Program-made: the position numbers and the translations under genes
Shown here: positions 1 to 64,000 of the stretch, piece by piece
Position numbering within the stretch: position 1 is the stretch's first letter
Layout: each line of letters opens with the position of its first letter
From: an uncultured Methanosarcinales archaeon
Lineage (GTDB): Archaea; Nanobdellota; Nanobdellia; Woesearchaeales; GW2011-AR4
Reading direction: 5' to 3'
NCBI GenBank assembly: GCA_964436645.1
Contig: CAYTDO010000003.1
Span: forward strand, 939-64,938
DNA length: 64,000 bases
The notes under the pieces: generated by a model
What the model was told of the DNA's origin: nothing
The model's input: only the letters and a program-made list of their open reading frames with translations
Database searches by the model: none

Positions 1-51
1 AAACAGATAGAAGCCAAGAAAGAGAAACCATTGAGCAAGTTTTTTGTTTAA
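1..51 (+). CDS. 3' end of a gene that begins upstream of the window (partial: 16 codons plus stop)
   Basis: Open frame from position 1 to the TAA at 49-51. Too short to assign a function. Confidence 0.2.
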   Translation, partial: KQIEAKKEKPLSKFFV

Positions 52-122
52 GGCGTGAGAAGTATAATAACCCTGATTTACAATCAATTAAACGTTTCAT
101 TAATAAAAATTCAAAGACTAGA

Positions 123-338
123 ATGATGGAAAACCGATTAAAAATGGATAAAAACAAATCTTTATTGGTTGCTTCGGCAATTTTTGGAATTATTGCGCTT
201 TTGCACTTACTGAGGTCTGTTTTTGGCTGGGAAGCTGCAATTGGCGGATTTAGCATTCCGTTGTATTTCAGCTATATTGCGGTTGTTGTTGCCGGGTATT
301 TATCGTGGCATATGCATAAGGCAGGTACAATGAAATAG
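123..338 (+). CDS. small hypothetical membrane protein (71 aa)
   Basis: ORF with two hydrophobic helices (LLVASAIFGIIALLHLL and YFSYIAVVVAGYL). No recognisable family. Confidence 0.3.
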   Translation: MMENRLKMDKNKSLLVASAIFGIIALLHLLRSVFGWEAAIGGFSIPLYFSYIAVVVAGYLSWHMHKAGTMK

Positions 339-465
339 GGACATTACAATAAAAAGACCACAATAATAAAATAAAAAAAATCCGACAAAAATAATTCAAA
401 AAAATGATAAAAAGTAGAAATTAATAATAATAAAGTTTTTAATTGCCGTTGTTTTCTAATGTTTT

Positions 466-1434
466 ATGAAAGCTACAGTACTGCATGAATATGGAAATGC
501 TGAGGTTCTTAGGTATGAAGATACTAAAAAGCCTGAGGCAAAAGAGGATGACGCAAGGATTAAACTGGAAGCCATTGGGGTAAATTTCATCGATATATAC
601 CATAGAAAAGGCCTGTATTCAAATAAATTGCCATTTATTCCAGGGATGGAAGGCGCCGGGATTGTTGATAAAGTTGGAAAAAACGGTTTCGGGATAAAAG
701 AAGGAGACAGGGTAGCATATGCAATGAATATTGGCTCTTATGCTGAATATGCAACAATTCCGGCATGGAAATTAGTCAAGGTTCCTGATGAAATTGATAT
801 GAAAACTGCTGCTTCCTTGATGCTGCAGGGAATGACTGCACATTACTTAACGCATAGCACATTTCCACTTAAAAAAAATGATACGGTTTTATTGCATGCG
901 GCTGCCGGAGGGGTTGGATTATTATTAGTACAGATGGCTAAAATAATTGGGGCTAAAGTCATTGGAACTATATCGACAGAAGAGAAAGCAAGGCTTGCAA
1001 AAGATGCTGGTGCTGATTATGTAATTATTTACACAAAAGACGATTTTGAGGAAAAAACAAAAAAAATAACTGGTGGAAAAGGCGTTGATGCTGCCTATGA
1101 TTCTGTTGGAAAAAATACTTTTGAAAAAAGCCTGAATTGCTTAAAGCCAAGGGGCATGCTTGCTTCATTTGGGCAATCGTCCGGGCCAATTGAGAATTTT
1201 GATCCGAGGATTCTTTTAGAAAAGGGCTCATTGTTCCTGACAAGGCCTACTTTATCAAATTATTGCGCTAACAGGGAGGAATTGCTTTGGAGGGCTAATG
1301 CACTGTTCGAGTGGGTAAAAAATAAGAAATTGAAGGTAAAAATCTATAAAACATTCAAGCTATCAGAGGCAAGAAAAGCCCATGAAGAATTGGAAGGAAG
1401 AAAAAGCTCGGGCAAGATTCTAATGGCTCCTTAA
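466..1434 (+). CDS. NADPH:quinone oxidoreductase / zinc-type alcohol dehydrogenase-like (MDR superfamily)
   Basis: 322-aa product with an MDR N-terminal catalytic domain (VLHEYG..., GVNFIDIY) and a Rossmann motif LLHAAAGGVGLLLVQ, typical of Qor-like quinone reductases. Confidence 0.8.
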   Translation: MKATVLHEYGNAEVLRYEDTKKPEAKEDDARIKLEAIGVNFIDIYHRKGLYSNKLPFIPGMEGAGIVDKVGKNGFGIKEGDRVAYAMNIGSYAEYATIPAWKLVKVPDEIDMKTAASLMLQGMTAHYLTHSTFPLKKNDTVLLHAAAGGVGLLLVQMAKIIGAKVIGTISTEEKARLAKDAGADYVIIYTKDDFEEKTKKITGGKGVDAAYDSVGKNTFEKSLNCLKPRGMLASFGQSSGPIENFDPRILLEKGSLFLTRPTLSNYCANREELLWRANALFEWVKNKKLKVKIYKTFKLSEARKAHEELEGRKSSGKILMAP

Positions 1435-1842
1435 TCACTTAATTTTTACCATCTCTAAAGCTGATTCGACTGCCCTTTGCGCATATTCTTTCGCTCTTTT
1501 TTTTGCCTGCGCCCATGTCACTCTTGGCCCTATTACCCCGAAGCCGATTGGCTTATTGTATTTTAATGACATATCTATCAGCTTTGAAGAAATTGCGTTG
1601 CCAATGATAAGATCGTGCTGTGTTTCTCCCTCAGCAATCACTCCCAAGACCGCAAGAGCATTTATTTTTTTGTTTTTTAATAATTTATTTGCGGCAAAAG
1701 GTATCTCAAAAGCTCCAGGGACATGGATTGTTCCTGTTATTTCTGCATTCAATGAGTTTGCTATTTTTGCGGCGTGTTTTTCCATGACTGACGTTATTTC
1801 CTTGTTAAAGTCAGAAACTACCATGCCTAATTTTATTTTCAT
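1435..1842 (-). CDS. ribH: 6,7-dimethyl-8-ribityllumazine synthase (archaeal RibH)
   Basis: 135-aa product aligns along its whole length with archaeal lumazine synthases (VPGAFEIP, GVIAEGETQHDLI, GPRVTWAQAKKRA). First gene of a riboflavin operon. Confidence 0.85.
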   Translation of the reverse strand: MKIKLGMVVSDFNKEITSVMEKHAAKIANSLNAEITGTIHVPGAFEIPFAANKLLKNKKINALAVLGVIAEGETQHDLIIGNAISSKLIDMSLKYNKPIGFGVIGPRVTWAQAKKRAKEYAQRAVESALEMVKIK

Positions 1843-2084
1843 TTTTTCGTTTATTGGTTATTTACTTGTTTTTTTATTATTATGATTTTATTATAGTAAA
1901 TTGTAGGGATTATATGGCTATCAAAAAGCAATTTACCATATTAGAATTGCGCTCAAATGCAATATAATCAGCGCAACTCCCTATATCTTTATTGAGTTTC
2001 TTTATTTAATAGGTTTTTTATTATTGAATTTTATGTTTTATTGAGTTTTTAGCAATGCTTCTTTTTTAATGGAAAAAATATGCT

Positions 2085-2549
2085 TCAAAGTTTAATTGGG
2101 CCTTCGTCTTCTTTTCCCTGCCTTCTTCCGCTTCCAGAATATTCTGCCAGGGCTGTTTTGCTTTCTAAGAGATCGAGGGCATTCAGCGTATGCTTTTCCG
2201 CGCGGCTCTTTGCTATCTGGAACAGTTCCTTGGCATTCTTTGCTTCGTCCGGATGGATGAATATTTCAAGTATATGCGTGCTGGTCATCAATTGCACAGT
2301 CTGCAGGCCTAAAGAAGCTTCATGGCTGCACTGCTTGTCTATAGGCATTGTCCCGGCCATGCCAAATGCCAGTACAATGCCGCATTTATATTTGTTAATC
2401 AGAATCTTGCATGCTACTGGAAGATCCTTGAAACCAGGAACTGTATACCTCTCTATGGCATGTTTTGAGTTTTTCTTGATTGCATCTATTGCAAACTGGG
2501 CCATGTCAATCCTTGCAAAAGTGGTGTCTGCGATTCCTATTTTTGCCAT
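2085..2549 (-). CDS. ribC: archaeal-type riboflavin synthase (RibC; lumazine-synthase-like fold)
   Basis: 154-aa product with the N-terminus MAKIGIADTTFARIDM and the motifs VPGFKDLPVACK and CSHEASLGL. These match the MJ1184-type archaeal riboflavin synthase. Confidence 0.8.
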   Translation of the reverse strand: MAKIGIADTTFARIDMAQFAIDAIKKNSKHAIERYTVPGFKDLPVACKILINKYKCGIVLAFGMAGTMPIDKQCSHEASLGLQTVQLMTSTHILEIFIHPDEAKNAKELFQIAKSRAEKHTLNALDLLESKTALAEYSGSGRRQGKEDEGPIKL

Positions 2550-2557
2550 TTTGTTTT

Positions 2558-2941
2558 TTAATTCTCCCCTAGTTCAATTTTTATTTTATCTCCATCTTTG
2601 AGATTTAACTTTGACCTCAAATTTATTGGAGCTATTATTTCAAGTATATCTTGATTGTGGATGGTTAAGTCGGGAACGATAACTGCAGCGGGAATGCCTT
2701 TTATGGCTGCTGGATAGCAATTAGCGCCTCCATATATTTTGCCTCCTTTGTTAATTCCATCAATTCTTATTTTTGACAGCGTTTTTAGTATTAAAGTTTT
2801 ATTTTTTAAAGTGCTTATGTTAAAGGTGCCGGGGTAAGGAACAAAATCTAATTTTTCTTTTATTTGATCCTTATAATAATCCAATGCTAAAAAACTTGCA
2901 CCTTTTCCCAGGCCGCCGGTTACAACACCTTCCAGCATCAT
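2558..2941 (-). CDS. ribK: CTP-dependent riboflavin kinase (archaeal RibK, MJ0056 family)
   Basis: Conserved GGLGKGASFL, PYPGTFNISTL, IIAPINLRSKLNLKDGDKIKIEL. The start is placed at the internal MM at 2941. The longer ORF to 3049 would overlap the downstream divergent gene. Confidence 0.75.
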   Translation of the reverse strand: MMLEGVVTGGLGKGASFLALDYYKDQIKEKLDFVPYPGTFNISTLKNKTLILKTLSKIRIDGINKGGKIYGGANCYPAAIKGIPAAVIVPDLTIHNQDILEIIAPINLRSKLNLKDGDKIKIELGEN

Positions 2942-3066
2942 CTCTTCACAGAGGCTTATTTTGCTTATAAAGCTTTGCCACAAGGTTTCACAAAATTCGA
3001 TAAAGATATTACTTGTATCATAAGGTATTATCTTTTTGCCCCAAAACATTTTTAAGCATAAACATC

Positions 3067-4287
3067 ATGGAGTTTTTAGAAGAAATGAGCGAAAAAAGGC
3101 TGATTATTGCGGGGATAGATCCAGGGACAACTACGGGGTATGCTATCCTTGATCTCCAAGGAAACATTGTTTCTTTAAAATCTTCGAAAAATCTAGGATT
3201 GAATAGTTTGCTTGAGGAAGTGTTCAAGGAAGGCAAGGTCATTTGCGTTGGAACTGACAGGGCAAAGGTTCCTAATCTTATAGAACTTTTTTCTGCAAAA
3301 ACTGGAGCAAAAATACTTTTCCCGAAAGAGGACTTAAGAGTGGAAGAAAAAAGGGAGATTGTAAGGAAATTCAGTGCAAAGAACGGCCATGAAAGCGATG
3401 CGCTTGCTGCTGCTTTATTTGCTTTTGGCAGGATACGCAGCATCTTGGACAGGATAGAGAACTATGCTAGAGAAAACAATAAAATTGCAATAAAGGCAAA
3501 GATAGCTGACCTTGTTATTACGAAAGAGATTAGCATTAGGGAGGCTGCAGATATAATAGAGAATCCCGGCAAAGAAGAAAGCCAGATAATAAATAAGGTA
3601 ATTGAAAAGGATCAGCTAAGGCAAAAAGATTTCTTGAGGCTTTACCGCATAATAAAAATGCAGGAAAATGAGCTTGCTCTCTTGAAAAGGCAAAACCACA
3701 ATCTAAAGAACTACTCAAGATCTTTGGAAAGGAAGCACATCGGCGTTCAACAAAAAGAGGAATATGAGATTGATAAGAAGATACAAAAAAATCTTTCATT
3801 CAAGAACAAGAGCATCAATTTTCTGGAAGGAAGAGTATTTGAAAAAGACAAAGAGATAGGCATGCTGAAGAAGGCAGTGGCGGAATTTAACAGCCTGCTT
3901 GCCAATATACCTCAATCTACAATATTGAAAAAACTCGACAATCTTGGGAGCGCTGAATTCAGCAAAAAATTCCGTGAATTGAATATAAGCCAAGGCGATA
4001 TTTTGCTTGTCAAGAATCCTAATATAACAAGCACAGGTGTCATCCAGTTTCTCAAGGATAAAGTTGATATAATAGTTACCAAAGATGCCCCAAGCAAAAA
4101 GATAAAGGAAGATTTCAATTTTACATTTCTTGAGGCTGAAGCTCTTAACATCAAAGATCATGGAAAATTTGCATCTGCCCCTAAAATGGAGATAGCTAAA
4201 GCCCTGGAAAGCAAGACTCTCTTGAAATCAGTTATAGAAAGCTATAAGCAGAAAAAGAAAGAGGAGATTACTTCATTAAATCCCTGA
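3067..4287 (+). CDS. DUF460-family protein (predicted RNase-H-fold / Holliday-junction-resolvase-like nuclease) with a coiled-coil C-terminal half
   Basis: The N-terminus (RLIIAGIDPGTTTGYAILD...GKVICVGTDRAKVP...HESDALAAALFAFGRI) matches the archaeal DUF460 signature. The start is chosen at MEFLEEM to avoid overlap with ribK. Confidence 0.55.
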   Translation: MEFLEEMSEKRLIIAGIDPGTTTGYAILDLQGNIVSLKSSKNLGLNSLLEEVFKEGKVICVGTDRAKVPNLIELFSAKTGAKILFPKEDLRVEEKREIVRKFSAKNGHESDALAAALFAFGRIRSILDRIENYARENNKIAIKAKIADLVITKEISIREAADIIENPGKEESQIINKVIEKDQLRQKDFLRLYRIIKMQENELALLKRQNHNLKNYSRSLERKHIGVQQKEEYEIDKKIQKNLSFKNKSINFLEGRVFEKDKEIGMLKKAVAEFNSLLANIPQSTILKKLDNLGSAEFSKKFRELNISQGDILLVKNPNITSTGVIQFLKDKVDIIVTKDAPSKKIKEDFNFTFLEAEALNIKDHGKFASAPKMEIAKALESKTLLKSVIESYKQKKKEEITSLNP

Positions 4288-4702
4288 AGCTAAGGTTTAG
4301 CTTTCTTCCGGTTTTTATTTCCTTGGCCAATACTTTTTTATGCATTTGGATGATCTGAATTTTTTCGCCTTTATGTTCTATAATGTCGCCTTTCTTGAAG
4401 TATGGAAGCTTGAATAAAAGATTGACGCGATGAAGGTCCCTGCTCGTCTGCCTGCTCCTGGTGTGTATCCTGGTGCTTACAAGAATCTGGCCGCCAAAGC
4501 GATTTTGAAGCTTATTGCCAAGGCTCCTCAGTATTTTTTGCCTGGTGATATAGACATCGAACCCATCTCCAATTTCCTTCACTTTGGATATTGCCCCTGC
4601 TGGATCTTTCTCGATTTCGCTTACAACGAAGTTTACTACTTCTTCGTTTGCGTTCCTTAATTGCAAAATGCCTTCGTAATAATTGCTGTGGCGGGCTTCC
4701 AT
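4268..4702 (-). CDS. hypothetical protein, possible NMD3-like / RNA-binding OB domain
   Basis: 144-aa ORF containing GFDVYITRQKILRSLG. Only a weak resemblance to NMD3-like ribosome-biogenesis factors and no Cys cluster. Confidence 0.3.
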   Translation of the reverse strand: MEARHSNYYEGILQLRNANEEVVNFVVSEIEKDPAGAISKVKEIGDGFDVYITRQKILRSLGNKLQNRFGGQILVSTRIHTRSRQTSRDLHRVNLLFKLPYFKKGDIIEHKGEKIQIIQMHKKVLAKEIKTGRKLNLSFRDLMK

Positions 4703-4745
4703 TCTTCAGTTGAATATTATGCCCTTATTAAAGTTTGTCAAAAAC

Positions 4746-4970
4746 TAGCTTCGTGTAAAATGCAGGTTAGCAGCCTTGAGGTCGAATCTCTTTTATTATT
4801 CCAGCCAACTGACAAGGGGAGGTGCCACCTACGGGGAAAGTTAGTCTTTATGCAAAACACGAGAAAATTTCTTTGAAATTTTCTGTGTCCCGGAAATTGC
4901 AAAGCAATTTCCAAGGACATTAAAGATTCTAAGCCACTAACCCAAACGAAGTGAGTTTGTACACAACACT
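4746..4970 (+). mobile_element. decayed copy of a ~210-bp structured MITE-like element (paralog of the element at 52301-52509)
   Basis: Its first 25 nt (aaaatgcaggttagcagccttgagg) are identical to copy B. The 3' end is homologous (taaccc...gag) and internal differences are mostly transitions. Terminal inverted repeats are degenerate: agcttcgtgtaaaat at the left and tttgtacacaacact at the right. An approximate direct repeat tcaaaa(a)c flanks the element. Confidence 0.5.
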
Positions 4971-5014
4971 TCAAAAACAAAACCTTTTTATTCTGTTTGG
5001 AACTTTAAAAAAGG

Positions 5015-5734
5015 ATGAACAGAAAGACCAAAAAATTTGCCAAGAGAATATGGCATTTCATATGGGAGGATGACAGCGCCTGGAGCTGGATTGTTAACAT
5101 AGCCCTGGCTTTTATACTTATCAAGTTTGTAGTTTATCCTGGCCTTGCCTTTGTTCTTGGAACAAGCCACCCCGTTGTTGCAGTGGTTTCAAGCAGCATG
5201 GAGCATAACAGCATTAAATCCTGCGCAAACAATGGCATCAAGGATGTGCTTAGCGGGAATGCCGGCAAATGTGAATCGTATAAATTCACTATGTGCGGCA
5301 ATGTTTATGATGAAAAAAAGAATTTTAGCTTGGATGAATACTGGCAGGAATGCGGAGCATGGTATGAAAATTTAGATATTTCCAAAGAAGAATTTTTGAT
5401 TTTTCCATATAAGAATGGATTTAACAAGGGAGACATCATGGTTTTGAAAGGGGTTGAACCAGAAAAAATTTCTCAAGGAGACATACTGGTTTTCTTCAGC
5501 AACAGGAATGACCCAATAATTCATAGGGTTGTAAGCAAAAACGAAAGTAATGGGGGGATCATCATACATACGAAAGGAGATAATAATGAGGGTTCTATAA
5601 AAAGCAGCGCGCTTGATGAGACCAGGATTAATGAGGATGCAGTTATAGGTAAGGCAGTAATCAGGATTCCCCTTCTCGGCTATATCAAAATATGGTTTGT
5701 CGATGTGCTAAGATTTCTTGGTTTTCCTATTTAG
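5015..5734 (+). CDS. signal peptidase I (archaeal/eukaryal Sec11-type, S26 family)
   Basis: N-terminal TM anchor, then a catalytic Ser motif SSSMEH, box GDIMVLKG, and ...IIHRVV...HTKGDNN, typical of archaeal type I signal peptidases. Confidence 0.65.
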   Translation: MNRKTKKFAKRIWHFIWEDDSAWSWIVNIALAFILIKFVVYPGLAFVLGTSHPVVAVVSSSMEHNSIKSCANNGIKDVLSGNAGKCESYKFTMCGNVYDEKKNFSLDEYWQECGAWYENLDISKEEFLIFPYKNGFNKGDIMVLKGVEPEKISQGDILVFFSNRNDPIIHRVVSKNESNGGIIIHTKGDNNEGSIKSSALDETRINEDAVIGKAVIRIPLLGYIKIWFVDVLRFLGFPI

Positions 5735-5795
5735 ATAAAATTGGCTAATCAAAAGCCATACTTATGGGCAAATATAATTGAGTAATTGTTGCCCG

Positions 5796-5830
5796 TTCGT
5801 AATACTTACAATTTTGTTGTAAGCTACGAA
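5796..5830. other. near-perfect 14-bp stem hairpin (ttcgtaatacttacaa / ttgtaagctacgaa)
   Basis: Inverted repeat with a 5-nt loop, downstream of the signal peptidase gene. Possible terminator or structured element. Confidence 0.3.
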
Positions 5831-5975
5831 TAAAATGAGTATGAGCAAAGGCAATAATTTATGATTAATTATTTGTTGCCTTTACTGTAGCGGCGGAATT
5901 TAATATCCGTAAAAATTTGTTAAAGTCCGCCTGATATAGGCGAGGGCACTAATTTTCGTAAATAAACTTCCTTGC

Positions 5976-5987
5976 CTATATATTTAA
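5976..5987 (+). promoter_or_regulatory. TATA-box-like element upstream of tfs
   Basis: ctatatattta lies about 45 nt upstream of the TFS start codon, with A-rich BRE-like flanks. Weak evidence in an AT-rich genome. Confidence 0.25.
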
Positions 5988-6029
5988 AAACGAAAAGGTT
6001 ATTAAATAAGCTGGAAAAATGCTAATAAA

Positions 6030-6350
6030 ATGTTCTGTCCGAAATGCAGCTCTATATTACTGCCAAAGAAAGAGGGCAGCAAAAAGGTCATGGTATGCAG
6101 CTGCGGCTATAAAAGCAGCAATATGCAGCAGACTAAATTAACCGAGAACGTGGCCAAAAAAGAAAAAGAAATTGAGATTGTAGAAAGGGGCGCTGCTTTG
6201 AATACTTTGCCTAAAACCAAGGTTGAATGCGAGAAGTGCGGAAACAAAGAGGCGTATTTCTGGACCTTGCAGACAAGAGCGGGGGATGAGCCGGAAACTA
6301 AATTCTTGAAATGCACCAAGTGCGGATCTACTTCTAGAGATTATGATTGA
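6030..6350 (+). CDS. tfs: transcription factor S (TFS) / RNA polymerase subunit M-like
   Basis: 106 aa. N-terminal Zn ribbon CPKC...CSCG. C-terminal TFIIS-type Zn ribbon CEKCG...RAGDEPETKFLKCTKCG with the catalytic acidic hairpin. Confidence 0.85.
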   Translation: MFCPKCSSILLPKKEGSKKVMVCSCGYKSSNMQQTKLTENVAKKEKEIEIVERGAALNTLPKTKVECEKCGNKEAYFWTLQTRAGDEPETKFLKCTKCGSTSRDYD

Positions 6351-6778
6351 TTGTGTTTGTTCCCATACGCCTGAATTCTTATTTGTTCAATAATACTTTC
6401 TATTTGACCATCACCCCAAGGCTTCGGTATAATTCCATCTGGATTCAAAGCGGTTAGTCCAGAGGCAAGAGAGGAATATTGGGGGGTTCTTTCAGCAGCA
6501 GTAACCACATAAACAGGTATATTTGGATCTTGGGTTTTAACATGTCGGACTACATCTAGTCCAGATAAGCCTTCTTCCCCCGTATTCAGATCTGTTAGAA
6601 CTCCATAGAAAGGCGTGCCCGCTTTTTTTCTTTGATCGTATAATTCAATTCCTTCCCTTACACCAGAAGCAGAGGTTGGACGTGCATCTGCAATCTCGAT
6701 TAAGGCCTCTAGAGCCAATCTAATATCTGCGCGGTCATCTATTACTAAAATATCCAGCGGTTTAGGTTCATTTGCCAT
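6341..6778 (-). CDS. single-domain response regulator (CheY-like receiver)
   Basis: LVIDDRADIRLALEALI...GVLTDLNTG...PVYVVTA fits the receiver-domain acidic pocket and phospho-Asp position. The locus is GC-richer than its surroundings. Confidence 0.55.
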   Translation of the reverse strand: MANEPKPLDILVIDDRADIRLALEALIEIADARPTSASGVREGIELYDQRKKAGTPFYGVLTDLNTGEEGLSGLDVVRHVKTQDPNIPVYVVTAAERTPQYSSLASGLTALNPDGIIPKPWGDGQIESIIEQIRIQAYGNKHNQS

Positions 6779-7157
6779 TTTAATCTTAAAATAAGAAGAA
6801 AACTTCCTTTATAAACTTTTCTATTTTTGTTATCTTTAAGTAGTAAAAATATTATTTAAAGCCTGCGCCTCTAATCAAAATATGGAGATTGATAAGGATA
6901 TATTTAAAGCAATAATAAAGCCAAATAGCAGGAAAAATGAATAAGGTGTTTTGACAACAATAAAGGCGCTTATATTATACATATTAAGGAAAAAGCAGAG
7001 GGCAACAAGGCAAACATTGAACTTATAAGATTCTTATCAAAGGATTTAGGTAAAAGGGCAAGAATAAAATCAGGCCTTAAATCCAAAATAAAGATTATAG
7101 AAACTTATAAATAATAAACATTTAAATATTGATATCCTTAAGTATTGTAAAAAAGAG

Positions 7158-8531
7158 GTGTTTGATTCGTTGGTTAGCAGATTCCCTATAATAGCAGTTT
7201 CTGGTATTTTTAGCAGCAAATATGAAGATATTGATATTTTGCCCCCTCCGCCACCCTTCCCTAAAATAAAGTCCAAGACAGAGGATGCCAAGGCGACAGA
7301 GAAAGCTGCAAAAGAAGAGCAAAGAAGGCGCAAGGAAGAAGAAAAAGCTCTCAAGCTACAGGAGAAAGATAGGCTTAGAGTAAAGGATCAGCAAAGGAAA
7401 GGGAGGAAGGAAAAGCTGTTTAATCTGCTGCATGGAGCTGGCTTAGTCAAGACTGAGGAAGAAAAGGCGCAGATTCGCAAGGAAAAGGAAAATTATAGAA
7501 ATTTTAAGCTGCAAGGAAAAAAGAAACGAGAAGAAACGTGGATAAAAGCAGAACAGGAAAGGATAGAACAAAAAGCGCTGGAAAAGCCCGGAAAAGAAAA
7601 AGCCTCAGAAAGGCTGCAAAAAGAAAAAGGAGGGCAAAAACCAGCAGATCAAATGGCCAATGAGAAAGAAAGATTAAGGCTTGAAAAGCTAGAAAAACAC
7701 GAGCAGGAGAAAAACGGGAAAAGAGAAAGGCGCGGATTGGATTTGTCTAAAATACAAACTTTAAAGATTCCAGAAAAGAAACAACTTTCCATAAAAGAGC
7801 AATTTTCCGGGCTTTTCCCAAAAATCGGCTTTGGGAGCAAGGAAGATGCTCCGGAACAGTATCCAATCATAACTAAAGAGTGGGGCATCTCTATTCCTAC
7901 TACTAGAACTAAGAAGATTAAGGGTATCCCTACACAAAATTTCCCGGAAGTGCGGGAGCTGAATTCAAAACAAAAAACAGGCTTCAAGAATTTCCCTGCA
8001 TCATCATTAAGCAAAAAGAAGGGAAAACAATTAGAGGAAGAACTTAAAGATTTAGATACGTTTAATGAAGGCAGAATCAAGACTGGAAAGAGTTTGGAGT
8101 TAAAAGATGATTGGGCAGAAAATACCAATGAGATTATTGTGGCGGAGAAAGAGATACAAGATGCTGTCGACGGCCTTAAAGCTGATGTGAAAAGGCCTTT
8201 CTTGAGCAGGATTTTCACGAAAAAGAAAAAAATCGAGACAGATGCCGGAGCTGAACCTCAAGTTGAAATGCCCCATATAATGCCAAGGACTTATGATAAA
8301 ATAGACTTTGTAGAAATGGCAGAGGCAAAGATACACAAGGCAAGGATGGCATTGATGGACTTCAATTTTGAAGATGCCAAAAGAATATATATCGAGGTGA
8401 TGGGGCTCTACAACAAAATGGAGCTTAAGGATAAGCATGATGTTTATGAAGATATAAAGGACCTGTATTATGAAAGGAAGAATGCGGAAAAGTTTGCAAA
8501 AAAAAGCAATGATATTTTAAAAAAATTCTAA
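7158..8531 (+). CDS. Lys/Glu-rich low-complexity coiled-coil protein (hypothetical)
   Basis: 457 aa. A PPPPPFP stretch is followed by about 250 aa of KEKE-type charged repeats and a more ordinary C-terminal domain. Confidence 0.45.
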   Translation: MFDSLVSRFPIIAVSGIFSSKYEDIDILPPPPPFPKIKSKTEDAKATEKAAKEEQRRRKEEEKALKLQEKDRLRVKDQQRKGRKEKLFNLLHGAGLVKTEEEKAQIRKEKENYRNFKLQGKKKREETWIKAEQERIEQKALEKPGKEKASERLQKEKGGQKPADQMANEKERLRLEKLEKHEQEKNGKRERRGLDLSKIQTLKIPEKKQLSIKEQFSGLFPKIGFGSKEDAPEQYPIITKEWGISIPTTRTKKIKGIPTQNFPEVRELNSKQKTGFKNFPASSLSKKKGKQLEEELKDLDTFNEGRIKTGKSLELKDDWAENTNEIIVAEKEIQDAVDGLKADVKRPFLSRIFTKKKKIETDAGAEPQVEMPHIMPRTYDKIDFVEMAEAKIHKARMALMDFNFEDAKRIYIEVMGLYNKMELKDKHDVYEDIKDLYYERKNAEKFAKKSNDILKKF

Positions 8532-8594
8532 AATTCTGGATTGTTATATTTATTTCCGCAAACTTAATAAATTTGCCGAAATTCTAAAAATGCA

Positions 8595-9209
8595 ATGAAG
8601 AATGGAATCTTTATAGTTTTTGACGGGCTGGATGGGAGCGGGAAAAGCACCATAGCAAAAATGCTGCAAGAATATCTTTCCTCTAAAAAACACTGCGATG
8701 TCCTTTTGACGAGAGAGCCTACAGGCGGGCAATATGGCAGGGAGATAAGGAATATTCTTTCTCATGAAGAAAATCCAAATGCTAATGCGGAAAAAATGCT
8801 CGGGCTTTTCCTCAAAGACAGGAAAGAGCACCTTAAAAACGAGATAGTTCCGTTTTTAAGCAAAAAGGGCGGAAAGAAAAATGTGGTAATATGCGACAGG
8901 TATTATTATTCCACAATATCTTTTCAATCTACGCAGGGGATAGATGTTGAGCTTCTAATAGAGAAAAATAAGGGGTTTCTTAAGCCAGATATAGCATTCA
9001 TAATGGATATAACGCCTGAGGATGCCCTTGAAAGGATAAAAAACCGAAAAAAGGAAAAGTTTGAGCAATATAATTTCATGAAAGAATTAAGAGAGAAATT
9101 CCTCCAGCTTCCGGATATTATTAATGACAACATTAAGGTTATTGATGCTTCTGCAAGCAGCAAGGAAGTCCTTGAGCAGGTTAAAAAAGAGATAGAAAAA
9201 ATAATTTAA
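8595..9209 (+). CDS. tmk: thymidylate kinase
   Basis: P-loop FIVFDGLDGSGKST, LTREPTGG, DRYYYS (DRY motif) and a lid region. Confidence 0.85.
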   Translation: MKNGIFIVFDGLDGSGKSTIAKMLQEYLSSKKHCDVLLTREPTGGQYGREIRNILSHEENPNANAEKMLGLFLKDRKEHLKNEIVPFLSKKGGKKNVVICDRYYYSTISFQSTQGIDVELLIEKNKGFLKPDIAFIMDITPEDALERIKNRKKEKFEQYNFMKELREKFLQLPDIINDNIKVIDASASSKEVLEQVKKEIEKII

Positions 9210-9586
9210 GGAGCCTTAAGGTGCTGCTGATGTTCTGGCTTAGCATGAGCATGCTCATCGCGGTCATGGCCATGATTTTGGCGTCTAGCCCCATTTTTTG
9301 ATTTAATTATGAAAGCCGCAGCCACTATTGCTATGCCAAGTATTAAAGAAGGCATAAGCAGGTTGTTTTCAGTAAGTGTTCTTTCAATAACTGGCATTTC
9401 GTGGCATGAAAAATCACTTCCACAGTAATAACCATATTGGCACTGAGAATTTGATTGGCATTCCTTTGAGCTAAAGGTTATGAACCATCCCAAGAAAACA
9501 GCCACTATGAGCACTATAAGCACTGTTGCAGTAAGCACTTCTGCGCGTTTTCCAGGAAAAAGCCCCATAAAGAACCAGTTATGCAA
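9206..9586 (-). CDS. small membrane protein with a Cys-rich ectodomain and a His-rich C-terminal tail (possible metal binding)
   Basis: Two TM helices, the motif CQSNSQCQYGYYCGSDFSC, and the tail HGHDRDEHAHAKPEHQQH. Confidence 0.4.
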   Translation of the reverse strand: MHNWFFMGLFPGKRAEVLTATVLIVLIVAVFLGWFITFSSKECQSNSQCQYGYYCGSDFSCHEMPVIERTLTENNLLMPSLILGIAIVAAAFIIKSKNGARRQNHGHDRDEHAHAKPEHQQHLKAP

Positions 9587-9784
9587 AATAATTTTTAAAT
9601 CTTTCTAATTTGACTACTTTAGAGTAAAAATTACTCTTCTTCTTCCTGGGCTTCTTCTACAATTTTAGTCTCGTATTCTGCGAGCTTCTTGTGCTTTTGC
9701 ATTGTCTTATAACTTACTGCCATCTTCTTACACCTCTTTTGAACATGCTGCCATAAATAAAGATAATGAATAAAATGATAAAAA

Positions 9785-10219
9785 TTATCCGAGGCCTGTG
9801 CTTCCAAAACCGCCTTCATTCCTGGTTGTCTCGCTTAATTTGCTGACTTCTTCAAATACAGCTTCTTCAACTCTTGCGAAAACAAGCTGGCCAATCTTTT
9901 TTCCCTTCTCGACCTTGTAGTCTTGATTGCTTAAGTTAATCAAAGGAACTTTAATTTCACCCCTATAACAGCTGTCTATGGTTCCAACACAATTCGCATG
10001 GCTTATTCCATGATTGATGGCTAGGCCGCTTTTTGGCCTTATCTGGCCTTCATAACCATAAGGTATTTCGAGTTTTAGGCCTGTAGATATCAGTTTTCTT
10101 TCCATAGGCTTCAATGTGCATTCCTCTGCTGCGTATAAGTCAACACCAGAGTCGCCTTTGTGCGCGTATGAAGGAGTGGGCACGTCTGCAAGCTTCTGTA
10201 TCTTTATTTTTAAGGCCAT
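9785..10219 (-). CDS. dut: dUTP diphosphatase
   Basis: dUTPase motifs AHKGDSGVDLYA, IRPKSGLAI, GTIDSCYRGEI and C-terminal RNEGGFGSTG. Confidence 0.9.
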   Translation of the reverse strand: MALKIKIQKLADVPTPSYAHKGDSGVDLYAAEECTLKPMERKLISTGLKLEIPYGYEGQIRPKSGLAINHGISHANCVGTIDSCYRGEIKVPLINLSNQDYKVEKGKKIGQLVFARVEEAVFEEVSKLSETTRNEGGFGSTGLG

Positions 10220-10307
10220 TTTAAAATTAAGTTATATTTCAAAGGGTCCTATTTAAAGAATGTTAAATTTGAAAGTATATGTTGGAGAATTATGTCGCTC
10301 ATAGAAA

Positions 10308-10500
10308 GGGTTGTTGCGGAAGTCGGTGCTTATGTGTATTTGCCACGCAGACAGCTCCGCAGGATTGGGAAAAGCGACCTGAGCACACTTTAGTGTGCGA
10401 GGTTGAGAGGCACTCAAAAACCAAAAAAGATTTTCGGTTTCCACTGCGTGGACAATGTTAAGGCCCCGCATAAGCACGAATTAGGTTTTCGCAACAATCC
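10308..10500 (+). ncRNA. GC-rich rod-like structured element (candidate ncRNA such as SRP RNA, or a MITE with ~30-bp imperfect terminal inverted repeats)
   Basis: The 5' end GGGTTGTTGCGGAAGTCGGTGCTTATGTG pairs with the 3' end CGCATAAGCAC...GGTTTTCGCAACAATCC. There are nested helices (CCACGCAG/CTGCGTGG) and internal hairpins (GCACACtttaGTGTGC, TTGAGaggcaCTCAA). No credible ORF. GC is far above the local background. Confidence 0.4.
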
Positions 10501-10508
10501 AAATAAAA

Positions 10509-11015
10509 TCAAGAATCTTGCCTGAAATTGAGCAAAGATTCTATATGATAATAGACAATCCTGCCGCTTTCCGCGCTCAGCTTCATGTTTAAGGCATTGA
10601 AAGAATGAGTTATGAGTGTAAGGTTCCAGATATCATCATAAGTATCCAGATTTTGGAGTATTGCAATTGTCTTTGATGCTGTTTCTCCGGGATATTTTTC
10701 TTTCTTGAACCTATTGGCCAGCTCCAAGATATCCTTAAATTCCAGATTTACATTCTCTAAGGATATATGCCTTACTTCTGTCTCTGGCCTTTTGAAGACC
10801 TCGTCTTCCTGCTCCATCCTGATGTTATCTCCATCTACTGTGAAAGAGACCATCTTCTCCTTTGATTTCAAGTAAAAGCCAAATTGCCACGGGTCTTCCG
10901 TTTTTTCTTCAAAAATTTTCAGGGCATATGAGAAAAAGTTTTCCGGATTTTGAGCATTCCATTCCTTGAAAGCGCCGCTTCCCTTTAATTTTTCGAATGT
11001 TTCTTTGAAGTCCAT
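10509..11015 (-). CDS. hypothetical protein (168 aa)
   Basis: Clean ORF with no recognisable motif. Confidence 0.4.
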   Translation of the reverse strand: MDFKETFEKLKGSGAFKEWNAQNPENFFSYALKIFEEKTEDPWQFGFYLKSKEKMVSFTVDGDNIRMEQEDEVFKRPETEVRHISLENVNLEFKDILELANRFKKEKYPGETASKTIAILQNLDTYDDIWNLTLITHSFNALNMKLSAESGRIVYYHIESLLNFRQDS

Positions 11016-11125
11016 AAAATCAAGGCTTATTGTAAAAATTTAAATAAGTTTGCATATTACATAGGGTTTAAATCGTTTAGTTTAGATATCATTAAAACCA
11101 ACAACAAGGGGGAAAACAAAATTAT

Positions 11126-12097
11126 ATGACAATCGCATTAAACATATTCCAGGAGCAGCAGGAGCTAAAGAACAAGAAAAGGCACGATGAGGGCTACCGC
11201 TTAGTTGGCAACCATTCTGCTGTCAAGATATGCGGCTACTGCAAAAAAGCAATAAAAGGCGAGGATGTCTGCTATAAGAATACATTCTACGGCATAGAAA
11301 GCTGGCGATGCGTCCAGATGAGCCCTACATTTTTCTGCGACCATAGATGCGTCTTCTGCTGGAGAGACATTGACTATGTATGGCCTAAATGGCAGGGCCC
11401 TGTTGATGATCCAAAGGATATTGTGGAAGGATGCATAAAGGCGCATGTTGAATTGTTGCAGGGATTCAAGGGAAGCTCTAAAGCTGTTGAAGAAAGGCTA
11501 AAGGAGATGGGAAAGCCGCTGCATTTCGCTATTTCTTTGACAGGAGAGCCAACAATGTATCCAAGGCTTCCGGAATTGATTGATTACATCAAGGAAAAGG
11601 GGATGACGGTTTTTTTAGTGACTAATGGAACCATCCCGGATATGGTTGAAAAACTGGTTGAGCACCAGCCTACTCAGCTGTATATCAGTACGTATGGAAG
11701 CAACAAGGAGATGCACCAAAGGACTGCCAATCCAATAACAAAAGATGCCTGGGAGAAATTAAACATGAGCTTATCCATGATTAATAAGTTCAAGAGAAAT
11801 GTCATGAGATTGACTTTGGTAAGAGGATTTAATTTCATGGATCCGGAAGGATATGCAAGATTAATTGAGCAGCATAAGCCTATGTTTGTGGAGGCCAAAG
11901 GGTTTAGTTATGTTGGGCACAGCCAGGAAAGATTAGAGGTAAATAATATGCCTTACCATCATGAAATCCTTGAGTTTGCAAAAAAAATAGAGGAGAATTC
12001 TTCATATAAGATTGTTGACAGCAAGCCGGAGAGCAAGGTAGCTTTATTGGCCAGGGAAGAATTTAAGGAGAGGAGAATGGATTTTGAGGGGTTGTGA
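11126..12097 (+). CDS. taw1: radical SAM tRNA 4-demethylwyosine synthase (TYW1/Taw1)
   Basis: Radical SAM cluster CDHRCVFCWR and a second upstream Cys cluster (CGYC...C). Size and layout are typical of archaeal Taw1. Confidence 0.7.
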   Translation: MTIALNIFQEQQELKNKKRHDEGYRLVGNHSAVKICGYCKKAIKGEDVCYKNTFYGIESWRCVQMSPTFFCDHRCVFCWRDIDYVWPKWQGPVDDPKDIVEGCIKAHVELLQGFKGSSKAVEERLKEMGKPLHFAISLTGEPTMYPRLPELIDYIKEKGMTVFLVTNGTIPDMVEKLVEHQPTQLYISTYGSNKEMHQRTANPITKDAWEKLNMSLSMINKFKRNVMRLTLVRGFNFMDPEGYARLIEQHKPMFVEAKGFSYVGHSQERLEVNNMPYHHEILEFAKKIEENSSYKIVDSKPESKVALLAREEFKERRMDFEGL

Positions 12098-12301
12098 TCT
12101 TTTTAAGTTTGATTAATTTTTTATATTTTAAAACAGCCTATTCAAGAATTATTCCTGACAATGCTGCTGTAAGACTGGTTGTTGAATGCTGCTTGCAATC
12201 TTTCTCTTCTTACTTGGCTCCAATCAGCACCTAAAGGCATTCTTTCGCCAGTTACTATATTTACATATTTTTGCTTAAGAACTCTTAATAAAAGCTCAAA
12301 A

Positions 12302-12670
12302 ATGATGAAATTTGGCAGCTCTATATTGTATTACCTCATAGAGGAGTTAGAAGACTTGGGAGACGAGTTTAAAGCGATTGGAGCCATTCTTGCGAAAAAC
12401 AAGCCGGACAAAGATGTCCTTGATATCATTGCAAAATTGAATGAATTGTTCAGGATTAGCTACGAATTCTTTTATGAGCCGAAGAAAGACAAGGCTGTGC
12501 GCGCATTTAAAATGAATCAGGAAATTAAATCCTTAATAGATAACGTAGTTGATAAGAAAAATAAGGATATGGTTAAAGTGTTAATCGGGCTGGAATTATC
12601 CAACAGAATAGTTTACCATCTGACAACAATGCGGCTTGATACTCTAAAGGAATTGTCAGGGAATATGTGA
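12302..12670 (+). CDS. hypothetical helical protein (122 aa)
   Basis: The ORF 12179-12670 begins at an unlikely start. The internal MMKFG start is preferred. No family recognised. Confidence 0.35.
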   Translation: MMKFGSSILYYLIEELEDLGDEFKAIGAILAKNKPDKDVLDIIAKLNELFRISYEFFYEPKKDKAVRAFKMNQEIKSLIDNVVDKKNKDMVKVLIGLELSNRIVYHLTTMRLDTLKELSGNM

Positions 12671-12730
12671 TTTCACAAAAACTCCGAAAGCATGCCTGCC
12701 TAGATGGCTTCATCGTTTGGGCTATTATTG

Positions 12731-12853
12731 GAATTTTACGCTCGCTCAATAGCTCGCATCACGCTCGAAAATCGTAGATTTTCGGTGTCCTGGAAATCTT
12801 TGATTTCCATGATTTTTGCCATTAAATGGGCGGAGGCACATTTTTTCCGCGCT
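12731..12853. repeat. ~125-bp hairpin-rich intergenic repeat, copy 1 of 3
   Basis: Shares gctcgcatcac...cgaaaatcgtagattttcg...ggaaatctttgatttcc...gccattaaatgggcggaggc...ttccgcgct with copies at 21204-21306 and 49867-49989. Three internal stem-loops. Confidence 0.65.
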
Positions 12854-12904
12854 TAATGCAGTAGCTGACAGAACTGAGTTTATTGCTACGGACTAATTTA
12901 GCAG

Positions 12905-13507
12905 TTATATCTCTATTATTTTTCCGTATGGGCCCGGATTTATTATTCTTGTCTTGTTTATCTTGTCTTCTTTCCCGAAGTTTTCATGCAGATGCCCGCA
13001 AATATGCAAGTCAACTTTATTTTTGGATATAAAGTTCCTTAAGGTCTTATTGCCGCAATGGCTTGTTACAATTAAATCCAGTTTTGTTCCGTATGGCGGG
13101 GCATGAGTTATAAATATTATTTTCTTAGCTTTGTTTTTCCTTATTATTTTGGCAAAGTTCTCCCCTATTCTGTAAAAGACTGGCTCTATCAAAGCAAATC
13201 CTGAGCCGCCATATCCCAAGAAGAGATATCCATTATGCCTGTATTGCTTTTTATGGATAAAGATTAAGTTTTTGTATTTTTTGCAAAGCCTTTTCATTAC
13301 GCTTCCGGTTTCATGATTTCCATGTATTAACAGTGTTTTTACGTTAAAGCTGTTTAATTTGCTTAGGATAAAATCGAGTCCGTGCTCAAATATTGTAAGG
13401 TCGCCAGCGCTTATTAATAAATCGGGCTTCTGCCTTTTTGCCTTTGACTTTATTTTTTTGAATGCTACTGAAGATAGGTGCAGATCGGTAAAGGCCAGGA
13501 GCTTCAT
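12905..13507 (-). CDS. metallophosphoesterase (calcineurin-like phosphoesterase)
   Basis: Motifs AFTDLH, ISAGDL, IHGNHE, GHLHE. Confidence 0.75.
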   Translation of the reverse strand: MKLLAFTDLHLSSVAFKKIKSKAKRQKPDLLISAGDLTIFEHGLDFILSKLNSFNVKTLLIHGNHETGSVMKRLCKKYKNLIFIHKKQYRHNGYLFLGYGGSGFALIEPVFYRIGENFAKIIRKNKAKKIIFITHAPPYGTKLDLIVTSHCGNKTLRNFISKNKVDLHICGHLHENFGKEDKINKTRIINPGPYGKIIEI

Positions 13508-13595
13508 TTTTTGAAATTTGGATTATAACTATTTAAATTTGTGTTTTTTGATAAAATTATAATAGGTTTTTAAATATACTAACATTACCAATCTT

Positions 13596-14579
13596 ATGAT
13601 TTCGAATATTTCTAGACCAGATGTGGTATTGATTGGAGTTATAAACCATGGTATTTCTTATCCATATTCTGAGCCCGAAACTGAGAAAAATAGTTGGGTG
13701 GACTACATCAGCTATGAGGCTGGTGGTCGAGTTTCAATAACGGCAACAGCACTTTCAAAGATGGGAGTACGGCCTTTGGTTGTAGGGTCAATTGGAGATG
13801 ATGATATAGGAGAAATAGTAAAGGCCCAGTTAAGAAGAAATGGAGTTGATTTTTCATTTGAAGTGCACAAAGGAGTAACAACTGATGCCGTTCTTTCTGA
13901 AGAATTTGCAGATGGAACTAAACGGCATAGGTCGACTGGCAATAGTGCCAGACTTTTAACTCCTGGTTACTTATCAGAGATGGAAGAAACTATTTACAAT
14001 GCTAAAGCAGTAATGTTTGCAGGTTATGAAAGAATGGAGCTTGTGAGAAAGCACATGGCCGATATTTTTGAACGATCAAGGAAAAAAGGGGTGGTTACCC
14101 TTATTGATTTAATTCCTTCCGAGGCTGAGGAAGCCCTTTTTTCCCAAATGAGAGGGCAAATTTTTCCAAATCTTGATGTGCTTTGCCTTAACTCTTACCA
14201 ACTTACTGATATTGGAAGGCGAGATTACCACGCGACAAAAAGAACTGGAGATGGGGCAACCAAGGAAGAGCTATTGTACTACGCTGCAAGACTATTAGAC
14301 GAGGGCATTAAGATGATAAATCTCCATTGGGGGAAGAATGGAACGATAATAGCAAGGAAAGGCAAAAACGTTCATGCCTTGCCACCTAAAGCTAAAAAAA
14401 TCGTCCTGTCAAACGGCACAGGAGATGTTCAGAATGCCGGTGTTATAAAATCAATTTTAGATGGAAAGGACGATCTTGAAACTGCTCGATTTGCAAATGC
14501 TGTTGGTGCATTGCGAGTTATGGGGAATAAGTATCCAGATTTGGATGAAATAGAACAGCTAGTTAAAGGAACTTATTAA
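13596..14579 (+). CDS. PfkB-family carbohydrate/nucleoside kinase (ribokinase-like)
   Basis: N-terminal GG-type substrate lid (EAGGRVSITATALSKMG) and a C-terminal anion-hole motif SNGTGDVQNAGV resembling the PfkB DTxGAGD motif. Confidence 0.6.
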   Translation: MISNISRPDVVLIGVINHGISYPYSEPETEKNSWVDYISYEAGGRVSITATALSKMGVRPLVVGSIGDDDIGEIVKAQLRRNGVDFSFEVHKGVTTDAVLSEEFADGTKRHRSTGNSARLLTPGYLSEMEETIYNAKAVMFAGYERMELVRKHMADIFERSRKKGVVTLIDLIPSEAEEALFSQMRGQIFPNLDVLCLNSYQLTDIGRRDYHATKRTGDGATKEELLYYAARLLDEGIKMINLHWGKNGTIIARKGKNVHALPPKAKKIVLSNGTGDVQNAGVIKSILDGKDDLETARFANAVGALRVMGNKYPDLDEIEQLVKGTY

Positions 14580-14589
14580 TTTTTAAAAA

Positions 14590-15819
14590 TCAAACCGAAT
14601 AATAATCCTCCAGCACAACCCTATCCACATTCTCAACATCTTTTACAACATAAAGCCTTCCGTGGCCCAATTCAACAAGCTTCTCAGCAAACTTCTTTCC
14701 TTTTTCGTTTAGGTTTATCCCAATTAAGGATATTGTAATGCCTTTGTTCCTGGCTACAGAAGCTTCTTTTAATGCATCTTCTTCCGGGGATTCTCCAGTT
14801 GTAGGCAAGGCATCTGTTATAAGTATCAGATGTTTTGTGACGTCTTCATTCGGAAATATTTCAATTGCTTTTCTTAAAGTAGATACTAAATCCGTTTCCC
14901 TGGAAGCCTTGGCCATAGTAATGCTTCTCAAAAGGTAAGCGAAATCGTGGGTTGGCTCTACTACTGTTCTGATTTCCGAGCCAAAAACTATCAAGCCTAC
15001 TTTGTCCCTTTCGCTTATTGCCTTGTAGGCCAGCGCAATTCCGGCGCGCTTGCATGCATCTATCTTGTTTCCTTTCATGCTTCCGGAGGAGTCTAAGGCG
15101 TAAATAATGTAGCTTTGGCCCCTTGATTGGCGCTCAAAAACCCTAAGGTCTTGCTCCTCCAACGATTTATGGCCTCTTCTTATCGCAACTTTTACGGATT
15201 GCTTTATTGCTATGTCCTTGTAACGGTCGCCTTTCTTGTAAAATTTTGTATCTTCCTTTGCGCCATAGGCGGAGATTTTTTTATGCAGCTTCTCGCCGAA
15301 AAGCCCTTTGGGAGTTATCTTATCAAGCTCCTCAAAATACATGACTAAAGAAGCTAATTCAATCCCTTTTTCTGTTATAAAACCGTCTTTACTGAGCAGG
15401 CCGTCTTCTTTTAACTTTTCCGTGGTTTTTTCAATCTTGAATTTGAGCTCTCTTTGAAATTCAGGAATTGTAATATTTTTCTTTATGTAGTCTGGATTGT
15501 AGCCAGTAGCTAATTTCAATAATGAAGGCCCGTAAATATGCTCGGCCATCGAATAATTCCTTACCATCTGCTGGTACATCAGGTCAGGAGTAAAAGAATT
15601 AAGGCCTTGGTTTATAGAATCACGAAGCAGCTTTCCCTTGTCTATAGCATCCTTATCATTCTCAAGAACTGAGTGCATCAGTTTTTTTTCTTCCTGCTGG
15701 GAAGAAAGTTTTCCAGTCAGCTCCTCTACAAAATCTTTTTCACTAATGTCCTGCTGCCTGTCAAAGTAAATCGCCACTTTTATCTTCTGAAAGCTCACTC
15801 CCAGATATATTCTTCTCAA
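14590..15819 (-). CDS. von Willebrand factor A (VWA) domain protein, partner of the adjacent MoxR-like ATPase
   Basis: MIDAS-containing VWA core YIIYALDSSGSMKGNKIDACKRAG...LIVFGSE. The first ATG overlaps the upstream ATPase by about 58 nt, so the true start may be internal. Confidence 0.65.
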   Translation of the reverse strand: MRRIYLGVSFQKIKVAIYFDRQQDISEKDFVEELTGKLSSQQEEKKLMHSVLENDKDAIDKGKLLRDSINQGLNSFTPDLMYQQMVRNYSMAEHIYGPSLLKLATGYNPDYIKKNITIPEFQRELKFKIEKTTEKLKEDGLLSKDGFITEKGIELASLVMYFEELDKITPKGLFGEKLHKKISAYGAKEDTKFYKKGDRYKDIAIKQSVKVAIRRGHKSLEEQDLRVFERQSRGQSYIIYALDSSGSMKGNKIDACKRAGIALAYKAISERDKVGLIVFGSEIRTVVEPTHDFAYLLRSITMAKASRETDLVSTLRKAIEIFPNEDVTKHLILITDALPTTGESPEEDALKEASVARNKGITISLIGINLNEKGKKFAEKLVELGHGRLYVVKDVENVDRVVLEDYYSV

Positions 15820-16693
15820 ATTGCATCCTGATATAATCTTCAGGTGTTTGCAGGTATTTTATAGAAGGCTTTAATCTTATCCTATGCGCTAGTACAGAGA
15901 TAACTGCGCCTTTCACGTCTTCAAGACTTACTGTTTTTCTTCCCCTTAACAGGGCATTTGATTGCGATCTTTCGTATAATCCCAGAGACGCCCTTACAGA
16001 TGGTTTTTTCTCAAGATTTTTGTCTTCTCTTAACATTCGTACAAAGTATATCATTGCTGTCAGGAGCTTATCGCCTATGCTTATGCCATCCAATTTTATG
16101 CCTTTTTTTGCCACAATCTGCTTTTCAAAATCTATTGTTTCAGGATAATGCATGTATACTAAATCAAACCTGTCTAATAAAACATCAGAAAGTTTCTCTG
16201 TTGAGGTATCTTCAGGGTTCATTGTTCCTATAAATATTAAGTCAATGTCAAAGTCAACATCATAGCTGCCAATAGTTGCTTTTTTTTCCTCTAAAACCTG
16301 CAATAAAGAGTTTTGGACTTTTTCAGGGCACCTGTTTAATTCGTCAAAAAACAAAATGCCTTTATCAGCTTTGAATATTTTTCCCTTGGTAAAGGCTTCA
16401 ATGCTTAAAGGGCCGTATTTTAATGCCTTAATCGGATCTATGTCGCCCAATAAGTCCTCAACAGTTAAGTCCGGGCTTCCCTGGACCCTGACAAAGGGAG
16501 TTTTTTTGCCAAGAATATCTGCAACATTTTTTGCCAATGTTGTCTTTCCTATTCCGGGAGAGCCTACAAGGATTATATGCCTTCCCGCCAATAATGCGGA
16601 TTTTACAGATTCCTTTACTGAATCCTGGCCTATTATGTCAGGGAAAGATTCTTTTTGGTCCAATAATGATTTTGCCAGGTCTTTTGATATCAT
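15761..16693 (-). CDS. AAA+ ATPase, MoxR / ChlI-BchI family
   Basis: Walker A ILVGSPGIGKTTLAK, Walker B ILFFDELNRC, sensor motifs, and the MoxR-type C-terminus. Confidence 0.8.
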   Translation of the reverse strand: MISKDLAKSLLDQKESFPDIIGQDSVKESVKSALLAGRHIILVGSPGIGKTTLAKNVADILGKKTPFVRVQGSPDLTVEDLLGDIDPIKALKYGPLSIEAFTKGKIFKADKGILFFDELNRCPEKVQNSLLQVLEEKKATIGSYDVDFDIDLIFIGTMNPEDTSTEKLSDVLLDRFDLVYMHYPETIDFEKQIVAKKGIKLDGISIGDKLLTAMIYFVRMLREDKNLEKKPSVRASLGLYERSQSNALLRGRKTVSLEDVKGAVISVLAHRIRLKPSIKYLQTPEDYIRMQFEKNISGSELSEDKSGDLL

Positions 16694-16965
16694 TTTTAAA
16701 GGTTCAAGGTAAGGGCTGAAGTTTTATAAAGGTTTGTTTTAAATAATTGGGCTAGGCATTTTTCAATAAATAACGATCATTAACGAAAAATCCAATAATT
16801 AAAAACATATTAAACAAAAACTCAGTTATAACAATAAGCCTCATTAGAGAATAAAAACACATTAAGAATAATAAAAGGCAATAATAAAAATAAATTTTAA
16901 AAAATAATAAATAAAAATAAATTAAAAATCATAGTAAAGGCAATTTTTATTCAAAAAACCAAAAA

Positions 16966-17550
16966 CTATCCCTTAAACTTCCCTGCCATCACTATTTCCT
17001 TCAATGGCTTTCTTTGAGAAGGTGTTTCTTTTTCCTGGAGCTCTTTTGACAGGCTTTCTTTTCCGCCTTTTTTGCCTATCACAATCATGGCTTCCACTGC
17101 ATAGCTGTCAGGAACTTCAAGATCCTTTTTCGCTTTTTCGTAATCAAAGCCCTGCATGCCATGCGCTACAAGCCCCATGGTCTCTGCCTGCAAGGCAATG
17201 TTTTCCCATGCAGATCCAGTATCGAAGCTGTGGGTTATAGAAGGCTGATTGTTATGGTCGAATGTTTTTTTGGATATTGCCAAAATCAACACTGCGGCAT
17301 TTTTTGCCCATGATTGATTGAATTCTACCATCAGATTAAATATAGTATCCCAATGCTGAGTATCTCTTTTCGCGTAAATAAAGCGCCAGGGCTGGTTGTT
17401 ATAGGATGACGGGGCCCATCTTGCAGCCTCAAATAAAGTCATCAGCTCTTCATCTGCTATTGTCTCTCCACTCATTGCCCTCGGAGACCATCTATTTGAT
17501 ATTAGTGGGTTAATATCATAATCTGGTTTCCTATTAGTAACGTTTTCCAT
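16966..17550 (-). CDS. nitroreductase-family NAD(P)H-flavin oxidoreductase
   Basis: RWSPRAMSGE...LFEAARWAPSSYNNQPWRFIY matches nitroreductase FMN-binding motifs. Confidence 0.8.
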   Translation of the reverse strand: MENVTNRKPDYDINPLISNRWSPRAMSGETIADEELMTLFEAARWAPSSYNNQPWRFIYAKRDTQHWDTIFNLMVEFNQSWAKNAAVLILAISKKTFDHNNQPSITHSFDTGSAWENIALQAETMGLVAHGMQGFDYEKAKKDLEVPDSYAVEAMIVIGKKGGKESLSKELQEKETPSQRKPLKEIVMAGKFKG

Positions 17551-17628
17551 TTTCTAATCACCTGTCAAAAGAATTGTTGCCAGATTAATAAACCTTGCCA
17601 TAATATATTATTAAGATTTAAAAATAAT

Positions 17629-18795
17629 TTAGAAAAGCCTCAAAAACCAGATAGTGGCGCCTGCTACCAAAGGTATCACCAGATTGTCATCAACTTCCTC
17701 TGCTCCAATCTTTAACTCGATGCCTTCTGCAATCATAGCTATTAATGATGCTATTAATGCTTCAGTCCATGATACAAAAAATAATGCGCCTAAAAATCCT
17801 GCAAGTATCCCTGCAATAGTTCCTTCTATGAATTTTTTGTCTGTCAGGGGATGCTTTATCTTGCCGAACTTCACTCCAAATATATGGCTGGTAGAGTCTC
17901 CAAGCGCAAGAATAATTATAGAGGCCAATGCTATATCTGGGGGAAACAACATTATTGATAAAAATGCGCCAACCAGGTAGAATAAAAGCCCTTTTGCGAC
18001 AAAGCCCTTGAGATGCTTTTCCCTCTCGAACACTGTAAGCATCGGATATATTATTGGCAGACGGTACTTTTTGCTGAACATCGAAAGCATGATGACTGCG
18101 ATTATCAAAAATACCAATTCAATTTTTCCAAGAACTTTTAGTTTTATCAGTGCTACCAGAACTATTCCCAGGACAGTATGGAAAGCCTTGCGCCTGAATT
18201 CAAATTCCTTTATCATCATTTCAAATTCTTTCGGAGTCATCGATTCTTTCTTCTCTTCCAAGTATATCATGAAAGCTCCTATAAAATAACCAAAGAGCGC
18301 TCCTGCAACTATGTCGCTAAAATAATGAAGGCCCAAATATAATCTGCTGGAGGAATATAACAAAGCGAAGGAAATCCATGCAATTTTAAGCCTTGGCAGG
18401 CTTTTATTTAGTATAGCCAATATGGAAAATGCAGCCATTGCATGCATGCTGGGGAAGGAATAGCTGATTATGTTCAAGAAAGTGTATAAAATTTCGCCGG
18501 ACGGCCTGGGGCGCAATACAATCAGCTTCAATAAGAAGGCTAAAACTAAAGAGATTATGAATGATGCCCATAAATATCCAACCCATTTTCTTTTTTTGCT
18601 GTCGAAAAAAAGCAATATTGTTGCGATGCCCATTACTGCTGCCATGACTGCTGGATTGGTGATTATGCCAAAAGCTGCATCAAAAAATGAATTGTTAATG
18701 TAGGATGCCAGATTAAAGGCATATTCATCCAAGAATAAAGATATGATTATGCCCAGCGAGACTGCAATCAATACCAGGGTATTTCTTTTTTCCAT
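17629..18795 (-). CDS. polytopic membrane protein: N-terminal PAP2 phosphatase domain fused to a C-terminal dolichol-kinase / CTP-transferase-like domain
   Basis: PAP2 motifs LRPRP (KX6RP), SFPSMHA (PSGH) and SSSRLYLGLHYFSDIV (SRX5HX3D). The C-terminal half (GDSTSHIFGVKFGKIKHPL...KFIEGTIAG) resembles dolichol kinase / CarS-type CTP-dependent enzymes. Confidence 0.55.
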   Translation of the reverse strand: MEKRNTLVLIAVSLGIIISLFLDEYAFNLASYINNSFFDAAFGIITNPAVMAAVMGIATILLFFDSKKRKWVGYLWASFIISLVLAFLLKLIVLRPRPSGEILYTFLNIISYSFPSMHAMAAFSILAILNKSLPRLKIAWISFALLYSSSRLYLGLHYFSDIVAGALFGYFIGAFMIYLEEKKESMTPKEFEMMIKEFEFRRKAFHTVLGIVLVALIKLKVLGKIELVFLIIAVIMLSMFSKKYRLPIIYPMLTVFEREKHLKGFVAKGLLFYLVGAFLSIMLFPPDIALASIIILALGDSTSHIFGVKFGKIKHPLTDKKFIEGTIAGILAGFLGALFFVSWTEALIASLIAMIAEGIELKIGAEEVDDNLVIPLVAGATIWFLRLF

Positions 18796-18808
18796 GGATT
18801 AGTTATTT

Positions 18809-19840
18809 TTATTCAACATCATTACTTATTTTTCCGGTTATTTTTTTACCTGGCCATATCTTGCAGCCAGGCATTATGGCCACATTTTCTGCTTTTACGT
18901 TATCTCCTATAATAGCTCCGAGAGTTCCTGCCGATATTGATTTTCCTTTTATTACGGAAACTGCATTATTTTTTGCTTTGGCTGTGCCTTTGAAATAAAC
19001 ATTTTCTCCAATTATGGAATTTTCTATTACTGAGTTTTTTTCTATGATTGAGTTGTCCATGATTATTGAGTTTTTAATGCTGCCCTTTATCCTGCAATTT
19101 TTTCCAATAGATGAATTTTCAGCCTCTCCGGAAATTTCTGAGCTGCTTTCAATTGAATTTTTCCCGTTTCTTATTTCCCTATCAGCTTCCAATAAATCCC
19201 AGGGGTAGCTTATCTGCAGGCATGAGGAGCTGTGGACGCAATGCACACTGCCACGATTAGCAAGATGCCTTATTGCGTCGGTTATCTCGTATTCATTCCT
19301 TTCTGATTTTTTCAGTTTCTTAAGAAGCTCGAATATTTTTTTATCTAATGAGTATAAGGCGCAGCTTGCTAAATCTGAAGGAGGATTTTTTGGCTTCTCC
19401 ATGATATTTTTTACCAGGCCATTTTTTTCAATGATAACGCCAAAAATCTCAGGGTTTTTTACTTTTTTTGCCAAGATTGAATATTTATGCTTTGAAACTT
19501 CTTTTATGTCTTGTTTTGAATAAATATTATCACCCATAAGGAGAAGGAACCTGCCATTGATGTGCTTCTCTAAGATTGAAACTGCATGGCCAGTCCCAAG
19601 CTGCTCTTTTTGCTCAATAAGCTTTATATTCAGGTTTTTGCAGTTTTCTTTGACGAACTTTTCCATCATCTCTTTTTTGTAGCCCACAACAATGATTATT
19701 TCGCCTGATACTTCTTTTAGGGCTTCAAGGTTATATTCAAGGATGGTTTTGTTTGCCGCCTTAAGCAGCGGCTTGGGCCTTGTCAAAGTCAAAGGGAATG
19801 TCCTTGTTGAGCTTCCTGCCGCAAGAATCACGGATTGCAT
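18809..19840 (-). CDS. sugar-1-phosphate nucleotidyltransferase with a C-terminal left-handed beta-helix (GlmU-like bifunctional architecture)
   Basis: N-terminal ILAAGSSTRTFPLTLTRPKPLL (GxGTR-type). The C-terminus has many hexapeptide repeats (IGKNCRIKGSIKNSIIMDNSIIEKNSVIENSIIG...). Confidence 0.7.
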   Translation of the reverse strand: MQSVILAAGSSTRTFPLTLTRPKPLLKAANKTILEYNLEALKEVSGEIIIVVGYKKEMMEKFVKENCKNLNIKLIEQKEQLGTGHAVSILEKHINGRFLLLMGDNIYSKQDIKEVSKHKYSILAKKVKNPEIFGVIIEKNGLVKNIMEKPKNPPSDLASCALYSLDKKIFELLKKLKKSERNEYEITDAIRHLANRGSVHCVHSSSCLQISYPWDLLEADREIRNGKNSIESSSEISGEAENSSIGKNCRIKGSIKNSIIMDNSIIEKNSVIENSIIGENVYFKGTAKAKNNAVSVIKGKSISAGTLGAIIGDNVKAENVAIMPGCKIWPGKKITGKISNDVE

Positions 19841-21091
19841 TCACATCAACTCTATTTTTTTAACATTGTCTTTAATATTGGCTGTCTTGAACAGATTTTT
19901 AAGAAATGACTCTGCATCTGCAAAGGGGCGGTTTTCAAGGGCATATACTTTGTTGCTTTTCATGAAAGTTTTTTTGTGCTTTTTCCTGAAAAAATCTACA
20001 TGCATCTTCATTTTCAGGGGAGGGCCTTGCAGCTCTATTGCCTTTGAAAGGTTTTTGCTTTCAAGGGCATAGTACAGCAAAGAGCTGCTTTTTCCGTTCC
20101 AAATCATATTGCTTTCAATTATTTTAAAGCCGTAATCTAAAAATTTTTGCTGAATAAAATTAAATGCCTTCAGCATCTTTGCTCCAGCTACATCATCTTT
20201 TTTATCTAAAGGAAATGCCATGATTAAAATTAAATTCTTTCCAAATTTTCCCCTTAAATCCTGCTCTGATGCATGCCTGATTTCAAAAAATTCCTTTGAG
20301 GGTTTTTTCATGAATTCCCTTGCCCTTTGCTTCAAGAGCTCGAATTTTTCGCCGTCAAGAGCAGCAGATGCATTCCTGTCTTTTTGCACAGGATCTATCA
20401 GGATTAATGGGCTGACAAGCTTCGATTTATTCAGCTCCATAAGGATGTTTTTTCCCTTATGGGAATTTTTAGGGTCAATTATCTCCTTGCCTTTCCATTG
20501 GGATGATGCTTTTATCAGGTTACGGAAAGAGCCGTAATGTATTGTCAATATCTCGCAGACATATCCGGAGAATCCTTTTATGTAACTTTCAGCGCCATAG
20601 ACTCTTGCAGCCTTGAAGAACTGCTTTGCAAGCCTCATCTCGTCAATGAGCTTCTTGTGCTTTAGGACAAAATCTGCATGCAAAGGGCTTACATCAGTTA
20701 TGTTTTTTGCTTCCTCTGCTTTTTTAATTTCCAGGATTGGCACGATCTCAAAAGTAAAATCCTCCTGCCTTATCTGAAAATAATCTCTTGAACCGTGCAA
20801 TCTTGTTATCTTGAAATGCTTCTTTAGGAATTTTTCGAGAATTTCTGAGAGCTGAGAGTCCTTGTTTTTGTATTTCGCATAATTGAATTTGACAAAAATG
20901 TCAGCATCAAATGATTTTAGCCATGTTCCTTTCGCTCCAGAGCCCCCAAGGATTGCTTTTGCATCTTTTATTCCTTTGTTTATTGCTTTGATTATTTTGG
21001 AAGCTTTTTCAAGTATTTCCTGCTCATATCCTTTGTTGGGCCTTATGTCTTCCAGCACTTCTGAAAGAAGGTTTTTCATGTCGTTTTGCAT
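19841..21091 (-). CDS. cca: CCA-adding tRNA nucleotidyltransferase, archaeal class I
   Basis: GGSGAKGTWLKSFDADIFV matches the archaeal Cca GS...GT...D.D motif. Size 416 aa. Confidence 0.8.
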   Translation of the reverse strand: MQNDMKNLLSEVLEDIRPNKGYEQEILEKASKIIKAINKGIKDAKAILGGSGAKGTWLKSFDADIFVKFNYAKYKNKDSQLSEILEKFLKKHFKITRLHGSRDYFQIRQEDFTFEIVPILEIKKAEEAKNITDVSPLHADFVLKHKKLIDEMRLAKQFFKAARVYGAESYIKGFSGYVCEILTIHYGSFRNLIKASSQWKGKEIIDPKNSHKGKNILMELNKSKLVSPLILIDPVQKDRNASAALDGEKFELLKQRAREFMKKPSKEFFEIRHASEQDLRGKFGKNLILIMAFPLDKKDDVAGAKMLKAFNFIQQKFLDYGFKIIESNMIWNGKSSSLLYYALESKNLSKAIELQGPPLKMKMHVDFFRKKHKKTFMKSNKVYALENRPFADAESFLKNLFKTANIKDNVKKIELM

Positions 21092-21203
21092 ATGGGGCCA
21101 TGGTTTGAGAGTATATAAAAAGATTTAGGTTTTAGATTGGTTTAGTATTTTTTAATTTTGTAAATGTTTCTTTTTTATTGAAAAATATGCTTTGCAAAAT
21201 ATA

Positions 21204-21306
21204 GGCTCGCATCACGCTCGAAAATCGTAGATTTTCGGTGTCCTGGAAATCTTTGATTTCCATGATTTTTGCCATTAAATGGGCGGAGGCAGCATTTTAC
21301 CGCGCT
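21204..21306. repeat. ~125-bp hairpin-rich intergenic repeat, copy 2 of 3
   Basis: Near-identical to 12752-12853 and 49888-49989. Lies in the divergent promoter region between cca and the antiporter gene. Confidence 0.65.
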
Positions 21307-21398
21307 GACTTAATTTAAAAACTTCCTAAGAGGGAGCAAGTAACTTGGGCGATAACTATTTATACTTGTTTTAAGAGGTTTTTATCAAAAGAGGTTAT

Positions 21399-22553
21399 AT
21401 GGCTAGCGAAGTCTTATTGTACCTGGGCTATTTGGCAATTGTATTGCTGATAGGGCTTTTGACTTCTGCTTTAAGCCAAAAATTTAGAATTCCTAATATC
21501 TTGCTGCTTCTGCTTATAGGCTTTGGGATTGGAAGGATTAAGTATAATGGAATTCATTTAATCCAGTTTCCTGATAGTTTCATTTTAAGCATAAGCATAC
21601 TTGCTTTAGTTATGATTGTATTTGATTCTACATCTCGGCTTAAGCCTTTGAAGTTTGATTACTTTTCTATGCATACATTATGGCTGTCTTTCGTTTTCTT
21701 GTTATTTAACCTGATTTTTCTTACAATCATTGCGCGATGGATTTTTGGCATTAGCTGGATTAGTGCAGTTATATTTGGGGCTTTGATGTCTGGGACTGAC
21801 TTTAATTCGGTCTTGTCATTTTTTAGGGGAGCAAAGAATCAGGTGTTTGAATTTTTGGAGATGGAATCGTGGTTCAGCACAATATTTGTGAGTTTATTGC
21901 CTTTTCTTATTTTAGATTTTAGCGAGGCTTTAGGGGCTGCTAATGGCTTGTGGCTTTTTATTCAAAACATTACCATGAGCATTGCTGTTGGAGTGCTTAT
22001 AGGATTTGTAATGTTCAAGTTTATAGGGAGAAAATATTCTTCTGTGTCAAGCCCGCTTGCACTTATTTTATGCGCTTTGCTGGCCTATATTGTTGCGGAG
22101 AAGTTCAATGGAAACGGTGTTGTGGCTGCTGCGGCTTTAGGGCTTCTGTTTGGGAATGTTCATTTGAACCATAAAGAGCAACTGCATTCTTTTTCATCTG
22201 TTTTTTCCAGCTCTTTGGAAATTTTAGTGTTTGTTTTTATAGGCTTGATTGCACCTATTGATTTTTCACTTCGATTTTTTATCAATTCCCTGCTATTGTT
22301 TATTGCTTATGTTGGAATAAGGCTTTTTGCCATGCTTTTCTCTTTAAGGGGGATGCACTTTAGATTTAAAGATAAATTATTTATGGCATTGAATGCACAG
22401 AAAGGCGCAGTGGTTGGAGTGATTATCTTTGCATTTGCCAGCATGAAAATTAGCGGAATTAGCGGGATTTTGGGATTAAGCGTTATGTTTATGACTTATT
22501 CTTTGGTTTTGTCTTTTTTCTCCATGAGAATTGCAAAATCTTTTAGGTCGTAG
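21399..22553 (+). CDS. cation:proton antiporter (CPA/NhaP-Kef-like) membrane protein
   Basis: 384 aa with about 11 TM helices. N-terminal helix pattern YLGYLAIVLLIGLLTSALSQKFRIPNILLLLLIGFGIG is typical of Na+/H+ exchangers. Confidence 0.5.
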   Translation: MASEVLLYLGYLAIVLLIGLLTSALSQKFRIPNILLLLLIGFGIGRIKYNGIHLIQFPDSFILSISILALVMIVFDSTSRLKPLKFDYFSMHTLWLSFVFLLFNLIFLTIIARWIFGISWISAVIFGALMSGTDFNSVLSFFRGAKNQVFEFLEMESWFSTIFVSLLPFLILDFSEALGAANGLWLFIQNITMSIAVGVLIGFVMFKFIGRKYSSVSSPLALILCALLAYIVAEKFNGNGVVAAAALGLLFGNVHLNHKEQLHSFSSVFSSSLEILVFVFIGLIAPIDFSLRFFINSLLLFIAYVGIRLFAMLFSLRGMHFRFKDKLFMALNAQKGAVVGVIIFAFASMKISGISGILGLSVMFMTYSLVLSFFSMRIAKSFRS

Positions 22554-22653
22554 ATTATAGCGAGCAAATTAGAATGGCAGTTATTTTTTTTAGTTTTGAG
22601 AGCAAGAGACTTATTATGGAACTTATGGGGAACTAGATAAATAAACTAATTTT

Positions 22654-25122
22654 TCATTCTTTCACAATCTTAGCCATGCCAACTAATTTATCCCCGTCAT
22701 CCAGCTTTATCAGCCTTACTCCCTGGGTATTTCTTCCTATTATAGAAATCTGGGAAACTGATGTCCTTATGGTTATGCCTTTCTTTGTCACTAACATTAT
22801 CTCATCATCATCCAGGACGGAAGCTATAGAGGATACTTTGCCGTTCCTGTCAGAGCATAATATATTAATTACTCCAGAACCGCCTCGGCTTATGAGCCTG
22901 TATTCAGAGATTGCAGTTCTTTTGCCATAGCCGTTTTCCGTTACGGTAAGCAGAGCCTTGTCATCTTTGGCAACTACCATGCCAACTACATAATCATCTT
23001 TTGAAAGCCTTATGCCCCTTACACCTTGAGACGATCTTCCTGTAGGCCTTACATCGTTTTCATTGAACCGCACTGCGTTTCCATTTCTGGTAGCCACAAT
23101 TATTTCTTGATTGCCGTCAGTAAGCTTGACCTCTATCAAACTATCGCCTTCATCCAAGGATATTGCAATTATTCCCCCATTTCTTGGATTGGAGTATGAT
23201 GCAAGGCTTGTTTTTTTTATTGTTCCATTTTTAGTGGCCATAATCAAATAATGGGTGCCGTCAAAAGCTTTTATTGGGATGCGGGCAGTTACTTTTTCCC
23301 CTTCCTGCAAATTTACAAGATTTACAATTGCTTTTCCCATAGCTTGGCGGGAGGCCTCCGGAATATCATAGACCCTTATCCAATGCACTCTGCCCATGCT
23401 CGTGAACAACAGCAAGTAATCGTGAGTGTTTGCAATGAAAATATCGCTTACAAAGTCTTCCTCCCTGGTTGTGGTTGCAATCAGCCCCTTGCCCCCCCTA
23501 TTTTGCTGCTTGTAGACTTCGACAGCCTGCCTTTTTATGTAGCCGGAATGAGACACTGTAACAACACATTCACTTTGCGCAATCATGTCTTCCATTTCGA
23601 AATTTTCTGCTTCGCTCTCTATAACCTCTGTTTTTCTCTTGTCGCCATAAGCCTGCTTAAGCTCCATAAGCTCCTGCTTGATTATATCCAGGATTTTTTG
23701 AGGAGATTGCAAAATCTCTTTTAATTGGGATATTAGTTTTAACAAGCCGCTATGCTCCTGCTTAACCTTATCCTGTTCCAAAGAAGTCAATCTTTGCAGC
23801 TTCATTTCAAGGATAGCGACGCTTTGCTCCTCTGAGAGCTCAAAATTTGAGATTAATGCTGCCTTTGCGTCTTCAACTGATTTGCTTTCCTTTACCAATT
23901 TTATGGTTTTATCAATATTATTCAAGGCTATGATAAGCCCTTCTAAAATATGTGCTCTCGTCTGGGCTTTGTGCAAATCAAAAAGAGCCCTTTTTTTTAC
24001 TATATCTTTCCTGTGCTCAATATAATAATAAATCATCTGATTAAGATTGAGGGTCTTGGGAATATTATTTACCAGAGCGACCATGGTTATTCCAAAAGTG
24101 GTTTGCAATCTGGAATGCGAGTAAAGCTGGTTAAGGAGAACATCCGGGTTTGCGTCTTTTTTCATCTCAATCACTACTCGAATGCCGTCCCTGTCAGATT
24201 CATCCCGTATATCGCTTATGCCCTGAATTTTTTTATCCCTAACTAGGTCGGCTATATGAGTTATCATCTCTGATTTATTGACCATATAAGGAATTTCAGT
24301 AATCACAATTTTCTTATTTCCCTTGGACTCTTCCACACTAGCTTTTGCCCTTACAATAAGTTTTCCTCTTCCAGTTTTGTAAGCGCTTAATATTCCGCTT
24401 CTTCCGCATATTGTAGCTCCAGTAGGGAAATCGGGGCCTTTGATGTGCTCCATAAGCTCCTGCAAAGAAATTGCTGGATTATCTATCTGGGCTATTACTC
24501 CCCCTATTATTTCAGCCATATTATGAGGGGGGATATTTGTGGCCATGCCTACTGCAATTCCCGAGCTGCCATTCACCAATAAATTAGGGAATTTGGAAGG
24601 CATGACAGCTGGCTCCTGAGCAGTATTGTCAAAATTAGGCGAAAATTTTACAGTTCTTTTGTCAATATCCTGCAGCATCTCTTCTGCGAGTTTTGTCAAT
24701 CTTGCCTCGGTATATCTCATTGCGGCGGCATTATCTCCATCCACAGAGCCAAAATTACCCTGACCATCAACTAGAAGATAACGCATTGAGAAATTCTGCG
24801 CTAACCTGACCAAAGTATCATAAATGGCTGCATCTCCATGAGGGTGAAATTTTGCCATGCAGTTTCCGACAACATTTGCAGATTTTCTGAAAGGCTTGTT
24901 ATGCAATAATCCTGATTCCCACATTGTAAAAAGAACTCGCCTATGAACTGGTTTAAGCCCATCCCTTACATCAGGAAGCGCTCTTCCAACAATGACTGAC
25001 ATAGAATAATCCAGGTAAGATTGCTTCATCTCATCTTCGATGATTCGCTGGATTATTATAGTGCCGGAGGAGGTATTTTGGTCTTTTTCCGCGCTGTTGC
25101 TCTGGCTGTTTTTTTCGTCCAT
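22654..25122 (-). CDS. gyrA: DNA gyrase subunit A
   Basis: 822 aa. N-terminal [25 protein letters not shown], the active-site region [10 protein letters not shown], and C-terminal beta-pinwheel repeats. Confidence 0.95.
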
Positions 25123-25239
25123 TTTTTAATTAAGAAAATTATAGTTTTCCGTCGATAAATAGTATTTTTTTATGTTTATAAGGGTTGCGGTTTTGGGTAT
25201 TTATTTTCTATATAGAATAGAATATATAAAATCTGGTGA

Positions 25240-25386
25240 TTATTTGGCTTCGCTTACGATGCTTGAACAGACAGTGTAAGACTTCCCGCAATAAACGCAT
25301 CTTTTCTTATTTTTTTCAGATAGAGGCTTCATATTCTGATATTTCATTTTATGCTTGCATTGAGGGCATTGTAAAAGCAGCATCAT
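25240..25386 (-). CDS. unannotated small zinc-ribbon protein (48 aa, C-x2-C-x19-C-x2-C)
   Basis: Hand translation gives MMLLLQCPQCKHKMKYQNMKPLSEKNKKRCVYCGKSYTVCSSIVSEAK. It falls below the ORF-track size cutoff and sits in the gyrA-scpB spacer. Confidence 0.3.
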   Translation of the reverse strand: MMLLLQCPQCKHKMKYQNMKPLSEKNKKRCVYCGKSYTVCSSIVSEAK

Positions 25387-25449
25387 TTTTTAGATTATTT
25401 TTTTATTTTTGTGATTTTTATTATAGTATATTTTTGTTTTTGCCCAGGT

Positions 25450-26502
25450 TTATTGGATTTTCTTTTTCTTCTTTGTTTTGTTGTCTTCCTGCTCTTCTTC
25501 CATTGCAGCTTCCAGAAGGTCCTTTTCTTCGCTTCCATATTTTTCCTGCTCAATTGAATCCAATTCGCCATCATTACCTGAACTTTCTTTTTTTTCTTTT
25601 TCTTGATTGGATTCTCCTTTTGGATGCAGAATATTTTCAACGCGCTCATCTACCATTCTTTCCTCTTCAGAGCTTAGTTCTATGCCGCCTTCCAAGGGCT
25701 CTTCCTCTTGCGGTTCTTTTTCTTCTGCTGCTTTTTGAACTTCTTCCTTGATATGCTGGAGCCTTTCCCGGTCTTTCTCGAGCTCTTCCTCGGAAGGCTC
25801 ATCTACAACTTCAAGGCTTCCGAGCTTCCCTTCAAAAATTGATTGAGATGCTGTTGCAGGCTTTTCTTCTGCCTTTTTTTGCCCCTCCTGGCCATAAGGC
25901 TCAAGATCTATGCCTTTTTCCATCTGCTCCTTCATTTTCTTTTCTTCTTCTGCACTTACTTTTTGCTGTTCCCTTATTCTTTTAACTTCGGACTCCTTTT
26001 CTTCTATGGCTTTTGCTATTGTTGAGAAATCGTGGAAGACTTCCTTCAGCTTCTCTTCCGGAAGGTCAAAATATTCGAAGAATTTTTGAGAGAGCTTTAT
26101 CAGATTGGTCCTTCCATGCTTCTGACGGGTAATATAGCCCATCTCCTCAAGCTCTTTAAGATGATCATATGCCTTGTTTGTCCTGATTTTAATTAGTTCA
26201 GATTGCTTTATTGGATACTTAAATGCTATTACTGCCAAAGTCTCAAGAATAGTCCTGCTTAATTCAGTTTCTGTCACTATCTTGCTGACTATGGGAAGGA
26301 AGGGCTCCCTCACTGTAAGTTTCCAGGAATCTCCTTCATTCACGAGCATGATGCTTGAGTTCTTTTCATCATATTCCATTTTGAGCTCTGCTAATGCAGA
26401 CTTTATATCTTCAGCCTTGGATTTAGTAATCTGAGAAAATTCCCCTACGCCCATCTTCCTTCCTGAAGAAAATAGCAGAGCTTCAATATCTTTCTTAAGC
26501 AT
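25450..26502 (-). CDS. scpB: segregation and condensation protein B (ScpB) with a ~200-aa acidic disordered C-terminal extension
   Basis: The N-terminal 150 aa show the two winged-helix repeats of ScpB (IEALLFSSGRKMGVGEFSQIT..., ILETLAVIAFKYPIKQSELIKIR). The rest is an E/K/D-rich tail. Confidence 0.7.
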   Translation of the reverse strand: MLKKDIEALLFSSGRKMGVGEFSQITKSKAEDIKSALAELKMEYDEKNSSIMLVNEGDSWKLTVREPFLPIVSKIVTETELSRTILETLAVIAFKYPIKQSELIKIRTNKAYDHLKELEEMGYITRQKHGRTNLIKLSQKFFEYFDLPEEKLKEVFHDFSTIAKAIEEKESEVKRIREQQKVSAEEEKKMKEQMEKGIDLEPYGQEGQKKAEEKPATASQSIFEGKLGSLEVVDEPSEEELEKDRERLQHIKEEVQKAAEEKEPQEEEPLEGGIELSSEEERMVDERVENILHPKGESNQEKEKKESSGNDGELDSIEQEKYGSEEKDLLEAAMEEEQEDNKTKKKKKIQ

Positions 26503-26532
26503 GCAAACCTCTTTATTAAATTTTTATATAGA

Positions 26533-27120
26533 TTATATTATCAAACTATAGAGCTCTTCTTCCTTTTTAATCTTGTTTTCTTTTTCCAGGTTTTCCAAAA
26601 ATATTTCCAGCTCTTTTTCGTGTATTCCGGTAAGCTTTGAAAGAGACTCCTTTGTCATTTTTCCTCTTGACAATGAGATTAGTATGACATTCTGGGCTGC
26701 TTTTGCAAGATTTTGCCTTAAGAAATCATTTTCATTTTTCTGTTTCTTTACTACCATGTCGACAGTATGCAGCCTTGCCTGCAGGTCATTTATGAGGTTT
26801 TCAACTGTGGAGTTCTGCACTATCAGCTCTTCAGGCTTGGATATCTCAACAGAGGAAGGCATATAATCAAAACAGAATGCAATAAGCTTCGGTAGACCCT
26901 TGATAACCATATCAAGCTCAACAAATGTGGTCCACAGGCCGTCTTTTTCCTGCGCATCGGCAAAATCTGAACCCATCACTATAAAGCCTGAGTCTTTCTT
27001 TATGCTTTCAACATAATCCTTTATAGTTTTCTCTACATGCTCCTTCGGCTTGCCAAGTATCTCTATAATTATTTTGCACCTTAAATGTGTTTTTTCAGCT
27101 ATTAATTTTTCATCTGGCAT
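26533..27120 (-). CDS. hypothetical protein with a C-terminal winged-helix domain
   Basis: 195 aa. The C-terminus NVILISLSRGKMTKESLSKLTGIHEKELEIFLENLEK looks like a wHTH. Adjacent to scpB. Confidence 0.4.
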   Translation of the reverse strand: MPDEKLIAEKTHLRCKIIIEILGKPKEHVEKTIKDYVESIKKDSGFIVMGSDFADAQEKDGLWTTFVELDMVIKGLPKLIAFCFDYMPSSVEISKPEELIVQNSTVENLINDLQARLHTVDMVVKKQKNENDFLRQNLAKAAQNVILISLSRGKMTKESLSKLTGIHEKELEIFLENLEKENKIKKEEELYSLII

Positions 27121-27189
27121 AAAATGATAGAGCCTTGTTTTGTTTAAAAAGGTTTTGGCAAAGAATTGTGCAAAGTTAATGAAATCTAG

Positions 27190-27205
27190 GCGCCAACGTT
27201 GGCGC
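27190..27205. promoter_or_regulatory. perfect 16-bp palindrome GCGCCAACGTTGGCGC in a divergent intergenic region
   Basis: A GC-rich palindrome in an otherwise AT-rich spacer between divergently transcribed genes. Candidate operator. Confidence 0.3.
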
Positions 27206-27280
27206 TGGGTTATTTTTGTTCATTTAATTTCCTCAAGTGGATATATTTAAATACAGTTATTGATTGCGAATATATAGAAA

Positions 27281-28117
27281 ATGGCAGAATCAATCAAAGA
27301 ATTAAGGAAGATATGCTATGAAGGCTCGGACAAGAAAAGGCCCTTGTATATGGAGCTTTTTACCATGAAGGTTTCCATCTATGTGACTAAGCTATTGATT
27401 TATACTCCAATCCATGCTGACCAGGTAACTATGCTTATGGTGCTGCTTGCAATTATAGGCTCCGGAATGATGGCTTTTGGCAGCATCTGGACGATGTTTA
27501 TCGGGATAACTATAATACATTTTACAGTGGTTTTAGATAATGTAAACGGGGAAGTTGCAAGGTACAGGAAGGAGGGGAGCCTGATGGGGACTTTCCTTGA
27601 GGAGTTTTACCATACACTGTCGATTCCATTTATTTTTTTCTCATTGGGCTATGGAATTTTCAACCAGACCGGGATAAAATATGCACTTATATCTGGATTT
27701 TTGGCTGCAATATTTGCCAGCCCTATCGTGCTTACTTCAATAAAGACTGCGGTTGTGAAAAAGGGAATGGACAGGCTTAAAGCCAAAAAAGGGATGCTGC
27801 CCAAGAAATATACTATGCTTAAATCGGCAATCAATGTGAAAGGGGGAAGCACAGAAACTGGAAGGGAGCTTTATTCTCTGTATGATAATATAAAAGAGTT
27901 ATGGGGATTTCCTTTCAATATACTGCACATCCAGATAGTTTTGGCTTTGGAATTAGCCAATTACTATTATCATTTTATGCCTGCGTTTATTTTATCATTA
28001 ATTTACATTATTTTGTATGGATCGGTTTCGGTTTTGAGGCAGATAATATCTTTTGTTGTGCATTACAAAGGAAAGACCGTTTTCCATTACTATAACGCAT
28101 TATTTAATAAAAAATAA
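27281..28117 (+). CDS. membrane protein, divergent CDP-alcohol phosphatidyltransferase-like
   Basis: Multi-TM protein with LDNVNGEVARYRKEGSLMGTFLEEFYH. This resembles the D-x2-DG-x2-AR-x8-G-x3-G-x3-D-x3-D motif but has N/E/H substitutions. Confidence 0.35.
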   Translation: MAESIKELRKICYEGSDKKRPLYMELFTMKVSIYVTKLLIYTPIHADQVTMLMVLLAIIGSGMMAFGSIWTMFIGITIIHFTVVLDNVNGEVARYRKEGSLMGTFLEEFYHTLSIPFIFFSLGYGIFNQTGIKYALISGFLAAIFASPIVLTSIKTAVVKKGMDRLKAKKGMLPKKYTMLKSAINVKGGSTETGRELYSLYDNIKELWGFPFNILHIQIVLALELANYYYHFMPAFILSLIYIILYGSVSVLRQIISFVVHYKGKTVFHYYNALFNKK

Positions 28118-28190
28118 TAACAATAATAATAAAACATATCCAAAATAACATTATTAAAATTTTATAAAATAACTCTAAAAATCAACTACC

Positions 28191-29612
28191 ATGAATACAG
28201 CAAGAAGATTAACTGCAAATTTTTTGGTCCTTGCATTCTCTGAGTTCTTTTCTAAGGCAATGCAGCTGGTGGTTTTTGTTTACATTGCAAGAATCCTTGG
28301 GAAAGAAAGCTTCGGCCTTTTCAGTTTTGGGCTTGCTTTTGGGCTGTTAGCAGCTATAATCGCGGACTTTGGATTGAGCTCCCTGATTGTAAGGGAGATA
28401 AGCAGGAGCAGGAAAGACGCGGAAAAATATCTTTCCAATGCTATTGCAATAAAAATTGCGCTTTCACTAATCACTGTAGGCTTATCTTTTCTGATATTAA
28501 ATATAATTGGCTATGGCAGCCAGGAAAAAACTATTGCATATGTGATGCTAGCTTTCGCAATATTGCAGACTTTTACAGACATCTATTGCTCGATATTCAG
28601 GGCATTTGAGCGGATGCACTATGATGCGTCAATAAAAATACTGAGGATGGTGCTGCTGGCTGGAATTGTATTTTTTGCTCTTAGCGGCAATTCTTCTTTG
28701 GTAACTTTATCCTCATCTTTCCTTTTAGCGGAGATTATAGTTTTGGTGGTAGCTATTATATTGGTTTATTTTAAATTTGTAAAGATAAGCCTGGATTTTA
28801 ATCTTTTGTTGCTGAAAAAACTGCTTAATGAAGGGATGTTTTTTTTCCTGTCAATTGCGTTTGCAGGTCTTTTCCTGTATATTGATATAATCATGCTTTC
28901 GAAACTTGGTTCGTCATCTGAGGTTGGAGTTTATGCCGCTGCATCAAATATAGTCCTTGCATTGCTTTCAATACCTATGATGTATGGGAATGCAATTTAT
29001 CCGGTTATATCACGATTTTACATAAATTCTAAAGAAAGCCTAAGGTTTGTTTACGAGCGCTCGTTCAAGTACATGCTCATCCTTGGAATTGCAGTTTCAG
29101 CAGGAATTTTCGCAACTTCAGATAAAATAATAGGGGTTTTTTATGGAAGTGAATACGCAGCTTCTGCAATTGTGTTGTCAATAATAGCCTGGCAATTATG
29201 CCTCAGGTTCCCAAATATCATATCTGGAGTGACTTTATCTTCGACAGACAAGCAGCGCTCCAGGGTTTTAAGCCAGGGGCTCATTGTACTGGTAAAAGTG
29301 GCGCTTAATTTGCTGCTTATACCCATATATGGAATCGTAGGCGCTGCACTTGCGACATTGCTAACAGAAGCAGTATTTTTTGTCGCATACAACTTCTTTA
29401 TTTCAAGATATGGAATAAGGATAGACTACATAAAGCCAGTCATCAAGCCTGCAATAGCTGCATTAATCATGATAGCAGTACTTTATTTTATAGGAGATTT
29501 TTTTATTTCGGTTGTTTTGGGGGCAATTATTTACATCTCGGCAATTCTTTTATTGAAAACATTTGATGCAGAAGATAGAAAGATGATAGATAAGATAGTA
29601 AAGAATTCTTAG
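28191..29612 (+). CDS. polysaccharide/oligosaccharide flippase (Wzx-like, MOP superfamily)
   Basis: 473 aa with about 12-14 TM helices and a Wzx-like N-terminus. Confidence 0.75.
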   Translation: MNTARRLTANFLVLAFSEFFSKAMQLVVFVYIARILGKESFGLFSFGLAFGLLAAIIADFGLSSLIVREISRSRKDAEKYLSNAIAIKIALSLITVGLSFLILNIIGYGSQEKTIAYVMLAFAILQTFTDIYCSIFRAFERMHYDASIKILRMVLLAGIVFFALSGNSSLVTLSSSFLLAEIIVLVVAIILVYFKFVKISLDFNLLLLKKLLNEGMFFFLSIAFAGLFLYIDIIMLSKLGSSSEVGVYAAASNIVLALLSIPMMYGNAIYPVISRFYINSKESLRFVYERSFKYMLILGIAVSAGIFATSDKIIGVFYGSEYAASAIVLSIIAWQLCLRFPNIISGVTLSSTDKQRSRVLSQGLIVLVKVALNLLLIPIYGIVGAALATLLTEAVFFVAYNFFISRYGIRIDYIKPVIKPAIAALIMIAVLYFIGDFFISVVLGAIIYISAILLLKTFDAEDRKMIDKIVKNS

Positions 29613-29972
29613 AATGTGTTTAGCAGCTTCAAATCTAATTAGAGAATACCATTCAGATTTGTATTGCCTTGCCTTAAAGTCATGTAGCTTTGTGGTTTTG
29701 TCATATTCTTTGCCAGTATAATCAAATCTAGTTGTTTCTCCTCCCTGTATCGGCTCGCCAAACGGCGAATAAAGACTCTCCTCAACCACATCCCCATTCT
29801 GGTCAGTAATCAAAGAAGTTGAACCCAAGTGATCAGCATGGTAGAAATACTTTGTTTCCCTTAATTTTTCATTATTGGAATTGAACAATAAATACCATGA
29901 AGCTTTATCAAGAATGTTTAATGATTTATTGTAAACAAACGAATAATTCTCGTATTTTTCATCCGCTGAAAT
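29550..29972 (-). pseudogene. remnant of an RHS/YD-repeat protein (RHS repeat-associated core only; 5'-truncated, no ATG; toxin domain absent)
   Basis: The translation ...NYSFVYNKSLNILDKASWYLLFNSNNEKLRETKYFYHADHLGSTSLITDQNGDVVEESLYSPFGE...RFDYTGKEYDKTTKLHDFKARQYKSEWY matches the conserved C-terminal RHS core. The frame opens after a stop with no ATG. The ORF track begins at a TTG. The protein ends about 25 aa after the core. Confidence 0.6.
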
Positions 29973-30000
29973 GAGAACATTTTATGTAATCAATTTTACC

Positions 30001-30225
30001 CTAATTTAAATATTGCCTAATATCTATCTTTTTTATTTTAATAATCAAAAAAATTAGAAAATTGAAGACAATAACAAAACTCAAGCTTCTAATGAATAGA
30101 AATAAAGTAGAGTCATTAGTTTCTTCCTCAATTAAGAATAGTGTATGATAATAAGGAGCAATAAACACCATAATATTCAATAAAACATAGATTAAGATTA
30201 CACTGTATTTCTTAATTTTGCTCAT
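30001..30225 (-). CDS. small hypothetical membrane protein (74 aa)
   Basis: Two TM helices. Adjacent to the RHS remnant. Confidence 0.3.
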   Translation of the reverse strand: MSKIKKYSVILIYVLLNIMVFIAPYYHTLFLIEEETNDSTLFLFIRSLSFVIVFNFLIFLIIKIKKIDIRQYLN

Positions 30226-30339
30226 ATTAAACTACTAAAAGGCTCTATTTATAAAATTTTTTAAATTTTAATATTCTTTAAACAAGAAAAGTTGAAAATA
30301 ATTCACCGTCCACTTATGCCCTTTTCTTCCCCAATATTC

Positions 30340-30684
30340 TTATTTTTTACCTCCTTTTTTTGCTGCCTGTCGTTGCTTATTAATAATTTTAGCAGCTAAT
30401 GCCTCGCTTGCTGCCCTTTGTTCAGATGTTTTTAAAGTGCTACCTCCTGCTGACTTGATGACTTGTTGTATAGAATTGCTACCGAGAGTGCTTGTACCCC
30501 CTCCGCTTCCGCTTGAAGACCAACTATTACTTGCAACCATTGCTTTATTACTATTATCTACTCCATTATTAAAGACATTTTGCAGATAATAATTAGCACC
30601 TATACTAGCAATTTGTTGCCCAATAAATTTTATGTTATTAATGGTAGTAAGACTATTCCCCATAAACATCCTGAGTTTTATCAT
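30340..30684 (-). CDS. small Gly/Ser/Asn-rich hypothetical protein with a basic C-terminus
   Basis: 114-aa ORF. The adjacent upstream ORF (30653-30847) carries a signal peptide, so the two may be one frameshifted secreted protein. Confidence 0.3.
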   Translation of the reverse strand: MIKLRMFMGNSLTTINNIKFIGQQIASIGANYYLQNVFNNGVDNSNKAMVASNSWSSSGSGGGTSTLGSNSIQQVIKSAGGSTLKTSEQRAASEALAAKIINKQRQAAKKGGKK

Positions 30685-30847
30685 AAAATGAAGTCATGCA
30701 AGTATCTTTCTCTTCAAGGCTTATGGAAGGAGTTACTTGTGTATTCTTAGAGATAATATTAGTAAACGAGCTTAACTGGCTTAATGCCGTTATAGAGAGC
30801 AAAATGGCAATAACTGACATAGCTATAACTAAATTTATCTTTTTCAT
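30653..30847 (-). CDS. small signal-peptide-bearing hypothetical protein (64 aa)
   Basis: The N-terminus MKKINLVIAMSVIAILLSITALSQ is signal-peptide-like. Confidence 0.3.
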   Translation of the reverse strand: MKKINLVIAMSVIAILLSITALSQLSSFTNIISKNTQVTPSISLEEKDTCMTSFYDKTQDVYGE

Positions 30848-31014
30848 ATAATTACCCCCGCGTTAAATTTTAAAGTTTTATCGAGATAGATATGACTAAG
30901 AACGCAAAATAGATCGTTGCTAAAACTCACTTTTTTTTAGTTAAATCCGCCCACCAAATGGATTCCTGAGAAAACCTCTATTAAAATCTTTTTATTTTCA
31001 AAATATGCACTTGA

Positions 31015-31947
31015 TTAACTTTTAGAAGCAAACCATTCAATCGTCTTGTTAATGCCGTCTTCCAATTGGACTTTCGGCTCCCAGCCAAGCTCTTTCCTTG
31101 CTTTTGAAATATCGGGCCTTCTGACTTTTGGATCATCAGTTGGCAGATTCTCATAAATTATCCTGCTTGTGCTTTTGGCAAGTTTTTTTATTATTCCTGC
31201 AAACTCACCTATAGTATGCTCTTCCGGATTTCCCAGGTTTACCGGGTCATTTATTTTTGAGAGCATTAGCTTGTAGATTCCATTTATCAAATCATCAACA
31301 TAACAAAAGCTCCTGGTCTGGTTTCCATCGCCATAGACGGTTATTGGGCTGTTATTCAGGGCCTGGGTAATGAAATTAGGAACAACTCTTCCATCGTTCT
31401 TTCTCATCCTCGGGCCATAGGTGTTGAAAATTCTCGCGATTCTTGTATCAACTTTATGTATCCTATGGTAGGCCATGACGAGCGCTTCCGCAAACCTTTT
31501 TGCTTCATCATAGCAGCCCCTTATTCCGACAGGATTTACATTGCCCCAATAGGTTTCAGGCTGAGGGTTTACAAGAGGATCACCATAAACCTCGGATGTT
31601 GATGCTAAGAGGTATTTTGCTTTTTTTGCCAAAGCCAACCCCAAAGTGTTATGTGTTCCAAGGCTTCCAGCTTTCAATGTCTGTATTGGAATCTTTTGAT
31701 AATCGATAGGAGATGCTGCACTTGCAAAATGAAGGATATAGTCAATTTTTTCTTCTATAGAAATATGCTTGGAGATATCATGGCTGATAAATGCAAAGTT
31801 CTTATTTATTTCGAGATGCTCTATATTTTTTTTATTTCCAGTAATAAGGTTGTCCATACATAGAACTCGGAAACCTTTGCTCAGCAAGAATTCGCATAAA
31901 TGGCTTCCTATGAAGCCTGCGCCGCCTGTTACTAAAACTATTGCCAT
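31015..31947 (-). CDS. UDP-glucuronate decarboxylase (UDP-xylose synthase) / NAD-dependent epimerase-dehydratase
   Basis: [13 protein letters not shown], a YxxxK catalytic motif and an extended SDR fold. Closest to UXS-type enzymes. Confidence 0.75.
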
Positions 31948-31949
31948 TT

Positions 31950-32714
31950 TTATCGGTTGAATGTCTTGTCTGCTTTTTCGAGCTGCTCTAAAGTGCCTAT
32001 GTCATACCATTCTTTATCTATTTCATGGGCATAGACCTGTTCTTTTTTGTGGAGCCACTCTATAAAGCTGCCGCTTTTATCAGGATTGCTGCCTTCATCA
32101 ATATATTTTTGCATCAATCGAAGAGTTTTTTTTTGAAACATGTAAATGCCAGTGGATATTAGAGTAGATTCCGGGTTTTGCGGCTTCTCAACAAATTTGG
32201 CTATTATCCCGTTTTTTACTGAAACTACGCCATAGTTTTTGGCTAATTCCTTATTGTTGACATCATAAAGCGCGATGACATCTGATTTTGTATTTTTGAA
32301 TATGCCAAGCATTTCCTTTAGGGAAAAATCAAAAATATTATCGCCAGCAACAACTAAAATATCGTCGCTTATTTTTTTGTTTTTTATGGCAAATTGTATG
32401 TCTCCAATTGATCCTAAACGGTCGTCGTTGCTGCTTGTTCCGTCATTTATTATATTTATCTGGAATCTTGAGCTATACTTTTTTTCCCAATCCAGAAAGT
32501 TCTTTGTAAATTTGTTGTTTGTGATTATATAAATCTTAGAGATCTCTTTTAGCTCTTCTATCTTGTCCAGTATATGCTCTATCATTACCTTGCCAGCTAC
32601 TTCAAGCAATGGCTTGGGTGTGTTTTCCGTCAATGGGTAAAGCCTTGTTGCGTACCCAGCTGCAAGCACTAAAGCTTCAATTTTTATCACCTTTGAAGAC
32701 TGGGTTCCTGCCAA
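31950..32714 (-). CDS. sugar-1-phosphate nucleotidyltransferase (short form)
   Basis: [23 protein letters not shown] matches GxGTRLxPLT. 254 aa. Confidence 0.75.
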
Positions 32715-33993
32715 TGCTTATGTAAGTAAAGCCTTCATTTTTCATTTCTTCTGGATTGTAAATATTACGGCCGTCAATTATTATTGGAGCTTTTAGGAGA
32801 TATTTTATTTTTTTCATATCAATTTCCTTGAATTCGTTCCATTCTGTCAATATAAGCATGGCATCTGCATTCTTGCATGCTTCGTAAGCATCCCTGCAAA
32901 ATTTTATGTCTTTAAAAAGGGAATTTGCCTTTCCCATGGATGCAGGATCATATGCATTTATTTTTGCCCCTGATTTCTGCAATTCATTGATTATGTAAAC
33001 GCTAGGGGCAAATCGCATATCATCAGTGTTAGGCTTGAATGCCAATCCCAATGCTGCGAGGGTTTTTCCTTTAAGGTCTCCTAAATTGTTTTTTACTTTT
33101 TCAGCAAAATCTTTTTTTTGCTCATCATTTATGTCATTTGTTGCCTTAAGGAGCTTGTAGTCATAGCCATAATCCTCTGCTATCTTTATGAAAGCCTGCG
33201 AGTCTTTTGGAAAGCATGAACCTCCATACCCTATCCCAGCATTAAGAAAAGATCTCCCTATTCTTTTATCGTAGCCCATCCCTTCGGCAACTTTTTCGAC
33301 ATCTGCGCCGGAGAATTCACAGATTTTTGCGACTGAATTAATAAAAGATATTTTAGTTGCTAAAAATGCATTTGAAGCGTGTTTTATCAGCTCTGCACTT
33401 TTTATGTCCGTGATTATTAGGGGGGATTTTATAGGGCTGTAGAGATTTTTCATTATCTCAATTGATTTATTGCTTTCTGCCCCTATAACAATCCTGTCCG
33501 GCTCTAGAGTGTCTTTTATTGCAGTCCCTTCCCTTAAAAATTCCGGGTTGCTTACGACATCAAATGATATGCCGGGCTTAATGTTATTTTTGATGATTTT
33601 TTTTACTTTTTCTCCAGTCTCTACCGGCACGGTGCTTTTATGCACTATTACTTTGTAAGAATCCATGTTTTGAGCTACTTCTAATGCAACAGCTTCCACA
33701 TATTTCAGCTCAGTTTGCCAGTTTTCCTTTGGAGGAGTGCCTACACATATGAAAATAATATCACCATGCCCTATTACTTCCTTGTTATCTGCGGTAAAAA
33801 TAAGCCTTTTTTCCTTGACATTCCTGTCTACAATTTCCTTTAGCCCAGGCTCGTATATTGGCATTATCCCATGCTTTAGGCCCTCTATCTTCTTTTTGTC
33901 TGCATCTGCAGCCATGACATCATTGCCTAGCTCTGCGAGTACTGCTGCAGTGGATAATCCTACATATCCTGTCCCTATCACTGAAATCTTCAT
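32677..33993 (-). CDS. ugd: UDP-glucose 6-dehydrogenase
   Basis: MKISVIGTGYVGLSTAAVLA, a catalytic Cys region (GGSCFPKD) and the UDPGDH C-terminal domain. Confidence 0.9.
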   Translation of the reverse strand: MKISVIGTGYVGLSTAAVLAELGNDVMAADADKKKIEGLKHGIMPIYEPGLKEIVDRNVKEKRLIFTADNKEVIGHGDIIFICVGTPPKENWQTELKYVEAVALEVAQNMDSYKVIVHKSTVPVETGEKVKKIIKNNIKPGISFDVVSNPEFLREGTAIKDTLEPDRIVIGAESNKSIEIMKNLYSPIKSPLIITDIKSAELIKHASNAFLATKISFINSVAKICEFSGADVEKVAEGMGYDKRIGRSFLNAGIGYGGSCFPKDSQAFIKIAEDYGYDYKLLKATNDINDEQKKDFAEKVKNNLGDLKGKTLAALGLAFKPNTDDMRFAPSVYIINELQKSGAKINAYDPASMGKANSLFKDIKFCRDAYEACKNADAMLILTEWNEFKEIDMKKIKYLLKAPIIIDGRNIYNPEEMKNEGFTYISIGRNPVFKGDKN

Positions 33994-34090
33994 TTTATAG
34001 CTAAAAAAGCAAAATTATTTAAATATCTTACCATTATCCTACTTTATACTACTAAATATTAGTTAATTTTTAAAGAACTACACCAACACT

Positions 34091-34888
34091 ATGCCAAAAA
34101 CAAAAATCTCAATAACAATAAATGAAAAGACTTTGCAGGATATAGACTCCATAGTGGACAATATCTACATCCGGAACAGGTCGCAAGCTATTGAGCATCT
34201 TGCAAAGTATGCCCTTGGCGAGAATAAGACTGCAGTAATACTGCTTGGCGGGGATGAAGAGCATCTCAAGGCGGCAAAAGATGTCTTTAGGCCTACTGTC
34301 AAAATAAATAATTCTACAGTTATCGGACTAGCTGTCAAGAAACTGAGGGAGAACAATTTTAGGTCAATATATATTGTGGCGAGGCATAATCTCCTTACAA
34401 AAATTTTTGAAATTTTGAAGGATGGAACTGATTATGGGGTCAAGATAAGCTATGTAGAGGAAAAGGCTTCAAATGGCTCTGCAGATTCCTTAAGGCTGCT
34501 TAAGGGCAAAATAAAAAATAATTTCCTCATTGTATATGGAGACATAATATTCAACAAGATAAATATCGAAGGATTATGGAATGACCATATAAAGCAGAAT
34601 GCAGCCGCTACAATAATGCTTACAACTTCTCCAAGGCCAAGCGAGAAAGGCACTGTCAAGGTTGAGGGCAATAAGGTTTTGTCATTTACCCAAAAACCAA
34701 AGGAGTCTGACATCTATCTTGTATTTTCTCCGATATTTGTGGCGGATCCCCAGATACTGGAATACTCGGGAAAAAGCCTTGAATTTGATGTTTTCCCTGA
34801 GCTGGCGCAGAAAGGGCTGCTAAATGGCCACTTGAGCAGCGAGAAAGAAGTGCATGTGCATACATTGAAGAATTTGCCTAAAAATTAG
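34091..34888 (+). CDS. ribbon-helix-helix (CopG-like) DNA-binding domain fused to a nucleotidyltransferase-like domain with a degenerate GxGTR motif
   Basis: N-terminal KISITINEKTLQDIDSIVDNIYIRNRSQAIEHLAKYAL is an RHH. The remainder has an NTP_transferase fold (AVILLGG...DGTDYGVKISYVEE...IVYGDII), but the GxGTRL motif is replaced by GGDEEHLK. Confidence 0.55.
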   Translation: MPKTKISITINEKTLQDIDSIVDNIYIRNRSQAIEHLAKYALGENKTAVILLGGDEEHLKAAKDVFRPTVKINNSTVIGLAVKKLRENNFRSIYIVARHNLLTKIFEILKDGTDYGVKISYVEEKASNGSADSLRLLKGKIKNNFLIVYGDIIFNKINIEGLWNDHIKQNAAATIMLTTSPRPSEKGTVKVEGNKVLSFTQKPKESDIYLVFSPIFVADPQILEYSGKSLEFDVFPELAQKGLLNGHLSSEKEVHVHTLKNLPKN

Positions 34889-34898
34889 TAAAAAAGGT

Positions 34899-35010
34899 GG
34901 ACAGCTTCCCTAGTTTCCCATGCATTAACACAGTACAGCTAGGAACGGAGGCTTGTTTAACTTCGGAGTTCGGAATGGGATCCGGTGGAACCATGCCCCT
35001 ATGGCCGTCC
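34899..35010 (-). rRNA. 5S ribosomal RNA
   Basis: The minus-strand sequence GGACGGCCAUAGGGGCAUGGUUCCACCGGAUCCCAUUCCGAACUCCGAAGUUAAAC...GGGAAGCUGUCC shows 5S hallmarks (CCGAAC, AGUUAA loop region, helix I pairing GGACGGC/GCUGUCC). Confidence 0.85.
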
Positions 35011-35033
35011 AGCAAATAAGGAGTAATTCTTGC

Positions 35034-35042
35034 TTTAAAAAG
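35034..35042 (-). promoter_or_regulatory. TATA-like box about 24-32 nt upstream of the 5S rRNA 5' end
   Basis: The minus-strand sequence cTTTTTAAAgcaagaattactccttatttgct is immediately followed by the 5S start. Confidence 0.35.
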
Positions 35043-35075
35043 CTTACGGTCAATTCGTTTAAAAAATCGCCGATA

Positions 35076-35495
35076 TTAAGAAGCCTTGTTCTTTTTACTT
35101 TTTTGTTTCGGTTTATTCTTAATTACCCTACCTATTTGCCTACCAATAGGCTTAAATTCACTTGGTGAAAAAACATCACTCTTTGCGTTATTACACCAAT
35201 AACATATTAACCCACAATTTCCTTCTGTATATCTTTGTTTAGATTCTTTTTTGTCAATCTCTAAAACATATCCCCTTTTTCGCTTGGTTTTATCATAATT
35301 TACTCTAAATTTTTTTGATTCTTCCTTAGTAATGCCGCAAATATAGCATTTCTTATATGTTTTATACCATTCAATGAATTTTTTTCTGCCCCAATGCTTA
35401 TCTAAGTCCTTGTCTCTCTGTTTTATAGAGCTATACCGCTTCGAAATATGTTTCTCTTCTTCAGAATATTTCTTAGACATTGACATAACTTTCAA
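35076..35495 (-). CDS. HNH endonuclease-family protein (basic, 139 aa)
   Basis: C-terminal LEIDKKESKQRYTEGNCGLICYWCNNAKSD fits the HNH/beta-beta-alpha-Me pattern (E-x-D...N...C-x2-C-N). There is an additional upstream CYIC pair. Confidence 0.5.
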   Translation of the reverse strand: MKVMSMSKKYSEEEKHISKRYSSIKQRDKDLDKHWGRKKFIEWYKTYKKCYICGITKEESKKFRVNYDKTKRKRGYVLEIDKKESKQRYTEGNCGLICYWCNNAKSDVFSPSEFKPIGRQIGRVIKNKPKQKSKKNKAS

Positions 35496-36820
35496 ACTTC
35501 CCTTAAATAGCCCCAGTTATGCAGCTTATCAGAATCCTCAGACCATCTGTCTCCAATGTCTTTTCTATAGTACATATTAGGAATCAGTATATTGTCAATC
35601 TTTTTATACACATTCTTCTTTGCTTCCCTCATTGTGGAGCCGATGCCTACAACTATTAAAATAACTCCAGTATCGCCAGTTATAAGCCATTCATCATCAA
35701 CCATCTTGACATCCTCAATATGAATTCCTTCCATGTTGGGCTTTTTGAAAAGGACTACTGCATCTTTTGAGTGTATCTCAAACATGTTCCTGTCATCATA
35801 GGGGAAAGGGGGGACGACAATCCTAACTCCAATCTGGAATCCGGATTTCGTCTTAAAATTCTTCAGTTCTCCTGTGGCAAGATCGTAAAGAAATTCTCCA
35901 ATTGGGCTTGTTATGCCTTCCTGCTGTATTGAGATAGTTGGATACCCAAATCTTGCAGTAAATTCAAGAGGATAAATGCCGTTGGTGTTCACGATGCAGT
36001 TAAGATCAAAATATCCCACATAATGCTCCGCCCTCAGAGTCTCTTCCATCTTTTTGATTGTAGCATTAAATAACCTGTTTGGGCCTGACCAGAACATGAG
36101 CGTTCCCATTTCGCCGGTGCTCGGCCCTATGTTTCCAGGGAAAAGCTTCTTATGCTCGAAGTTTACATTTATTGGGTAAACGAATTCATGCCCGTTAAAA
36201 AAAGCACCAACTGCCACTTCAACTCCAACGACCCTTTTTTGGAGCTGGAAAATCATAGCTTTTTTCCAAGCTTTCTTGTAAGCTTCCAAGACCTGAATTA
36301 CGTCATGGCCGTCTTCCTGCTCTCCGACAAAGAGCATATTTTTTATGTTCTGGACTTCTCCGGAAGGTTTTATCACATACCTGGATGGATTTAATTTTAC
36401 AAATTCCATGGCATCATCAAAATTATTGAAATTCCAGCTTGGCATTGTCCCTATATCATGCCTTTTCAGCTCTTCCTGGCCAAATTGACGGTCATCTTCA
36501 AGCTTATCAGTATATGCAGTCCCGCCGATGACAAGCTTCCCTTCTTTTCTTAATTTAGCGGCTTTCTTGCCATGCCCTAAAACATCGTCGAATACAATAA
36601 TGTCTGCCCACGAAACTTCTTTTTCCCAATCGGTTACTTTTGGAACAAATCCATCCGCAACTTCTTTTTCAGCAGGATCTTCTATGAAATACTTGGCTTC
36701 ATGCCCTTCTTTAAGGACTTGCCACGCTATATCGCTTATCAAAGCGTCAATAGAAACAAAAAGGAATTTTTTCTTTGAGCCATTTCCATTATTTTTCTGC
36801 ATTTTTTTATGAATATTCAA
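35492..36820 (-). CDS. purD: phosphoribosylamine--glycine ligase
   Basis: ATP-grasp enzyme with GPSTGEMG (compare GPNTGGMG) and PurD-like N- and C-terminal domains. Confidence 0.8.
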   Translation of the reverse strand: MNIHKKMQKNNGNGSKKKFLFVSIDALISDIAWQVLKEGHEAKYFIEDPAEKEVADGFVPKVTDWEKEVSWADIIVFDDVLGHGKKAAKLRKEGKLVIGGTAYTDKLEDDRQFGQEELKRHDIGTMPSWNFNNFDDAMEFVKLNPSRYVIKPSGEVQNIKNMLFVGEQEDGHDVIQVLEAYKKAWKKAMIFQLQKRVVGVEVAVGAFFNGHEFVYPINVNFEHKKLFPGNIGPSTGEMGTLMFWSGPNRLFNATIKKMEETLRAEHYVGYFDLNCIVNTNGIYPLEFTARFGYPTISIQQEGITSPIGEFLYDLATGELKNFKTKSGFQIGVRIVVPPFPYDDRNMFEIHSKDAVVLFKKPNMEGIHIEDVKMVDDEWLITGDTGVILIVVGIGSTMREAKKNVYKKIDNILIPNMYYRKDIGDRWSEDSDKLHNWGYLREV

Positions 36821-36903
36821 ATTGATATTTATATGTTTCTTTAATTCGCATCATTTATAATAATGCAGTTTAAATAAAAGGAAGAAGATTTATTTGAATA
36901 AGA

Positions 36904-38016
36904 TTAAATTTCTATAGAAATCTTTCTTTCCCTAGAGTCTATCTCTTTTATTATCTTATGGCCTTTAAGCTTATCTTTTATGTCTTCCCAGGAATATTTT
37001 TCCTTTGCCTTGTTTATTTCCGCCAATATCTCCTTGACAAGCTGGTAATTATTATAAATAATTTCACCTTTGAGCCTTATCTCTTCTTCTTCTGAGTGCA
37101 GGGTTTTGATTGACATTTCCTGTTCCCCTATGATTCTTTTGAGTTCGTTTATTTTTTTAGAATATGGGGACTCTTTTTTAGACAGTTTTGCCTCATTGTT
37201 GAAATAATGCTCCAAAGCGCTGCTAAAATTGGAAAAATCCTTAGTTCCATAATCCTTGCAGGATTCCAGCTTGATTGGAACGACATCTAAGGCCTGATTG
37301 TCTTTGTATATAATTTTTGCATTTATTTTGCTTTTTATCATTTTTTTGATAGAGCTTGCTAATTTTTTGGCTTGCTGCGGCTTGATGTCTTTTGGCGCTA
37401 TGTTTTTATCAACATCTGCAATTATGGAGATTTCTTCAGAATAAACTCCGCCTAATCCGAGCTCGGTTGCCAGGCTTGTGACTAATTTGTCTTTTTTTGA
37501 GTTTTTAAACAATTCTGAAAGCTTTTTTTCAGTTATATCAAGAAAATTATATGCCATCACCGGGTATCGATAGTTTTCCTTAGGTATTATTGAGCGATCC
37601 TTGAACTGCTGGTGCACTAAAGCGTCTATTATCAGCCCATCTTCATTGCATAATATTGAATTGCCTTTGCCAAAAAACTCAAGATAAAGAATTTTTATGC
37701 CTTCCTTTGACTTAAATATCAGCTTAGCTATTCTTTCCGGCTCTATCTGCCCTATTGAACCAAAGAATTTTCCTTCCAAATGCTTTCTTAAAAGCATGCA
37801 GAAGCCAGAGGGATTTTCATCGGCAGTTTTAGTTTCAGCAGCAAAGATTGCTTTTCCAATAACTACTCTTATTATCTTTTTTCCTTCATTGCTCTTATGC
37901 AGCTGAACATATAGGTCTTCCTTTCCGTTTAGATAAATCCGGTCTACCCTCGAGCCTTCCAGCTGCTTAAGCTCTTTAACCAAGAAATGCAGTTCCAGGG
38001 ATGAAATTTGCTTCAT
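36904..38016 (-). CDS. NFACT-N (FbpA/Rqc2-like N-terminal domain) protein, short archaeal form
   Basis: The N-terminus LELHFLVKELKQLEGSRVDRIYLNGKEDLYVQLHK matches the NFACT-N domain. 370 aa, with a coiled-coil C-terminus. Confidence 0.5.
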   Translation of the reverse strand: MKQISSLELHFLVKELKQLEGSRVDRIYLNGKEDLYVQLHKSNEGKKIIRVVIGKAIFAAETKTADENPSGFCMLLRKHLEGKFFGSIGQIEPERIAKLIFKSKEGIKILYLEFFGKGNSILCNEDGLIIDALVHQQFKDRSIIPKENYRYPVMAYNFLDITEKKLSELFKNSKKDKLVTSLATELGLGGVYSEEISIIADVDKNIAPKDIKPQQAKKLASSIKKMIKSKINAKIIYKDNQALDVVPIKLESCKDYGTKDFSNFSSALEHYFNNEAKLSKKESPYSKKINELKRIIGEQEMSIKTLHSEEEEIRLKGEIIYNNYQLVKEILAEINKAKEKYSWEDIKDKLKGHKIIKEIDSRERKISIEI

Positions 38017-38091
38017 AAGTAAAAATAAAGCATAATAGTATTTAAAATTATACCTGATAACTTTGAGATTATTTTATGAGATTAGGCTTAA

Positions 38092-39564
38092 TTAACCCAA
38101 AAAGCCCCTAATAAATCCCGCTCTGGCAATATTTTCCGTAAGGAGCCTGTGGTCTTTCTTTTTGAAATTATCAACTATTATAGAAGTAACTTTCTTATGC
38201 TTTTCATCTGAATCATAGATTGTCATTTTTTCCATACTTTCCACTAATTTTCGGATCTCATTTGGAAATAAAGATAGATTATCTTTGTTTAAGTATTGCA
38301 GGGAATCCCTTAAATCATTATCAAAATTGGCATAAATCTGCCGTATATAATCTAAATCTTTAGTGTCTAGAGCATTTAGCCCTAAAATTTCTGGCGGCAG
38401 CCCATAAGAGTAAAGTGCTGCGCAAAAGGTAATTGCTCTTGGTAGCTTTAGGCCTGAAACGTTCCTTGAATATCCAAAAAGACCAATATGTAATTTTCTT
38501 TTTCTCCTTGGAGGCACATAAGGAGCTAAATCATTAATGTACGTTTCTAGCAGCTTTACCTGTTTTTGGTATTCAGCTGTAAGCTTTTCCACTATTGCAA
38601 GGCATTTTTGCTCCTCTACATATATGGGTTTTTTAGGCATAGTTTCATTCAAATGCTTTACAGCCTTCTGAACCTGCCCGATATCATAATCGTACTTAAA
38701 AGCGGACTGCAATGTAAAAGTATAAACACTTGGGAATCCCGCCAAACAATTATCTATGTTGGCTGGCTTAAAATTTCCCCTGAAAGGGGAAGAGCCGCAG
38801 CCTAATATTGGCAGTATATCTGCAGAAAGCTTTTCCTGCATATCCCACAACTTTTGCAGCGCTATTTTTAGTATCAAAACAGTTGCCAAGCTTCCATAAT
38901 TCAAAGCTGGATCGCTTCTTGCCAGCCATACTCTTTGATAATCCCCGATTTTTTCTTCCTGCAAGAATTCTTGAACGATTTTATCAGCATTTAAAATTGA
39001 AGCCTTATCCTCTATCAATGGGATTACCCTAATGCTTTCAGGCTTAAAGTCCCCTATCCATTCTGCGACTGTTGTGCCATTGTGCAGATTATGGTGCTTT
39101 TTTCCGACGACATGCTTTTTGTAATATTGTGCAACCCTTATAATTTCTTTTGCATCTGTTGTCATCGGCAATGCCACTTCAAAAATAGGAGCTGCTTCCT
39201 CTCCATAAAATATTTTGGCTGCGTCAAAATTCCTCGGTATGCTCTCTAAAGTTTCTAATAAAATTTTCGCCTCGCCTTTGTCAACAGCAGGGTTTGGGAC
39301 CCTCACAGTAAGAAATATTTCCTTGCCAAGCTTATGATTGCTAAAATACGGCTCGTATTTAGTAAAGAGCTTTTTGACAACAAAATTATCAACTTCTTTT
39401 CCTTCACAATCCCACAATTGCTCCCTGCAATGAATATGGGAATATGCATAGAAAGCTTCTTTTATCTCATCGTCTCCGGAAAGTTCCGGATGGTCTGCAA
39501 AGAAGGGGGTATGCACATTATCAGGATGCTGCGTAGACATTGCTCTTGAGACATTATGATTCAT
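38092..39564 (-). CDS. ppcA: archaeal-type phosphoenolpyruvate carboxylase
   Basis: The N-terminal MSTQHPDN signature and about 490 aa are typical of PepcA. Confidence 0.85.
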   Translation of the reverse strand: MNHNVSRAMSTQHPDNVHTPFFADHPELSGDDEIKEAFYAYSHIHCREQLWDCEGKEVDNFVVKKLFTKYEPYFSNHKLGKEIFLTVRVPNPAVDKGEAKILLETLESIPRNFDAAKIFYGEEAAPIFEVALPMTTDAKEIIRVAQYYKKHVVGKKHHNLHNGTTVAEWIGDFKPESIRVIPLIEDKASILNADKIVQEFLQEEKIGDYQRVWLARSDPALNYGSLATVLILKIALQKLWDMQEKLSADILPILGCGSSPFRGNFKPANIDNCLAGFPSVYTFTLQSAFKYDYDIGQVQKAVKHLNETMPKKPIYVEEQKCLAIVEKLTAEYQKQVKLLETYINDLAPYVPPRRKRKLHIGLFGYSRNVSGLKLPRAITFCAALYSYGLPPEILGLNALDTKDLDYIRQIYANFDNDLRDSLQYLNKDNLSLFPNEIRKLVESMEKMTIYDSDEKHKKVTSIIVDNFKKKDHRLLTENIARAGFIRGFLG

Positions 39565-39669
39565 AATTTTGCTGGATTAGAATTTTCTTTATATAGGTTA
39601 TGTTGCAATGATAACATATAGTATATTATTCCATAGTAACAGCTATATTCACCGTAGAAATCCTTATTT

Positions 39670-40830
39670 TTATCTTATTTTACCCTTAACCCATTTTTTT
39701 ATCCTATCCATTCCCTGTTCAATATCCTTCATAGAGGCTGCATAGCTCAATCTAATATAGCCCTCTAATCCAAATGCTGTTCCTGGAACGACAGCAACCA
39801 AGGCCTCATCTAAAAGTTTGGCAGAAAAATCCATGGAACTCATTTCTGTTCCATTAATATCCGGGAATGCATAGAAGGCTCCTTCCGGCTCGCTGCACTT
39901 AATTCCAGGAATTTCATTAAGCCTCTTATGCATGAATTTCCTTCTTTGGTCGAATGCTTTTATCATCTCTTTAATGCTATTCTGGGGGCCTTTTATTGCT
40001 TCCAGGGCAGCCATCTGAGAAATATTGGATACATTGCCGGATGCGTGGCTCTGGAAATTTTCCATCGCTTTTATCACTTCCCTGCTTGCGCCGCAGTAGC
40101 CTACTCTCCATCCAGTCATTGCATAAGTCTTTGAAAAAGAGTTGGCAGTTATTGTAAGATTTTTTATTTTGTTGTTGAGCGAGGCTATGCTTACTCTTTC
40201 CTTATTTCCATATGTAAAATGCTCGTAAACTTCATCAGATACTACATAAAAATTATGCTCTACAGCCAGCTTTGCAATCTTTTCCACTTCTTTTCTTTCA
40301 ACTATTGCGCCGCTCGGGTTGCTTGGGCTGTTCAGGATAAGCATTTTTGTTTTAGAGGTTATCTTTTTTTTGACATCTTCTGCTGTAAGCCTAAAGGTTT
40401 CATCAGTCTTGCAAAAAATCGGCTTTGCGCCTGCCAGCTTGACCATTTCCCCAAAGCTAACCCAGTAAGGTACTGGAAGTATTGCTTCATCTCCATCATT
40501 AAGTATGCTTGCTGCAATATTATAGAGGCCGTGCTTTCCGCCGGAGCTTACCATAACTTCAGAAGAATCGTAGTTTATCTTGTTATAGTATTGAAATTTT
40601 TTTGCTATCGCTTCCCTTAGCTCCGGAATGCCGCCAACAGGGGTGTATCTTGTGATATTGTTGTCTATTGCTTTCTTTGCAGCATCCTTGATGTTTTGAG
40701 GAGTGTTAAAGTCCGGCTCTCCAGCTCCAAAATTCAGAACGTCCTTGCCCTCTTTCTTAAGCTGCTTTGCCTTGGAATCAATTGCCAAAGTAGCGCTCGG
40801 GGTTATATTTTTAACTCTGCCGGATACCAA
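39670..40830 (-). CDS. aspartate/aromatic aminotransferase (class I PLP aminotransferase)
   Basis: PLP-lysine region SFSKTYAMTGWRVGY. Fold-type I aminotransferase, about 386 aa. Confidence 0.85.
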   Translation of the reverse strand: MVSGRVKNITPSATLAIDSKAKQLKKEGKDVLNFGAGEPDFNTPQNIKDAAKKAIDNNITRYTPVGGIPELREAIAKKFQYYNKINYDSSEVMVSSGGKHGLYNIAASILNDGDEAILPVPYWVSFGEMVKLAGAKPIFCKTDETFRLTAEDVKKKITSKTKMLILNSPSNPSGAIVERKEVEKIAKLAVEHNFYVVSDEVYEHFTYGNKERVSIASLNNKIKNLTITANSFSKTYAMTGWRVGYCGASREVIKAMENFQSHASGNVSNISQMAALEAIKGPQNSIKEMIKAFDQRRKFMHKRLNEIPGIKCSEPEGAFYAFPDINGTEMSSMDFSAKLLDEALVAVVPGTAFGLEGYIRLSYAASMKDIEQGMDRIKKWVKGKIR

Positions 40831-41377
40831 TCAAACCACCAACTTTCTCTGATATTTTGCTTATATCAATGCCTTTTGTTGTATCAACAATTAAAAGAAT
40901 ATGCTTGTTTTCCTTTGCCTCATTTAAGCAGATATCAAATATCTCAGCATCGAGATTTTCCCTTATTTTATCCTTCCTGTATTTTTTCTTTTTTAATCTT
41001 TTTTGCAGGATTTTCAGATTGCACTTTGCAACGATGCATAGATCTGCGTATTTTTTTGGAAGGTAATGAGATAGGTGGGAGTCTATTATTATTCCGTCAG
41101 GTTTTTTTGTTTTTAGGTTATTTTTTGCCGATTTTTTTGAAGTTTTAATATTGCTGGAGTTTTTATTGTAATTGCTTATTTCTTTAATTATTGCTTTGTT
41201 TAGTTTTTTTGTGTCTATAATTTTCGTTTCTCTTTTTTTATCGTAACCTTCAGAAAGATTATATTTTTTAATCATTAGGTTAACATCCAAATAATGAAGA
41301 TTGAGGGATTGGGCTAATCTTTTAGACAAAGTTGTTTTGCCGGTTCCAGGGGTCCCCGTTACTATGATTGTTTTCAT
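40811..41377 (-). CDS. Fap7/AK6-like adenylate kinase (P-loop NTPase) with a Lys-rich insertion
   Basis: IIVTGTPGTGKTTLSKRLA, a downstream IIDSHL motif, and an insertion rich in K/N/S. Confidence 0.6.
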   Translation of the reverse strand: MKTIIVTGTPGTGKTTLSKRLAQSLNLHYLDVNLMIKKYNLSEGYDKKRETKIIDTKKLNKAIIKEISNYNKNSSNIKTSKKSAKNNLKTKKPDGIIIDSHLSHYLPKKYADLCIVAKCNLKILQKRLKKKKYRKDKIRENLDAEIFDICLNEAKENKHILLIVDTTKGIDISKISEKVGGLIGIRQS

Positions 41378-41476
41378 TGAAGCATAATAAGCATTTATTT
41401 ATGGATTTTTAAAGGTGTCCATTTTATTTACTCAAAACAAAAATATTTTTAAATAAAATAAGATTAATTCCGGAAG

Positions 41477-41878
41477 ATGCAGGAAGTAATTTCTATAACA
41501 ACCTCAAAAAAACAGGAAATGATAGATATAACTAATAAGGTTTATTCTATAGTTAAAAAATCAAAAATCAGGGAAGGAGTATGCAACATCTTTGTCATGC
41601 ACACCAGCGCAGCAATAATTATAAATGAGAACTATGACCCAAACATATGCCTTGATATAATAGATGCACTGAATGGCATGGTGCCTAAACTGGAATGGAG
41701 GCATAACAAGGTTGATGGGAATGCTGAGGCGCATATAAAGGCGGCAATATTAGGGCCGCATGAGATAATACCCTTAAAAGACGGCAAGATGCAGCTGGGA
41801 AAATGGCAAAGCCCGATGCTGGTGGAGCTTGACGGCCCAAGGAAAAGAGAGATTATTATACAAATAACAGGTGATTGA
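41477..41878 (+). CDS. YjbQ-family (UPF0047) secondary thiamine-phosphate synthase-like enzyme
   Basis: 133 aa with NIFVMHTSAAIIINENYDP, EAHIKAAILGP and the C-terminal LVELDGPRKR, characteristic of YjbQ. Confidence 0.75.
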   Translation: MQEVISITTSKKQEMIDITNKVYSIVKKSKIREGVCNIFVMHTSAAIIINENYDPNICLDIIDALNGMVPKLEWRHNKVDGNAEAHIKAAILGPHEIIPLKDGKMQLGKWQSPMLVELDGPRKREIIIQITGD

Positions 41879-42337
41879 ATGATATGCGACATGTGCAGCG
41901 CCAAAGGGAGATTGTATAAGGTTAAAGTAGAGGGCGCTGAGCTGACTTTATGCAAGGATTGCAGCAAATTTGGGGAAGTTATCGGGCAGGTGCAGCAGGA
42001 AAGCGAGAGTTTCAATAAAAAGCAAAAAACAATAATCAATGAAGGCCCGGAATTAATAGAGATACTATCCGAGGATTACGCTGACAAAATAAAGAAGAAA
42101 AGAGAAAGCCTAGGGCTTAGCCAGAAAGATTTTGCAGAAAAGCTCAATGAGAAAGAGTCCATTATCCAAAAACTTGAGAACTGGCATCTTGAGCCTTCTA
42201 TAGATCTTGCAAAGAAAATAGAAAAGTCACTTGGACTAAAAATTTTGGAGCAGTATGAAGAAAAGCATGAGAAGCAGAACAATAAAGGGAGTATGGGCAC
42301 CTTTACAATAGGAGATTTCATAAAAATCAAGAAGTGA
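41879..42337 (+). CDS. mbf1: archaeal multiprotein-bridging factor 1 (Zn-ribbon + HTH XRE)
   Basis: N-terminal CDMC...C..C ribbon and a C-terminal HTH (LSQKDFAEKLNEKESIIQKLE). Confidence 0.8.
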   Translation: MICDMCSAKGRLYKVKVEGAELTLCKDCSKFGEVIGQVQQESESFNKKQKTIINEGPELIEILSEDYADKIKKKRESLGLSQKDFAEKLNEKESIIQKLENWHLEPSIDLAKKIEKSLGLKILEQYEEKHEKQNNKGSMGTFTIGDFIKIKK

Positions 42338-43718
42338 AGATGCTATATTCGCAATTGCCTTCTTTCTCGCTTAACTCTGGCTTAAAATTTTTTGATAAAA
42401 AATCCTTAAATTCCTCATGCTCCATTGCGCATGCCCCTTCATAAGGCGGGCATGGCAGCAGGTCGCAGCTATTTATCAGCACATATTTTGCCTTGGTTAT
42501 TTTTCCATTTAAATCCCGAATCTTATCAGCATTATACAGCGGATAATAGATGATCTCATCTGCTTTTGAGTCGCCATAAGCTATAAATGATGGATTTGAA
42601 ATCCACAGGCCATCCTTGATATTTTGATTTTCCATGAATTTGTAGAATGGATCCAGTTTATCATCATATTTATCCAGCCTTAGCTGCGGAGCTATGCTTA
42701 AAATTCCGATAATCAATATTAAAAAAAGCGCAATTTTCCTGTATTTTCCAAAATACCCAGAAAACTTGACAATCCCATAGCCAGCCATTATTGAAAGCAA
42801 AGGCAAAATAAATATCAGAAACCTCATTTCCTTGTGGGGTGTAAAAATATGAGGGATAAATCCGGATAAGAATATTAAAGGGATAAGGGCTTGCATTTTT
42901 TTTTTGCTCCTAAAAATTAATATCATCCCCAGAATGGAGAATATTGACAAGATATTTTCCTTTGCCAGGCCTATAAAATAAAATCTAAATGGCTGATTAA
43001 ATGCCCATCCTGTAAATTTAGCCATCCATGCCTGCAATAAAAATGGGTAGAACGGGTTTTTGTAAAGTATAATGTTTAATATTAAAAATGGCAGCACTGG
43101 AATTAAAAAAAATAATAATGAGGCTACCAGCTGGTTTTTTGCGGCTTTCTTCTTATATGTTAAGTAAATAAAAAAAATGTACATTGGAGCTATAAGAAAT
43201 ATCTGGAAAAACCTTGCCATGAAAGCTAATCCTAAAATCAAGCCTCCAAGGTTATATTTTTCATTTATAAAAAAATACATGCCAAGCATGATAAAAAATG
43301 TTGATGGTATTTCTGTGAATAGTATATTATTGAAAAGAAAAAATGTCGGAAAAAACATAAGCAAAAAAGATGAGACTATAGCTGTTTTTTTTCCAAATAA
43401 TTTAGCTGCGATAGAATAAGTTAATATTACAATGCCAATCCAAAATAATAAAACTGATAATTTACCGAAAAAAATTGCGTCCAATCCTATTTTCCAGAAA
43501 AATCCCAAAATCAATGGCCAGGCTAAAGGCCTGGAAGCCTCGTACAATCCGGATTGCCCGGAGGAGTAAATGTATTTCCCCATGCCAAGATAAACAGAAG
43601 AATCCCACCATAAATCTGCATCAGCATTAAGATTATAGGCAAAAGAAAGGATAAAAAGGATTAATATTCCTATTATAGCCCCATGTTCTTTCAGTGATTT
43701 TGTTGTTAGACTATTCAT
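42327..43718 (-). CDS. GT-C-fold membrane glycosyltransferase (PMT/ArnT, GT39/GT83-like)
   Basis: About 12 TM helices and an N-terminal loop with an acidic motif (NADADLWWDSSVY), typical of GT-C enzymes. Cys-rich C-terminus CDLLPCPPYEGAC. Confidence 0.55.
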   Translation of the reverse strand: MNSLTTKSLKEHGAIIGILILFILSFAYNLNADADLWWDSSVYLGMGKYIYSSGQSGLYEASRPLAWPLILGFFWKIGLDAIFFGKLSVLLFWIGIVILTYSIAAKLFGKKTAIVSSFLLMFFPTFFLFNNILFTEIPSTFFIMLGMYFFINEKYNLGGLILGLAFMARFFQIFLIAPMYIFFIYLTYKKKAAKNQLVASLLFFLIPVLPFLILNIILYKNPFYPFLLQAWMAKFTGWAFNQPFRFYFIGLAKENILSIFSILGMILIFRSKKKMQALIPLIFLSGFIPHIFTPHKEMRFLIFILPLLSIMAGYGIVKFSGYFGKYRKIALFLILIIGILSIAPQLRLDKYDDKLDPFYKFMENQNIKDGLWISNPSFIAYGDSKADEIIYYPLYNADKIRDLNGKITKAKYVLINSCDLLPCPPYEGACAMEHEEFKDFLSKNFKPELSEKEGNCEYSIFTS

Positions 43719-44967
43719 TCTTCTTCCAAATATTGTATTGGCTTTTCCTAAAATAATCCGGCAGCATAAGAATGTAAATTGCCATTATAAGGAGCCAAAA
43801 GGGGAACATGAAGCAAATAGGTATTATATGCCATAAGTCAATTTTCCTATCAAATTTTATTATTGCCATTATAAATAACGGGTAGGATAGCAGAGTTGCT
43901 GTTATTCCTGTTATTGTTGCTGCTGTAAGGGGAGTTGCTCCGCTTATTACGCTGGCAGTCCATTTTATAAAGCCTATAATTGAGAGCCAGTCGAAGAAGA
44001 ATCTCAGCATGTCAAAGCTAAAATAAATTGATTTGGATGCAAAATAAGTTATGTAACCGGAAACTATCTGGTATATTGTAAAAGACCCCAAAATAACTGC
44101 TTGTATATAGGAAAACAAAAACAATGGCAAAGTGTAGAGGTCAATAATTTTGTTATTGAGCTGCAGGTGTTTCCTGAAGATTTTTAAAATTCCTCTTGCA
44201 AATCTTGCGCGCTGCCTCAAAAATCCCCTTATATCGGAAGGCATGTTTGTTTCTGCCACTGCTTTTTCTGAAAAACCTATCTTATAGCCTTTTCTTATCA
44301 GCCTTATAGCAACATCAATATCCTCAGAAAATCCCTGGACGCTAAAACCGCGAGCTTCGATAAGCTCTTTTTTTCTGTATATGCTTAATGGGCCAGGGGT
44401 CACAATGTTTGCATTTATTTTTGAGAGAAGCAATCTCATCAATGAGTTATAAAGCTGCTCAATATGCACCCACATGCATATGAATTTTTTCCTGTTCTTT
44501 ACTTTTATAACTCCGGTTGCAGCCGCTATATTTTCGCGCTCAACTTCTTCCTTCAGTTCATTCAATGCATTCTTGTGGATTATACTATCTCCGTCAACCA
44601 CTGCAATAAGGTCTCCTTTTGAAATCAATAATGCTTTGTTTAAAGAAGAGGCTTTTCCGGAATGAACCGTTTTAATTAGCTCAATATTTGGCTTGTATCT
44701 TAATGCAATTTCGTAAGTCTTGTCTTTACTGCCATCATCGACAACAATTATTTGCCTGTCTCCATTGAAATCTGCATTTAAAACTGATTCTATTGCATCC
44801 GCAATATATTTTTCCTCATTGTGGGCTGGTATTATTATGGTTATACTTGAGAATTCATGCTCTTTTGCTGGCTTTTTTATTTTTATAAATATTAGGGCAT
44901 AGTAGGAAATTATAGTTATTAAAAATATGAAAGTAATCAAAGCCGGCAGATATTCTAAAAGAGCCAT
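43711..44967 (-). CDS. family 2 glycosyltransferase with a C-terminal multi-TM domain
   Basis: IIIPAHNEEKYI...IVVDDGSKDKT...DGDS (DXD), followed by TM helices. Confidence 0.8.
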   Translation of the reverse strand: MALLEYLPALITFIFLITIISYYALIFIKIKKPAKEHEFSSITIIIPAHNEEKYIADAIESVLNADFNGDRQIIVVDDGSKDKTYEIALRYKPNIELIKTVHSGKASSLNKALLISKGDLIAVVDGDSIIHKNALNELKEEVERENIAAATGVIKVKNRKKFICMWVHIEQLYNSLMRLLLSKINANIVTPGPLSIYRKKELIEARGFSVQGFSEDIDVAIRLIRKGYKIGFSEKAVAETNMPSDIRGFLRQRARFARGILKIFRKHLQLNNKIIDLYTLPLFLFSYIQAVILGSFTIYQIVSGYITYFASKSIYFSFDMLRFFFDWLSIIGFIKWTASVISGATPLTAATITGITATLLSYPLFIMAIIKFDRKIDLWHIIPICFMFPFWLLIMAIYILMLPDYFRKSQYNIWKKNE

Positions 44968-45050
44968 TTAAATCATAGTAGGGATATGGGTTAGAATTCT
45001 TATATATTGCGGTTAAATTTAGAAAATTAAAATATTTATCAAAAACTATA

Positions 45051-45158
45051 GGAAATAACTTCAATATTTGTATGTCAAAATATTTGTAAAGTTATTTCCT
45101 AATAAGCAAATCACTCATTAAGGATGGGGCAAAATTTCTATTATTAAAGTGATTTGCT
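45051..45158. other. two 11-bp inverted-repeat pairs (ggaaataactt/aagttatttcc; agcaaatcact/agtgatttgct) in the spacer between two GT2 genes
   Basis: Seen directly in the sequence. The second pair brackets the stop codon of the upstream GT2 gene. Possible terminators or operators. Confidence 0.3.
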
Positions 45159-46400
45159 ATAAACAAGCTTTGAATTTGCCTGTTTCGGGGTGCAGAACCA
45201 GGAGAGCTGCTGCTTGGAAGCTGCCTTAAAGAATGCTATGCTGTTCGCAACAGCAAGGACAAGCCCTATTGTAAGAGATGTAAGGATTAAGTAAGGCAAT
45301 TCCTTGAGCAGCCTATTTTTGTAAAAAGTCATTGTTCCGATAACAAGAAAACCGGCTGTGAGAGAGAATCTTACTGCCATGTCCACTAAATCGCTGAAGC
45401 TAAAAAGCTTAGGATCTCCTAAAAACCAGCCGCTGAAGCCAGCTATCGTCATGATAAAGACAAAAGGAGCAATTATATTCCCCAAAGTGATATAGAGGAT
45501 CATCACTCTTTGCTTAAAGGTAATGCCTTTCTTGAGGAGTATCTTAAATGCGTTGTCGAAAAAAACACGGGCATTGCCATAACACCATCTCATCTGCTGT
45601 TTTATGAAGCTTTCAAAAGTAGCAGGAACTTCGCTTGGAGTCTCAAAATTAAGATAAACGGTCTTATATCCCTTAAGCAGCAGATTAACTGTCAAATCCG
45701 AGTCTTCTGTCAAACTATTAAGGTTCCATCCACCTACTTTCTCAAATGCTGATTTTCTTATTGCCCCGGCAGTTCCGCAGAAAAATACGCAGTTTATCCT
45801 ATTATTAATAGGCATGATAATTGTATGGTAAATCATCAAAAGGTAGGAAGCGCTCCTTGTTATTAAATTTGAGTCTTTATTGTAAAAGCCCTGCCTTGTC
45901 TGGACAATAGCGACTTTTGGATCAGAAAAAGGCTTTATGACTTTAGCCAGGAAATCTTTTTGAGGCATCCAGTCAGAATCAAATATCACAATAAATTCCC
46001 CTTTGGCATGCTTCATGCTGTTTTTCAATGCCCCTGCCTTGAAACCTTGCCTATGGCCTCTATGAACATATTTTACAAATCCTGGATTTTGTTCGGCAAA
46101 TTTTGCTAATATATGCTGTGTTTCAATATGAGTGCTGTCATCTGCAATAATTATCTTATACTTATCCTTAGGATAATCGAAGTCAATGCAGTGCCTTATG
46201 CATCTCTCTGCAATAGGATCATTGTATGTAGGTATCTGAACTGTTATAAATGGAAGCTTTTTAAGCTCTTTGAATTCTTTCTTCTCTTGTTTATACAACA
46301 GGAGATTAAGGAGGGCAAGCATCATAAATAGGACCGAGAAAAAAACTATGGGAAGTAAAGTAAGGTTATAAACAAATAATGCGATGTCTTGCGGTGCCAT
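45144..46400 (-). CDS. processive family 2 glycosyltransferase (cellulose/chitin/hyaluronan-synthase-like)
   Basis: VQIPTYNDP, DDSTH, FDSDW (DXD) and QQMRWCYG (QxxRW), flanked by TM helices. Confidence 0.8.
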   Translation of the reverse strand: MAPQDIALFVYNLTLLPIVFFSVLFMMLALLNLLLYKQEKKEFKELKKLPFITVQIPTYNDPIAERCIRHCIDFDYPKDKYKIIIADDSTHIETQHILAKFAEQNPGFVKYVHRGHRQGFKAGALKNSMKHAKGEFIVIFDSDWMPQKDFLAKVIKPFSDPKVAIVQTRQGFYNKDSNLITRSASYLLMIYHTIIMPINNRINCVFFCGTAGAIRKSAFEKVGGWNLNSLTEDSDLTVNLLLKGYKTVYLNFETPSEVPATFESFIKQQMRWCYGNARVFFDNAFKILLKKGITFKQRVMILYITLGNIIAPFVFIMTIAGFSGWFLGDPKLFSFSDLVDMAVRFSLTAGFLVIGTMTFYKNRLLKELPYLILTSLTIGLVLAVANSIAFFKAASKQQLSWFCTPKQANSKLVYSKSL

Positions 46401-46402
46401 TT

Positions 46403-47113
46403 TTAGTTCCCTATTTTTATTTCACTCTGCCTTATTGCCTGCTGGAATTCTGCATAAGGCCGGACGCCATCCAGGATTATGTTTTCTCTTCCCGACAAGC
46501 CTATATAAAATCTCTGGTTTATGCCGACAATGCCCAATCCTTCAATCTCCAGCGCATTTTTGTATAAAGTGTCTAGGATTTCAGTCCCATACATGCATTC
46601 GTTGTAGCTGCCAACATCTATCTGGTAATTTTCGAGCATTTTTCTTATTGTTATGTCGTTTGACAGCATTTCGAAATATATGGAGTAGTATTCTTCGCTT
46701 TTAAGTGTTTTGATGCATTCCAGCATCATTGCATCCTCAAAGTTGCCATTCCTTTCCACTATATCCTGAAAAGTTATGTAAGGCTTGTGGTAAAACTTAA
46801 GCAAGCCCTGACCAATATAATCCTTATCCAACAACGGAAAAATATCCTGCACAAAACTCCCTGAGGCCTTAGAGCTTGCATCTGTAAAGGCTATGAGGGT
46901 TATGCCTGCTTTTTCATTCCCATAAACTGGGCCTTCCATGCCGGGGTTTGAGGTCAAAAAAAACCTGGAAGCATAGGCTGCATCTTTAATGTGTTCTTTA
47001 AGAGTATCCCTATTATGCTGCATCCTGTAAAAAACAAAGCTGAAGGCCATCAGTAAGGAGATAATTAAAATTGTATAGAATATCATGATTTTTTTATGGT
47101 TTATCTTTTTCAT
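46403..47113 (-). CDS. membrane-anchored DsbA/thioredoxin-fold protein lacking the CxxC active site (SSKAS in place of CxxC)
   Basis: N-terminal TM helix, then ITLIAFTDASSKASGSF in the position of the DsbA F-x-D-CPYC motif. Confidence 0.45.
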   Translation of the reverse strand: MKKINHKKIMIFYTILIISLLMAFSFVFYRMQHNRDTLKEHIKDAAYASRFFLTSNPGMEGPVYGNEKAGITLIAFTDASSKASGSFVQDIFPLLDKDYIGQGLLKFYHKPYITFQDIVERNGNFEDAMMLECIKTLKSEEYYSIYFEMLSNDITIRKMLENYQIDVGSYNECMYGTEILDTLYKNALEIEGLGIVGINQRFYIGLSGRENIILDGVRPYAEFQQAIRQSEIKIGN

Positions 47114-47856
47114 TTTTTAGAAATTGCAGTATTTGAAGCTTTAAGCAGCTCGTCAGAAGTAAAAAGTCTTCCCTGCATGACCCGGTCATTGATTATTATT
47201 GCTGGTGTCGAGTTGATATTGTAGTATTTCTTGAGATTCTCGACTATCGGCTCTTTCATGTAAAAATCTATTGGAAACATTATCATTTCCCTACCCTGCT
47301 GCTTGATTTTGTTCCCTAAAATGTCCAACTGCTCGCCTTGACTGATGCACTCTTCGCAATCGGCAGAATAGAAATACAATCCGTGAACAATGTCCATCTG
47401 GCATTGCTGGTATTGGTTCCTTGCAAGTATCCACGTCCTTATAGAGACATGAGCATATTCTTTCTTAAGGAGAATGTAGTTAGGGGAGAGCTTATTGTAT
47501 TTCTCATACTCCTCAATCCTGTATGGAAGCTTGCTCCAGTAATAGCTAAGCTGGGAGAAAAGCTCATTTAACGATATTTTTGAGAAATTGCACATTTGGC
47601 CCTTGCTTAAGGTTTCGATAAAAGTCTGCTCAAGCTGCATATTTTTAAGGTTGCCGTCCAGGAAATCTATGTAGTTCTGGAGCAGCTCAAGGTCTTTTGA
47701 TGTTTCTGTCTTGAAGTCAAATATGTCTTTTGAGGTTGATTCCTTTACAACCTTATTAGCATAAAGCCCGCTGAATACACCTGCAAAGTACAGGATTATG
47801 GAGATAAGTATTGCAAAAAATATGATATATTTTCTTTTTGGGCTTTGCTCGGTCAT
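47110..47856 (-). CDS. membrane-anchored thioredoxin-fold thiol:disulfide oxidoreductase (CxxC)
   Basis: N-terminal TM helix, active site YFYSADCEECIS, and cis-Pro STPAIIIND. Overlaps the downstream gene by 4 nt (operon). Confidence 0.55.
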   Translation of the reverse strand: MTEQSPKRKYIIFFAILISIILYFAGVFSGLYANKVVKESTSKDIFDFKTETSKDLELLQNYIDFLDGNLKNMQLEQTFIETLSKGQMCNFSKISLNELFSQLSYYWSKLPYRIEEYEKYNKLSPNYILLKKEYAHVSIRTWILARNQYQQCQMDIVHGLYFYSADCEECISQGEQLDILGNKIKQQGREMIMFPIDFYMKEPIVENLKKYYNINSTPAIIINDRVMQGRLFTSDELLKASNTAISKK

Positions 47857-48362
47857 TCTCTCCTCTCTATTGAGTCCTTATCTATTTGGGCGTATTTATG
47901 TGTTTTTATTCCTGTAAACAGCAAAAACATGCTCCATACAGACAATGGCAGGGGGTTTACCAAAACCCAGCCAAAAAGCAGCATGGGGGCCAAGGAATAG
48001 AATGATATTTTCAGCAATGAAGTGTACTTTATTTTTCTTAGGAATATTTTCAAGATAAGGCTTGCAAAGAATAATAAAAAAGTGCCTGCAAATAGGTAAA
48101 GGAATATTAAGGATGTTGATTTTCCTATTGAATAGTTTATCATCCTAAAGTATTGGATACTGATATTTACAGATATATCGAGATAGAGGGCTTGCAATAA
48201 TGAGAATATAAAATTAAAAACACCGGCAAGCAAAGCTGCTGCAATTAATAGGTACATGTAATCTGCTATCACTGATTCAAAGCTTCTCTTATTTAAAGCT
48301 TCGAACTCCCGCTTAGGATTCAATAACAGATTTAATGATTTTTTAATTGGCTCTTTAAACAT
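47853..48362 (-). CDS. integral membrane protein (Yip1-like, 5 TM)
   Basis: Hydrophobicity pattern only. Confidence 0.35.
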   Translation of the reverse strand: MFKEPIKKSLNLLLNPKREFEALNKRSFESVIADYMYLLIAAALLAGVFNFIFSLLQALYLDISVNISIQYFRMINYSIGKSTSLIFLYLFAGTFLLFFASLILKIFLRKIKYTSLLKISFYSLAPMLLFGWVLVNPLPLSVWSMFLLFTGIKTHKYAQIDKDSIERRE

Positions 48363-48412
48363 GTATTAGAGTTATTGAATTCCTTATTTAAATGATGGGG
48401 TTTTGAGGGGGT

Positions 48413-49759
48413 TTATGCTTTGATATAATCGGTTATGAATTCTGCTGCTTTCAGATCGCATTTTCGGCAATTGCAGCTTATTTTATTTATTTCTTCAATA
48501 TCAGAAGTTTTGTATTTTTCCATGGCTGATTCTATATTTCTTAGCCTGTATTGGTATGGCATCCCATAATCTCCATTTATGCATTCGTTATTTTTTTGGA
48601 AATTAAGGAATTTGATGTCAAAATTGATCTGGTAGGCTAGAATCAGCAAAATGAGGATTATTATCAGGTTTTTTGCAATTTTTGGAAAGGCTTCCATCAA
48701 TAATGCAATTGCGGTTCCTATCATTATGAAATAAAGCGGGAAAAATGACACAAAATAATGCGAGTCTATTGTTTGGACTTTGCTTATGGCAAGGAAAAAA
48801 GTTCCGACTAGAAGCCATAAAACCAGGATTATAGACTTTTTTTTGTATGCCAATAAAAAAGCTATTGATAAGAATAATATTGACATTGCTAAAATATCAA
48901 AGAATTTTATTGTTAATGTTTGGCTTTCAAATTTATTGTAATCTTCTCCGAATAGAGCTTCAAAGCCGTTTGTAGTCATTAAACTAAAAGGCATTAAAAA
49001 GGTATTTGTATGAAAGTTTGATTCTGTGTTTTTTAGATTTATGATAGTTTTAATGTCAACAAAATCATTGTTTATTTGAAATATAAAGTAGGGTATGAAA
49101 GTTATAAGAAATAAAATAATTCCAATGCTTAGGTATTTTTTATTGATGTTTTTCCAGTATAGAGCTATAGCTATTATTGCTACAAGGAGGAAGTACAATG
49201 CTGAGAGGTGTGTTTGAATCAAAAGGCCTAATGTTATTAAAGCATAAATTAAATGCAATTTGTTTTTATCGTAGATTGCATTGTAAAGGAAGTAAATGAA
49301 TATTATTGCGAATAATGGCAATAAATCCTGCGACCATATCTTTCTTGAGAATAAAATCTGCCAGGGATTTACTGCGTATAATGCAGAGGCTATTATTGCT
49401 GCTGTTCTATTGTAGAATTTTTTAATGAACGAGTAGAGCAAAAATATTGCGAATACGTTTAGTATTGCAATGAATGCCGCTGCCATTACTGGATTTTTTG
49501 AGATTAAGTATTGGATTGCCAATAAGTATATGAATATTGGGGGCTCATGGATTCCTGTTGTGCCTATAGAGGCCGTCAATGGAAATTCTTTTCCCCCTGC
49601 AAGATTTGATGCTTTAATTGAGTTAAAGGCCTCGTCTCCCTTGAATTCCATGTATTGGATGTTGTGCAATCTTAGGAAGAGGGCTATCAAGATGATGATT
49701 ATTATTGGCAAATAATTTTTTATTTTGGATATTAGCGGTTTTTTATCTGTTTTTCCCAT
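48413..49759 (-). CDS. GT-C-fold membrane glycosyltransferase-like protein (second copy in the locus)
   Basis: 448 aa, about 12 TM helices, and an N-terminal periplasmic loop with MEFKGDEAFN. Cys-rich C-terminus CNCRKCD. Confidence 0.5.
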   Translation of the reverse strand: MGKTDKKPLISKIKNYLPIIIIILIALFLRLHNIQYMEFKGDEAFNSIKASNLAGGKEFPLTASIGTTGIHEPPIFIYLLAIQYLISKNPVMAAAFIAILNVFAIFLLYSFIKKFYNRTAAIIASALYAVNPWQILFSRKIWSQDLLPLFAIIFIYFLYNAIYDKNKLHLIYALITLGLLIQTHLSALYFLLVAIIAIALYWKNINKKYLSIGIILFLITFIPYFIFQINNDFVDIKTIINLKNTESNFHTNTFLMPFSLMTTNGFEALFGEDYNKFESQTLTIKFFDILAMSILFLSIAFLLAYKKKSIILVLWLLVGTFFLAISKVQTIDSHYFVSFFPLYFIMIGTAIALLMEAFPKIAKNLIIILILLILAYQINFDIKFLNFQKNNECINGDYGMPYQYRLRNIESAMEKYKTSDIEEINKISCNCRKCDLKAAEFITDYIKA

Positions 49760-49866
49760 TGGATTATTTTTACTTTAGTTTTTTAAAAGCTTGATTTTTA
49801 ATTATTCTCTTTATGGGTTTTAATGAGTTTATTAGTGGAAATTTAATATTGAGCCATATTATCTTC

Positions 49867-49989
49867 GAATTTTACGCTTGCACAGTGGCTCGCATCACAC
49901 GCGAAAATCGTAGATTTTCGGTGGCCTGGAAATCTTTGATTTCCATGATTTTTGCCATTAAATGGGCGGAGGCGCATTTTTTCCGCGCT
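49867..49989. repeat. ~125-bp hairpin-rich intergenic repeat, copy 3 of 3
   Basis: Same element as 12731-12853. Shares the 5' extension gaattttacgct with copy 1. The listed ORFs 49813-50022 (+) and 49843-50034 (-) are translations of this repeat. Confidence 0.65.
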
Positions 49990-50093
49990 CGGTATCTTAC
50001 TAACACGATAATACCTTACTAATATCCCTTTCATTTGTTCTGTTTATTATTTTATTGCTAAAATTAATAAAGCCTGTTCTATAACTGCTGCTT

Positions 50094-50789
50094 ATGGAGA
50101 AATTGCCGACAGGCAGCAAGGTGCTGGATACGATGCTGGAAGGAGGGTATGAGAAAGATGTCATTACCACAGTTTACGGTCCTGCCGGAGCTGGAAAGAG
50201 CAACCTATGCATACTTTGCGCGATGAATACTGCGCGCTCAGGGAAAAAAGTCATTTACATCGATACTGAGAATAATTTCTCCATTGAAAGGTTCAGGCAG
50301 ATGTGCAGCGCCATAAAGCTCAATTACGCCAAATTGCTCAATAATATTGTTTTTCTCAAGCCAGCTTCATTTGAAGAGCAGAAAAAAACTTTTGAGAAAT
50401 TAAGGGATCATATCAACGACAAGATAGGTCTGATTGTTTTTGATTCGATTGCAATGCTTTACAGGCTGGAGCTCGGGAAGACAGAGGATGTGTATGAGAC
50501 AAATAGGGAATTGGGGAAGCAGCTTGCTCATCTTAAAGAGATTGCCTCCAGGAAGCAGATTCCTGTTTTGATAACCAACCAGGTCTATGCTGATTTTGAG
50601 GAGAAAGACCATGTGAATATTGTTGGAGGAGATTTGTTAAAGTATGGGAGCAAATGCCTGATGGAACTGCAGATAACTCCTTCCGGAAACCGCAGGATTA
50701 TCATTAAAAAGCACAGGCACATTCCAGCAAACAGGGAAATAATCTTCAAGATTGTGGAAGGTGGGATTATTGGGACGAAGGAAGGGTAA
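50094..50789 (+). CDS. radB: RadB / KaiC-like RecA-superfamily ATPase
   Basis: Walker A GPAGAGKSN and Walker B LIVFDS. About 230 aa, lacking the RadA N-terminal domain. Confidence 0.7.
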   Translation: MEKLPTGSKVLDTMLEGGYEKDVITTVYGPAGAGKSNLCILCAMNTARSGKKVIYIDTENNFSIERFRQMCSAIKLNYAKLLNNIVFLKPASFEEQKKTFEKLRDHINDKIGLIVFDSIAMLYRLELGKTEDVYETNRELGKQLAHLKEIASRKQIPVLITNQVYADFEEKDHVNIVGGDLLKYGSKCLMELQITPSGNRRIIIKKHRHIPANREIIFKIVEGGIIGTKEG

Positions 50790-50808
50790 GTGGTTTTTGG
50801 TTCGTTTC

Positions 50809-51087
50809 TTAACAGTTTGCACTGGAAATGACTTCATATTGCACCGGACATTCGCGCGTAAGGCTTATAAATAAAAAATCCTGCCCAATCTTTTGCAGAT
50901 ATAAATCTGAGGGCAATAATCCATCATGACCAACCAATGGAATAACCTGGAAAGCCAAGGACAGGAAAGCAAACAGATAGATGAAGCCAATAAGCCTCAG
51001 AAAAACAAATCGTGTGTGCCAATAGCCAGAGGTTAGCTTGGACCGCCCCCACATTGTTTTAATGGTTTTCTCAATCAAATAAAACAC
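50809..51087 (-). pseudogene. N-terminal fragment of an HTTM-domain (vitamin-K carboxylase / LMF1-like) membrane protein, truncated after ~90 aa
   Basis: GYWHTRFVFLRLIGFIYLFAFLSLAFQVIPLVGHDGLLP matches the start of the HTTM domain. The frame ends at 50809 against the radB stop. Confidence 0.3.
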
Positions 51088-51238
51088 CTTTTTTGGAAAT
51101 GAATGTTAAGCTATTTAAGTTTTGCACTGACCCCCTAGCTTAAAAACTTTTTTCAAAAGATATTTAATGAAAGAAAGAAGAAAAGAAATCCCAACAAGGA
51201 ACTAAAATTTACATAATTTAACCGGCGCAACCGAACTT

Positions 51239-52120
51239 TTATTTCTTAAACTCGTACATAGGCTCTGAATCAAAATTCCAGAGCTCTTTCCAGCTGGATT
51301 CTATTGATAAAAAATCTATTTCTTTGCATTTGTGAATTATCGCGCTCTTAATTTGCTCAGATATAATCAGCTTCCCGATATTTTTTATTTTAGTATTTCT
51401 GCCTGAAGCAAGCACATAGTAAGTGCCATTGTATATCACTCCAAATCCAGCTGCCTCAACATTGCTGCCAATACTAACGCTTACAAAATCCGCCATTTCT
51501 TTGATTAACGCAATATTAGCAGCTTTTTTCATACTGCTGGCAAATTGCTTATCCCTAAAATTTGACTCTTTGCCAAACATAGCTTTATTCATGGCTATAA
51601 GCCTGTCAAAAACCTGCAATTTATTTTTTTCAATTGAATAATTTAATTCTTTCAGCTTCTTAAGGTCATAGTTCAGGTTTTTCCTGTGTTTTTTGTTAAA
51701 AAATTTCAAATAATTATCAAAGCTATTACCATATTTTTGCAGATTAAGAAAATATCTTTTATCTCCAAGCTCAAAATCATAGTATTTTGCTTCCTCCGAG
51801 GATATATAATAAATCTGAGTATCTTTAGGGCAGTTCTCAAAAAAAAGCTCAGCATTTTTTTTATCTTCAATCAAAAGCTTGTTCTGCTCAGGAAAATCAT
51901 CGCCAAAATAGGTAAAACTTCCATCGGACTTAGAGGAAACTAAAGGTAAAACCCCTATGGGCTTTCCATTCTCAGCCCCTAAAATAAAATTAAGCTTAAA
52001 ATCCTTAGTATGGAAGCATGATCTGAACTCCCATAAATCCCAAAGAGTCCGATTCTCACTGTATTTTTCCCAAATAGCTTTGCACTTGCTCTCTTCGGTA
52101 ATAACTTTAAACTTGGCCAT
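51239..52120 (-). CDS. FemAB/CelD-like GNAT-fold acyltransferase (hypothetical)
   Basis: 293 aa with a layout similar to BioF2/FemAB-family N-acyltransferases. Weak assignment. Confidence 0.4.
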   Translation of the reverse strand: MAKFKVITEESKCKAIWEKYSENRTLWDLWEFRSCFHTKDFKLNFILGAENGKPIGVLPLVSSKSDGSFTYFGDDFPEQNKLLIEDKKNAELFFENCPKDTQIYYISSEEAKYYDFELGDKRYFLNLQKYGNSFDNYLKFFNKKHRKNLNYDLKKLKELNYSIEKNKLQVFDRLIAMNKAMFGKESNFRDKQFASSMKKAANIALIKEMADFVSVSIGSNVEAAGFGVIYNGTYYVLASGRNTKIKNIGKLIISEQIKSAIIHKCKEIDFLSIESSWKELWNFDSEPMYEFKK

Positions 52121-52300
52121 CTAATCTCTATCGTTTGCTCCTGACAATAGAAAAAGTGTATGTTTATAAACTCTCTCAGGCCTGAATTTCTTCTTGAAAT
52201 TGAGCAAAATTGCCTGAACCTCCAAAATCAGTGCAATCATAGCCTACTCCTGTAAGCCGATAATTCAGTTTTTAGGTATTTTAAATATTTTGCATAGATG

Positions 52301-52509
52301 GGCTTCCATGAAAATGCAGGTTAGCAGCCTTGAGGCCGAGCCCCTTGCTAAGCACATCTAAAGAGTCCGAGGGGCCGCTCCGTGAGATGCGACGAGCGGC
52401 TTTTTAGCTCGCCGCCCGCAATTCACCGGACCTGACCGATGCTTTCAGCCCAGATGCAATGGGCTCGAAGCTGCTAACCCGTAGCGTAGCGGAGATTTTC
52501 ATGGAAGCC
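52301..52509 (+). mobile_element. intact ~209-bp GC-rich structured MITE-like element: perfect 15-bp terminal inverted repeats and perfect 9-bp target-site duplication
   Basis: TIR ggcttccatgaaaat (52301-52315) and attttcatggaagcc (52495-52509). TSD gcatagatg at 52292-52300 and again at 52510-52518. The interior is about 58% GC with a nested terminal helix GGTTAGCAGC/GCTGCTAACC and further helices (CCGAGCCC/GGGCTCG, CATCT/AGATG, CCGCTC/GAGCGG). A second copy lies at about 4746-4970. Confidence 0.7.
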
Positions 52510-52614
52510 GCATAGATGAGAACAAAGCCTAGTTACGGAGATTTTAAACAAACTTTTCCACAACCTTTTTAAACCGCTATTCGTAACTTTATACTCTAAC
52601 TAAAGGTAAGTTTC

Positions 52615-54123
52615 ATGCCTAAAGATACTGCTAAGGAAGAGAAGGAAGCAATCAAAACCCAGCACGACAAAGGTAAATTGACGGCTAGGGAAAGAATAGC
52701 TCTTTTGCTGGACAAAGGGAACTTCGTAGAGCTTGATGCCGGGGTAGAGTTGAGGAGTACTAATTTCGGATTGCAGGAAAAAAAGAAGCCCGGAGATGGA
52801 GTAATAACCGGCTTTGGAAAGATAAATGACAGGCCAGTATGCATTTTTGCCCAGGATTTTATATTCATGGGCGGCTCGATGGGAGAGATGCACAACAAAA
52901 AGATATCGGCCATCCAGGAGCATGCCTTGAAGATAGGATGCCCAATAATAGGAATATTTGATTCAGGGGGGGCTAGAATCCAGGAAGGCATTAATTCTCT
53001 TGATGCCGGCGGCTTAATTTTCAAAAACAACACTTTAGCTTCCGGAGCAATACCGCAGATTTCCATTATTCTAGGGCCATGCGCTGGAATTGCTGTTTAT
53101 TCTCCAGCGTTGACTGATTTTATTTTCATGACCAAGAAGATAAGCTACATGTTTATTACCGGCCCTAATGTTATAAAGACAATTACCGGGGAGAATATTG
53201 ATTTCGACGGTTTAGGTGGGCCAATTGCTCATTCTGAAAAAAGCGGAGTGGCGCATTTTATAAGCGAAGACGAGAAAGACTGTTTTGAGACAGTAAAACT
53301 GCTCCTAAGCTACCTTCCGCAAAACAATTTAGAAAATTCTCCTTATATGTCTGTGCAGGATAATGCTGAAAGGCAGAATACAAAATTAAAAAATATAATT
53401 CCAAAAGAAGACAAGAAGAGCTATGACGTCAATGATGTAATTAATGAGGTTGTGGACAAAAATACATTTTTAGAGGTGCAGCCGTTATACGCGCAGAATG
53501 CAGTCACTGGGTTGGCAAGATTAAATGGGCTATCTATTGGCATAGTTGCAAACCAGCCAAAGATTCTTGCTGGATGCCTGGACATAAACAGCTCTGATAA
53601 GATTGCAAGATTTGTAAGGCTATGTGATGCATTTAATATTCCTATTATCAATTTTGTGGACGTAACAGGATATTTGCCTGGAGTCAGCCAGGAGCATAAT
53701 GGAATAATAAGGCATGGGGCAAAAATACTTTATGCTTATTCGGAAGCAGTTGTCCCTAAGATCAGCCTTATCATGAGGAAGGCTTATGGCGGCGCTTATA
53801 TTGCTTTGGCATCCAAGCAGATGGGATATGACAAGGTCATAGCATGGCCTAATTCTGAGATTGCGGTAATGGGGGCGGAGCAGGCTGTAAATATTATTTA
53901 TAAAAAAGATATTGATGCTGACAAGAGCGGGAAAGTAAAGAAGGAAAAAATAGCTGAATATTCTGAAAAATTCCTAAATCCGGACGAGGCCGTAAAACAT
54001 GGCCAAGTCGATTTAATTATCGAGCCAAAGGACACCAGGAAGATACTAATCCGGTGCCTTGAGATGATTATTACCAAGAGAGAAAGAAGGCCGGCAAAAA
54101 AACATGGCAATATTCCGTTATAA
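52615..54123 (+). CDS. acyl-CoA carboxylase carboxyltransferase subunit (PccB / methylmalonyl-CoA carboxyltransferase family)
   Basis: 502-aa product with N- and C-terminal crotonase-fold CT domains and motifs matching propionyl-CoA carboxylase beta. Confidence 0.9.
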   Translation: MPKDTAKEEKEAIKTQHDKGKLTARERIALLLDKGNFVELDAGVELRSTNFGLQEKKKPGDGVITGFGKINDRPVCIFAQDFIFMGGSMGEMHNKKISAIQEHALKIGCPIIGIFDSGGARIQEGINSLDAGGLIFKNNTLASGAIPQISIILGPCAGIAVYSPALTDFIFMTKKISYMFITGPNVIKTITGENIDFDGLGGPIAHSEKSGVAHFISEDEKDCFETVKLLLSYLPQNNLENSPYMSVQDNAERQNTKLKNIIPKEDKKSYDVNDVINEVVDKNTFLEVQPLYAQNAVTGLARLNGLSIGIVANQPKILAGCLDINSSDKIARFVRLCDAFNIPIINFVDVTGYLPGVSQEHNGIIRHGAKILYAYSEAVVPKISLIMRKAYGGAYIALASKQMGYDKVIAWPNSEIAVMGAEQAVNIIYKKDIDADKSGKVKKEKIAEYSEKFLNPDEAVKHGQVDLIIEPKDTRKILIRCLEMIITKRERRPAKKHGNIPL

Positions 54124-54237
54124 AAATTGATGAATAAATCGCGAGGCGAGATTAGTGGCAAGACAATTTCGCCAAGCACTATATGTTGCCGCGAAGCGAC
54201 ATATTGAAGTTTAGAATTACTAAAATTTTTACTCCAA

Positions 54238-54627
54238 ATGGAAGATCTAACCATCAAAGTTGACGGCAAGGAATATAGCGTTAAGGTAGAGGAGACTGAA
54301 GATGGCAAGCTTCTGGTGCACTGCAATGGCGATGTCTATGAGGTTGAAACTCCATATAATAAGCAGGCGGCAATCTTCAGCAGGGCAAAGAGACAGGACA
54401 TAGAAGAAACCGGGAAATCTGCCATCACTGCTCCCTTGCCAGGTACAATATTCGAGGTCAAGATTAAGAAAGGGGATAAAGTCAAAGAAGGGGATTCCTT
54501 AATCAAACTTATTGCGATGAAAATGGAGAATGACATCACTGCCAAAAAATCCGGAGTGGTGCAGGAAGTAAGGGTCAAGAAGAATGATACTGTCAATAAG
54601 GATGATATTTTGGCCATTATAGAATAA
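54238..54627 (+). CDS. biotin carboxyl carrier protein (biotin-requiring domain)
   Basis: C-terminal LIKLIAMKMENDI contains the biotinyl-lysine AMKM motif. Confidence 0.85.
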   Translation: MEDLTIKVDGKEYSVKVEETEDGKLLVHCNGDVYEVETPYNKQAAIFSRAKRQDIEETGKSAITAPLPGTIFEVKIKKGDKVKEGDSLIKLIAMKMENDITAKKSGVVQEVRVKKNDTVNKDDILAIIE

Positions 54628-54809
54628 AAGGAGCATTATTAAGAAAACAGTAAATATAAATTCAATTAAAAATAATAAGAACCAATAGAAAAAAAATCAA
54701 TAACTAATGGAATATAATAAAATTAATATCATAACAATAAAAACACTTAAAATAAAATTTAAAAAATAAATTTAATTGAAAATTGACAAAATGAAGCGGA
54801 GGTAATCTC

Positions 54810-55388
54810 ATGGCGAAGAAAAAAACAGAGACTGGCGATAGAAAAAAACAGCAATCAAATCTGAAACTTTTGGTCTTCTCGGCTTTGTTTGCCGCTTTGA
54901 CGGCTGCAATAGCGCCTTTCAAGATACCTCTTTGGTTTACACCTGTTCCAATTACTTTGCAAACTTTAGCTGTCCTGATGTCTGGAGCAATGCTCGGGCC
55001 TTATTATGGAGCCCTGGCAATGATACTCTATGTTGTTGTCGGAGCATTGGGCCTTCCTGTGTTTGCTGGAGGGGGTTCTGGAATAGGAGCTCTTCTTGGG
55101 CCAACTGGCGGATATCTGATAAGCTATTTCATAGCAGCATTTGTAATTGGAAAAGTTGTGCAGATGAGAAAAGAGCCTAAGTATGTTGATTATGTTGTTG
55201 CAATGGTAGCTGGAACGCTTATAATCTATTTGCTTGGCGCTGGGTGGGCAATGGTTGTGCTTCCAGAGCTGACTTTAACAGCAGTCCTTATAGGATGGGT
55301 GCTTCCGTTCATAATTGGAGATACAATAAAGCTGCTCATAGCTGCGCATATAGCAAATACTGTCAAATTAAAGCAGTATTTGAGATAA
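54810..55388 (+). CDS. bioY: biotin transporter BioY (ECF S component)
   Basis: 192 aa, six TM helices, with BioY-like motifs PVPITLQTLAVLMSG and GGYLISYF. Confidence 0.8.
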   Translation: MAKKKTETGDRKKQQSNLKLLVFSALFAALTAAIAPFKIPLWFTPVPITLQTLAVLMSGAMLGPYYGALAMILYVVVGALGLPVFAGGGSGIGALLGPTGGYLISYFIAAFVIGKVVQMRKEPKYVDYVVAMVAGTLIIYLLGAGWAMVVLPELTLTAVLIGWVLPFIIGDTIKLLIAAHIANTVKLKQYLR

Positions 55389-55406
55389 ATCCTTTTTTGA
55401 GGGAAA

Positions 55407-56279
55407 ATGAGTTCTGCAAAGATTGAGCTATTGGATATTTTCTCATATAGCTGCATGAACTGCTTGAGGTCTTTAGAGTATATTAAAAAACTCGATAAAA
55501 GATATGGAAAATTTGGATTAGCTACTATATTAGTCCATGTTCCTGAATGGGAATTTGAGAAGAATAAGTCCAATATACAAAAAGCAATAAAAAAATACAA
55601 AATAAAATTCCCAAAAATAATCGATAAAGACAGAAAATTGCTGGGGAGAATGAAGATTAATTTTTGGCCTGCGCAAATATTGCTAAAAGATGCTCGAACG
55701 GAAATTCGAACAGAGTTCGGCGTCCACTACATGGAGTTCGGCACCAACTACGTTGATGGTAAGGAAGTTTACAGGCATGTTGGGGAGGGCAACTATAAAT
55801 TATTAGAGAATAAGATAAGAACTGAACTTGGAATAAATAAAATTAGCAAATTATTGTTTAAAACTGAGCCAAAGTATTCAAAGCATCCTACAATATATGC
55901 CGGCAGCAGAAAAAATGGAAAGGTCTCGGGATCATATGATGCAGAAGACATGAAGTATGGAACTATTTACGCTAACGGGTCTTTTTTGCAAAAAAAGGAA
56001 TATTTGGAAAGTATTGGCAAAGGATCAATAAAAATAAAAACGAGATGCAAAATAATCAATATTGTTGCAGAATCGTTAACAAAAAAATCAATAATGATTA
56101 AAATATCTTCCAATAAAAGAAAAAAAAAAGGAAAAAATCATAAAAAAATCAATACAAAAGTTATCAGAATATGCAATCCGAGACTATATACACTTAATCA
56201 ATCAAAAAAAACTAATCCGCAAATTTTAGAGATTGAAACTAATAAAGGATTGGCAGTTTATTCATTTTCATTTCAATAA
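55407..56279 (+). CDS. thioredoxin-fold (redoxin/TlpA-like) protein with a Lys-rich low-complexity C-terminal half
   Basis: SYSCMNC (CxxC), FPKIIDKDRKLLGRMKINFWPAQILL (redoxin-like with cis-Pro), then a K/N-rich tail. Confidence 0.45.
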   Translation: MSSAKIELLDIFSYSCMNCLRSLEYIKKLDKRYGKFGLATILVHVPEWEFEKNKSNIQKAIKKYKIKFPKIIDKDRKLLGRMKINFWPAQILLKDARTEIRTEFGVHYMEFGTNYVDGKEVYRHVGEGNYKLLENKIRTELGINKISKLLFKTEPKYSKHPTIYAGSRKNGKVSGSYDAEDMKYGTIYANGSFLQKKEYLESIGKGSIKIKTRCKIINIVAESLTKKSIMIKISSNKRKKKGKNHKKINTKVIRICNPRLYTLNQSKKTNPQILEIETNKGLAVYSFSFQ

Positions 56280-56315
56280 ATAATTTCAATCATAAAATAT
56301 CAAATTTAAAAAACA

Positions 56316-57014
56316 ATGATAGAAGCAAAAAATCTCCATTTCCAGTATGAGGGAGAAGCAGTATTGCAAAAAATAAGCCTAAGCATAAGGGAAGGGAGCT
56401 ATACTGCTATTATAGGGGCCAATGGCTCGGGAAAGACTACTCTTGCAAAGCATTTCAATGCCTTGCTTACACCAACGAAAGGCGCCGTTTTTGTCGATAA
56501 TATTGACACAAAAAAAGATCCTTTTGCAGTCAGGAAAAAGGTTGGTTTTGTGTTCCAGAATCCAGAGGACCAGTTGGTTTATTCTATTGTAGAGGAAGAT
56601 ATTGCTTTCGGGCTGGAAAACATTGGCATGGAAACAAAAGCAATGAAGGAGAAAGTAAATTTTATCCTTAAAGAATTAGGGATAGGGCATCTTGCAAAGA
56701 AGAATGTCAATGCGCTTTCAATGGGGCAGAAGCAGCTTACCGCTCTTGCAGGTGTATTGGTTATGAGCCCAAAATATATAGTTTTTGATGAGCCAACTAC
56801 AATGCTGGACAGCCGCAATAAAAATAATATTATGTCGATAATAAATCACATAAATAAAAAAAATAATATTGGGATAATAATGGCCACTAATGTGCTTGAT
56901 GATACAAAATATGCAGAGAATGTGGTTGCATTAAAGAATGGAAAAATAATATTCAATGATAAAAAATCTAAATTAAATCGAAAAGTTATCAAGGGGGCTG
57001 GTTTGGATGCTTAA
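56316..57014 (+). CDS. ecfA: ECF transporter ATP-binding protein (EcfA/CbiO)
   Basis: Walker A GANGSGKTTL, signature LSMGQKQ, Walker B IVFDEPTTMLD. Confidence 0.85.
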   Translation: MIEAKNLHFQYEGEAVLQKISLSIREGSYTAIIGANGSGKTTLAKHFNALLTPTKGAVFVDNIDTKKDPFAVRKKVGFVFQNPEDQLVYSIVEEDIAFGLENIGMETKAMKEKVNFILKELGIGHLAKKNVNALSMGQKQLTALAGVLVMSPKYIVFDEPTTMLDSRNKNNIMSIINHINKKNNIGIIMATNVLDDTKYAENVVALKNGKIIFNDKKSKLNRKVIKGAGLDA

Positions 57015-57729
57015 GAGGCTTAGCTTCGGCCAATATACGCATAAGGATTCTTTAATCCATAAATTGGACCCCCGGATAAAGGTACTAGCGGTTGTTATTT
57101 TAAGCGCATCGGCATTTTTGATAAAATCTTACTACAATATGTCCATGCTTTCCTTTCTTGTTTTGCTGCTTGTGCTCATTGCAAAAATCAATTTTTCTTC
57201 CTTGATAATAAATCTAAGGCCTTTATCCCCGATAATGATATTTATCCTTATAATGTATCTTTTATTCTCGCCAAACCAATTAGATAAGGGTATATTATCC
57301 ATATGGAGGTTTTTATTGTTCGTCGCTATAGCGCTTATACTTACTTTTACCACAACAATTAATTCAATGGTCACTGGAATAGAAAAAATGATTGTGCCAT
57401 TGAAATTTTTTAGAGTAAATCCAAGGACATTTGCATTGCTTATTTCACTGACAATACGATTTATTCCTTCGTTTTTTCTTTACGCAGAGCGTATTAGAGA
57501 TGCAAGATTAGCCAGGTTAGGCAGCCTGAAGAAGGCAAAGCATATCAAATTGCTGTTTATCCAGTTGCTTGACAGAATTTTCAAAAGCGCATCAACTATG
57601 AGCGATGCCATGGTTGCAAGGAGCTATACTGCTGAAAGAAAATCTTATTTCAATAAAATACATTTAAGGGCTAATGATTATATCTCTCTTTTTGTTTTAA
57701 TGGCTGCAGTATTGATTATATTAATTTAA
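57007..57729 (+). CDS. ecfT: ECF transporter transmembrane component (EcfT/CbiQ)
   Basis: 240 aa, about 5 TM helices. The position after ecfA and an Arg-rich coupling helix region (ERIRDARLARLG) fit EcfT. Confidence 0.7.
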   Translation: MLKRLSFGQYTHKDSLIHKLDPRIKVLAVVILSASAFLIKSYYNMSMLSFLVLLLVLIAKINFSSLIINLRPLSPIMIFILIMYLLFSPNQLDKGILSIWRFLLFVAIALILTFTTTINSMVTGIEKMIVPLKFFRVNPRTFALLISLTIRFIPSFFLYAERIRDARLARLGSLKKAKHIKLLFIQLLDRIFKSASTMSDAMVARSYTAERKSYFNKIHLRANDYISLFVLMAAVLIILI

Positions 57730-57851
57730 TGAGTGTATTGATTAATTGATCCAATTTATTTAGCTAAAATTGATTTTATTGGATTATTTAGCCTACTTAA
57801 TTGATTTAATAAGTTAGGATTGTTTTTAGAACTGGCTGCTTAGTTGGTTAT

Positions 57852-58088
57852 TTACTGCCTTGGTGATTTCTGTCCGAATAATATTCCTGTCAGAACGTTA
57901 AGGGCCCATGCCTGCCAGACATTTATGGAATGCATGCTTCCAAAGACAAAGTTCCACAGCAATTTTACCGGGAATGCGAGGACTAGGCCTACAATGCCGC
58001 TTATCAGTATAACTAATAGAAGAGTGTAGCTCATCTCGAGCATCCTTTTCAAAAACGGCACATCATTCAAAAAGCCCATAGTTGTCAA
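57852..58088 (-). CDS. small hypothetical membrane protein (78 aa)
   Basis: One clear TM helix. Overlapped by an alternative plus-strand ORF, so uncertain. Confidence 0.25.
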   Translation of the reverse strand: MTTMGFLNDVPFLKRMLEMSYTLLLVILISGIVGLVLAFPVKLLWNFVFGSMHSINVWQAWALNVLTGILFGQKSPRQ

Positions 58089-58161
58089 TTCTATAGAAAA
58101 AGCAGCCCTTTTTAAAGATTTTGATGAAAAGTTTATAAATTACAGCCAGCTAAAAATCCAA

Positions 58162-58569
58162 ATGAGGGCCAATAGAACTGAGCAGAGGGTTTATTATTCT
58201 GATACTGACCATGTCGGAGTTGTTTATTACGCCAATTACCTTAAGTGGTTTGAAATAGGCAGGACAGAGATTCTTAGGGAAAATAAGCTTGATTATGATG
58301 AGTTCGAAAGGCAGGGATTAATAGCTCCTGTTGTTGAGGTAAAATGCACATTTAAGGATCCTGCGAAATATAATGACCGGATAATCATAGAAACCAAAGT
58401 CGAGCATGTTGGAAACAGCAGCATAAAGTTTGTTTATGGCATAATAAGAAAAAATGACAAGAAATTGCTGGCAGAAGGCTATACTGTAAATGTATTTGTA
58501 GGCATGAAGACTGGAAAGCCTGCAAGAATACCTGAGAGATTGAGGAAGATTTTTTATGGCAAGAATTAA
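58162..58569 (+). CDS. acyl-CoA thioesterase (YbgC/4HBT hot-dog family)
   Basis: YYSDTDHVGVVYYANYLKWFEIGRTE is the canonical 4HBT/YbgC N-terminal motif with catalytic Asp. Confidence 0.85.
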   Translation: MRANRTEQRVYYSDTDHVGVVYYANYLKWFEIGRTEILRENKLDYDEFERQGLIAPVVEVKCTFKDPAKYNDRIIIETKVEHVGNSSIKFVYGIIRKNDKKLLAEGYTVNVFVGMKTGKPARIPERLRKIFYGKN

Positions 58570-59285
58570 ACAACAAAAATGTCCGCTTCTGTTATTTTCT
58601 TGGTTTTTCCATTTTTTAATTTTAGTATGAGATTGCAGCCATCATCTACGTCTATTGCTTTGCCGACAAAATCTCCATTGAGGGTTTTTGCCTTTATATC
58701 TTTTCCAAGAGTATGCGAGGATTTTTTCCATAATGATATTATTTTTTTGTAGCTTTTAGATTCATAGCATTTGTATAATGATGAGAAGTTTTTAATGATG
58801 GATTTTGACATATTCTCTATGCTGAATGTTTTTTTTGATTCCAGTTTCAATGATGTAGCTTTGTTTTTTATAGAATTTGAAAACTTATCTATGTTTACGT
58901 TAACACCTATCCCAACCAAGGCGTAATTCTCTTTGCCGTGTATGGTTTCGGTCAATATCCCGCAAACTTTTTTATCGCTTATCAAAACATCGTTTGGCCA
59001 TTTTACCCTTGCATTTAACTGCGATATAGTTTTTATGGATTTTGCGACTGCAATCGAGGCAATAAGCGTAAGGTATTTTATCCTAGCTGGATGCTCTTCT
59101 TTTAAAATTATCGTCATGTAAAGACCGCCTAATTCCGAGTTCCATTTCCTTCCAAACCTGCCTTTGCCCCCTTCCTGCTTTTTTGCAGTTATTACCAAAT
59201 TATAGATGCCTTGGCCTGCAAATTCTTTTGCCTTGTCATTGGTTGATGAAATAGTTTCAAAATTGCAGAATTCAAAATTTAGCAT
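58566..59285 (-). CDS. birA: biotin--protein ligase (BirA catalytic domain, no HTH)
   Basis: GGKGRFGRKW matches the GRGRxGRxW biotin-binding loop. KWPNDVLI. Confidence 0.85.
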   Translation of the reverse strand: MLNFEFCNFETISSTNDKAKEFAGQGIYNLVITAKKQEGGKGRFGRKWNSELGGLYMTIILKEEHPARIKYLTLIASIAVAKSIKTISQLNARVKWPNDVLISDKKVCGILTETIHGKENYALVGIGVNVNIDKFSNSIKNKATSLKLESKKTFSIENMSKSIIKNFSSLYKCYESKSYKKIISLWKKSSHTLGKDIKAKTLNGDFVGKAIDVDDGCNLILKLKNGKTKKITEADIFVV

Positions 59286-61182
59286 TTAGCTCTTGCTCCA
59301 TCAAATCACGACGTCCTGCCATTGTCCACTGAGAATTAGATTGGACAAATTTTTTCTTCTCAAGATATCTGGATACTGATGTTGTTACAATTATAAGCCT
59401 TTGCTCCTTTGTAAGCTCCTTCTTCTGACCATAATAATTCTTGACTTCCTTGAGAATTTCATTTTTCTCTATAAAAGATGTTGTGACTCTTCCCCTAATA
59501 AAATTTGTATTGTTAAGGGCAGCAAGATGGAAGGGTATTGTGGTGCTAATCCCCTGGATTTTGTATTCCTTCAATGCTCCAATCATTCTTGCCAAAGCCT
59601 CTTGCCTAGTTTTGCCGTGGCATATCAGCAAGGCCAATAAGGAATCATAATGCGGCAGAACTTTATAGCCCTGATGGCAGATGCTGTTCAGCCTTATACC
59701 TGGGCCGCCAGGAGGAAGGTAGTTAGTTATTGTTCCTATCGAAGGGGTAAAGTCTCCCAACGGGTCTTCTGCATTTATCCTGCATTCAATTGCGCAGCCA
59801 TTCATCTTTATGTCTTCCTGGGTAAATGCCATTTTAGCCCCTGCTGCAATCTTTATCTGCTCCTTTACTAAGTCAACGCCAGTCACCATTTCTGTTACAC
59901 CGTGCTCTACCTGGATTCTTGTGTTAACTTCAATGAAATAGAAGTTTTTGTTTTTATCCAATAAGAATTCAACAGTCCCGGCGCCTTCATAATTTGCAGC
60001 GGAAATTACTTTTACAGCGGCATTGCCCATCTTTTCCCTTAACTCATCACTTAAAGCAGGGCTTGGGCTTTCCTCTATAAGCTTCTGGTGCTTCCTCTGT
60101 ACACTGCAATCTCTTTCTCCAAGATGGATTACGTTGCCATATTGATCTGCTAAAATCTGGAATTCTATATGTCTGGGATTCTCAATATATTTTTCCATGT
60201 ACAATGTCTTGTCCTTGAAAGAAAGCATTGCCTCAGCTTCCGCGCTTTCATAGAATTTTTCGACATCTTCTTCCTTCCTTACGATCCTCATCCCCTTCCC
60301 GCCGCCGCCGGCAGCAGCTTTAATGATAACAGGGAATCCTATAGTTTTTGCAAGCTTAAGGGCATGGCGCTTGTTTTTGAGAGACTTTATCGTCCCAATG
60401 ATTATAGTGACTCCTGCCTTCAAAACTGTCTTTTTTGCTTTTACTTTGTTTCCCAAAAGCCCTATTGTCCTGGAAGAAGGCCCTATAAACTTAATATTGT
60501 TCTTGGTGCATAATTTCGCAAACTTGGCATTTTCAGCCAAAAAGCCATATCCCGGATGGATTGCATCTGCCTCAATCTTTTTAGCGATTTGTATTATTTT
60601 TTTAATGTCGAGGTAGCTTGAGCCTTGGCCAATATAGTAAGATTTGTCTGCAAGCTTTACAGCCAGATTATCTTTATCATGATTGGAATAAACTAAAGCT
60701 GTTTCGATTCCCAGCTCTCTGCATGCCCTTATCACCCTTAAGGCTATCTCACCCCTATTTGCAATCAGAACTTTCTTGAACTGTTTTTCTTTTGCCAGCA
60801 GGGTGTATTCTTTTTCTTCCCCAACACTAAGCCCTTTTGCAATCATATCAATAAAGCTTTTTGAGGATTTGCTTTCAACTATTTTCTTCAACTCTTTATG
60901 GTCAACATGAGAAAACTTTCCAAGAAGCCTTGAGGTTATTGCCTCTCCGATATGCGCCAAGTGCTTTTTTTTGAAAGATGGATTATGCTTTCCAATCTGG
61001 ACTACATTGCTTTTGATAAAATGATCAATCTCTTGGTAGACTAAAGGAGCTGATTTTTGAACATGCTTTGCGGCTTTTTTCAAGGCCCTATAGGAATAAA
61101 CTACAGGGGTTAAGCTTTTGTTTAGGGCGGCTGCTAGGGTTTTTTTTAGTTTAAAGCGTATTCCTGATTCATTTACTGCCAT
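59272..61182 (-). CDS. biotin carboxylase (AccC/PycA-like) with an unusual ~112-aa basic N-terminal extension. An alternative start lies at 60846.
   Basis: KKVLIANRGEIALRVIRACRELGI..., an ATP-grasp core, and the C-terminal biotin-carboxylase domain. The conserved region begins at residue ~130 of the longest ORF. Confidence 0.85.
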   Translation of the reverse strand: MAVNESGIRFKLKKTLAAALNKSLTPVVYSYRALKKAAKHVQKSAPLVYQEIDHFIKSNVVQIGKHNPSFKKKHLAHIGEAITSRLLGKFSHVDHKELKKIVESKSSKSFIDMIAKGLSVGEEKEYTLLAKEKQFKKVLIANRGEIALRVIRACRELGIETALVYSNHDKDNLAVKLADKSYYIGQGSSYLDIKKIIQIAKKIEADAIHPGYGFLAENAKFAKLCTKNNIKFIGPSSRTIGLLGNKVKAKKTVLKAGVTIIIGTIKSLKNKRHALKLAKTIGFPVIIKAAAGGGGKGMRIVRKEEDVEKFYESAEAEAMLSFKDKTLYMEKYIENPRHIEFQILADQYGNVIHLGERDCSVQRKHQKLIEESPSPALSDELREKMGNAAVKVISAANYEGAGTVEFLLDKNKNFYFIEVNTRIQVEHGVTEMVTGVDLVKEQIKIAAGAKMAFTQEDIKMNGCAIECRINAEDPLGDFTPSIGTITNYLPPGGPGIRLNSICHQGYKVLPHYDSLLALLICHGKTRQEALARMIGALKEYKIQGISTTIPFHLAALNNTNFIRGRVTTSFIEKNEILKEVKNYYGQKKELTKEQRLIIVTTSVSRYLEKKKFVQSNSQWTMAGRRDLMEQELNAKF

Positions 61183-61250
61183 AGACTAAAGCATAGTTTT
61201 TTGTTTTATAAACGTTTCTACCAATTGGTTACGCGCGATTGATACGCAAT

Positions 61251-61320
61251 GAGGGGCATAAAGCCCCTCGCCGCAGCTTTCTTGCTGCTTGATAGCTGCG
61301 GTGTATGGCTTACAGCCATA
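61251..61320 (+). other. three tandem GC-rich stem-loops followed by a T-run (candidate small RNA, terminator or leader)
   Basis: Stem-loops gaggggc-ataaa-gcccctc, ccgcagct-(16 nt)-agctgcgg and gtatggct-taca-gccatac, then catccTTTTTT. Lies in the divergent spacer between the biotin carboxylase and fabZ-like genes. Confidence 0.35.
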
Positions 61321-61406
61321 CATCCTTTTTTGGCTCTTAGTGATTCAATTTTAGCCCTAAGATTCCAAGACGAAACCTTTTTAAACGACTTAGCATTAGA
61401 CGAGAC

Positions 61407-61904
61407 ATGCAGGAAATAGACAATTTCAAGGATAAAAACGGGGGCATTTCAAGGGAAAATATAAAGAAAATCATTCCTTATGACGACCCTTTTTTGCTTA
61501 TTGACCATATTTCAGGCTTATCAAAGAAGAAGGTAGTTGCGACAAAGGAAGTCAAAGCAGATGAATATTATCTTAAGGGGCATTTCAAGGATTTTCCAAT
61601 CATGCCAGGGGCTTTGATTGTTGAAGGGCTTGGCCAGGCAGCAACTTTGCTTATCCGATATAATATCCCTAATCATTGGGAAAAGGATGTTTTGGCATAT
61701 AAGATTAGAGGAGCTAAGTTTTTCAGGCCTGCATTTCCTGGGCATACTTTAACTTTTAAGGCTAAGCTCATATTAATGTTCAAAAAAATCGCTTTTGTGA
61801 ACGGAGAGGTTTTCAGGAATGAAAAGCTTGTTTCGAAAGTGAAGATGGTCTTGGCAATTGTTGATAAAAAGCAATTCCGCGAAAGATACAGCGGGAAAAT
61901 ATAA
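61407..61904 (+). CDS. FabZ-like 3-hydroxyacyl-thioester dehydratase (hot-dog fold)
   Basis: LLIDHI...YYLKGHFKDFPIMPGALIVEGLGQAA matches the FabZ/FabA active-site His and motif. Confidence 0.75.
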   Translation: MQEIDNFKDKNGGISRENIKKIIPYDDPFLLIDHISGLSKKKVVATKEVKADEYYLKGHFKDFPIMPGALIVEGLGQAATLLIRYNIPNHWEKDVLAYKIRGAKFFRPAFPGHTLTFKAKLILMFKKIAFVNGEVFRNEKLVSKVKMVLAIVDKKQFRERYSGKI

Positions 61905-61928
61905 TTTTAAGGTTCTATCGAGGGAAAA

Positions 61929-63056
61929 ATGTATATCAAAGGAGTAGGAATGACGAAATTCGGTGTGCATGCTGAAACCAGCCAGGAGATGTGCTATGAG
62001 GCTATTTCCGAGGCTCTTGAAGATGCAGATATGCCATTGGAAGAGATAGATGAAATCATAATAGCTAAAGGAGATTCCTCTGTTGATGGGGAAAGGCAAA
62101 GGCTTTTTTCAGCGGTTTTGAGCAGCATGCTGCAGGACAGGGGAATTCCAATCATCAGAGTTGTTGCTGCATGCAGCGGCGGAGGGGCTGCTGTATGGAA
62201 TGCTGTCAACTCAGAAGCTAGAAATATTTTGGCAGTTGGAGTTGAAAAGCTAACACCGCCTCCAACGAGGTTTGTAACTGATGACCTTATGATGGCCTCA
62301 GAGAGGATTTATGAGCAGACAGAAGGGATGAATTTTCCGGCGCAGAATGCGTTGATTGCGCAGCAATATATGATGAAATATAATGTTTCTCCTAAAGACC
62401 TATCTCTTGTTGCATTGAAAAATCATGAGAATGCTTTCAATAATCCTAAGGCGCGTTTTTTTGGAAAAAAAGTAACTTTGGATATGATAAATAAATCTCC
62501 CATTGTTGCTTCTCCCTTGAGGCTTTTTGACTGCAGCATATCTGTTGATGGGGCTGCAGCTGCGATAATAAGCAAGGATAAAACTGATATTGAGATTGCA
62601 GGGTCTTCATTGTACGCAGATAGATTGCCTGCTTTCGAAGCCAAGGATATGACATCATGGAATGGCAGCGTACTTGCTTCAAAAGATGCTTATGCTCAAG
62701 CCGGGATTAGTGCGAAAGATGTTGATTTTGCCGAGCTGCATGATGCCTTTACCTCAGTGGAATTGATGGCTTATGAAGATCTAGGATTTGCAGAAAAAGG
62801 AAAGGGCAAGGATTTGATTAGAAAAGGAAAGACAAGCATGAATGGTGAGCTTCCTGTGAATACCTCTGGCGGATTGAAAGCCAAAGGGCACCCTATCAGC
62901 GCTACCGGAATATCTCAAATTTATGAGATAGCAAGGCAGATGAGGAAGCAGGCTGATAAAAGACAGTTAGACAGGACGAAGATAGGATTAGCGCATAATG
63001 TAGGCGGAGTAGGAAGCACAGTTACTGTGCATATATTAAAATGTATAGGTGGTTAA
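61929..63056 (+). CDS. archaeal-type thiolase (acetyl-CoA C-acetyltransferase, SCP-x-like)
   Basis: 375 aa with N-terminal YIKGVGMTKFG and an active-site Cys region (VVAACSGGGAAV), typical of archaeal thiolases that pair with DUF35 proteins. Confidence 0.85.
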   Translation: MYIKGVGMTKFGVHAETSQEMCYEAISEALEDADMPLEEIDEIIIAKGDSSVDGERQRLFSAVLSSMLQDRGIPIIRVVAACSGGGAAVWNAVNSEARNILAVGVEKLTPPPTRFVTDDLMMASERIYEQTEGMNFPAQNALIAQQYMMKYNVSPKDLSLVALKNHENAFNNPKARFFGKKVTLDMINKSPIVASPLRLFDCSISVDGAAAAIISKDKTDIEIAGSSLYADRLPAFEAKDMTSWNGSVLASKDAYAQAGISAKDVDFAELHDAFTSVELMAYEDLGFAEKGKGKDLIRKGKTSMNGELPVNTSGGLKAKGHPISATGISQIYEIARQMRKQADKRQLDRTKIGLAHNVGGVGSTVTVHILKCIGG

Positions 63057-63058
63057 AA

Positions 63059-64000
63059 ATGATAATAAGATGGGTTTCTGAAGACGGAAAGAGAAAGTGG
63101 ATGTATCCAGTAAAGCAGGATTTGCATACTAAAGGCAGAGTAATCAAACAGGTAAGCAGGAAAGCTAAAATAATTGGAATCACCAAAGTGAATATACCCT
63201 CTCCATTGCATCCAATAGTTCCTTACAATATTCTATTGCTTGAAGATGAGTATGGAAATAGAATGCCTAAAAAAACTATGAAAGAGTACAGGATAGGGGG
63301 AACTTATGAAGTTATGCCGGCAAAGACGGATGGAGCTGTTGTTGTTACGAAAATAAAATATGATCTTTTGGAGTATCTTAAAGAATCTTTACGGCTGGTC
63401 CATGAGTATAATATAAGTGCTGAGGATAAAATTCTGATAAAGCCGAGCATAATTGAGCCTGCTTACGGCTACCAGGCTGTCAATACAAACCCCCAGATCC
63501 TTGATGCGCTTTTGGAGATACTTAAGGATAAAGGAGTAACGGATATTGTTGTTGCTGAGCAATCGATGCTTGGGAATGATACTATTGAAAGCGCAAAGAA
63601 ATCAGAGCTATTGGATGTGTGCAAGAAAAATGCTGTGAAGTTTGTTGATTTATCCAAATCTGAATTTGTTTCGAAGGAATTTGATGGGTTTAATTTTAAA
63701 ATTGCGAAAGAATTGTTTGAGAGGAAGGTTATTAATTTACCAGTCATGAAGACGAATTCCCAGATTGGAATTTCAGGCGCAATTGAAAATATGTTAAGGG
63801 TTGCGGATGCGGAAACCCAGAAAAGAATGTTTTCAGAGGATATAGAAAAAACACTGCCTAAGTTGCTTAAGGTCCTGCCTGAGTTTTTGACAATAGGAGA
63901 TGCTACTATCGGAATGCAGGCGCAAGGGCCTACATCATTAGGAGAGCCAGCTTTCCTGAATATGGTTTTTGTCAGCAGGGATGCCGTCGCTTTGGATGCT
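63059..64000 (+). CDS. DUF35-type OB-fold protein (thiolase partner) continuing without a stop into a DUF362-like domain. Partial: runs off the window end.
   Basis: Hand translation from the ATG at 63059 is open to position 64000. The N-terminal part (GRVIKQVSRKAKIIGITKVNIPSPLHPIVPYNILLLEDEYGNRMPKKTMKEYRIGGTYEV) matches the DUF35 OB-fold but has no Zn ribbon. Downstream, KILIKPSIIEPAYGYQAVNTNPQILDALLEILKDKGVTDIVVAE resembles DUF362. Confidence 0.5.
   Translation, partial: MIIRWVSEDGKRKWMYPVKQDLHTKGRVIKQVSRKAKIIGITKVNIPSPLHPIVPYNILLLEDEYGNRMPKKTMKEYRIGGTYEVMPAKTDGAVVVTKIKYDLLEYLKESLRLVHEYNISAEDKILIKPSIIEPAYGYQAVNTNPQILDALLEILKDKGVTDIVVAEQSMLGNDTIESAKKSELLDVCKKNAVKFVDLSKSEFVSKEFDGFNFKIAKELFERKVINLPVMKTNSQIGISGAIENMLRVADAETQKRMFSEDIEKTLPKLLKVLPEFLTIGDATIGMQAQGPTSLGEPAFLNMVFVSRDAVALDA

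Follow-up and report, generated by a model that had tools for sequence, protein, structure and literature searches.

Copy A, a stretch of 224-225 nt (41% GC) in the spacer between an NMD3-like gene and a signal peptidase gene, is very probably a non-autonomous DNA transposon (MITE) belonging to a family spread through the Woesearchaeota (DPANN archaea); we put the probability of this reading at about 0.8. Throughout, the window means the whole 64-kb stretch of DNA that was analysed (64,000 nt, GC about 37%), which also holds copy B, and loci from other genomes and contigs are referred to by L numbers. The elements are short (MITEs measure less than about 500 bp) and non-coding, carry terminal inverted repeats (TIRs), are flanked by duplications of fixed length whose sequence differs from copy to copy, and are missing from orthologous sites: these are defining features of a MITE. 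A sequence-only reading of the window had proposed that copy A was a diverged second copy of a MITE family, and this is borne out by the inverted repeats, the target duplication, the empty sites in relatives and the existence of intermediate copies. Much of what that reading said about how copy A diverged has to be revised.

The boundaries of the insertion are well defined (Table 1). An element with inverted repeats of about 15 bp entered the short stretch that separates the divergent NMD3-like and signal-peptidase promoters, duplicated 8-9 bp of its target (TCAAAAAC) and left both predicted promoters intact. The duplication had been described as an approximate tcaaaa(a)c; a repeat is indeed present, but it is exact at 8/8 positions (8/9 if counted at 9 bp), and the boundaries defined by homology coincide with these direct repeats. 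Judging from the standard archaeal promoter layout, CTTATTAAAG at 4724-4733 is probably the promoter of the NMD3-like gene; AAAACCTTTTTATTC at 4979-4993, conserved in four relatives, is probably that of the signal peptidase gene. Open reading frames do overlap copy A (71 aa on the plus strand, 80 aa on the minus strand), but they are not conserved in copy B, and an ATG frame common to both copies runs for 15 codons in B and 38 in A before it meets a stop.

Table 1. Positions in the window of copy A, its parts, its neighbours and copy B.
Feature	Position	Strand	Remarks
NMD3-like gene	4268-4702	-	left neighbour of copy A; start codon at 4702
TATA-like box CTTATTAAAG	4724-4733	-	14 nt from left end of copy A; position relative to NMD3-like start codon
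Left target-site duplication TCAAAAAC	4738-4745	.	exact 8-mer, repeated at 4971-4978
Copy A, degenerate mosaic MITE	4746-4970	+	covariance model positions 1-165 map to 4747-4970
Left TIR, 5' strand of P0, AGCTTCGTGTAAAAT	4747-4761	+	aligns to GGCTTCCATGAAAAT (B) and GGCTTTGTGTAAAAA (L002)
P1 5' strand GGTTAGCAGC	4765-4774	+	within the 25-mer common to A and B; pairs with 4933-4942 at 8/10 positions
P2 5' strand TCGAATCT	4782-4789	+	pairs with AGATTCTA (4924-4931) at 7/8 positions
P3 (ACTGACA/AGTTAGT), G-rich loop AGGGGAGGTG, P4 apex CCACCTACGGGG	4808-4845	+	homologous to GCCGACAAGGGGGACGTCCCTTACGGGGAATGTCGGC (L077) and the equivalent stretch of L025
Nested 63-nt two-hairpin module (hairpin, GTGTCCC, hairpin, GGACAT)	4858-4920	+	interrupts the HMM match
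P2 3' strand AGATTCTA and P1 3' strand GCCACTAACC	4924-4942	+	from the alignment and the HMM built without A
Mini-hairpin ACGAAGT in 3' linker	4946-4952	+	homologous to GCGAAGC (L019a), GCGGAGC (L025) and GCGTAGC (B, 52484-52490)
Right TIR, degenerate, GTTTGTACACAACACT	4955-4970	+	about 11-12/15-16 complementary to 4747-4761, one bulged G
Right target-site duplication TCAAAAAC	4971-4978	.	exact 8/8; abuts the element end
BRE/TATA-like AAAACCTTTTTATTC	4979-4993	+	conserved ahead of the orthologue in L007, L008, L011 and L090
Signal peptidase gene, 239 aa	5015-5734	+	right neighbour of copy A
Left target duplication of copy B, GCATAGATG	52292-52300	.	exact 9/9 repeat at 52510-52518
Copy B, intact member, 209 bp, 58% GC	52301-52509	+	perfect 15-bp inverted repeats GGCTTCCATGAAAAT
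Right target duplication of copy B, GCATAGATG	52510-52518	.	exact 9/9

The strongest evidence for insertion comes from relatives in which the same site is empty. The order of the NMD3 and signal-peptidase genes is kept in relatives, including L007 and L011, and the spacer upstream of the signal peptidase gene has a median length of about 70 nt in about 80 relatives versus about 309 nt here (the whole gap measures about 309-312 nt). Copy A is absent from this site in its two closest relatives, L011 (84% amino acid identity, the closest relative available) and L007 (68%). In L007 (GCA_053532755.1) the spacer is 185 nt long and has a single copy of the target, ...gcatTAAAAACaaaacc, in the context ...gcatTAAAAACaaaacctttttaa; in L011, AAAAAGCaaacctttttattc follows about 20 nt after the NMD3 start codon and the target is again single, ...attAAAAAGCaaacc. 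Because the site is empty in close relatives, the gene pair evidently works without the element. A third relative, L008, has a different, GC-rich member of 282 bp at the site of copy A, with its own 15-bp inverted repeats and 9-bp duplication (GCTAAAAAC).

Copy B is the sole stretch in the window related to copy A (blastn E 3e-8), and further members were found by searching 80 loci around signal peptidase orthologues (about 1.2 Mb; 1.18 Mb) with single sequences, a profile HMM and a covariance model. An HMM built without copy A detects it at 4748-4851 (E 3.8e-12 over 104 nt) and then finds its 3' part, 4927-4958, in the correct order after an interruption. The covariance model CM R1 gives copy A 98 bits and copy B 129 bits. 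As assembled from these searches, the family comprises elements of 155-282 bp in eight Woesearchaeota genomes or contigs, characterized by 15-bp TIRs (GGCTYYNNNNAAAAT; consensus GGCTYTGTNGAAAAT, inverted-repeat end GGCTYYNNNNRAAAAT), exact 9-bp target duplications in several cases and no conserved open reading frame. Nine members are full length (B, A, L004, L019a, L077, L025, L033, L017 and L083) and six are partial or more distant (L002, L019b, L035, L008a, L008b and L007x), L035 being a truncated copy that matches at its 5' end. Target duplications are exact at 9/9 positions in L025 (CTTTATTTT), L017 (GCCATTTCC), L083 (AAATTGATA), L008 (GCTAAAAAC) and B (GCATAGATG), and degraded or absent in L077, L004 and L033; the TIRs match perfectly (15/15) in B, L025 and L017. 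The 64-kb window contains two copies, and L019 and L008 contain two to three; both orientations are represented, and the contexts are unrelated (L002, for example, adjoins a leucyl aminopeptidase gene). Copies of intermediate divergence, whose absence would have counted against the sequence-only reading, are L002, L004, L019, L077, L025, L033, L017 and L083.

Two of these came from a 20-mer scan of metagenome contigs: L004 is a full-length relative of B, and L002 is truncated and intermediate between A and B. Three other hits from that scan were set aside, L005 as a doubtful match and L003 and L006 as chance matches in GC-rich coding DNA. The same scan of genome contigs gave no match, and a search of viral contigs with P1-helix patterns gave nothing beyond one chance match in a phage gene (L092). 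Some members are irregular. The TIRs of L004 (359-565) are mismatched, with a 5' end (GGCCTTGTAGAAAAT) like that of L025 and a 3' end (ATTTTCATGGAAGCC) like that of B, which suggests, from sequence, recombination between subfamilies. A distant member in L007 (9158-9353, minus strand), between the DUF460 and NMD3 genes, has differing ends (CCCCATAGAA.../...TTCTATGGGG) and a P1 that covaries (GGUAGUGCC/GGCACUACC). In L008, a truncated family copy (10725-10793) begins 5 nt past the stop codon of the peptidase gene.

Comparison within the family changes the picture of how copies A and B are related. The sequence-only reading held that copy A shared its first 25 nt with B, had drifted toward AT in its interior, and had kept the length of B under structural constraint. 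The two copies do have an identical 25-mer, AAAATGCAGGTTAGCAGCCTTGAGG (4757-4781 in A, 52311-52335 in B), although it lies 10 nt inside the element and not at its very end, and they share a 3' block, AAGC..CTAACCC. The helix partners GGTTAG...CTAACC are present as described, at 4765-4774 and 4933-4942, and so is a degenerate TIR pair, AGCTTCGTGTAAAAT and GTTTGTACACAACACT, in which about 11-12 of 15-16 positions match and one base is bulged (10 of 15 had been counted). The rest does not hold. With nhmmer, about the first 45 nt of A align to B and the interior does not; instead, positions 3-138 of copy A align to a short subfamily (L077, E 3e-4; L025, E 4e-3), a match that includes the apex GACAAGGGG...ACGGGGAA. 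The GC content of copy A is normal for that subfamily (42-46%), and its TIR core, GTGTA/TACAC, is that of L002. Judged by these sequence matches, copy A is not a version of B altered by G-to-A and C-to-T drift but a member of another subfamily, with an interior like that of L077 and L025 and a TIR core like that of L002, and many of the apparently compensatory TIR differences between A and B are transversions inherited from its subfamily. Nor are the lengths equal (224-225 versus 209 nt, in a family that ranges from 155 to 282 nt). Copy A amounts to a core of about 161 nt plus the nested 63-nt module, and B to a core whose helix P4 has been lengthened by 45 nt, which makes B GC-rich; given these different additions, the similar lengths are coincidental.

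The nested module (4858-4920) is predicted to form two stable hairpins. It is not found at this position in L077, L025 or L019a, and its similarity to L090 1752-1819 (E 1e-3) and to a module in L002 (E 0.04) is weak. Copy A would have gained it later, along with point mutations that degraded its right end and 12 of 43 base pairs. It forms 31 of the 43 model pairs, compared with 35-40 in seven other members aligned over all 43. Helix P1 has two uncompensated mismatches (TG has become CA on the 3' strand, with the 5' strand unchanged), three G-C pairs of P2 in B (CCGAGCCC/GGGCTCGA) are A-U in copy A, and the closing pair of the mini-hairpin has changed from G-C to A-U. With the worst-paired fold and a degenerate right end, copy A is probably immobile, and probably also without any function of its own.

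As a whole, the family does keep a structure. Its members share a rod-like fold consisting of P0 (the TIRs), P1 (GGUUAGCAGC/GCUGCUAACC), P2, P3 and P4, and a G-rich apical motif (AAGGGGG-N3-CCC-UUAC-GGGG) is conserved across subfamilies. A GC-NNN-GC mini-hairpin (GC-GAA-GC type) in the 3' linker, between P1 and the right TIR, is conserved as well. In the nine-member alignment, 87.4% of cells are paired versus 73.8 +/- 1.3 in shuffles (0/500 reach the observed value) and 31-45% in slid controls, and 28 of 43 pairs have changed on both sides versus 13.8 in shuffles, so that compensatory change exceeds what would be expected by chance; the counts come from a model-fitted alignment of nine sequences related to each other, which inflates pairing somewhat, and P2 of L077 and L025 is misregistered in it. 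Examples of covariation are P1 in L025 (GGCCGGCAGC/GCUGCCUGCC) and P2 in L077 (UCAAAGUCC/GGACUUUGA) and in A (UCGAAUCU/AGAUUCUA). Between A and B, 10 of the 43 model pairs differ on both sides and still pair, as had been noticed from the two copies, and 11 are broken. The idea of structural constraint thus stands for the family, where compensatory change is above both controls, but not for copy A in particular.

Because compensatory substitutions keep the rod, some hairpin-forming state, which may be RNA, single-stranded DNA or a cruciform, is under selection. The central 4-5 nt of the TIRs vary between subfamilies yet stay complementary, and P1-P4 also covary, a pattern that transposase binding alone does not explain. 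In no member does one strand fold better than its complement. Both orientations occur as well, so there is no sign of selection on one RNA strand and no evidence of a function at the RNA level.

The combination of inverted repeats, 9-bp duplications that differ in sequence and empty sites is the signature of cut-and-paste transposition by an enzyme acting in trans. A DDE transposase would have made the staggered cut; the termini (GGC), the consensus of the TIRs and a duplication of 9 bp suggest that it probably belonged to the IS903 group of the IS5 family. IS903B, a member of the IS5 family, has an 18-bp inverted repeat, GGCTTTGTTGAATAAATC, and produces 9-bp direct repeats (PMC10569121, PMC9769513). 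The family ends, GGCTTCCATGAAAAT, GGCTTTGTGTAAAAA (L002) and GGCTCTGTAGAAAAT (L025), begin with GGC and resemble the IS903B inverted repeat (PMC10569121), a resemblance that is not proof of the mobilizing enzyme, and five members have exact 9-bp duplications. Known MITEs of the IS903 group are likewise short and ORF-less, start with GGC, have ends like the IS903 inverted repeat (which agrees with the L025 TIR at 12 of the first 15 positions, and which the consensus GGCTYTGTNGAAAAT resembles) and generate 9-bp duplications; the family described here differs in its DPANN archaeal host, in TIR-centre bases that vary between subfamilies, in complementarity that runs through the whole element and in its asymmetric linkers. 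No transposase domain was found by Pfam in 30 open reading frames of the window, and a tblastn search of about 1.2 Mb of related loci, for which the query was the IS903B transposase (from L093), gave nothing significant. An autonomous partner with matching termini was likewise not found by an inverted-repeat search of the window, an ORF scan, a check of L035 or tblastn; these negatives cover the window and the fetched loci, and absence there is no proof for whole genomes.

Bacteria have comparable elements. ERIC/IRU, the Correia elements of Neisseria and RUP are non-coding intergenic repeats of 100-300 bp with TIRs and target duplications, and they form long imperfect hairpins and occur as mosaic or nested variants. 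The Woesearchaeota family is like them in size, TIRs, duplications, hairpins and mosaicism, but it is unrelated in sequence and has a multi-helix rod, a G-rich apex and the GC-NNN-GC mini-hairpin. Repeats of the REP/PATE type, which depend on IS200/IS605 or RAYT and have subterminal hairpins but neither TIRs nor duplications, were rejected as a match, given the clear TIRs and 9-bp duplications. In archaea, a published survey of computationally catalogued MITEs (cMITEs) gives a density of 105 cMITEs per Mb for one Woesearchaea genome (PMC11602168), so elements of this kind were already known to be abundant in the same phylum-level group; that catalogue does not deal with structure, target pattern or subfamily mosaicism.

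The placement of the elements also shows a pattern. Copy A lies between two divergent promoters and has a TATA-like box 14 nt away at either end. Across ten members (A, B, L004, L008, L017, L019, L025, L033, L077 and L083), 12 of 20 flanks contain an AT-only octamer at a distance of 9-17 nt from the element versus 12.5% of random non-coding positions, the 9-17 nt window having been chosen post hoc. With element ends at this distance from TATA-like octamers, many insertions lie between back-to-back promoters. The target TCAAAAAC or CTAAAAAC recurs at A, L008a, L008b, L004 and L090. The promoter-proximal pattern may reflect targeting, or it may show where insertions survive in a compact genome. 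In the 1.18 Mb searched, 7 of 12 family members directly flank the signal-peptidase gene (in L008, L017, L019, L025 and the window; the random expectation is about 11%), and their differing duplications and both orientations imply independent insertions. L090 has a composite of decayed repeat modules at the same promoter-proximal site (1690-1915), with flanks TCAAAAAC and TCCAAAAC. An orthologous insertion was considered and rejected, as its peptidase is just 48% identical at the amino acid level; the shared flanks more likely represent the same promoter-proximal target motif. It is unlikely, though conceivable, that the family is more than a passive MITE, either with a functional rod and G-rich apex or with insertion guided to the gap of about 20 bp between back-to-back archaeal promoters. 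One mechanism for such guidance could be a transposase tethered to DNA bound by TBP/TFB, and, if true, this would be the first report from DPANN archaea of a promoter-targeted "safe-haven" transposon.

Other explanations for copy A have been weighed against the transposon reading. That its similarity to B is due to chance, or that it is ordinary intergenic DNA in decay, is extremely improbable: in its favour are the AT-richness of the region, a low-complexity, A-rich flanking repeat and a direct alignment to B of just about 45 nt, but the blastn match, the match over 104 nt to an HMM that had never seen copy A, the 3' part in correct order, homology boundaries that fall on the direct repeats and the absence of the region in L007 and L011 together refute this reading. 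A and B might instead be paralogues that encode a structured non-coding RNA, such as a divergent RNase P RNA, an SRP RNA or a new DPANN RNA, with the terminal helices serving as processing stems instead of transposon ends. Both fold better than shuffled sequence (z-scores of -4.8 for B and -3.2 for A), the helices covary across genomes, B has 58% GC where the genome has 37%, many copies have a TATA-like box 13-15 nt upstream, and several adjoin the signal-peptidase gene. Against this, transcription from a box at that distance would begin within the terminal helix, each copy has a distinct 8-9-bp duplication around it, the orthologous sites in the closest relatives are empty, copies occur in both orientations and in contexts as unrelated as the leucyl aminopeptidase gene of L002, and the reverse complement folds equally well. 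Rfam offers no match, RNase P and SRP included: across the whole window at gathering scores the sole match is a 5S rRNA, and A, B, L019 and L017 match no family of Rfam 15 at E <= 1-10. The elements resemble structured RNA families in size, significant folding and covariation, and differ from them in their mobility signatures and lack of strand asymmetry. For B specifically, RNase P, SRP, retron msr-msd, H/ACA and C/D RNAs were each rejected, with no model match, transposon signatures and no adjoining reverse transcriptase gene. An RNA gene is therefore a very unlikely explanation.

A closer competitor accepts the family as real MITEs and proposes that their fold has been exapted and is under selection, copy A having been retained for that function, for example as a structured RNA in read-through transcripts or as DNA that separates or insulates back-to-back promoters. 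The compensatory change in all helices, beyond the TIRs, is in keeping with this, as are the G-rich apical motif conserved across subfamilies, the TATA-like octamers near 12 of 20 flanks and the seven of 12 members beside the same gene. But copy A is the worst-paired member and its minimum free energy structure does not form the rod; both orientations occur, neither folding energy nor G-U usage shows strand asymmetry, and the gene pair of close relatives works without the element. The positional pattern, seen through a distance window picked post hoc, could simply reflect the survival of insertions in a compact genome. Retention of copy A for an exapted function is thus unlikely, and the transposon reading is preferred.

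Several observations concern the surroundings of the two copies and the host. The host is an archaeon, as the window encodes NMD3, TFS and a CTP-dependent riboflavin kinase; homologues of the signal peptidase are annotated as Candidatus Woesearchaeota or Nanoarchaeia, with the nearest from Woesearchaeota. The 5S rRNA gene in the window stands alone (34896-35012, minus strand, 81 bits): the 64 kb contain no 16S, 23S rRNA or tRNA genes, and ARAGORN found no tRNA or tmRNA. Copy B adjoins a gene for a GNAT-type acetyltransferase (51239-52120, minus strand). In relatives L094-L097, LPG_synthase_C directly precedes the GNAT gene, and in the window it does not; this difference in context implies a local rearrangement beside copy B and makes an empty-site comparison for B uninformative.

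The window also contains a second family of intergenic repeats, about 126 nt long and 80-93% identical (12728-12853, 21181-21306 and 49864-49989, plus strand), whose core consists of two short hairpins around GGTGTCC and which matches nothing in Rfam. L002 contains a related module (1669-1743, E 6e-8). These repeats (D1) and the nested module of copy A resemble each other in architecture; a single sequence family for both was considered and rejected, the match being weak (E 0.77). L008 has two short GC-rich structured repeats (6661-6765 and 7340-7440) with compensatory differences between the copies, and these share a GTGTCCC...GGGACAT module with the 282-bp element.

Copy A and its family leave the current understanding of MITEs unchanged. 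They show that an unusually long spacer of a DPANN genome, itself very compact, is the scar of a transposon, which averts its annotation as an RNA gene, and they define, across eight genomes or contigs of Woesearchaeota, a family of MITEs by its ends, 9-bp duplication, fold and subfamily mosaicism. Elements of this family can mark strain-level variation and can break metagenome assemblies. Beyond this, compensatory evolution along the whole element and placement between divergent promoters raise the question of how mobile elements survive in minimal archaeal genomes, and which transposase is involved.

What the first reader, a model, noticed from the sequence alone, without database searches (positions are those of the whole stretch)
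10308..10500. GC-rich ~190-nt rod-like structured element with ~30-nt imperfectly complementary termini and no ORF
This is a sharp GC spike in an AT-rich spacer between dut and a hypothetical gene. Its 5' and 3' termini are long imperfect reverse complements (GGGTTGTTGCGGAAGTCGGTGCTTATGTG versus CGCATAAGCACGAATTAGGTTTTCGCAACAATCC). They enclose CCACGCAG/CTGCGTGG and three internal hairpins. The architecture fits either a housekeeping rod-like RNA (SRP RNA has not been located in this window) or another MITE with long TIRs. I could not find the conserved SRP helix-8 AGCA/GNAR motif or the RNase P P4 sequence by eye.
Basis: seen in the sequence. Interest (0 to 1): 0.55.

Follow-up and report, generated by a model that had tools for sequence, protein, structure and literature searches.

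The report
New multicopy structured RNA in Woesearchaeota
The GC-rich 193-nt rod between dut and a hypothetical gene is real, is not SRP RNA, RNase P RNA or a classical MITE, and belongs to an apparently undescribed, multi-copy, slowly evolving structured RNA family found patchily in Woesearchaeota (DPANN) archaea; its function is unknown.

Summary
Window 10308-10500 folds into a long terminal rod (-75 kcal/mol, z = -5.2) at 49% GC, inside a spacer that is otherwise 22% GC. No Rfam 15 family matches it, even at E<=10, so the SRP and RNase P readings fail.

DNA-pattern scans, a covariance model and a translated-ORF search recovered 12 distinct copies plus one decayed copy. All lie in Woesearchaeota-type contigs, with up to 2-3 copies per 15-50 kb. 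Shared parts are closing helices P1 and P2, an invariant junction (GUAAAUUGCCAAU; CGACCUGAG-hairpin-CGAAGUUGAGAAGCC-UCUAAGGCC) and variable hairpin tips.

- Thirteen base pairs show compensatory changes.
- G.U pairs outnumber A.C 42 to 8, which marks the + strand as the folded strand.
- Orthologous copies differ three times less than their mostly coding flanks.
- Seven of 12 copies have a TATA box about 35 nt upstream of P2.

The outer "TIR" is the least conserved part, and no target-site duplication or partner IS was found. However, six syntenic relatives lack the element at the window site, so the family disperses.

Best reading: an independently transcribed, trans-acting structured RNA gene of a dispersing family. 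Function is unknown. The window copy carries two private expansions.

The parts
10308..10500 (+). Whole element: one copy of the multicopy structured RNA family. The window copy is 193 nt; canonical copies are about 152 nt.
   Evidence: CM R1 scores it 129 bits, E about 1e-30, covering model positions 1-152. Fold z = -5.2.
10273..10281 (+). TATA-like box AAGTATATG, about 27 nt upstream of P1. This is an inferred promoter. It lies in a block that is also conserved in syntenic loci lacking the element.
   Evidence: The spacing fits the archaeal TATA-to-start distance of about 23-27 nt, which is established knowledge. Transcription was not tested.
10308..10324 (+). P1 5' strand (GGGUUGUUGCGGAAGUC). 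This outer closing helix is the most variable helix of the family.
   Evidence: helix 1 has 6 of 12 pairs with changes on both sides and 86% of cells paired.
10326..10336 (+). P2 5' strand (GUGCUUAUGUG). It follows the unpaired G at 10325.
   Evidence: helix 2 is 98% paired, with G-C to A-U and A-U to G-C compensatory changes.
10337..10345 (+). J2/3 junction strand UAUUUGCCA. The family consensus, UAAAUUGCCAAU, is nearly invariant elsewhere.
   Evidence: Alignments.
10343..10350 (+). Window-specific helix, 5' strand CCACGCAG. It pairs with 10444-10451.
   Evidence: Absent from all other copies.
10355..10364 (+). Small P3-like hairpin CUCC-GCA-GGA ('type B' variable region).
   Evidence: The pairing is not consistently supported across copies.
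10375..10405 (+). P4: the invariant base CGACCUGAG / CGAGGUUG, with tandem G.A pairs and a bulged C, plus a covarying distal hairpin GCACAC-UUUA-GUGUGC.
   Evidence: helix 3 is 100% paired and 5 of 11 pairs changed on both sides.
10406..10415 (+). J4/5 (AGA) and the P5 5' side (GGCACUC). The family consensus is AGAAGCC(A/C)UC.
10416..10458 (+). 43-nt insertion private to the window copy, in the P5 loop. It holds the hairpin AAACC...GGUUU (10418-10440) and CUGCGUGG (10444-10451).
   Evidence: Alignment gap in all other copies; fold.
10459..10465 (+). P5 3' side, the invariant UAAGGCC.
   Evidence: helix 4.
10467..10477 (+). P2 3' strand CGCAUAAGCAC.
10478..10483 (+). Conserved asymmetric bulge GAAUUA. 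In short-P1 copies the homologous bases pair with the 5' strand instead.
10484..10500 (+). P1 3' strand GGUUUUCGCAACAAUCC. It ends 8 nt from the stop codon of the convergent 168-aa gene.

Best explanation
The element is one copy of a structured-RNA gene family that I could not find described in Rfam 15 or in the searchable literature. The family is multi-copy and occurs in Woesearchaeota (DPANN).

The + strand is probably transcribed as a small RNA of about 190 nt. This is inferred from the TATA-like box at 10273-10281. The RNA folds into a long closing rod (P1 and P2, with a conserved asymmetric bulge). The rod holds together a multi-helix junction whose unpaired nucleotides are almost invariant across the family.

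I infer that this invariant junction is the working part, a binding platform for a protein, RNA or ligand, and that the RNA acts in trans. The rod would protect and present the two ends. The tips of P4 and P5 are dispensable and accept insertions: 43 nt in the window copy and 57 nt in others.

The family spreads to new intergenic sites by duplication or insertion, and the window copy is a recent arrival in the hyp168-dut spacer. The conserved structure, the folded strand, purifying selection, multi-copy status and insertion polymorphism are shown. Transcription, action in trans and the binding partner are inferred.
For: 1. Family membership. Twelve distinct copies and one decayed copy were found, using a terminal-repeat pattern in genome contigs, a core pattern in metagenome contigs, CM R1 and a profile of spurious minus-strand ORFs.

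2. Conserved structure. 95.3% of cells are paired, against 31-43% when partners are slid by 1-3 columns. Thirteen pairs changed on both sides. None of 500 shuffles reached the observed covariation score.

3. Folded strand. G.U cells number 42 and A.C cells 8. The fold is stronger on + than on -.

4. Selection. Orthologous copies differ at 7 of 604 positions, while their mostly coding flanks differ at 374 of 10,880 (Fisher p = 5e-4). The junction is invariant although paralogues are only about 70-75% identical overall.

5. Own promoter. A TATA-like box ends 31-39 nt upstream of P2 in 7 of 12 copies. In four or five of these a shared TTTTG motif follows it.

6. Tolerated expansions. Insertions occur only at the hairpin tips.

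7. Not a 5'-UTR element. The gene downstream of the element is convergent in 6 of 12 copies.
Against: - No expression data exist for any copy.
- The promoter enrichment is weak as a count: 7 of 12 against 3 of 12 in the opposite-strand control, p = 0.11.
- The predicted start would fall inside outer P1 in some canonical copies.
- The window's TATA-like box lies in a block that is also conserved where the element is absent.
- U-tracts within the P1 3' strand could terminate archaeal transcription early.
- The G.U/A.C asymmetry would also fit folded single-stranded DNA. Its cells are not independent, because related sequences share changes.
- The distribution is patchy. There is no copy in 22 kb of a Woesearchaeote whose EF-2 is 83% identical, and only one copy in this 64-kb window. 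That pattern suits a dispensable or selfish element as well as a useful gene.
- No binding partner or target has been identified.
Confidence: 0.5

Rival explanations
1. It is a non-autonomous mobile DNA element (MITE-, REPIN- or PATE-like). A transposase encoded elsewhere would move the unit, possibly as folded single-stranded DNA. The conserved core would be that enzyme's recognition site, and any RNA made from it would be incidental.
For: - Copies are multiple and dispersed, in both orientations relative to their neighbours.
- The window site is empty in six syntenic relatives, including one whose flanking protein is 83% identical.
- The L7Ae-upstream copy is absent from the syntenic site of a related genome.
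- Two copies on one contig are 99% identical over 176 nt but have different flanks.
- One copy has a decayed 5' half (L031).
- The elements sit tightly against gene ends.
- G.T wobble pairs are also tolerated in DNA hairpins (own knowledge).
Against: - The outer inverted repeat is the most variable part and is missing or unpaired in L023b, L034b, L041 and L048. In a transposase-driven MITE the termini are the best-conserved part.
- No consistent target-site duplication or target motif appears at the 12 junctions.
- In MAG ARS102 the terminal-repeat pattern matched only the element copies themselves.
- The one Y1 transposase seen nearby (L049) has unrelated hairpins of its own.
- The element evolves more slowly than its coding flanks.
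- Conserved upstream promoter-like motifs argue for a function beyond transposition.
Confidence: 0.27
2. It is a cis-acting element at gene 3' ends, analogous to bacterial REP or ERIC elements. The stable rod would stop or stabilise transcripts of the adjacent gene or genes, or insulate convergent or tandem transcription units.
For: Eight of 12 copies have a stop codon within 23 nt of one end. In the window the gap is 8 nt from the hyp168 stop. The rod also forms on the minus strand, though more weakly.
Against: - The orientation relative to the adjacent gene is mixed. The covariation and G.U pattern select one strand regardless of the neighbour's orientation.
- A terminator or stabiliser would not need some 60 invariant unpaired nucleotides.
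- Several copies (L034a, L048, L049) lie next to gene starts, not gene ends.
- In genomes with short intergenic gaps, proximity to a stop codon is expected by chance.
Confidence: 0.12
3. It is a divergent housekeeping RNA: SRP RNA, RNase P RNA or a 5S-like RNA.
For: Rod-like architecture and a GC-rich island in AT-rich DNA. There is a short resemblance between ACCUGA...GAAGUUGAGAAGC and the 5S rRNA helix III/loop B motif, seen by eye when the element was compared with the window's 5S gene.
Against: - No SRP, RNase P or 5S model matches at E<=10 in three different copies.
- The element is multi-copy, with up to 3 copies in about 60 kb.
- It is absent from related genomes at syntenic sites.
- I saw no helix-8 GNAR/AGCA motif and no CR-I/CR-V P4 motif by eye.
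- A genuine 5S gene is present elsewhere in the window.
Confidence: 0.02
4. It is a small self-cleaving or otherwise catalytic RNA that travels with a mobile unit, as hammerhead and twister ribozymes often do.
For: A multi-helix junction with invariant unpaired nucleotides, closed by a long P1. Copies are many and dispersed, and the peripheral tips are variable. This profile is typical of small ribozymes (own knowledge).
Against: No match to any Rfam ribozyme family. By eye the core only partly resembles hammerhead (CUGA.G/CGAA) or hairpin-ribozyme (AGAA) motifs and lacks their defining nucleotides. No cleavage-site evidence exists.
Confidence: 0.07

Closest known systems
Archaeal and bacterial MITEs (for example Sulfolobus SM1-SM4; Correia and ERIC elements in bacteria)
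   Same: Short, non-coding, multi-copy and intergenic. The 5' and 3' ends are complementary, giving a fold-back rod. Related genomes differ in presence or absence at a given site.
   Different: The termini are the least conserved part and are missing in several copies. There is no target-site duplication and no partner IS. A 95-nt non-palindromic core is invariant and shows strand-specific RNA-type covariation. A promoter-like motif lies upstream. The element evolves more slowly than neighbouring genes.
REP/REPIN elements mobilised by RAYT (Y1) transposases, and IS200/IS605-derived PATEs
   Same: Extragenic, often beside stop codons, strand-specific single-strand folding, and no target-site duplication.
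   Different: There is no repeated REP-type palindrome unit or conserved flanking tetranucleotide. The ends pair with each other rather than forming separate subterminal hairpins. The only Y1 transposase seen nearby has unrelated hairpins.
Y RNAs and similar small RNP scaffold RNAs
   Same: About 100-200 nt. The 5' and 3' ends form a long stem with a conserved bulge and conserved stem sequence. The interior is more complex, and there are several paralogues per genome.
   Different: No sequence or CM similarity: the Rfam Y RNA families gave no hit. No Ro/TROVE protein was examined. The resemblance is architectural only, recalled from memory.
Archaeal SRP RNA (Rfam Archaea_SRP) and RNase P RNA (RNaseP_arch, RNaseP-T)
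   Same: A GC-rich structured island in an AT-rich archaeal genome, with a terminal helix joining the 5' and 3' ends.
   Different: No CM hit at E<=10. I saw no helix-8 or P4 motifs by eye. Multi-copy, patchy and recently inserted.
Orphan structured RNA motifs found by comparative genomics of intergenic regions (for example Weinberg et al. 2017, PMC5737381)
   Same: Defined only by covariation and conservation, with unknown function. Found in metagenomic lineages.
   Different: This family is not in Rfam 15. No paper containing its core sequences was found.

Membership tests
Archaeal SRP RNA | Match to the Rfam SRP covariance models | tested here: not met
   No hit at gathering score or at E<=10 in the window copy or in canonical copies.
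Archaeal SRP RNA | Helix 8 with a GNAR tetraloop and the AGCA/AGG symmetric loop; helix 6 | tested here: not met
   By eye on the sequence and alignment. The nearest string, CAGGAUUGGGAAAAGCG, does not give the register of the helix-8 non-canonical pairs, and it lies in the family's variable region.
Archaeal SRP RNA | Single-copy, universally present housekeeping gene | tested here: not met
   Two or three copies per 15-50 kb in carrier contigs. Absent at syntenic sites of relatives.
RNase P RNA (types A, M, T) | Match to the Rfam RNase P models; CR-I and CR-V forming P4 | tested here: not met
   No hit at E<=10. GGAAGUCGG only superficially resembles CR-I, and no P3 or P4 topology is present.
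MITE (transposase-mobilised miniature inverted-repeat element) | Many dispersed non-coding copies | tested here: met
   Twelve distinct copies and one decayed copy in Woesearchaeota contigs.
MITE (transposase-mobilised miniature inverted-repeat element) | Terminal inverted repeats conserved among copies, as the transposase binding sites | tested here: not met
   Outer P1 is the most variable helix (86% paired, 6 of 12 pairs changed on both sides). It is absent or unpaired in L023b, L034b, L041 and L048.
MITE (transposase-mobilised miniature inverted-repeat element) | Target-site duplication flanking each copy | tested here: not met
   No shared or duplicated flank at the 12 junctions. The AT-rich flanks make very short duplications impossible to exclude.
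MITE (transposase-mobilised miniature inverted-repeat element) | An autonomous IS with matching ends in the same genomes | tested here: inconclusive
   In MAG ARS102 the terminal pattern matched only element copies. Whole genomes of the carriers could not be scanned.
MITE (transposase-mobilised miniature inverted-repeat element) | Insertion polymorphism (empty sites in relatives) | tested here: met
   The hyp168-dut spacer lacks the element in L001, L002-4, L005, L007, L010 and L039. The L7Ae-upstream site is empty in L052.
REP/REPIN-RAYT | Short REP palindromes in inverted pairs, plus a RAYT gene flanked by REPs | tested here: not met
   The arms are not themselves palindromic. The Y1_Tnp gene in L049 is flanked by unrelated hairpins.
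5S rRNA | Match to Rfam RF00001 | tested here: not met
   The true 5S gene lies at 34896-35012 (80.8 bits). The element gives no 5S hit at E<=10.
New Woesearchaeota rod-and-junction RNA family (defined here) | Full-length match to CM R1: P1, P2, P4 and P5 plus the invariant junction strands | tested here: met
   The window copy scores 129 bits, E about 1e-30, over model positions 1-152. It was one of the 9 seed sequences, so its score is partly circular. Seven copies outside the seed score 98-151 bits.
New Woesearchaeota rod-and-junction RNA family (defined here) | Transcribed as a discrete + strand RNA | not testable with these tools
   No expression data are available. The only indirect evidence is strand asymmetry and promoter-like motifs.

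The most novel reading that the evidence does not exclude
These are a new class of protein-free, promoter-carrying RNA genes that spread autonomously or semi-autonomously through Woesearchaeota genomes. Their invariant junction would be a new ribozyme, or the RNA subunit of a still unidentified RNP, such as a mobility, defence or host-interaction machine of these symbiotic archaea. On this reading it is neither a passive sRNA nor a transposon relic.
Probability: 0.15. Interest if true: 0.85.

Novelty: new variant of a known kind. Interest (0 to 1): 0.6.

Why it matters
DPANN archaea have tiny genomes and are almost unexplored for non-coding RNA. This family meets the criteria normally used to nominate a functional RNA class:
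- about 150 nt long,
- present in many copies,
- supported by covariation,
- more conserved than the neighbouring protein genes,
- absent from Rfam.

It also behaves like a dispersing element. If it is a trans-acting RNP RNA or a ribozyme, it adds a lineage-specific RNA function to organisms thought to be stripped down. If it is mobile, it would be an unusual mobile unit whose conserved part is an RNA core rather than its ends. In either case the covariance model gives a direct handle for metatranscriptome and biochemical tests. It also helps annotation, because gene callers have called spurious 32-43-aa ORFs across three of the copies.

Tried and rejected
- **Rfam.** Searched at gathering score and at E<=10 on three copies. 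Only chance hairpin matches appeared: rseX, SprD, mir-548 and MIR403.
- **tRNA or split tRNA.** ARAGORN finds nothing in the window. I saw no T-loop or D-loop motifs.
- **Coding potential.**
  - The ORFs on both strands, including a 36-37-aa ORF MRKLP...RPRISTN, are open in some copies but broken in others, the window copy included.
  - Profile searches with the translated peptide found only three spurious ORFs.
- **K-turn, C/D box and H/ACA.** P4 has CUGA and tandem G.A pairs but no 3-nt bulge. There is no C box and no ACA at the right place (by eye).
- **Hammerhead, hairpin and twister ribozymes.** Only partial string resemblances, with no CM hits.
- **Integron attC and the bulge-helix-bulge processing motif.** The geometry does not fit (by eye).
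- **Viral origin.** Two core patterns gave no hit in IMG/VR, and blastn against phage genomes gave none.
- **Link to the IS200-like Y1 transposase in L049.** Its hairpins are unrelated.
- **Pairing of the conserved single strands with the window's 5S rRNA.** No better than shuffled controls.
- **Pseudoknot between the P5 loop and the 3' bulge (AUCUAA/UUAGAU).** Perfect in L016 but not maintained in other copies (by eye).
- **Common neighbouring gene.** None. Neighbours seen were dut, adk, ribD, L7Ae, RNase HII, translin, CTP synthase, a 150-aa protein next to a 1041-aa gene, and membrane proteins.
- **Literature.** Full-text searches for the core sequences and for DPANN structured RNAs found nothing relevant.

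Full report
**1. The observation**

On the + strand it folds into a terminal rod with three parts:
- P1, 10308-10324 paired with 10484-10500;
- an unpaired G at 10325, opposite the bulge GAAUUA at 10478-10483;
- P2, 10326-10336 paired with 10467-10477.

The rod encloses CCACGCAG/CUGCGUGG and several hairpins. The minimum free energy is -75.0 kcal/mol, against -53.4 +/- 4.2 for dinucleotide shuffles (z = -5.2). The minus strand folds less well (-65.4, z = -3.9). The element is 49% GC, the rest of the spacer 22%, and the window 37%.

It sits between dut (9785-10219, minus strand; PF00692) and a 168-aa protein with no Pfam domain (10509-11015, minus strand). tmk and a TYW1-type radical-SAM gene lie nearby. 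Short ORFs cross the element, but they are not conserved (section 4). The window holds no second copy, by blastn or by the family covariance model with filters off.

**2. Known RNA families**

Rfam 15 finds only a 5S rRNA gene in the window, at 34896-35012. With permissive filters and E<=10, neither the window copy nor two canonical relatives match SRP, RNase P, 5S or any ribozyme or riboswitch family. Only chance hairpin hits appear. ARAGORN finds no tRNA.

**3. Synteny shows an insertion**

The 168-aa protein has homologues labelled Nanoarchaeota or Woesearchaeota. The gene order TYW1 - hyp168 - dut - tmk is kept in all contigs retrieved. The hyp168-dut spacer, however, varies in length:

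| Locus | Spacer |
|---|---|
| L007, L008/L009, L010 | 32-65 nt |
| L005 | 101 nt |
| L002-L004 | 116 nt |
| L001 | 288 nt, filled by an unrelated AT-rich sequence |

In L039, where hyp168 is 83% identical, the 48 nt next to the stop codon are unrelated to the element. A block upstream of dut (TATTTAAAGAATGYTAAATTTGAAAGTATA) is conserved in all these loci. The window sequence diverges from them just after this block. The simplest reading is that the element was gained recently in the window lineage.

**4. A family exists**

- A pattern built from both arms (TTGTTGCGRAA N2-12 GTGCTTATG) hit two contigs of the marine MAG 'archaeon ARS102' among 185,579 species genomes. One hit had both arms 146 nt apart.
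- A pattern from the conserved 3' block hit nine further metagenome contigs and one chance match.
- A covariance model built from nine sequences found more divergent copies on the same contigs.
- Gene callers sometimes call spurious ORFs across the element. I therefore searched a profile of the conserved minus-strand peptide (NSCLC[GE]AL[DE]GFSTS). This recovered three such ORFs, and their contigs held four more distinct copies.

The total is 12 distinct copies of 133-206 nt, plus one copy whose 5' half has decayed (L031). Carrier contigs are dense with copies: two in 7.4 kb (L023), two in 14 kb (L034), and three in about 60 kb of one population (L048, L049, L051). EF-2 encoded on a carrier contig is 87% identical to proteins named 'Candidatus Woesearchaeota archaeon'.

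Frames are not preserved among copies, so the element is non-coding.

**5. Anatomy of the family**

- P2 (11 bp) and the base of P4 are almost invariant.
- Outer P1 is variable. In four or five copies it is short, different or unpaired. In those copies the 'bulge' bases (G/U)AAUU pair directly with the 5' strand.
- The nearly invariant strands, most of them unpaired, are GUAAAUUGCCAAU, (A/U)CGACCUGA(G/A)C, G(C/U)GAAGUUGAGAAGCC(A/C)U(C/A)UAAGGCC(C/U)CG and, in most copies, GAAUU.
- The region around P3 comes in two or three sequence types, and its pairing is unresolved.
- Hairpin tips accept insertions: 57 nt in the P4 loop of L048 and L049, and 43 nt in the P5 loop of the window copy.
- The window copy also has a private helix, 10343-10350 with 10444-10451, that ties J2/3 to this insert. 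It is therefore an expanded, somewhat divergent member (129 bits, against 165-185 for canonical copies).

**6. Evidence for a selected single-strand structure**

On 15 distinct sequences, 95.3% of cells form standard pairs, against 31-43% when the 3' partners are slid by 1-3 columns. Thirteen pairs changed on both sides, and none of 500 shuffles reached the observed covariation score.

The distal P4 stem reads GCACAC/GUGUGC, GCAUAC/GUAUGC, GAAAUAC/GUAUUUC, GCAAAAC/GUUUUGC or ACAAAU/AUUUGU in different copies. P2 shows G-C to A-U and A-U to G-C exchanges.

G.U cells outnumber A.C cells 42 to 8. This marks the + strand as the folded strand. Two caveats apply. The cells are not phylogenetically independent. 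The asymmetry would also suit single-stranded DNA.

**7. Evidence for function**

In four orthologous pairs with measurable divergence, the element differs at 7 of 604 positions. The flanks, which are mostly protein-coding, differ at 374 of 10,880 (1.2% against 3.4%; Fisher p = 5e-4).

Seven of 12 copies have a TATA-like octamer ending 31-39 nt upstream of P2, and six of them end within 33-37 nt. In four or five of these a shared TTTTG motif follows it. The opposite-strand control has three of 12 (p = 0.11), so this support is only suggestive.

With the usual archaeal spacing (TATA centred near -26, which is established knowledge), the RNA would start a few nucleotides before short P1 stems. 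In some canonical copies it would start inside outer P1. In the window the TATA-like box at 10273-10281 predicts a start near 10303-10306, just before P1. That box, however, belongs to the block that is also conserved in loci without the element.

Six of 12 copies are followed by a convergent gene, which argues against a 5'-UTR riboswitch.

**8. Evidence for dispersal**

- The window site is empty in relatives (section 3).
- The copy upstream of L7Ae (L034b/L036b) is missing from the syntenic spacer of a Woesearchaeote with 83% identical EF-2. That genome shows no copy in 22 kb, even with filters off.
- L048 and L049 lie on one contig. They are 99% identical over 176 nt, but their flanks diverge. 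This indicates recent duplication or gene conversion.
- No consistent target-site duplication, target motif or partner IS was found.
- An IS200-like Y1 transposase 3.4 kb from the L049 copy has unrelated hairpins.
- Two core patterns and a blastn search found nothing in viral collections.

**9. Interpretation**

SRP RNA and RNase P RNA are excluded.

The classical MITE model fails on its defining features. The termini are not conserved, and there is no target-site duplication or partner IS. The model's two correct predictions, multiple copies and empty sites, are nevertheless real.

The combination that has to be explained is this:
- an invariant non-palindromic junction;
- strand-specific covariation;
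- expansions tolerated only at the hairpin tips;
- slower evolution than the neighbouring genes;
- promoter-like motifs upstream.

The best fit is a family of independently transcribed structured RNA genes that duplicate into short intergenic gaps (confidence about 0.5). The junction would be the functional, partner-binding core. What it binds or does is not known.

Rival readings are a non-autonomous mobile element recognised as a folded single strand (about 0.27), a REP-like cis element at gene ends (about 0.12) and a small ribozyme (about 0.07).

**10. Novelty**

The family is absent from Rfam 15. Full-text searches for its core sequences and for DPANN structured RNAs found no description. 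In kind it resembles other orphan structured RNAs and dispersed structured repeats. It is unusual in combining gene-like conservation with element-like dispersal in DPANN archaea.

Noticed in passing
window 52298-52516: A second GC-rich rod-like island of about 219 nt lies in an intergenic gap. Its closing stem is GGGCTTCCATGAAAAT/ATTTTCATGGAAGCC, with an inner stem GGTTAGCAGCC/GGCTGCTAACC. MFE is -95.3 (z = -4.6) on + and -102.9 (z = -5.3) on -. There is no Rfam hit at E<=10, and it is not related to the 10308 family. The minus strand carries GGUCAGGUCCGG, which is reminiscent of the 5' side of SRP helix 8.
   Followed up: partly
L001 3505-3792: In a relative whose hyp168 is 66% identical, the same hyp168-dut spacer holds a different, AT-rich 288-nt insert with three hairpins. 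One example is GCCAGACATAA...TTATGTCTGGC. It is unrelated to the element, so this spacer seems to be a repeated landing site.
   Followed up: no
window 10240-10290, and the homologous positions in L001, L002 and L005: The block TATTTAAAGAATGYTAAATTTGAAAGTATA upstream of dut is conserved in all syntenic loci. It is probably the dut promoter or regulatory region. Its TATA-like part may drive the element in the window.
   Followed up: partly
window 1-64000: ARAGORN finds no tRNA gene in 64 kb. The only Rfam hit at gathering score is a 5S rRNA gene at 34896-35012 (-).
   Followed up: no
L048 2622-7855: An archaeal contig carries a cluster of MEP-pathway genes (Dxr, IspD/IspF, a GHMP kinase, IspH/LytB) next to a polyprenyl synthase. 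The contig is archaeal by its S6e, L37ae, eIF2-gamma, prefoldin and S15/S13N genes. This is unusual for archaea, which normally use the mevalonate route.
   Followed up: no
L049 13330-14020: An IS200-like element: a 165-aa Y1 transposase (PF01797) flanked by its own imperfect palindromes. It lies 3.4 kb from a family copy but shares no sequence with it.
   Followed up: partly
L016 7778-7888, and homologous positions in L033, L034a and L036b: A 36-37-aa ORF (MRKLPIQRFPKDW...RPRISTN*) runs from the conserved ATG in P2 to the TAG in the GAATTAG bulge. It is open in four copies but interrupted in L023a, L032, L023b and the window copy, so it is probably a by-product of nucleotide conservation.
   Followed up: partly
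window 10375-10412 compared with 34896-35012: The element's ACCUGAG...CGA(A/G)GUUGAGA(A/G)GC resembles the 5S rRNA helix III/loop B motif (CCGAACUCCGAAGUUAAAC in the window's 5S). The 5S covariance model does not match the element, so this is probably chance.
   Followed up: partly
P0015-P0017 (L041 5391-5522, L048 10001-10114 and others): Public annotations call spurious 32-43-aa 'proteins' on the minus strand of the element. Such ORFs can be used to find non-coding RNA families through protein databases.
   Followed up: yes

What the first reader, a model, noticed from the sequence alone, without database searches (positions are those of the whole stretch)
12731..12853. Second, unrelated ~125-bp intergenic repeat family present three times (12.7 kb, 21.2 kb, 49.9 kb), composed of three stem-loops
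Three near-identical copies share the block GCTCGCATCAC-(G)CTCG-AAAATCGTAGATTTTCG-GTGTCCTGGAAATCTTTGATTTCC-ATGATTTTTGCCATTAAATGGGCGGAGGC-(loop)-CCGCGCT. Each hairpin is a perfect inverted repeat: CGAAAATC/GATTTTCG, GGAAATC/GATTTCC and GCGGA/TCCGC. All copies lie in intergenic spacers, one convergent and two divergent promoter regions. No TIR or TSD is evident, unlike the MITE above. They could be an sRNA gene family, a REP-like element or a protein-binding module. Copy 3 creates the spurious ORFs 49813-50022 and 49843-50034.
Basis: seen in the sequence. Interest (0 to 1): 0.65.

Follow-up and report, generated by a model that had tools for sequence, protein, structure and literature searches.

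The report
Mobile double-hairpin repeat of Woesearchaeota
The three ~125-bp repeats are real copies of a small transposase-less mobile DNA element of DPANN (Woesearchaeota) archaea, built around a widespread 51-base double-hairpin core that elsewhere even sits in frame inside protein-coding genes.

Summary
Three + strand copies (12731-12853, 21205-21306, 49867-49989) are 93-100% identical over their shared part, have unrelated flanks, and match no Rfam family. Hairpins 1 and 2 are strong; hairpin 3 is not significant.

The host is a Woesearchaeota/Nanoarchaeota MAG. Only the central ~51 nt (5'-ACAC-G-CGAAAATC-loop-GATTTTCG-GTGT-CC-TGGAAATC-loop-GATTTCCA-TG-3') recurs elsewhere. It occurs in about 20 other archaeal metagenome loci, with variable loops and compensatory stem changes (7 of 20 pairs).

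The core lies in both orientations, in intergenic DNA and in frame inside a membrane protein, CoaE and a SpoU/TrmJ methylase, and at the start of a radical-SAM gene. Filled and empty alleles of the membrane-protein gene differ by exactly the 51-nt core. Alleles carrying it are polyphyletic.

No transposase lies in the window or next to any checked copy.

Best reading: a non-autonomous hairpin mobile element, like PATE, REP or Rickettsia RPE elements. The window carries a lineage-specific 125-nt composite subfamily. How it moves is inferred, not shown; an ssDNA/HUH-type route is my leading guess. It is a new variant of a known kind, of moderate interest.

The parts
12731..12853 (+). Copy 1 of the 125-nt composite repeat, between convergent genes (122-aa ORF 12302-12670 + and metallophosphoesterase 12905-13507 -)
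12760..12811 (+). Conserved double-hairpin core of copy 1: CAC-GCT-[CGAAAATC gta GATTTTCG]-GTG-TCC-[TGGAAATC ttt GATTTCCA]-TG. Hairpin 1 is 12766-12784 and hairpin 2 is 12791-12809.
   Evidence: (78.7 bits)
12812..12853 (+). 3' extension specific to this genome (ATTTTTGCCATTAAATGG + weak hairpin 3 GCGGA 12830-12834 / TCCGC 12846-12850). No match in any other locus.
12731..12759 (+). 5' extension specific to this genome (GAATTTTAC|GCTCGCTCAATAGCTCGCAT), shared with copy 3 and mostly absent from copy 2
21205..21306 (+). Copy 2, which starts at the second GCTCGC. It lies between the divergent CCA-adding enzyme gene (19841-21091 -) and the Na+/H+ exchanger gene (21399-22553 +). Core is 21213-21264.
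49867..49989 (+). Copy 3, between the divergent PMT_2 glycosyltransferase gene (48413-49759 -) and radB (50094-50789 +). Core is 49897-49947 (51 nt, ACAC...CATG).
4857..4972 (+). Fourth, diverged ('type B') copy: ACAC-G-[AGAAAATTTC ttt GAAATTTTCT]-GTGT-CCC-[GGAAATTGC aaa GCAATTTCC], then GCCACTAA and a third hairpin GAAGTG/CACTTC. It lies between the divergent genes 4268-4702 (-) and 5015-5734 (+).
   Evidence: (42.3 bits)

Best explanation
The three copies, plus a fourth diverged one, are insertions of a non-autonomous mobile element that carries no transposase. It belongs to a family that is widespread in Woesearchaeota (DPANN archaea).

The active, conserved module is a ~51-nt core: 5'-ACAC-G-CGAAAATC-(loop)-GATTTTCG-GTGT-CC-TGGAAATC-(loop)-GATTTCCA-TG-3'. 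It consists of two sequence-related perfect hairpins joined by invariant single-stranded bases. In this genome the core is embedded in a lineage-specific composite of ~125 nt (a 5' extension of about 29 nt and a 3' extension of about 42 nt), and that composite has been copied at least three times.

Shown: dispersal to unrelated sites; presence or absence at orthologous sites; insertion of exactly the core, in frame, into coding sequences; and stems maintained by compensatory changes.

Inferred: the element is mobilised in trans, with the hairpins recognised in single-stranded DNA by a HUH/Y1-type (IS200/IS605 TnpA- or RAYT-like) enzyme. That route inserts and excises seamlessly without target duplication, which would explain four features: the two similar near-terminal palindromes, the lack of a clean TSD, the apparent repeated gain or loss at a single codon, and the shared strand of all four window copies. 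The copies themselves are probably neutral passengers in the longest tolerant spacers.
For: - Unrelated flanks around three copies that are 93-100% identical.
- Only positions ~30-93 of the 125-nt unit match other loci.
- A pattern scan of metagenomes found 20 loci, about 16 of them genuine. All of those are AT-rich contigs, and those checked carry archaeal or Woesearchaeota genes.
- Covariance model R1 finds 18 full-length copies. 98.2% of cells are paired, and 7 of 20 pairs show changes on both sides. None of 500 shuffles reach these values, and slid-partner controls collapse.
- Orthologous sites differ. The copy-2 site is a 43-nt spacer in L004 and holds a different element in L001. R1 finds nothing in L001-L007.
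- In L008 the core lies inside a 495-aa membrane-protein gene. The 17-19 aa insert is present in P0121, P0122, P0123 and P0130, degraded in P0128, and absent from 9 other homologues.
- Filled and empty alleles differ by exactly 51 nt, ACAC...CATG, with no clean TSD.
- Carriers of the insert are polyphyletic.
- Copies also split CoaE and a SpoU/TrmJ methylase in frame, and one sits at the start codon of a radical-SAM gene.
- On average 3.8 of 6 frames are stop-free, against 1.6 in shuffles.
- About 11 copies are in sense and 6 in antisense orientation relative to their neighbours.
- Haloquadratum PATEs, including 52-bp 'terminal-only' forms with two similar palindromes, no ITR and no TSD, derive from IS605-type transposons (PMC3119063).
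- A census reports a Woesearchaea genome with among the highest MITE densities in archaea (PMC11602168).
Against: - No transposase, integrase or HUH domain occurs in any of ~66 window ORFs or in ~25 ORFs next to copies elsewhere. No autonomous partner is identified.
- The hairpins sit only 2-5 nt from the ends of the 51-nt unit. In ISHp608 the distances are about 19 and 10 nt (own knowledge).
- No informative 4-6-nt target motif precedes the core; there is only A-rich sequence.
- 6 of 20 copies have flanking 8-10-nt direct repeats, against 8% in controls. This hints at a TSD-making DDE enzyme instead.
- It is unexplained why the 125-nt composite moves as a unit in this genome.
- Compensatory changes in the orthologous in-ORF copies could mean the hairpins have a function of their own.
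- The source genome beyond the window could not be searched. A 22-mer gave 0 hits in genome and metagenome contigs.
Confidence: 0.7

Rival explanations
1. A family of small non-coding RNA genes, or cis-acting RNA hairpins such as mRNA-stabilising or processing signals. The two hairpins would be the functional RNA structure, and the copies would be paralogous genes.
For: The fold is strong and statistically supported, with compensatory changes. T-runs follow hairpin 2 and lie in hairpin 3 of the window copies. Single-stranded bases (ACAC-G, CC, TG) are invariant. All four window copies are on one strand.
Against: No Rfam family matches, even at E<=10. There is no conserved promoter-like sequence upstream. 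Copies lie in both orientations relative to neighbouring genes. Copies are translated in frame inside three different proteins, in different frames and orientations. Wobble pairs show no strand asymmetry: 3 G-T against 2 C-A. Three of the four window copies lie between divergent genes, where no read-through transcript is expected.
Confidence: 0.1
2. A classical MITE mobilised by a DDE transposase. The imperfect terminal inverted repeat (5' ACACGCGAAAATC versus the reverse complement of the 3' end, TCATGGAAATC) would be the transposase binding site, and insertion would create an 8-10-bp target duplication.
For: The ends form an 11-13-nt imperfect TIR (read directly). 6 of 20 copies have flanking direct repeats of 7 nt or more, against 7.9% in cross-copy controls. 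Examples are ATGAAGACA in L022 and ATATTTTAAT in L029. The L023/L025 variant has a perfect 14-bp outer TIR.
Against: The direct repeats lie at variable offsets from the core. In the best filled/empty pair the apparent repeat already exists in the empty allele, and the length difference is exactly the 51-nt core. The window copies show no TSD. No insertion sequence with matching ends was found. The one DDE_Tnp_1 element seen, in L030, has unrelated ends. Conservation covers the whole element, not just its termini.
Confidence: 0.15
3. A host-functional DNA module: a binding or extrusion site for a chromosomal protein (nucleoid, replication, recombination or regulation). It would be kept by selection at each site rather than being selfish.
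For: The core is about 90% conserved across hosts whose contigs range from 29 to 47% GC. Half-sites of the form GAAA(A)T recur in every hairpin, including accessory ones. Orthologous in-ORF copies keep their pairing through double substitutions.
Against: Neighbouring genes share no function. Copies are absent from the orthologous sites of close relatives. Stem lengths (7-10 bp) and loop lengths (2-9 nt) vary, which does not suit a fixed-geometry duplex operator. P0128 carries a degraded copy.
Confidence: 0.05

Closest known systems
PATEs (palindrome-associated transposable elements) of Haloquadratum walsbyi, derived from IS200/IS605-type transposons. They include 52-bp 'terminal-only' forms (PMC3119063).
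   Same: Archaeal and without a transposase. No long terminal inverted repeats and no target duplication. Two near-terminal palindromes that resemble each other. A minimal mobile form of about 52 bp. Heterogeneous terminal regions around a conserved palindrome, giving subfamilies of different length.
   Different: No sequence relation was tested or seen. No IS605-type parent (tnpA or tnpB) was found here. The hairpins lie within 2-5 nt of the ends. No defined 4-6-nt targeting oligonucleotide is apparent. The host is a DPANN archaeon, not a haloarchaeon. PATEs are not reported as in-frame inserts in genes.
Rickettsia palindromic elements (RPEs) (reviewed in PMC10969869)
   Same: Short palindromic repeats with no known transposase. 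They are found in intergenic DNA and, remarkably often, in frame inside unrelated housekeeping genes, where they add a peptide segment. Their reading frames are kept free of stop codons. The host has a reduced genome and a symbiotic or parasitic lifestyle.
   Different: RPEs are about 100-150 bp and bacterial (Rickettsia). Here the unit is 51 nt and archaeal. There is no sequence homology. Here the insertion at one gene site is polyphyletic among alleles.
REP / BIME / REPIN elements with their RAYT transposases (own knowledge; PMC3184786 listed)
   Same: 20-40-nt palindromes arranged in pairs, high copy number, hairpins recognised as single-stranded DNA by a HUH Y1 enzyme, and no TSD.
   Different: REPs are strictly extragenic, G+C-rich, and carry a 5' GTAG-type tetranucleotide. 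Pairs are inverted rather than tandem. A flanked RAYT gene defines the system, and none was seen here.
Classical prokaryotic MITEs and the 'small mobile repeats' (SMRs) of Haloquadratum
   Same: Small, non-coding, multi-copy elements with inverted termini. SMRs likewise make no target duplication and have an unknown means of movement. A census reports a high MITE density in a Woesearchaea genome.
   Different: MITEs keep only their termini and normally show a constant TSD. Here the whole 51 nt is conserved, with covarying stems, and the TSD evidence is equivocal.

Membership tests
Dispersed mobile repeat (generic) | Multiple near-identical copies with unrelated flanks in one genome | tested here: met
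Dispersed mobile repeat (generic) | Presence or absence at orthologous sites of relatives | tested here: met
   The copy-2 site is a 43-nt spacer in L004 and holds a different insert in L001. Membership of the membrane-protein gene insert differs among alleles. R1 gives no hit in L001-L007.
Classical MITE | Terminal inverted repeats | tested here: inconclusive
   There is an imperfect 11-13-nt TIR (ACACGCGAAAATC versus TCATGGAAATC). It is inseparable from the two internal palindromes. The ends of the 125-nt composite have no TIR.
Classical MITE | Target-site duplication of constant length | tested here: inconclusive
   6 of 20 copies have direct repeats of 7 nt or more, against 7.9% in controls, but at variable offsets. 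The filled/empty pair shows none.
Classical MITE | A parent insertion sequence with matching ends and a transposase | tested here: not met
   No transposase domain occurs in the window ORFs or in neighbours of other copies. The DDE element in L030 has unrelated ends. A genome-wide search was not possible.
PATE / IS200-IS605 derivative | Two near-terminal palindromes of similar sequence, with no ITR and no TSD | tested here: met
   The stems CGAAAATC/GATTTTCG and GGAAATC/GATTTCC are related. The insertion is a seamless 51 nt.
PATE / IS200-IS605 derivative | A conserved 4-6-nt target just 5' of the element, and a conserved 3' terminal oligonucleotide | tested here: inconclusive
   The 5' flank is only A-rich. 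The 3' end CATG(A) is conserved. TTAC precedes the composite in copies 1 and 3, which is only two cases.
PATE / IS200-IS605 derivative | Sequence relation to the ends of an IS605-type transposon, or a Y1 (HUH) transposase in the genome | not testable with these tools
   The rest of the source genome is not available. None was found in the 64-kb window.
REP / RAYT | Strictly extragenic palindromes with a 5' GTAG-like motif, and a RAYT gene flanked by REPs | tested here: not met
   Copies lie inside ORFs. There is no GTAG motif. No Y1 domain occurs in the window.
RPE-like behaviour (analogy, not homology) | In-frame insertion into unrelated protein-coding genes, with the reading frames kept open | tested here: met
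   Inserts lie in a membrane protein, CoaE and SpoU/TrmJ, and at the start of a radical-SAM gene. On average 3.8 of 6 frames are open, against 1.6 in shuffles.
Known RNA family (Rfam 15) | Covariance-model match at or near the gathering score | tested here: not met
   The only window hit is 5S rRNA. The best hit on the element scores 18 bits against a threshold of 175.
sRNA gene | Own promoter and terminator, and a consistent orientation | tested here: inconclusive
   No conserved upstream motif is present. Orientations are mixed. T-runs are present in the window copies. No expression data are available.
Integron attC site | A single long imperfect hairpin bounded by R''/R' core sites (RYYYAAC/GTTRRRY), following gene cassettes | tested here: not met
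   There are two separate perfect hairpins and no R sites. The consensus used for attC is from my own knowledge.

The most novel reading that the evidence does not exclude
The 51-nt double hairpin is not just junk DNA. It would be a minimal substrate of a seamless 'peel-and-paste'-type system in DPANN archaea, one that repeatedly enters and leaves the same codon positions of housekeeping genes. This would create 17-aa length polymorphisms in proteins. Its hairpins would be kept by selection, or by gene conversion, even when translated. In effect it would be an archaeal counterpart of the Rickettsia RPEs, with a tractable mechanism, or even a host-used structural signal.
Probability: 0.2. Interest if true: 0.75.

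Novelty: new variant of a known kind. Interest (0 to 1): 0.55.

Why it matters
DPANN archaea have tiny genomes, and their mobile DNA is almost undescribed beyond bulk MITE counts. This family is very short (51 nt). It is conserved across many Woesearchaeota from marine and groundwater metagenomes. It is structurally constrained, and it is tolerated in frame inside essential enzymes.

That makes it an archaeal parallel to the long-unexplained Rickettsia palindromic elements, and to the 52-bp PATEs of haloarchaea. It also offers a compact system for asking how hairpin elements without a transposase move and how they remodel proteins.

In practical terms, it explains spurious ORFs and unexpected length variants in Woesearchaeota gene calls, and it can serve as a lineage marker.

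Tried and rejected
- Segmental duplication: rejected, because the flanks are unrelated.
- Known RNA families, tRNA or tmRNA: rejected.
- C/D-box sRNA, H/ACA sRNA, hammerhead ribozyme and BHB intron: considered by inspection and rejected. The box motifs are absent, the stems are perfect with no pocket, and the in-ORF copies stay open and translated in all lineages.
- Micro-ORF starting at the ATG that ends the core (MIFAIKWAEAHFFRA in copy 1): rejected. Downstream sequence and peptide length are not conserved in other loci.
- Double-stranded operator: unlikely, because stems and loops vary in length.
- Exact 22-mer GATTTCCATGATTTTTGCCATT: 0 hits in genome contigs and metagenome contigs. The source genome is not in those collections, and the look-up of encoding contigs could not find the window's proteins.
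- The search for related loci with the CCA-adding enzyme returned only 2 distant loci.
- The viral contig scan gave 0 hits.
- A concatenated-peptide query for in-frame copies returned a single 67-aa ORF. A 31-aa query against the representative library returned only unrelated repetitive proteins. Both queries were too short to be informative.
- The radical-SAM protein of L022 could not be aligned with the one in L029. It therefore stays open whether that copy is an N-terminal extension or a 5' leader.
- The 43-aa insertion in P0133 is unrelated to the window's GC-rich MITE.
- Wobble-pair strand asymmetry, tested to decide which strand folds: uninformative.

Full report
OBSERVATION. Alignment and repeat finding give copy 1 at 12731-12853, copy 2 at 21205-21306 and copy 3 at 49867-49989. 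Copies 1 and 3 are 93% identical over about 125 nt. Copy 2 is identical in the centre but starts about 25 nt later, at the second GCTCGC. Sequence outside these limits is unrelated, so this is a dispersed repeat and not a segmental duplication. The gene contexts are as described. Copy 1 lies between convergent genes. Copies 2 and 3 lie between divergent genes: CCA-adding enzyme and Na+/H+ exchanger, and PMT_2 glycosyltransferase and RadB. Hairpins 1 and 2 are perfect and far more stable than shuffles (z -5 to -6.4). The third hairpin is not significant (z -1.3 and -0.3), and it is shorter in copy 2. The two 'spurious' ORFs over copy 3 exist.

HOST. The genes are archaeal: Taw1, the archaeal CCA enzyme and RadB. 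The CCA enzyme is 100% identical to a protein on a 71,963-nt NCBI contig. Its nearest named relatives are 'Candidatus Woesearchaeota' and 'Nanoarchaeota' MAGs. The window averages about 37% G+C. It holds one 5S rRNA gene and no tRNA gene. The source genome is not in the searchable contig collections.

ANATOMY. nhmmer and a motif search found a fourth + strand member at 4857-4972. It has the same plan but different stems: AGAAAATTTC/GAAATTTTCT, GGAAATTGC/GCAATTTCC, and a third hairpin GAAGTG/CACTTC. The linker TTTTC-K-GTG-K-CC-Y-GGAAAT is shared between this copy and the other three. I used it to build a degenerate pattern, and that pattern retrieved 20 metagenome loci, about 16 of them genuine.

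Only the central part of the window's unit is conserved in those loci: 5'-(A)ACAC-G-CGAAAATC-loop-GATTTTCG-GTGT-CC-TGGAAATC-loop-GATTTCCA-TGA. Here ACAC/GTGT extends hairpin 1 across a bulged G. A search with the whole 125-nt unit matches other loci only over positions ~30-93. The 5' part of ~29 nt and the 3' part of ~42 nt, including hairpin 3, have no match elsewhere.

Other lineages carry other composites. One has a perfect 14-bp outer inverted repeat (L023, L025). One has a tandemly duplicated hairpin-2 unit (L014). Some have extra GAAAATC hairpins (L016).

STRUCTURE IS CONSTRAINED. A covariance model built from 12 cores finds 18 full-length copies at E<=1e-9. These include copies the scan pattern could not have selected (L029, L032, the second copy in L008, L020). 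On that alignment 98.2% of cells pair. Seven of 20 pairs show changes on both sides, in 13 cells. No shuffle out of 500 reaches these values, and sliding the 3' partners collapses the pairing to 31-59%. Two caveats apply: the alignment is fitted to the model, and part of the invariance reflects the scan pattern. Loops vary freely in sequence and in length (2-9 nt), and stems vary from 7 to 10 bp. That fits an extruded hairpin in single-stranded DNA or RNA better than a fixed duplex operator. Non-Watson-Crick cells show no strand asymmetry, so the folding strand cannot be named. Rfam has nothing similar.

IT INSERTS, AND IT DOES SO INSIDE GENES. At the copy-2 site a 72%-identity relative has only a 43-nt spacer (L004). 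An 83%-identity relative has conserved flanks around a different, GC-rich TIR element (L001). The model finds no copy in seven orthologous loci of relatives.

In L008, a Woesearchaeota contig, one copy lies in reverse orientation inside a 495-aa membrane-protein gene, where it encodes ...YHGNRRFPGHRKSTIFAC.... Among 14 homologues the insert is present in four, degraded in one and absent from nine. Codon-level comparison of three filled alleles and two empty ones shows that the difference is exactly 51 nt, from ACAC to CATG. It lies between the same two codons, with no clean target duplication. In a neighbour-joining tree made without the insert, the carriers are scattered. Either the same site was hit repeatedly or the element was lost seamlessly several times. 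The three filled alleles differ from each other by compensatory double substitutions: CGAAAATC/GATTTTCG to CAAAAATT/AAATTTTTG, and ACAC/GTGT to ATAC/GTAT.

Two further independent in-frame cases were found. A type-B copy, together with its flanks, splits dephospho-CoA kinase; the PDB chain 2if2 aligns to residues 33-119 and 198-283. A type-A copy splits a SpoU/TrmJ methylase, which aligns to residues 2-88 and 150-182. In L022 a copy sits 12 nt after a tRNA gene and immediately after the ATG of a radical-SAM gene. It is in frame and is flanked by a 9-nt repeat, ATGAAGACA.

Cores keep on average 3.8 of 6 frames free of stop codons, against 1.6 in mononucleotide shuffles. This is also why copy 3 produces ORFs on both strands. 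By a crude ORF map, about 11 copies are in sense and 6 in antisense orientation relative to neighbouring genes.

HOW IT MOVES (INFERRED). No transposase, integrase or HUH domain occurs in any of ~66 window ORFs or in ~25 ORFs beside copies in other loci. The only DDE fragment seen, in L030, has unrelated ends. The core ends form an imperfect inverted repeat. Six of 20 copies have flanking direct repeats of 7 nt or more, against 7.9% in cross-copy controls. However, these lie at variable offsets, and the best example is already present in the empty allele.

Several features point to a single-stranded DNA, HUH/Y1-type 'peel-and-paste' route of the IS200/IS605 (TnpA) or RAYT kind:
- two similar palindromes close to the ends;
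- no clean TSD;
- seamless presence or absence at one site;
- invariant unpaired bases next to the hairpin feet;
- all four window copies on one strand (p about 0.125, so weak on its own).

This resembles the Haloquadratum PATEs, including 52-bp terminal-only forms thought to be mobile (PMC3119063). I give about 0.7 to 'non-autonomous mobile hairpin element'. Within that, I give about 0.35 to the HUH route and about 0.15 to a DDE-mobilised MITE; the rest is unknown. Three things are unexplained: how the 125-nt composite is copied as a unit; why the translated copies keep their hairpins; and what the flanking TTAC at copies 1 and 3 means.

COMPARISON AND NOVELTY. In behaviour the family parallels the Rickettsia palindromic elements, which insert in frame into unrelated genes and have no known transposase (PMC10969869). 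In architecture it parallels PATE and REP elements. It fails REP/RAYT membership, because copies lie inside genes, there is no GTAG motif and no RAYT gene was seen. It cannot be filed as a classical MITE, because the TSD is equivocal and no parent insertion sequence was found. PATE membership cannot be decided without a parent IS605-type element. A census paper notes a Woesearchaea genome with one of the highest MITE densities among archaea (PMC11602168). I found no description of this element, of its sequence, or of in-frame palindromic elements in archaea in the searchable literature.

VERDICT. The element is a new variant of a known kind, of moderate interest.

Noticed in passing
window 52279-52510 and 4725-4792; L001 823-915: A separate GC-rich MITE with ~45-nt terminal inverted repeats lies at 52.3 kb, and a partial left end lies at 4.7 kb, next to the fourth copy. 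The 83%-identity relative carries a different GC-rich TIR element, sharing a CGTAGCG.AGCGGAGATTT motif, exactly at the orthologous site of copy 2.
   Followed up: partly
P0133 (homologue of the L008 membrane protein), alignment A7 columns ~226-268: An unrelated 43-aa in-frame insertion lies at another position of the same protein family. This suggests that other elements also land in frame in Woesearchaeota genes. It shows no similarity to the window's GC-rich MITE.
   Followed up: partly
window 34896-35012 (-): A lone 5S rRNA gene (80.8 bits) has no adjacent rRNA operon, and there is no tRNA gene anywhere in the 64 kb.
   Followed up: no
window 12302-12670 (+): A 122-aa ORF with no Pfam hit lies immediately upstream of copy 1. 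It is absent from the syntenic Taw1-metallophosphoesterase interval of relative L007, so the ORF and the repeat may have arrived together.
   Followed up: no
L010 4722-5276 and 5889-6503: ORFs for ribosomal proteins L31e (184 aa) and S19e (204 aa) are far longer than their Pfam domains. They may carry further in-frame insertions or low-complexity tails in these genomes.
   Followed up: no
L032 7162-7232 (-): An extra copy, with an enlarged hairpin 2, lies in the bpMoxR-DUF7502 spacer. That spacer is 256 nt here but only 125 nt in L029, giving another presence/absence case.
   Followed up: partly
window 7158-8531 (+): A 457-aa ORF with no Pfam match lies in a stretch of unusually high AT skew (0.22).
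   Followed up: no
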